Positions 1 through 4,372 of a DNA stretch of 4,372 nucleotides are shown here, piece after piece. This DNA comes from a virus (Duplodnaviria; Heunggongvirae; Uroviricota; Caudoviricetes). Location: the IMG/VR virus record IMGVR_UViG_2778261526_000001; one strand, given 5' to 3'. Numbering within the stretch: the stretch's first letter is position 1; every line of letters starts with the position of its first letter. The notes beneath the pieces were generated by a model. It did not search any database, was not told where the DNA came from, and worked only from the letters and a program-made list of their open reading frames with translations. The position numbers and the translations under genes are program-made.

Positions 1-1
1 G

Positions 2-622
2 GCGTCACCGGGCATGGCACGCATCTGCCTTTACGGGGATTTACAACGATTTGGCCGCCGCATCGACCTTCGTGTGACAACGGGGGCCGAAGCCATCCGG
101 GCGCTGGCCACGCAGCTTCCGTCGTTTCGCCAGAAACTGAATGAGGGCTGGTATCAGGTGCGCATTGCCGGGCGTGATGCAGGCGAAAATGAATTATCAG
201 CCCGTCTTAATGAACCGCTGGCAAATGGTGCTGTGATCCATATCGTGCCGCGTCTGGCAGGAGCCAAAAGTGGCGGTGTGTTTCAGGCGGTGCTGGGTGC
301 GGCGCTGATTGCAGTGGCGTGGTGGAACCCTGCAGGCTGGCTGGGAGCTGCGGCTTTATCGGGCATGTATGCTGCGGGGGCCAGTATGATCCTTGGCGGT
401 GTGGCGCAGATGCTGGCACCGAAAGCCAGAACTCCCCGTACACAGACAACGGATAACGGTAAGCAGAACACCTATTTCTCCTCACTGGATAACATGGTTG
501 CCCAGGGCAATGTTCTGCCCGTTCTGTACGGTGAAATGCGCGTGGGGTCGCGGGTGGCTTCTCAGGAGATCAGCACGGCAGACGAAGGGGACGGTGGTCA
601 GGTTGTGGTGATTGGTCGCTGA
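2..622 (+). CDS. I: Tail assembly protein I (lambda gpI family), 5'-partial; stop TGA at 620-622
   Basis: ORF-track frame 14..622 stays open back to the window edge (codons ASPG precede Met14). The translation ...MARICLYGDLQRFGRRIDLRV...KSGGVFQ...APKARTPRTQTTDNGKQNTYFSSLDNMVAQGNVLPVLYGEMRVGSRV...GGQVVVIGR matches my recollection of lambda gpI (223 aa), so the true start lies about 20 codons upstream of the window. It sits 60 nt upstream of J, as in lambda. Confidence 0.9.
   Translation, partial: ASPGMARICLYGDLQRFGRRIDLRVTTGAEAIRALATQLPSFRQKLNEGWYQVRIAGRDAGENELSARLNEPLANGAVIHIVPRLAGAKSGGVFQAVLGAALIAVAWWNPAGWLGAAALSGMYAAGASMILGGVAQMLAPKARTPRTQTTDNGKQNTYFSSLDNMVAQGNVLPVLYGEMRVGSRVASQEISTADEGDGGQVVVIGR
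3..77 (+). CDS. Probable 3' end of the upstream tail assembly gene (lambda gpK-like), 5'-truncated by the window edge
   Basis: Frame +3 is open from the window edge to TGA at 75-77 (24 sense codons, RHRAWHASAFTGIYNDLAAASTFV). In lambda, as I recall it, K overlaps the start of I by about 100 nt in the +1 frame relative to I, which is this frame. The evidence is synteny plus a short open frame only; I do not recognise the peptide itself. Confidence 0.3.
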   Translation, partial: RHRAWHASAFTGIYNDLAAASTFV

Positions 623-640
623 TGCAAAATGTTTTATGTG

Positions 641-670
641 AAACCGCCTGCGGGCGGTTTTGTCGTTTAT
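641..670 (+). terminator. Intergenic I-J stem-loop followed by a T-rich tract (possible weak intrinsic terminator, attenuator or RNA-stability hairpin)
   Basis: AAACCGCC (641-648), loop TGCG (649-652), GGCGGTTT (653-660) form a perfect 8-bp inverted repeat with a 5-bp GC core, followed by TGTCGTTTAT. The U-run is interrupted, so terminator efficiency, if any, is probably low. Confidence 0.35.
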
Positions 671-682
671 GGAGCGTGAGGA
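671..682 (+). promoter_or_regulatory. Ribosome-binding region for J
   Basis: GGAG at 671-674 lies 8 nt upstream of ATG 683; a second purine-rich stretch GAGGA at 677-681 is immediately adjacent to the start. Confidence 0.5.
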
Positions 683-3600
683 ATGGGTAAAGGCAGCAGT
701 AAGGGGCATACCCCGCGCGAAGCGAAGGACAACCTGAAGTCCACGCAGTTGCTGAGTGTGATCGATGCCATCAGCGAAGGGCCGGTTGAAGGTCCGGTGG
801 ATGGATTAAAAAGCGTGCTGCTGAACAGTACGCCGGTGCTGGACACTGAGGGGAATACCAACATCGCCGGTGTCACGGTGGTGTTCCGTGCCGGTGAGCA
901 GGAGCAGACACCGCCGGAGGGGTTTGAATCCTCCGGCTCCGAGACGGTGCTGGGTACGGAAGTGAAATATGACACGCCGATCACCCGCACCATTACGTCT
1001 GCAAACATCGACCGTCTGCGCTTTACCTTCGGTGTGCAGGCACTGGTGGAAACCACCTCAAAGGGGGACCGGAATCCGTCGGAAGTTCGCCTGCTGGTTC
1101 AGATACAGCGTAATGGTGGCTGGGTGACGGAAAAAGACATCACCATTAAGGGCAAAACCACCTCGCAGTATCTGGCCTCGGTGGTGGTGGATAACCTGCC
1201 GCCGCGCCCGTTTAATATCCGGATGCGCAGGATGACGCCGGACAGCACCACAGACCAGCTGCAGAACAAAACGCTCTGGTCGTCATACACCGAAATCATC
1301 GATGTGAAACAGTGCTACCCGAACACGGCACTGGTCGGCGTGCAGGTGGACTCGGAGCAGTTCGGCAGCCAGCAGGTGAGCCGTAATTATCATCTTCGCG
1401 GACGCATTCTGCAGGTGCCGTCGAACTATAACCCGCAGACGCGGCAATACAGCGGTATCTGGGACGGAACGTTTAAGCCAGCATACAGCAACAACATGGC
1501 CTGGTGTCTGTGGGATATGCTGACCCACCCGCGCTACGGCATGGGTAAACGTCTTGGTGCGGCAGATGTGGATAAATGGGCGCTGTATGTCATCGGCCAG
1601 TGTTGCGACCAGTCGGTGCCGGACGGTTTTGGCGGCACGGAGCCGCGCATCACCTGTAATGCCTGGCTGACCACACAGCGTAAGGTGTGGGATGTTCTCA
1701 GTGATTTCTGCTCGGCGATGCGCTGTATGCCGGTATGGAACGGGCAGACGCTGACGTTCGTGCAGGACCGACCATCAGATAAGGTGTGGACCTATAACCG
1801 CAGTAATGTGGTGATGCCGGATGATGGCGCGCCGTTCCGCTACAGCTTCAGCGCCCTGAAGGACCGCCATAATGCCGTTGAGGTGAACTGGATTGACCCG
1901 AACAACGGCTGGGAGACGGCGACAGAGCTTGTGGAGGATACGCAGGCCATTGCCCGTTACGGTCGTAATGTCACGAAGATGGATGCCTTTGGCTGTACCA
2001 GCCGGGGGCAGGCACACCGCGCCGGGCTGTGGCTGATTAAAACGGAGCTGCTGGAGACGCAGACCGTGGATTTCAGCGTGGGTGCCGAAGGGCTTCGCCA
2101 TGTACCGGGCGATGTTATTGAAATCTGTGATGATGACTATGCCGGTATCAGCACCGGTGGTCGCGTGCTGGCGGTGAACAGCCAGACCCGGACGCTGACG
2201 CTCGACCGTGAAATCACGCTGCCATCCTCCGGTACCACGCTGATAAGCCTGGTTGACGGAAGTGGCAATCCGGTCAGCGTGGAGGTCCAGTCCGTCACCG
2301 ACGGCGTGAAGGTAAAAGTGAGCCGTGTTCCTGACGGCGTTGCCGGATACAGCGTATGGGGGCTGAAGCTGCCGACGCTGCGCCAGCGCCTGTTCCGCTG
2401 CGTGAGTATCCGTGAGAACGATGACGGCACGTATGCCATCACCGCCGTGCAGCATGTACCGGAAAAAGAGGCCATCGTGGATAACGGGGCGCACTTTGAC
2501 GGCGACCAGAGCGGCACGGTGAATGGTGTCACGCCGCCAGCAGTGCAGCATCTGACCGCAGAAGTCACCGCAGACAGCGGGGAATACCAGGTGCTGGCCC
2601 GCTGGGACACGCCGAAGGTGGTGAAGGGCGTGAGCTTCCTGCTTCGCCTGACCGTGGCAGCGGATGACGGCAGTGAGCGGCTGGTCAGCACGGCCCGGAC
2701 GACGGAAACCACATACCGCTTCACGCAACTGGCGCTGGGGAATTACAGGCTGACAGTCCGGGCGGTAAATGCGTGGGGACAGCAGGGCGATCCGGCATCG
2801 GTATCGTTCCGGATTGCCGCACCGGCAGCGCCGTCTCGGATTGAGCTGACGCCGGGCTATTTTCAGATAACCGCCACGCCGCATCTTGCGGTTTATGATC
2901 CGACGGTACAGTTTGAGTTCTGGTTCTCGGAAAAGCGGATTGCGGATATCAGGCAGGTTGAAACCACAGCACGCTATCTTGGTACGGCGTTGTACTGGAT
3001 AGCCGCCAGTATCAATATCAGGCCGGGCCATAATTATTATTTTTACGTTCGCAGTGTGAACACCGTTGGCAAATCGGCATTCGTGGAGGCTGTTGGTCAG
3101 CCGAGTGATGACGCATCCGGCTATCTGGATTTTTTCAAAGGCGAGATAGGGAAAACCCATCTGGCTCAGGAGCTGTGGACGCAGATTGATAACGGTCAGC
3201 TTGCGCCTGACCTGGCTGAAATCAGGACATCCATTACGGATGTCAGCAATGAAATCACACAGACCGTCAATAAGAAACTGGAAGACCAGAGTGCAGCGAT
3301 CCAGCAGATACAGAAGGTTCAGGTTGATACAAATAATAACCTGAACAGCATGTGGGCTGTGAAGCTGCAGCAGATGCAGGACGGACGCCTTTATATTGCG
3401 GGTATCGGTGCCGGTATTGAGAATACGCCAGCAGGAATGCAGAGTCAGGTGCTGCTGGCGGCAGACAGGATTGCGATGATTAATCCTGCGAATGGCAACA
3501 CAAAGCCGATGTTTGTTGGTCAGGGTGATCAGATATTCATGAACGACGTGTTCCTGAAATATCTGACGGCTCCCACCATTACCAGCGGCGGTAATCCTCC

Positions 3601-4162
3601 TGCATTTTCCCTTACACCGGACGGGCGACTGACGGCGAAAAATGCGGATATCAGTGGCAGTGTGAATGCGAACGCCGGGACGCTCAACAATGTCACGATA
3701 AATGAAAACTGTCGGGTTCTGGGAAAACTGTCTGCGAACCAGATTGAAGGCGATCTCGTTAAAACAGTGGGCAAAGCTTTCCCCCGGGACTCCCGTGCAC
3801 CGGAGCGGTGGCCATCAGGGACCATTACCGTCAGGGTTTATGACGATCAGCCGTTTGACCGGCAGATTGTTATTCCCGCGGTGGCGTTTCGTGGCGCTAA
3901 ACATGAGCGGGAGAATAACGATATTTATTCGTCATGCCGCCTGATAGTGAAGAAAAACGGTGCTGAAATTTATAACCGTACCGCGCTGGATAATACGCTG
4001 GTTTACAGTGGCGTTATTGATATGCCTGCCGGTCACGGTCACATGACGCTGGAGTTTTCGGTATCAGCGTGGCTGGTAAATGACTGGTATCCCACAGCCA
4101 GTATCAGTGATTTGCTGGTTGTGGTGATGAAGAAATCCACAGCAGGTATCACGATTAGCTGA
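683..4162 (+). CDS. J: Host specificity protein J / central tail fibre (tail tip) protein, lambda gpJ family; 1159 aa
   Basis: Single 3480-nt ORF with ATG at 683 and TGA at 4160-4162. N-terminus [34 protein letters not shown]... and a long internal stretch match my recollection of lambda J (1132 aa). It contains FN3-like repeats and a C-terminal region ending ...[11 protein letters not shown] that is homologous to but divergent from the lambda receptor-binding end. Position is between I and lom. Confidence 0.97.
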
Positions 4163-4182
4163 ATTTTCATAACCCATATGCG

Positions 4183-4209
4183 GGCGCCATTTCTGGCGCC
4201 TTTTTTATT
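4183..4209 (+). terminator. Rho-independent terminator downstream of J
   Basis: GGCGCC (4183-4188), loop ATTTCT (4189-4194), GGCGCC (4195-4200), followed immediately by TTTTTTATT (4201-4209). This is a GC-rich 6-bp stem with a 6-T run, starting 21 nt after the J stop codon. Confidence 0.7.
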
Positions 4210-4219
4210 GCAGAAAAGC

Positions 4220-4225
4220 GAGAGG
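4220..4225 (+). promoter_or_regulatory. Shine-Dalgarno for lom
   Basis: GAGAGG lies 5 nt upstream of ATG 4231. Confidence 0.55.
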
Positions 4226-4230
4226 TAATT

Positions 4231-4372
4231 ATGCGTAAAGTTTGTGCAGTCATTTTGTCCGCAGCCATCTGTCTGGCCGTATCCGGTGCGCCTGTATGGG
4301 CGTCTGAGCAGCAGGCCACACTGAGCGCAGGGTATCTTCATGCCCGTACGAACGCTCCCGGCAGCGATAATC
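4231..4372 (+). CDS. lom: Outer membrane protein Lom (Ail/Lom/PagC family), 3'-partial; runs off the window end
   Basis: Translation MRKVCAVILSAAICLAVSGAPVWASEQQATLSAGYLHARTNAPGSDN... is a typical Sec signal peptide (hydrophobic core, VWA-S cleavage motif) followed by the conserved Lom N-terminus as I remember it from lambda (MRK..AAILSAAICLAVSGAP.WASE..STLSAGYLHA.TNAPGSDN). Position immediately downstream of J is as in lambda. Confidence 0.9.
   Translation, partial: MRKVCAVILSAAICLAVSGAPVWASEQQATLSAGYLHARTNAPGSDN

Follow-up and report, generated by a model that had tools for sequence, protein, structure and literature searches.

Independently assorting shaft and RBD cassettes, and a family-wide GC step, in a lambda-type tail tip gene

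A tail gene that follows lambda closely for most of its length and then departs from it abruptly raises the question of how its distal part came to differ. The window considered here, the whole stretch of 4,372 nucleotides that was analysed, comes from a Caudoviricetes virus (IMG/VR record IMGVR_UViG_2778261526_000001). It carries gene J, encoding the tip attachment protein or central tail fibre, as an intact ORF of 1159 aa (683..4162; all features given below lie on the forward strand). An earlier note on this DNA had read J as a mosaic, in which a lambda-like N-terminal part of ~810 codons is joined near nt 3125 to a diverged, lower-GC third, and had taken the coinciding identity break and compositional shift as the signature of horizontal exchange of the distal tail fibre. 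Does the distal third represent one exchanged module, and is the GC shift its mark?

The sequence of J identifies its product as an ordinary and very common version of the lambda-type tip attachment protein gpJ. A Pfam search found six gpJ-specific domains in order (FNIII-A/hub, Phage-tail_3, Ig_J, Ig_J_second, Phage_Tail_Tip and Ig_GpJ_C), all above curated cut-offs, and the solved lambda gpJ (8iyk_J) aligned over aa 1-835 and 866-1158 with a score of 2180 bits. Lambda gpJ (PDB 8iyk, 8xcj, 8xck; UniProt P03749) shares both this domain order and the K-I-J-lom position. [quoted passage not shown] The surroundings of J are equally lambda-like. Gene I, recognized by Pfam Lambda_tail_I, lies upstream, and a prophage locus of E. 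coli CE0026a that is 99.9% identical to the window (six differing positions, five of them in one 7-nt cluster) carries a gene annotated gpJ that corresponds to J, in the order TMP-M-L-K-I-J-lom-stf. On its 3' side, J is followed by a terminator-like intrinsic hairpin with a T run (4182..4211; 8 pairs, 6 of them GC, in a hairpin scan), which is conserved in phi21, ev087, Ayreon and PhiR55_1; the annotations of Ayreon and phi21 call it a terminator. The start of lom (Ail/Lom outer-membrane protein), mapped from the CE0026a annotation, occupies 4231..4372 and is truncated by the window end; its ATG is preceded by GAGAGGT.

Comparison with lambda J (NC_001416) revealed an abrupt loss of identity. 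Nucleotide identity is 95.9% over 683-3088, 73% at 3089-3178 and 3-15% at 3179-3304, a stretch within which lambda lacks 84 nt relative to J; it is then 73.5% over 3305-3712 and 53% over 3713-4162. At the protein level, aa 1-816 are 97% identical to lambda and aa 817-1159 are 50% identical. Both the break and the lambda-like N-terminal part described in the earlier note are thus real, and its placement of the break was close enough, the actual junction lying ~35-75 nt upstream. The final perfect run against lambda and 2G7b spans 41 nt (junction zone 3050..3090), with mismatches dense from 3091, and segmentation against lambda placed breaks at 3088/3148 and at 3712. A terminator-like hairpin at 3115-3130, exactly at the lambda break, was treated as chance, four such hairpins having been found against 3.7 expected from shuffles.

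Upstream of this junction, the hub domains and FNIII-1 form a high-GC block (683..2811; aa 1-709) that is 93-100% identical to lambda-group J genes and only 72-75% identical to those of the VT1-Sakai, 204576 and Stx2a_2409 types. FNIII-2, corresponding to Pfam Ig_J_second (2828..3136; aa 716-818, E=3.5e-39), is 92% identical to lambda in amino acids. Downstream, what had been taken for a single module proved to be two cassettes split by a conserved block. The shaft cassette (3091..3502), comprising the alpha-helical shaft and the top of the central straight fibre, is present in its long form, which exceeds lambda's by 28 aa (alignment gaps of 21 and 7 aa). Its amino acid identity is 37% to lambda and 2G7b, and 98-99% to phi21, Ayreon and PhiR55_1. 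A single-sequence AlphaFold2 model of aa 802-1159 was unreliable (mean pLDDT 39); it exceeded 50 only in a long helix predicted at ~aa 832-881, which hints weakly at a helical shaft. The conserved central-straight-fibre block that follows (3503..3712; aa 941-1010; PANGN...NADISG) provides common homology between both cassettes. It is 84-96% identical in amino acids to every panel member, lambda included (89%), and contains the equivalent of lambda aa 964 (window ~3656), the fusion point of engineered gpJ chimeras. The RBD cassette (3713..4162; Pfam Ig_GpJ_C at aa 1029-1159, E=1.2e-38) shows amino acid identities of 43% to lambda, 41% to Ayreon, 62% to the chimera A8, 68% to phi21 and 95-97% to PhiR55_1, 640R1, 2G7b and Stx2a_2409; the final ~45 nt of the gene stay conserved from one RBD type to another.

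J is mosaic, and its shaft and RBD cassettes reassort independently. We segmented J by likelihood against 12 references (the panel comprised 13 references overall), and the segmented models for lambda, 2G7b, phi21, Ayreon, VT1-Sakai and Stx2a_2409 had a BIC that was lower by hundreds of units. Identity to 2G7b is 96% to 3088, 43% at 3149-3502 and 92% from 3503; to phi21 and ev087 it is 96% up to 3586 and 58% from 3779; and to Ayreon it is 98% to 3712 and 48% thereafter. Other references show the reverse order, with VT1-Sakai and 204576 rising from 74.5% up to 2811 to 93-94% beyond it (the jump falling at 2806-2812), and Stx2a_2409 rising from 72% up to 3603 to 93%. The local best match accordingly alternates along J among Ayreon, 640R1, PhiR55_1, VT1-Sakai and others. 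All four combinations of shaft and RBD occur in the panel, represented by the window, 2G7b, lambda and phi21/Ayreon. The J of 2G7b (LR595866) has the window's hub and RBD (95% aa) but a lambda-type short shaft (37% over aa 817-940), and since it pairs these two parts, shaft and RBD must have been exchanged separately. Conversely, the J of phage 21 has the window's hub and long shaft (98% aa) with its diverged RBD. The general idea of a J gene made mosaic by horizontal exchange of the distal tail fibre therefore stands, while the notion of a single exchanged module does not.

This combination of cassettes is not confined to the window. Complete E. coli genomes carry the window's RBD family together with the long shaft in 2835 of 5426 cases and with the short shaft in 795 of 5426, counts that reflect megablast coverage thresholds rather than typed alleles. 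By the same kind of count, the window's long shaft allele occurs in 3591 E. coli genomes, at 7110 places in total, and lambda's short allele in 2647, at 4053 places; lambda thus has the rarer shaft allele among these genomes and the window the commoner one, and the mosaic picture depends on lambda as the reference. A different best match had been predicted for the 3' third, yet the same phages (500465-3, PhiR55_1 and 640R1) are the best matches of the third and of the whole gene. The J genes of PhiR55_1, vB_EcoS-640R1 and 500465-3 share the same module combination over their full length at 96% nucleotide identity, differing only by scattered substitutions and short patches. Because the best matches are the same throughout, and because E. 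coli genomes contain whole-window matches at 98-99.9%, the window's combination is an established, widespread allele rather than a recent event in this genome.

Homologous sequence flanks the exchanged tracts, in the form of the 41-nt run at 3050-3090, the block at 3503-3712 and the 3' end of J with its terminator. The window contains no Chi site, at a junction or elsewhere, and no other recombination signal was found at the junctions. The mosaic tracts of E. coli phages, temperate ones and defective ones, measure 400-500 bp at the median, with ~95% identity, and arise by relaxed homologous recombination via Rad52-like recombinases (PMC3945230). On mosaicism of lambdoid J, the literature searched yielded general papers only.

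The compositional drop is also real, but its position differs from that of the identity break. The hand counts of GC in the earlier note (38/60, 27/60, 26/60 and 26/60) were exact, the 3' part of J has a lower GC than the upstream part (0.506 vs 0.589), and the step has an LLR of 14.8, whereas none of 200 codon shuffles went above 8.5. Its maximum likelihood position is nt 2858 (two-unit support 2826-2958), ~270 nt upstream of 3125 and inside sequence that is 96% identical to lambda. The change-point for GC3 alone lies at 2765 (support 2699-3029). Position 3125 is outside both support intervals, and no GC step was detected there (0.502 in 2858-3124 vs 0.506 in 3125-4162, p=0.96). Furthermore, 13 of the 14 J genes compared, lambda's among them, have the step at an identical alignment column. 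The GC drop is a feature common to the J gene family and not the mark of a swap, and the supposed coincidence of composition and identity break dissolves. The step is mostly a GC3 effect (0.72 to 0.56); GC is 0.597 over 683..2811 and GC3 0.724 over 683-2850. The CE0026a prophage has a GC of 0.59-0.60 in K, I and 5' J, and of 0.49-0.52 in its head and tape-measure genes. The zone that holds both the first junction and the GC change-point (2806..2958) lies at the FNIII-1/FNIII-2 boundary, between Pfam Ig_J and Ig_J_second (aa 714/716, nt ~2825). We also observed that the GC step lies within ~50 nt of the hub-type junction at 2806-2812; because the two adjoin, composition and exchange history are not wholly unrelated.

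We consider it very probable that the two allelic cassettes of J are exchanged independently of one another through homologous recombination in conserved linkers, and that the GC drop is separate and older. A single horizontal exchange that replaced the whole distal third at ~nt 3125 with a lower-GC module, leaving the break and the GC shift as its scar, would explain the collapse of lambda identity near 3090-3180 and the lower GC of 3' J. Such an event is very unlikely given a GC step that is displaced from 3125 and present in lambda too, and given that aa 941-1010, so similar to lambda, lie between two independently assorting cassettes. Exchange might also be dispensed with altogether, if distal J diverged faster in place, under diversifying selection on host range, from an ancestor common with lambda J. 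Selection on RBDs is indeed strong, single J mutations alter receptor use in phi21 and lambda (phi21 J uses LamB natively and gained OmpC use by a single mutation), and within the window's RBD type identity is 92-93%, against 96-97% elsewhere in the gene. Gradual change sits poorly with steps from 96% to <30% within ~60 nt accompanied by in-frame indels totalling 84 nt, with the same RBD (93% nt, 95% aa) on the only 72% identical backbone of Stx2a_2409, or with the same shaft (98-100%) beside unrelated RBDs, as in Ayreon (41% aa). All four combinations would, moreover, need repeated parallel change on a tree-like history, and we give divergence in place hardly any credence.

Another possibility concerns the GC step itself, which could be the scar of an ancient fusion that joined a GC-rich hub gene (hub and FNIII-1) to a fibre gene of E. 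coli-like GC before lambdoid J diversified. Every J type has the step at the FNIII-1/FNIII-2 boundary, even those that differ by 25% upstream; the step's predominance in GC3 and the presence of a present-day recombination junction at the same place are consistent with such an origin. Alignment to J ends at ~aa 700 for two of the three distantly related J-like proteins with solved structures, and T5, which has its hub, central fibre and receptor-binding protein as distinct proteins, would offer a parallel. The F2-pyocin fibre, however, aligns to J through aa 856, and expression-linked or amino-acid constraints could also produce GC differences, so that we regard a fusion scar as unlikely.

Across the lambdoid phages and prophages of E. 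coli, J is a patchwork of conserved stretches and, between them, at least two cassettes with alternative alleles, a shaft that is either long (as in the window) or short (as in lambda) and an RBD of which several types occur. Two types of hub are parted by a further junction, the third, which lies at the FNIII-1/FNIII-2 boundary (~2806-2812). FNIII-2, the fibre block at 3503-3712 and the final 45 nt of J with the terminator would provide the substrate for homologous recombination, and the partners would be phages in co-infection and resident prophages, of which most E. coli strains carry several. The drop in GC at nt 2858 is where a GC-rich tail-tip block, K-I-J(5'), ends on its 3' side, an older family property that all J types have. 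We infer the mechanism and direction of exchange from sequence comparison of present alleles, no exchange event having been seen directly.

Exchange of the RBD may change the outer-membrane protein used by the phage. Natural gpJ C-termini grafted onto lambda gpJ at its aa 964 make OmpC the receptor (PMC11338833). The chimeras A8 and 1A2 (PMC11338833; PDB 9wca), which carry natural prophage J C-termini at this fusion point, differ from the window's J in being man-made and in having the lambda short shaft; the block in which they were joined borders the natural RBD cassette. The RBD of A8, which binds OmpC, is the closest solved RBD, and its 62% identity is too low for the same specificity to be assumed for the window's RBD. 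Nor can LamB use be assumed for the window's J, since its RBD is only 43% identical to lambda's. Another phage, phi330, uses OmpC (EHEC phage paper), its J standing outside the sequences compared with the window. A literature search for receptor data on the closest phages (PhiR series, Stx-type) returned none, and the Chi-site paper contained nothing on J.

A more speculative suggestion concerns the shaft. Its long and short forms (77 vs 49 residues, the difference of 28 aa equalling four heptads) might constitute a polymorphism with a function, which the lambdoid phages of E. coli maintain and exchange separately from the RBD, although we consider this doubtful. The lambda shaft flips and partly refolds, relaying receptor binding to tail opening; because it transmits this signal, shaft length, if the suggestion is true, could determine how far the tip reaches through LPS or capsule, or how sensitive the trigger of ejection is.

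That distal J undergoes modular exchange has been established for a long time, and thousands of E. coli genomes have this very allele annotated; the discovery value of these results is little, and they have some practical use. They call for caution in two respects, as phage genes may contain GC steps that are family-wide and are then not evidence of recent transfer, and as a gene found to be mosaic relative to lambda is so with respect to a reference that itself has the less common shaft allele. Mapped on the solved gpJ plan, the junctions point to joins that are naturally tolerated at the FNIII-1/FNIII-2 boundary, at the end of FNIII-2 and in the conserved fibre block, and these are relevant to the engineering of gpJ chimeras for phage-based delivery.

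The window holds the 3' part of the tail assembly gene I (ending at nt 622, with its annotated start just upstream of the window), the complete J gene for the lambda-type tip attachment protein gpJ (683..4162, plus strand, 1159 aa), a terminator-like hairpin after J (4182-4201) and the first 142 nt of lom (from 4231). E. coli CE0026a carries a prophage that adjoins potB/pepT, joins a lambda-type tail tip with HK97-type head genes and shares 99.9% identity with the entire window (6 differing positions). Of 5426 complete E. coli genomes, 4671 contain sequence matching the window, with a median of three such places each. The differences from CE0026a are mostly clustered, five of the six being packed into 7 nt (2260-2266), where codon 527 reads AGT (Ser) in the window vs CAG (Gln) in CE0026a, with flanking third-position changes as well. 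Phage 640R1 carries the CE0026a version at all five sites, and the cluster resembles the product of a very short conversion tract, or of several nucleotides having been replaced together at a variable codon. Between I and J, a GC-rich hairpin (AAACCGCC TGCG GGCGGTTT; 641-668) precedes a T-rich run; a simple terminator scan of the window did not pick it up, and the annotations of phages 21 and Ayreon mark a terminator at the equivalent site.

Against lambda J (NC_001416), with breaks placed by likelihood segmentation, identity is 95.9% over 683-3088, 73% over 3089-3178, 3-15% over 3179-3304 (where 84 nt are absent from lambda), 73.5% over 3305-3712 and 53% over 3713-4162. The final perfect run spans 3050-3090 and mismatches are dense from 3091, while protein identity falls from 97% (aa 1-816) to 50% (aa 817-1159). 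These figures confirm both the existence and the position of the break that an earlier note had set at about codon 815. Exactly at this break, overlying the conserved GYLDFFKG codons, lies a weak terminator-like hairpin (ATCCGGCTATCTGGAT, then TTTTTC; 3115-3130), which is probably due to chance, since the window yields just as many hits of this kind as shuffling predicts.

The same note described a coincident drop in GC and took it as the signature of exchange. Its four hand counts proved exact on recount, and a GC step does exist in J (log-likelihood ratio 14.8 vs a maximum of 8.5 among 200 codon shuffles), with GC at third codon positions (GC3) going from 0.72 to 0.56, but not at the identity break. 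The change-point falls at nt 2858 (2-unit support interval 2826-2958; 2699-3029 from GC3 only), inside sequence 96% identical to lambda, and GC is flat around 3125 (0.502 over 2858-3124 vs 0.506 over 3125-4162, p=0.96), which means that the step precedes the identity break by about 270 nt. Nor is it specific to the window J: of 14 J genes compared, 13 have the step at one shared alignment column and the fourteenth has it 34 nt away, and genes with the step include lambda and Stx-phage types merely 72-75% identical upstream. Being displaced and shared in this way, the shift is not a signature of exchange. The high-GC stretch stands out as an island in the CE0026a prophage (10630-14858 of locus L013; window 1-2858), with GC of 0.59 in K, 0.60 in I and 0.60 in the 5' 2176 nt of J (GC3 up to 0.73), an intermediate 0.545 in L, and 0.49-0.52 in the HK97-type head, tape-measure and M genes. 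As a unit of distinct composition, the tail-tip hub block seems to travel on its own. The minus strand carries a 461-codon antisense ORF within J (1775-3160) along with shorter ones (195 and 129 codons); these lie largely in the high-GC part and are most likely stop-free frames opposite a GC-rich gene, not genes.

Downstream of the break, what had been read as one diverged 3' module is a shaft cassette (3091-3502), a block conserved in all J genes (3503-3712; 84-96% aa identity over aa 941-1010) and a cassette for the C-terminal receptor-binding domain (RBD; 3713-4162). The shaft cassette has two forms. Compared with lambda's, the window's has 28 extra residues, seen as alignment gaps of 21 and 7 aa, and is 37% identical. 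In E. coli the long form occurs at 7110 places (3591 genomes) and the short form at 4053 places (2647 genomes), so that at this cassette lambda, not the window, has the rarer allele. All four combinations of shaft and RBD were found among the compared J genes: long with window-type RBD (the window), short with window-type RBD (2G7b), short with lambda-type RBD (lambda), and long with other RBD types (phi21, ev087, Ayreon). The window RBD family accompanies the long shaft in 2835 complete E. coli genomes and the short shaft in 795 (at least 80% coverage), and Stx2a_2409, whose backbone is elsewhere 72% identical to the window, likewise carries a window-type RBD (95% aa). Divergence in place would have to account for these combinations and for a shared RBD on a 72% backbone; recombination fits them much better. 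J is mosaic, as had been proposed, but through several independent cassettes. Phages ev087 and phi21 keep the conserved J terminator without lom, a side tail fibre gene following directly, which makes lom a further presence/absence cassette bordered by that terminator.

Segmentation of identity to the window across 13 other J genes revealed several junction zones, with different relatives switching at different ones. VT1-Sakai and 204576 are 74.5% identical up to 2811 and 93-94% thereafter; lambda and 2G7b diverge at 3089, 2G7b returning to 92% from 3503; Stx2a_2409 rises from 72% to 93% after 3603; phi21 and ev087 hold 96% up to 3586 and 58% from 3779; and Ayreon falls from 98% to 48% after 3712. 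The lambda gpJ structure runs from hub domains through FNIII-1, FNIII-2 (Pfam Ig_J and Ig_J_second), an alpha-helical shaft and a central straight fibre to the RBD (PMC11101478). Placed on this structure and on Pfam domains, the junctions lie at the FNIII-1/FNIII-2 boundary, at the end of FNIII-2, within the fibre top and just before the RBD. In the conserved hub the local best match alternates repeatedly (Ayreon, 640R1, PhiR55_1 and others), which indicates short conversion-like patches. Some J frames are interrupted, ORFs from the J start reaching 26 aa in 500465-3, 322 aa in 204576 and 391 aa in VT1-Sakai. Annotation of VT1-Sakai attributes the truncation to a mutation; 500465-3 and 204576 carry no annotation, and their interruptions may reflect either sequencing error or real pseudogenes.

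Each cassette may have been swapped by recombination in the conserved sequence that brackets it, namely a 41-nt perfect run in FNIII-2, the 210-nt conserved fibre block, and the final ~45 nt of J with the terminator. In E. coli phages, both temperate and defective, mosaic tracts are 400-500 bp long at the median, with ~95% identity; they arise by relaxed homologous recombination via Rad52-like recombinases and involve small fragments more often than whole modules (PMC3945230); the cassettes, at ~410 and 450 bp, agree in size with that median. No Chi site was found in the window.

When C-termini of natural prophage J proteins were joined to lambda gpJ at aa 964, a point inside the conserved block, delivery shifted from LamB to OmpC (PMC11338833), which supports the view that the RBD cassette sets the receptor. 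The window RBD is 68% identical to that of phi21, whose native receptor is LamB and which gained OmpC use with one mutation (PMC11336670), 62% to the OmpC-binding RBD of A8, an engineered chimera of lambda gpJ with a natural prophage J C-terminus (solved as 9wca), and 43% to the LamB-binding RBD of lambda. Its receptor is likely some trimeric porin; the sequence does not say which.

The window J shows every feature of a lambda-type gpJ that can be tested from sequence. The different best match expected for its 3' third was not seen. The full combination of modules recurs in phages PhiR55_1, 640R1 and 500465-3 (96% identity) and in E. coli genomes (98-99.9%). That J exchanges modules at its distal end is established, and what the window J shows is ordinary and of a kind already known. 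Two modest points may not have been spelled out before: the two-allele length polymorphism of the shaft, assorting independently of the RBD, and the GC edge that the whole family shares at the FNIII-1/FNIII-2 boundary, found where a hub-type junction lies and where alignment with two of three distant solved J-like proteins is lost.

What the first reader, a model, noticed from the sequence alone, without database searches (positions are those of the whole stretch)
3143..3349. Expanded Q/N-rich helical linker in J accounts for the extra length relative to lambda J
Between the conserved DFFKG and MWAVK motifs this protein has 69 residues ([69 protein letters not shown]) where I recall about 41 in lambda. 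That 28-residue difference essentially equals the total length difference (1159 vs 1132 aa). The segment is low-GC, rich in Q, N, I, T and charged residues, with a heptad-like feel (IQQIQKVQV), consistent with a coiled-coil stalk of variable length that positions the receptor-binding tip.
Basis: partly seen in the sequence, partly recalled or inferred. Interest (0 to 1): 0.45.

Follow-up and report, generated by a model that had tools for sequence, protein, structure and literature searches.

The report
Longer helical shaft in phage J protein
The 69-residue stretch is the helical shaft of a lambda-like phage's central tail fibre; it carries one 29-residue repeat unit that phage lambda lacks, and it is a common natural length variant of a known domain rather than a new kind of element.

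Summary
J (683..4162, 1159 aa) has 69 residues between DFFKG and MWAVK where lambda J has 41. The +28 here and a 1-residue indel in the receptor-binding domain explain 1159 vs 1132.

The segment is the homologue of lambda gpJ's alpha-helical shaft (residues 809-861). That shaft is a three-helix bundle below FNIII-2, and in lambda it partly refolds into beta strands when LamB binds.

The extra length is one copy of a 29-residue unit (J843-871) plus a short Gly/Pro kink. Other E. coli J proteins carry 3 or 6 such units, giving shafts of 142 and 240 aa. Lambda keeps only a 7-residue remnant.

The 69-aa form is the commoner allele: 3552 of 5426 complete E. coli genomes against 2517 for lambda's form. 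Phage 21 carries it.

It is always inherited with its own upper-fibre type. It is not tied to the receptor-binding domain type, because the same domain type occurs with 41-, 69- and 142-aa shafts.

Its sequence is under strong purifying selection.

The "variable-length helical stalk" reading is partly right. The "expansion" and "tip-positioning linker" parts are not supported. Interest is modest.

The parts
683..4162 (+). J-type tip attachment / central tail fibre protein, 1159 aa
   Evidence: ORF. It carries the Pfam domains FNIII-A_GpJ, Phage-tail_3, Ig_J, Ig_J_second, Phage_Tail_Tip and Ig_GpJ_C. It is 85% identical to lambda J overall and about 98% identical over residues 1-820.
2828..3136 (+). 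FNIII-2 domain (Ig_J_second, J716-818), immediately upstream of the shaft
   Evidence: Pfam PF24489, E = 3.5e-39. It is 91% identical to lambda.
3107..3349 (+). Whole alpha-helical shaft homologue (J809-889); lambda's equivalent is 809-861
   Evidence: Alignment A1 mapped onto the domain limits given in PMC11101478.
3107..3187 (+). Upper helix (J809-835), alignable with lambda 809-835
   Evidence: Conserved DFFKG, I822, H826, L827, E830 and L831. AF2 predicts helices at J812-836 and J811-825, at low confidence.
3188..3208 (+). Predicted kink or loop DNGQLAP (J836-842), absent from lambda
   Evidence: It contains Gly and Pro. The single-sequence AF2 model breaks its helices here at J837-841; the 10-sequence model places its break at J826-836, just upstream and touching only D836. 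It lies in the gap region of alignment A1.
3209..3295 (+). One 29-residue shaft repeat unit [29 protein letters not shown] (J843-871); lambda keeps only its last 7 residues (LTEDNAS)
   Evidence: The unit matches 3 copies at exact 29-residue spacing in P0156 and 6 copies in P0141. All score above the 95th percentile of shuffled-unit maxima, and lambda has no such match. This is the best-predicted part of the AF2 helix (pLDDT 65-77).
3296..3349 (+). C-terminal 18 residues of the shaft, [18 protein letters not shown] (J872-889), homologous to lambda 844-861
   Evidence: Ungapped alignment with lambda [18 protein letters not shown]. Lambda 841-861 is the stretch reported to turn from helix into beta strands on LamB binding (PMC11101478).
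3350..3544 (+). Upper central straight fibre (J890-954), co-inherited with the shaft type
   Evidence: In 160 viral loci, all 80 with a 69-aa shaft carry the window-type upper fibre and all 80 with a 41-aa shaft carry the lambda type. Nucleotide identity to lambda is 58-73%.
3541..3720 (+). Conserved island (about J954-1013), the likely recombination joint between the shaft/upper-fibre module and the receptor-binding domain
   Evidence: 80-90% nt identity to lambda, flanked by 50-70% blocks. Lambda residue 964 in this island was the graft point for working J chimeras (PMC11338833).
3767..4159 (+). Receptor-binding domain (Ig_GpJ_C, J1029-1159), a separate mosaic module
   Evidence: Pfam PF12421. 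The last 150 aa are 43% identical to lambda's. The closest solved chain is 9wca 'A8 gpJ 713'.

Best explanation
[quoted passage not shown] It sits between the second FNIII domain and the beta-prism fibre.

By homology with lambda gpJ 809-861, three copies form a helix bundle that ties the three FNIII-2 domains together and so helps keep the tail tip closed. On receptor binding the bundle loosens. Its C-terminal part refolds as beta strands on top of the fibre prism, and this lets the tip open.

This allele differs from lambda's in three ways. It has a Gly/Pro kink (J836-842). It has one full 29-residue repeat unit (J843-871; hydrophobic pattern 7+11+11, as in a nearly straight bundle). Lambda has only a 7-residue remnant of that unit. 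If fully helical, the extra 28 residues would lengthen the shaft by about 4 nm.

Shaft length in E. coli J proteins follows the pattern N-part + n x 29 + 18 residues, with n about 0, 1, 3 and 6, giving 41, 69, 142 and 240 aa.

Shown: homology, length classes, the repeat unit, linkage patterns and selective constraint. Inferred: trimeric helical state, switching behaviour and the physical extension.
For: - Domain order and flanks are those of lambda gpJ. The lambda domain limits and the conformational change are taken from PMC11101478.
- Helix predictions: J812-836 and J842-876; J811-825 and J837-890, with pLDDT 65-77 over J841-880.
- Amphipathic periodicity of 3.6 residues in J842-889, p about 0.005.
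- The 29-residue unit occurs at exact 29-residue spacing in P0156 (3 copies) and P0141 (6 copies). Both are E. coli J proteins.
- The isolated phage PhiR40_1 has a 142-aa shaft.
- Close relatives fall into discrete classes only: 41 (16 proteins) and 69 (142 proteins), plus two singletons at 40 and 68. Viral loci split 80 and 80.
- Relatives that have diverged to about 50% identity in the shaft still keep exactly 69 residues.
- pN/pS is 0.03 in the shaft, against 0.12 in FNIII-2 and 0.05 in the upper fibre.
- Shaft class and upper-fibre type are perfectly linked. This fits the shaft's C-terminal part docking on the top of the fibre in the open state.
Against: - There is no solved structure of the 69-aa form.
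- Both AF2 models are monomers with low overall confidence (mean pLDDT 37.8 and 49.2), so a trimeric bundle is not demonstrated.
- Whether the extra unit switches to beta structure is untested.
- The sequence pattern reported for the F7 pyocin switch (SxSxxMxxLxS) is essentially absent. There is one reverse match in the window, and none in lambda either.
- The shaft/upper-fibre linkage could simply reflect the absence of any conserved DNA between them for recombination.
- The pN/pS sums come from 80 non-independent comparisons with the window.
Confidence: 0.72

Rival explanations
1. Passive spacer. The shaft is a rigid stalk whose length is tuned to place a particular receptor-binding domain at the right distance from the tail tip for its receptor.
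For: - Shaft length varies from 41 to about 785 residues among J-like proteins.
- In lambda the central fibre holds the tube about 17 nm from the cell in reversible complexes (cited in PMC12617516), so fibre length does set a stand-off distance.
Against: - The same receptor-binding domain cluster as the window's occurs with 69-aa shafts (68 loci) and 41-aa shafts (8 loci). Two other clusters are also shared between the two classes.
- PhiR40_1 joins a receptor-binding domain 90% identical to the window's to a 142-aa shaft.
- Foreign receptor-binding domains grafted onto lambda's short-shaft J work well (PMC11338833).
- A mere spacer would not be expected to show pN/pS of 0.03.
Confidence: 0.12
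2. Functionally neutral allele. The 41- and 69-aa shafts are interchangeable versions of the same switch. The length difference has no phenotypic consequence and persists only because the shaft travels with a divergent upper-fibre cassette in mosaic recombination.
For: - Both alleles are very abundant: 6979 places in 3552 genomes against 3747 places in 2517 genomes.
- Both occur in plaque-forming phages (phage 21, lambda and 434).
- Both occur with the same receptor-binding domain types.
- The two alleles lie within one divergent DNA block.
Against: - Length is held at exactly 69 across relatives that have diverged to about 50% identity in the shaft.
- Amino-acid change is strongly selected against, so each form is constrained. 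This does not show that the two forms differ in function.
Confidence: 0.3
3. Docking site. The Gly/Pro kink introduced with the extra unit is an attachment point for an accessory protein or side fibre, as in F-type pyocins, where side fibres bind a Gly-induced kink of the shaft.
For: - In the F2 pyocin, three side-fibre trimers attach at a kink (G955) of the alpha-helical shaft (PMC13455828).
- The window's shaft has DNGQLAP where lambda has none.
Against: - In Ur-lambda the side fibres attach through a collar at the gpV/gpM junction, not to the shaft (PMC12617516).
- I did not test whether shaft class goes with any downstream fibre gene. No partner was identified.
Confidence: 0.04

Closest known systems
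Alpha-helical shaft (AHS) of phage lambda gpJ, residues 809-861 (PDB 8XCJ/8XCK, 8IYK; Ge & Wang 2024, PMC11101478)
   Same: It has the same position between FNIII-2 and the beta-prism fibre. The flanks are the same (DFFKG and MWAVK). The first 15 or so and last 25 or so residues are alignable. The surrounding protein is 98% identical up to residue 820.
   Different: The window's shaft is 28 residues longer. It has a Gly/Pro kink and one full 29-residue unit that lambda lacks. It is Q/N/T-rich where lambda's is E/K/W-rich. Its middle cannot be aligned with lambda. It comes with a different upper-fibre type.
J proteins of phage 21, VT1-Sakai, Stx2 phage 1717, cdtI, mEp332 and Ayreon, and thousands of E. 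coli prophages
   Same: They carry the same 69-aa shaft allele at 93-100% nt identity. The window itself is 99.9% identical to a prophage in E. coli CE0026a.
   Different: Nothing essential differs in the shaft. These J proteins differ in receptor-binding domain type. None has a solved structure of this region, as far as the PDB sequence search shows.
Longer-shaft E. coli J proteins: phage PhiR40_1 / PhiR49_2 and GDM45370.1 (142 aa), WP_436627100.1 (240 aa)
   Same: They have the same architecture and the same 29-residue unit, and they end in the same 18-residue cap. PhiR40_1 shares the window's N-terminal 820 aa (94% identity) and its receptor-binding domain (90% identity).
   Different: They carry 3 or 6 units instead of 1. 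They have a longer N-part (37 or 48 residues instead of 22) and a third upper-fibre type (57% identity).
Central fibre coiled coil of F-type pyocins (F7: 163-residue coiled coil that switches to a beta-prism, PMC12874032; F2: extended AHS, PMC13455828)
   Same: It is a trimeric helical shaft between the FNIII domains and a beta-prism in a J-like protein. Its length varies, and it changes conformation on target binding.
   Different: It is much longer, and the whole shaft switches. Its strand motif SxSxxMxxLxS is not found here. The F7 authors state that lambda does not show the same extensive switch.

Membership tests
Lambda gpJ-type tip attachment / central tail fibre protein | Full domain series: hub domains, FNIII-1, FNIII-2, tail-tip fibre and C-terminal Ig-like receptor-binding domain | tested here: met
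   Pfam PF24801, PF13550, PF24421, PF24489, PF09327 and PF12421 are all far above their cut-offs. The protein is 85% identical to lambda J.
Lambda gpJ-type tip attachment / central tail fibre protein | Gene context: follows tail assembly gene I and precedes lom | tested here: met
   The upstream ORF 14..622 matches Lambda_tail_I. The annotated neighbours in matching records are K, I, J and Lom.
gpJ alpha-helical shaft (AHS) | Lies between the end of FNIII-2 and the start of the beta-prism fibre, with homologous boundaries | tested here: met
   The DFFKG and MWAVK anchors and the alignable ends are shown. The lambda limits 809-861 come from PMC11101478.
gpJ alpha-helical shaft (AHS) | Alpha-helical secondary structure | tested here: inconclusive
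   Both AF2 monomer models predict helices over most of J811-890, but confidence is low to moderate (mean pLDDT 37.8 and 49.2, with 65-77 only over J841-880). Periodicity of 3.6 residues is significant for J842-889 only.
gpJ alpha-helical shaft (AHS) | Trimeric three-helix bundle in the closed virion | not testable with these tools
   Only monomer prediction was available, and no solved structure contains the 69-aa form.
gpJ alpha-helical shaft (AHS) | Helix-to-strand refolding of the C-terminal part on receptor binding | not testable with these tools
   This is known for lambda 841-861 (PMC11101478). The window's J869-889 is the aligned stretch, but its behaviour was not tested.
Canonical heptad coiled coil | Unbroken 3-4 hydrophobic heptad register | tested here: not met
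   The register assignment needs shifts. The conserved hydrophobic columns of the unit are 2, 5, 9, 16 and 20, which gives 7+11+11 = 29 residues per 8 turns. Periodicity peaks at 3.6 rather than 3.5.
[quoted passage not shown] | Repeated SxSxxMxxLxS strand pattern in the switching region | tested here: not met
   A regex scan of J801-960 gave no forward match and one reverse match (J871). Lambda gave none.
[quoted passage not shown] | Both helical and beta-prism conformations predicted for the trimer (AF3 / CF-random) | not testable with these tools
   Trimer prediction and MSA-depth sampling were not available.

The most novel reading that the evidence does not exclude
The 29-residue units may be quantised switching modules. 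On receptor binding, each unit would convert from helix into an extra layer of strands on the fibre prism, as lambda 841-861 does. Shaft copy number (0, 1, 3 or 6 units in E. coli J proteins) would then set how much conformational energy or stroke the tail tip releases. If so, lambdoid phages form a graded natural series between lambda's small switch and the 163-residue switch of the F7 pyocin.
Probability: 0.2. Interest if true: 0.6.

Novelty: new member of a known kind. Interest (0 to 1): 0.3.

Why it matters
The shaft is the part of J that lambda structures identify as the latch between receptor binding and opening of the tail tip.

E. coli phages carry it in discrete lengths (41, 69, 142 and 240 residues), built from a 29-residue unit. 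The same receptor-binding domain type occurs on the 41-, 69- and 142-residue shafts. That gives a ready-made natural series for testing what shaft length does to triggering, stability and DNA ejection.

It also matters for engineering lambda-based delivery particles, where only the short lambda shaft has been used so far.

It corrects a lambda-centred view. The textbook 41-residue shaft is the minority form and the shortest one I found.

The finding does not reveal a new kind of element.

Tried and rejected
1. Recent DNA duplication as the source of the extra 28 residues. Tandem Repeats Finder found nothing in 3000-3600, and the only direct repeat is a 12-nt chance-sized pair. The protein shows no internal 29-residue autocorrelation, because it has a single unit.

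2. The F7 pyocin strand motif is essentially absent.

3. Single-sequence AF2 of J716-1159 gave mean pLDDT 37.8, and a 10-sequence alignment gave 49.2. I used only their secondary structure, and I ran no fold search because matches to such low-confidence models would be meaningless.

4. I tried to deepen the alignment by searching with the most divergent 69-aa relative (P0167). The search returned mostly the same highly conserved E. coli allele.

5. Low GC as a sign of a foreign insertion is rejected. The whole C-terminal third of J has lower GC, in lambda too.

6. The idea of a side-fibre docking site was weakened by the Ur-lambda structure.

7. My literature searches found no description of shaft length classes in lambdoid J proteins. 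The library is incomplete, so this is not proof of absence.

Full report
**What is in the window.** The window holds a tail assembly I-like gene (14..622), a 1159-aa J gene (683..4162) and the start of a lom-like region. It is a lambdoid prophage segment of E. coli. It is 99.9% identical to a stretch of the chromosome of strain CE0026a, and it matches 4671 of 5426 complete E. coli genomes at some level.

**Checking the observation.**
- Positions 3143..3349 encode exactly the 69 residues quoted, J821-889, between DFFKG and MWAVK.
- Lambda J, fetched from J02459, has 41 residues between the same motifs.
- The first 820 residues align without gaps at about 98% identity. The only other indel is one residue in the C-terminal domain. 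So the 28-residue difference accounts for 1159 vs 1132.
- Q+N enrichment is real: 16 of 69 against 9.5% elsewhere, p = 6.5e-4.
- The low GC is real but is shared by the whole C-terminal third, in lambda too.

- The shaft is a bundle of three helices under the FNIII domains. It anchors the three FNIII-2 units.
- On LamB binding it flips by about 180 degrees. Residues 809-840 remodel, and residues 841-861 become additional strands on top of the prism.
- These limits coincide with the segment in question. The window's J809-889 is therefore the shaft homologue.
- The PDB sequence search found only lambda-type shafts in solved chains (8xcj, 8iyk, 9wca). It aligned the window in two pieces that skip the middle of the segment.

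**Helicity.**
- AF2 on J716-1159 without an alignment gave a poor model (mean pLDDT 37.8), with helices at J812-836 and J842-876.
- A 10-sequence alignment of J791-960 gave mean pLDDT 49.2, with helices at J811-825 and J837-890. Only J841-880 reached pLDDT 65-77.
- Hydrophobic periodicity in J842-889 peaks at 3.6 residues and exceeds about 99.5% of shuffles.
- I take this as moderate support for a helical shaft with a break near DNGQLAP. The trimeric state is inferred from lambda.

**Nature of the extra 28 residues.**
- Only the first 15 or so residues ([15 protein letters not shown] against KITESHLGKELLEKV) and the last 25 or so ([25 protein letters not shown] against [25 protein letters not shown]) align with lambda.
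- Other E. coli J proteins have shafts of 142 aa (P0156, GDM45370.1) and 240 aa (P0141, WP_436627100.1).
- Those two proteins show a strong 29-residue autocorrelation. The window's J843-871 matches their repeats at exact 29-residue spacing: 3 copies in P0156 and 6 in P0141. Lambda has no match above the shuffle threshold.
- All four shafts fit the pattern N-part + n x 29 + 18:

| Protein | N-part | Repeat part | C-terminal cap | Total |
|---|---|---|---|---|
| lambda | 16 | 7 | 18 | 41 |
| window | 22 | 29 | 18 | 69 |
| P0156 | 37 | 87 | 18 | 142 |
| P0141 | 48 | 174 | 18 | 240 |

- The conserved hydrophobic columns of the unit (2, 5, 9, 16, 20) give a 7+11+11 pattern, or 3.63 residues per turn. 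By general coiled-coil knowledge this is what a nearly straight helix bundle needs.
- There is no DNA-level tandem repeat, so the unit is old rather than a recent duplication.

**How common the long form is.**
- The 207-nt segment occurs at 6979 places in 3552 of 5426 complete E. coli genomes. Lambda's 123-nt equivalent occurs at 3747 places in 2517 genomes.
- In phage records the counts are 65 and 82. The long form is in phage 21, VT1-Sakai, Stx2 phage 1717, cdtI, mEp332 and Ayreon. The short form is in lambda, 434, HK630 and mEp460.
- Among close relatives the lengths are discrete: 41 and 69, plus two singletons at 40 and 68.
- Six relatives that have diverged to roughly 50-65% identity within the shaft still have exactly 69 residues.
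- More distant J-like proteins have 95 to about 785 residues. 41 is the shortest I measured.
- Lambda therefore looks like the contracted form. This is an inference from distribution, not from a rooted tree.

**Mosaic structure.** Against lambda, nucleotide identity along the window runs as follows:

| Window position | Identity to lambda | Region |
|---|---|---|
| 421-2940 | about 96% | J up to mid FNIII-2 |
| 2941-3140 | 83-88% | end of FNIII-2 |
| 3141-3540 | 50-73% | shaft plus upper fibre |
| 3541-3720 | 80-90% | conserved island |
| 3721-4162 | 48-67% | receptor-binding domain |

- In 160 IMG/VR loci, shaft class and upper-fibre type are perfectly linked, 80 of 80 in each class.
- Receptor-binding domain clusters are shared between shaft classes:

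| Receptor-binding domain cluster | With 69-aa shaft | With 41-aa shaft |
|---|---|---|
| window type | 68 | 8 |
| second cluster | 6 | 28 |
| third cluster | 1 | 31 |
| lambda type | 0 | 6 |

- The isolated phage PhiR40_1 (J of 1232 aa) combines a 142-aa shaft with a receptor-binding domain 90% identical to the window's.
- Working chimeras made by grafting foreign receptor-binding domains onto lambda J at residue 964 point the same way (PMC11338833).
- Shaft length is therefore not matched to the receptor-binding domain.

**Constraint.** Summed over 80 long-type loci compared with the window, pN/pS is 0.03 in the shaft, 0.12 in FNIII-2 and 0.05 in the upper fibre. The comparisons are not independent, but the shaft is clearly not a freely drifting linker.

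**Mechanism.** I commit to the lambda model: a trimeric helical latch that holds the FNIII-2 domains and refolds on receptor binding. Here it has one added 29-residue unit and a kink.
- If fully helical, 28 residues add about 4 nm (1.5 A per residue). This is inference.
- Whether the added unit also refolds is open. The F7 pyocin work (PMC12874032) shows that a whole 163-residue shaft can switch to a beta-prism, but its sequence motif is not present here.
- The side-fibre docking seen on F-pyocin shafts (PMC13455828) is unlikely here, because Ur-lambda side fibres attach at the gpV/gpM collar (PMC12617516).

**Verdict.** It is wrong in its direction ("expanded") and in the role it proposes (tip positioning). 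The feature is a common allele of a known domain. The 29-residue unit rule, and the series of shaft lengths that carry one receptor-binding domain type, are useful but modest additions.

Noticed in passing
window 181-420 (inside the I-like gene 14..622): The middle of the tail assembly I gene is a second divergent patch against lambda (55-80% nt identity with indels), flanked by 92-100% identical DNA. The product is 202 aa against lambda's 223.
   Followed up: no
window 3722-4159 (J1014-1159): The receptor-binding domain is only 43% identical to lambda's. Its closest solved chain is 9wca 'A8 gpJ 713'. A8 is a natural E. coli J C-terminus reported to use OmpC (PMC11338833). This J therefore probably does not use LamB, and OmpC is a candidate receptor.
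   Followed up: partly
window 3470-3565 (J930-961, F952): The stretch equivalent to lambda J 902-933 is conserved, including F952 (= lambda F924). That lambda peptide is reported to activate the Gifsy-1 abortive-infection nuclease HepS, with F924S as the escape mutation (PMC13043305). This phage would be predicted to trigger HepS. The PDB hit 9oik 'J tail tip' covers this stretch.
   Followed up: partly
protein P0273 (E. coli), shaft region: P0273 is a recombinant within the shaft itself. Its N-terminal part comes from a second 69-aa subtype (KIGKLHLAQGLWELIDNSQLA), joined at the kink to the window-type unit (PDLAEIRTS...). The kink can therefore act as a crossover point between 69-aa subtypes.
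   Followed up: no
proteins P0250 and P0251 (the latter in the cluster of Burkholderia phage BcepGomr J): More distant J-like shafts have a 32-residue periodicity rather than 29 residues.
   Followed up: no
proteins P0243, P0259, P0262: Several very long shafts (406-785 aa) contain stretches that do not look helical (rich in aromatic residues, Gly and Pro) in the middle of the repeats. They may be inserted globular domains like the 'insertion domain' described in the F2 pyocin shaft.
   Followed up: no
window 1775-3160, minus strand: A 461-aa open reading frame runs antisense to J. It has no supporting evidence and is most likely a by-product of the GC-rich sense frame.
   Followed up: no

Follow-up and report, generated by a model that had tools for sequence, protein, structure and literature searches.

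Which receptor is read by the tip of a lambda-type tail whose backbone closely resembles that of lambda and whose receptor-binding end does not? The RBD (receptor-binding domain) of the tail tip protein J decides which strains are entered by a lambdoid phage or by a lambda-derived DNA-delivery particle. The stretch of DNA analysed here (hereafter the window, 4,372 nucleotides) carries a complete J gene, and a preliminary description had singled out the C-terminal region of its product as divergent and as probably altered in receptor specificity. The explanation that we favour, with a probability of roughly 0.82 for the whole of it, is that positions 3767-4159 encode the Ig-like RBD of an intact lambda-type J protein from an Escherichia coli lambdoid prophage, that this RBD is of the published 'gpJ 1A2' class, and that it would be directed to the porin OmpC. 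For an allele with 94% identity, published work has already established the receptor class, and the window adds one more natural allele.

Locus and gene content

A lambda-type tail gene cluster runs along the plus strand, and the window covers its distal end, with a gpI-like gene, J and the beginning of a lom-like gene in succession (Table 1). The hairpin that separates J from lom occupies 4182-4201, the T-run coming after it, and terminators are annotated at the equivalent position in phages 434 and mEp460. The entire window is 99.9% identical to a prophage of E. coli CE0026a (bovine, New Zealand), in which the J locus bears the RefSeq annotation 'gpJ: phage attachment tail tip protein J' and the downstream gene at the position of lom is annotated as an Ail/Lom family member. 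The upstream genes of that prophage include terminase, portal, HK97-type capsid, tape-measure, L and K genes, and potB adjoins. RefSeq places the start of the gpI-like gene 25 nt before the window begins. An antisense ORF of 461 aa inside J (1775-3160) was rejected as a gene, as nothing supported it.

Table 1. Features of the window, with the evidence for each (aa, residues of J; L1 to L4, predicted loops at the bottom of the RBD)
Feature	Positions	Strand	Evidence
gpI-like tail assembly protein gene, directly upstream of J	14..622	+	Pfam Lambda_tail_I, E 4e-23
J gene, tail tip attachment/host specificity protein, complete	683..4162	+	single ORF, 1159 aa plus stop codon
J aa 1-835, hub and two FNIII/Ig domains, lambda-type backbone	683..3187	+	96% identity to lambda J; Pfam
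J aa 836-870, segment aligned to the lambda alpha-helical shaft	3188..3292	+	28 gap positions in lambda
J aa 871-1000, central straight fibre (beta-prism), conserved stretch at its end	3293..3682	+	Phage_Tail_Tip, E 9e-31; 67% identity to lambda
J aa 1001-1159, exchangeable receptor-binding cassette (last fibre layers and RBD)	3683..4159	+	alignments across J backbones
J aa 1029-1159, Ig-like beta-sandwich RBD, putatively OmpC-type '1A2' class	3767..4159	+	Pfam PF12421; AF2; Foldseek
Predicted bottom loop L1, aa 1032-1045	3776..3817	+	non-strand segment 8-21 of the model
Predicted bottom hairpin L2, aa 1073-1081, KHERENNDI	3899..3925	+	hairpin tip at model residues 53-54
Predicted bottom turn L3, aa 1102-1104, LDN	3986..3994	+	non-strand segment 78-80 of the model
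Predicted bottom loop L4, aa 1132-1143	4076..4111	+	non-strand segment 108-119 of the model
Terminator-like hairpin and T-run between J and lom	4182..4211	+	stem 8 bp (6 G-C pairs), loop 4 nt, then TTTTTATT
lom-like (Ail/Lom) outer-membrane protein gene, 5' part	4231..4372	+	Pfam Ail_Lom, E 2.4e-20, first 47 codons; runs off the window

Domain architecture of J

J matches the lambda J chains in the PDB over aa 1-835 (E=0; 8iyk_J/9e7m) and again over aa 866-1158. Its Pfam domains come in the lambda order, namely FNIII-A_GpJ (aa 86-207), Phage-tail_3 (aa 330-498), Ig_J (aa 610-714), Ig_J_second (aa 716-818), Phage_Tail_Tip (aa 872-1000) and Ig_GpJ_C (aa 1029-1159). Hub, FNIII/Ig domains, shaft and beta-prism fibre are all found in the arrangement expected of a lambda-type J, in a gene that lies between gpI and lom.

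Pairwise identity to lambda J is very uneven along the protein. It is 96% over aa 1-835, 11% over aa 836-870, 67% over aa 871-1000, 52% over aa 1001-1031 and 44% (56/128) over aa 1032-1159; by tblastn, the final 128 aa are 43.8% identical. The value for aa 836-870 is low because lambda lacks 28 of these residues, which also explains why J has 1159 aa and lambda J 1132. By its position this segment can be regarded as the counterpart of the alpha-helical shaft, a term that we take from the description of lambda J (PMC11101478). The long form of the segment is also present in vB_EcoS-640R1, where it is 100% identical.

At the extreme C-terminus of J, the RBD matches the Pfam family PF12421 (Ig_GpJ_C, 'C-terminal receptor binding domain') along the full profile (positions 1-135 of 135), with an E-value of 1.2e-38 and a score of 132.6 bits for a cut-off of 26.2. 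The divergent region of the preliminary description lies within this domain. The peptide quoted there is the exact translation of 3779-4159, the stop codon being 4160-4162; only the start coordinate needs correction, as 3780 falls one base inside a phenylalanine codon that begins at 3779. The statement that most positions differ from lambda holds by a narrow majority (56%), and the features said to be shared with lambda are indeed conserved in the RBD alignment (PSGT.TV.V.DD.PFDRQIV, (I/V)DMPAG and KK...GI).

An RBD of the 1A2 class

Alignment of the last 140 residues of characterised and uncharacterised J proteins resolves clear RBD classes: that of lambda, that of 434 and mEp460, that of A8, phi330 and CP-1639, which has a near relative in Stx1a phages, and the class to which the window belongs. 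Members of the latter are vB_EcoS-640R1 (96% identical to the window in the RBD), 2G7b and many Stx2a phages (94.5%), PPompW and VT1-Sakai (93.8%) and PhiR5_1 (93.5%). Isolated phages with a listed host in this class are PhiR5_1, on E. coli C, and 2G7b. That the class is very common and already functionally characterised had escaped the preliminary description.

The RBDs of the window and of VT1-Sakai are identical at 120 of 128 positions, with no indels and with all loop lengths equal. From the window to VT1-Sakai/1A2, the eight differences are R1070S, R1076K, N1078H, N1079T, K1090R, V1107I, D1134N and S1152A. Brödel et al. 2024 (Nature, PMC11338833) give the DNA sequence of 'GpJ 1A2' in their Supplementary Information. 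As read by machine from a PDF with dropped characters and assembled from three reading frames, so that about 10 residues are uncertain, the legible translation of this sequence has the VT1-Sakai residue at all eight of these positions. Judged by this near-identity and by the equal loop lengths, the window RBD belongs to the published 1A2 class.

The other classes fit less well. The RBD of lambda, which is specific for LamB, is 43.8% identical and has dissimilar loops. The RBDs of the A8/phi330 class are 61% identical; the window has a long L1 (DSRAPERW) and a short L2 (ERENND), and on these grounds A8/phi330 is a sister class of which the window is not a member. As for the 434-type OmpC-binding RBDs, identity is 37.7-39.5% and the loop lengths are different.

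Predicted fold and receptor-side loops

Database homologues of J are mostly short fragments, often frameshifted or chimeric, and they were pruned before structure prediction. With the alignment of the remaining homologues, an AlphaFold2 (AF2) monomer model was computed for aa 1025-1159. The model (pLDDT 87.1, pTM 0.82) is a nine-stranded beta-sandwich. In Foldseek searches it aligned with A8 gpJ with and without OmpC (9wcb and 9wca; TM 0.89-0.90, 58% identity) and with lambda gpJ with and without LamB (8xck and 8xcj; TM 0.91-0.93, 43% identity), at an rmsd of 1.9-2.2 Å to these four structures; no other structure came near the A8 and lambda RBD matches. As modelled, the RBD is an Ig-like beta-sandwich that can be superposed on the solved J RBDs.

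We deduced the receptor-facing loops from the strand order of the AF2 model and from the contacts predicted for phi330, rather than from a complex of the window protein, because the text of Ge & Wang (PMC11101478) gives no residue ranges for L1-L4. The OmpC-contacting elements of phi330 are themselves an AlphaFold3 prediction (PMC12502783). Loop L1, which would face the receptor, matches that of lambda in length, exceeds that of the A8/phi330 class by 6 aa and corresponds to T918-Y921 of phi330. Hairpin L2 aligns with the hairpin E953-S962 of phi330, which is predicted to enter the OmpC barrel, and is 5 residues shorter. The turn L3 may also lie on the receptor side, as judged by strand parity only. 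Loop L4 aligns with A1015-P1020 of phi330, predicted to contact the rim of OmpC. In the model, the conserved motifs DQPFD, NG and MPAG sit at the fibre-attached end, opposite the predicted receptor loops.

OmpC as the probable receptor

A8 and 1A2 are lambda gpJ chimeras built to redirect lambda from LamB to OmpC (PMC11338833). In MG1655 ΔlamB ΔompC carrying a plasmid with OmpC G17 (the EDL933 allele), 1A2 yielded 98.3% GFP-positive cells, and in the same host with OmpC G1 (the MG1655/K-12 allele) it yielded 2%. At the highest MOI, delivery by 1A2 was at least 76% with 20 of 23 OmpC variants, the failures being G1, G2 and G40. On wild-type, LamB-positive MG1655, 1A2 reached 5% and wild-type lambda 98% (all PMC11338833). 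The same chimera was reused in the anti-STEC vector EB003 (bioRxiv 10.1101/2025.02.28.640725). For 1A2, delivery is thus shown to be OmpC-dependent, LamB-independent and selective for OmpC alleles, and it is from these data that the class of the window is taken to have the same three properties.

The sister class uses OmpC as well. PDB entry 9wcb is entitled 'Open state of A8 gpJ 713 central tail fiber with OmpC G17 from E. coli EDL933', and phi330, whose RBD is essentially that of A8, does not plate on Keio ΔompC unless ompC is restored (PMC12502783).

By its sequence, the window allele would be expected to behave as the 94%-identical 1A2, and its receptor is very probably OmpC. The host tells a compatible story. 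The OmpC of CE0026a, a lysogen whose prophage encodes a 100%-identical RBD, was compared with solved OmpC chains. Eight substitutions, but no indels, separate it from EDL933 G17; in two extracellular loops it departs from K-12 OmpC, where it is without the 4-residue insertion FTSG and carries TIAG as four additional residues. The OmpC of the lysogen is therefore of the type accepted by 1A2, which adds a little to the OmpC reading, most natural variants (20 of 23) being permissive anyway. The suggestion of the preliminary description that the receptor is altered, for example to another porin, gains support from the OmpC use of the 93.8%-identical 1A2 allele. It had also named identity above 90% to a LamB-using J as the result that would speak for an unchanged receptor; the RBD is 43.8% identical to that of lambda.

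Some observations weigh against OmpC. Between one and four substitutions can be enough, in related J proteins, for a receptor to be added or changed: a single mutation in its receptor-binding protein gives phi21 the use of OmpC, and point mutations give lambda that of OmpF (PMC11101478). Four of the eight differences from 1A2 (R1076K, N1078H, N1079T and D1134N) are in loops predicted to face the receptor, and in length the predicted L1 and L2 agree with lambda and not with the A8 class. Phi21 was dropped as an OmpC-using comparator, as its native receptor is LamB and OmpC is used only by mutation. A literature search for receptor data on vB_EcoS-640R1, 2G7b and PhiR5_1, which did not extend to Brenes & Laub 2025, the likely source of the PhiR phages, found none. 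A 2026 preprint on receptor prediction covers GpJ of Drexlerviridae and explicitly excludes the lambda RBD, and is uninformative here.

Variation, modularity and frequency

The window and VT1-Sakai alleles differ at 28 nucleotides, 8 of which change an amino acid. The resulting dN/dS of 0.13 indicates purifying selection on the RBD, which in sequence terms looks like a real and functional domain rather than noise. Eighty IMG/VR loci of this class comprise 28 distinct RBD alleles, each of 128 aa. Hairpin L2 is the most variable stretch, since every position from 1076 to 1081 varies among the 28 alleles. Further variable sites are 1134, in L4, and 1070, 1090, 1107, 1109, 1118, 1152 and 1157; residue 1134 is D, N or G in the class, with D in the window and N in 1A2. 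Beside L3, residue 1101 is A or T. Three of the eight differences from 1A2 (R1076K, N1078H and N1079T) are in L2. At the level of sequence, the RBD is conserved overall, with four of its eight amino-acid changes in putative contact loops.

A cassette that begins at about aa 1001 is found on three J backbones: that of the window and 640R1, the lambda-like short-shaft backbone of 2G7b, and that of PhiR5_1, which is 73% identical. Residues 1001-1031 are 100% identical in 640R1, 2G7b and PhiR5_1, and the RBDs are 93-96% identical. The switch point directly follows the conserved stretch that ends the beta-prism fibre, and the same stretch, at lambda aa 964, served as the junction of the chimeras of Brödel et al. 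(PMC11338833). Fragments of J in the databases include intermediate alleles that combine other L2 and L4 loops with the same scaffold.

In a megablast search with the 383-bp region, 3485 of 5426 complete E. coli genomes had matches; the copy number per genome had a median of 2 and a maximum of 9, and almost all matches were 90-95% identical. The RBD class of the window ranks with the most frequent J tips of E. coli, and related proteins also carry the labels E. albertii and Shigella dysenteriae. The window allele itself is rare, with at least 99% DNA identity in 5 records vs 2964 records at 90-95%.

Comparison with named systems

The closest known relatives are 1A2 and its natural counterparts, the J proteins of VT1-Sakai, PPompW and Stx2a prophages, which share with the window the class, the loop lengths and the upstream junction. 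They part in the backbone: the window has a natural long-shaft J of 1159 aa, whereas 1A2 was grafted onto lambda J. The A8/phi330/CP-1639 RBDs have the same fold, 61% identity, an identical C-terminal strand and tail and a similar L4 (NDWYP in the window, NNWTP in A8/phi330). They differ in a short L1 (TSTY/TNSY), 6 residues shorter than in the window, and in an L2 hairpin (ENFNSNNQQS) that is 5 residues longer. A8 accepts K-12 OmpC whereas 1A2 does not (PMC11338833), and the differences in L1 and L2 length probably underlie the different ranges of OmpC alleles of these two chimeras.

Lambda J (8xcj, 8xck) has the same architecture, RBD fold and L1 and L2 lengths as the window protein, and the scaffold motifs DD.PFDRQI, NG and DMPAG are common to both. 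Unlike 1A2, it uses LamB; its RBD is 44% identical to that of the window, and its shaft lacks 28 residues. According to Ge & Wang 2024 (PMC11101478), the loops of OmpC clash with the open lambda RBD. The 434/mEp460 RBDs share OmpC use and the scaffold motifs with the class of the window, and OmpC use was transferred when lambda J was replaced by the 434 gene (PMC11101478). They are nevertheless only ~38-39% identical to the window, with longer L1 and L2, a shorter L4 and the tail TKKAASGISIR. As for Gifsy-1 J of Salmonella, likened here to the window by its description, it is lambda-like, and its C-terminal region binds OmpC irreversibly and triggers ejection. It differs in that it binds OmpC, OmpX and BtuB and in that its C-terminal region is reported to be 18% identical to that of lambda (PMC12312913).

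Discussion

How an OmpC-directed J of this class might work can be sketched from its relatives. In the lambda-LamB complex, four bottom loops (L1-L4) of each RBD enter the mouth of the porin, the bottom of the RBD trimer spreads and its top contracts; the change is relayed via the beta-prism and the helical shaft, and the hub opens (PMC11101478). PDB entries 9wca and 9wcb give the closed state of A8 gpJ and its open state with OmpC. By analogy with the lambda and A8 structures, three copies of the window RBD would form a homotrimer at the tip of the central tail fibre, and their bottom loops L1-L4 would insert into the extracellular mouth of trimeric OmpC; that these are the loops that touch OmpC is what we infer from the model. 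Loop variants of OmpC would be selected at this step, EDL933-like and most natural E. coli alleles being accepted and that of K-12 rejected, and LamB would not be needed. As in the lambda-LamB and A8-OmpC complexes, binding would spread the bottom of the RBD trimer, and the change would travel up the fibre, open the tail-tip hub and trigger DNA ejection.

Three other readings question the receptor or the gene itself. One is that the RBD binds LamB, possibly a different LamB allele, and that its divergence is drift on a LamB-binding scaffold. The lambda-like fold of the model (TM 0.91-0.93), the lambda lengths of L1 and L2 and the ease with which LamB- and OmpC-using J proteins interconvert in evolution experiments would fit this reading, but the RBD shares only 43.8% identity with that of lambda, and the 94%-identical 1A2 works in a ΔlamB host and fails on LamB-positive MG1655 (5% vs 98% for lambda). 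We consider drift of this kind barely credible, and the distinct LamB allele specificity that the preliminary description had offered as an option is left without support. Hardly less improbable is that the RBD recognises another outer-membrane protein, OmpF or a TonB-dependent one such as FhuA or BtuB, alone or besides OmpC. A TonB-dependent transporter had been proposed earlier, Gifsy-1 J does bind OmpC, OmpX and BtuB (PMC12312913), and the published 1A2 assays leave room for additional co-receptors. However, a plasmid-borne ompC allele alone took 1A2 from 2% to 98% in a K-12 host that has FhuA, BtuB and OmpF, and no sequence link connects the RBD to FhuA- or BtuB-using tips, in a comparison made without phi80, N15 and HK022; positive evidence for such a transporter was not found. 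It is equally improbable that J is a decaying remnant of a defective prophage with no current function. Many J copies in E. coli are broken, that of VT1-Sakai is frameshifted, the databases are full of J fragments, and the lambda-type stf gene adjacent to J is a pseudogene in the near-identical CE0026a genome. Yet the ORF of the window is uninterrupted over 1159 aa, its RBD has a dN/dS of 0.13, the surrounding prophage retains terminase, portal, capsid, tape-measure, L, K and I genes, and the same RBD class is found on the isolated phages PhiR5_1 (on E. coli C) and 2G7b.

A further reading accepts OmpC and concerns the alleles that are recognised. The window allele might use OmpC with a range of variants that differs measurably from that of 1A2 as a result of the substitutions in L2 and L4: it might accept OmpC of the K-12/G1, G2 or G40 type, or it might have lost some variants. 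Half of the eight differences from 1A2 are in the two most variable stretches of the class, which align with the hairpins of phi330 predicted to contact OmpC; A8 and 1A2 already differ in the range of OmpC alleles that they accept; and the window allele is rare (5 records at 99% or more vs 2964 at 90-95%). The substitutions are conservative, however (K/R, N/H, N/T and D/N), and the OmpC of the host is EDL933-like, i.e. of a type already permissive for 1A2. On balance we regard a shifted range as rather unlikely, and it is with the same reserve that we suggest that R1076, N1078, N1079 and D1134, which lie in L2 and L4 and are predicted to face the receptor, might adjust the set of OmpC loop variants that can be used. 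If they do, this allele would join the natural alleles (28 or more) and the loop-swapped intermediates in a ready-made allelic series, which could be used to decipher how the loops of J read porin alleles and to design delivery vectors.

The OmpC-directed 1A2 reading also bears on annotation, as J is usually labelled only 'host specificity protein'. Under this reading, an RBD class that is very common among E. coli prophages can be described as OmpC-directed and sensitive to the OmpC allele. Such a description should help to choose RBDs for engineered vectors and to predict how prophages spread among STEC and commensal strains.

Organisation of the locus and structure of J

The borders of J, the gene for the tail tip attachment protein, are those of a lambdoid tail locus (table below). 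As the RefSeq start of the gpI-like gene lies 25 nt before the window, the ATG at position 14 is probably not its true start. Downstream of J, phages 434 and mEp460 have annotated terminators at the position equivalent to that of the hairpin found here.

Features of the window and of the E. coli CE0026a genome
Feature	Location	Remarks
gpK-like C40 peptidase gene, 3' end	window 1-77	window opens inside the gene; RefSeq annotation of near-identical locus
gpI-like gene	window 14-622	RefSeq start upstream of the window, overlapping K
Terminator-like hairpin and T-run	window 4182-4211	follows the J stop codon and precedes the start of lom; 8-bp stem, 6 G-C pairs
ompC of CE0026a	L093 12130-13233	
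Side-fibre region	L011 16895-20970 (NZ_CP119003.1)	downstream of the window-equivalent stretch

In a pairwise alignment, the stretch aa 836-870 of J (window 3188-3292), which aligns to the alpha-helical shaft of lambda J, contains 28 residues that are absent from the latter, and these account for the length of 1159 aa versus 1132 for lambda. The long shaft form is common to the window J and that of phage vB_EcoS-640R1; the J of phage 2G7b combines the short, lambda-type form with the same receptor-binding domain (RBD) as the window. A 461-aa open reading frame lies antisense to J (1775-3160, minus strand), as do several shorter ones inside the gene. None of them has support from homology or annotation; codon composition most likely accounts for their presence.

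Host OmpC and side-fibre module

The window RBD is of the same class as that of 1A2, an engineered lambda gpJ chimera that depends on OmpC, accepting the EDL933 G17 protein and refusing the K-12 allele. The OmpC of CE0026a, whose prophage is 99.9% identical to the window, differs from EDL933 OmpC G17 (PDB 9wcb chain A) by eight substitutions; compared with K-12 OmpC, it is without the FTSG insertion and has four additional residues (TIAG). Both indels lie in loops and are evident candidates for what allows 1A2 to tell K-12 OmpC from that of EDL933. In the same genome, an IS1A element interrupts glpQ (L092 33377-35230), which has no bearing on the J RBD.

The lambda-type side tail fibre gene of this prophage is a truncated pseudogene. 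On its 3' side lie a fibre gene encoding a 917-aa 'pyocin knob domain-containing S74 family peptidase' and pieces of tail-fibre assembly genes. It seems that the module for the side fibres has been replaced.

J variation among relatives

The J of the Stx1 prophage VT1-Sakai (L010 411-3883, AP000400.1) has a 1A2-type RBD, and a frameshift splits its gene into two ORFs, for which the annotation reads 'truncated protein by a mutation'. Among the database hits, many others of which are frameshifted or chimeric gene calls, five protein fragments (P0017, P0024, P0026, P0077 and P0086) share the RBD scaffold of the window and carry quite different L2 and L4, two of its predicted receptor-facing loops, as exemplified by HGRGDKESY with ASH-GDYYPTA, or by AWRDGGAFPTA. 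Such sequences suggest mosaicism at the level of the loops, as well as additional specificity classes on a shared scaffold.
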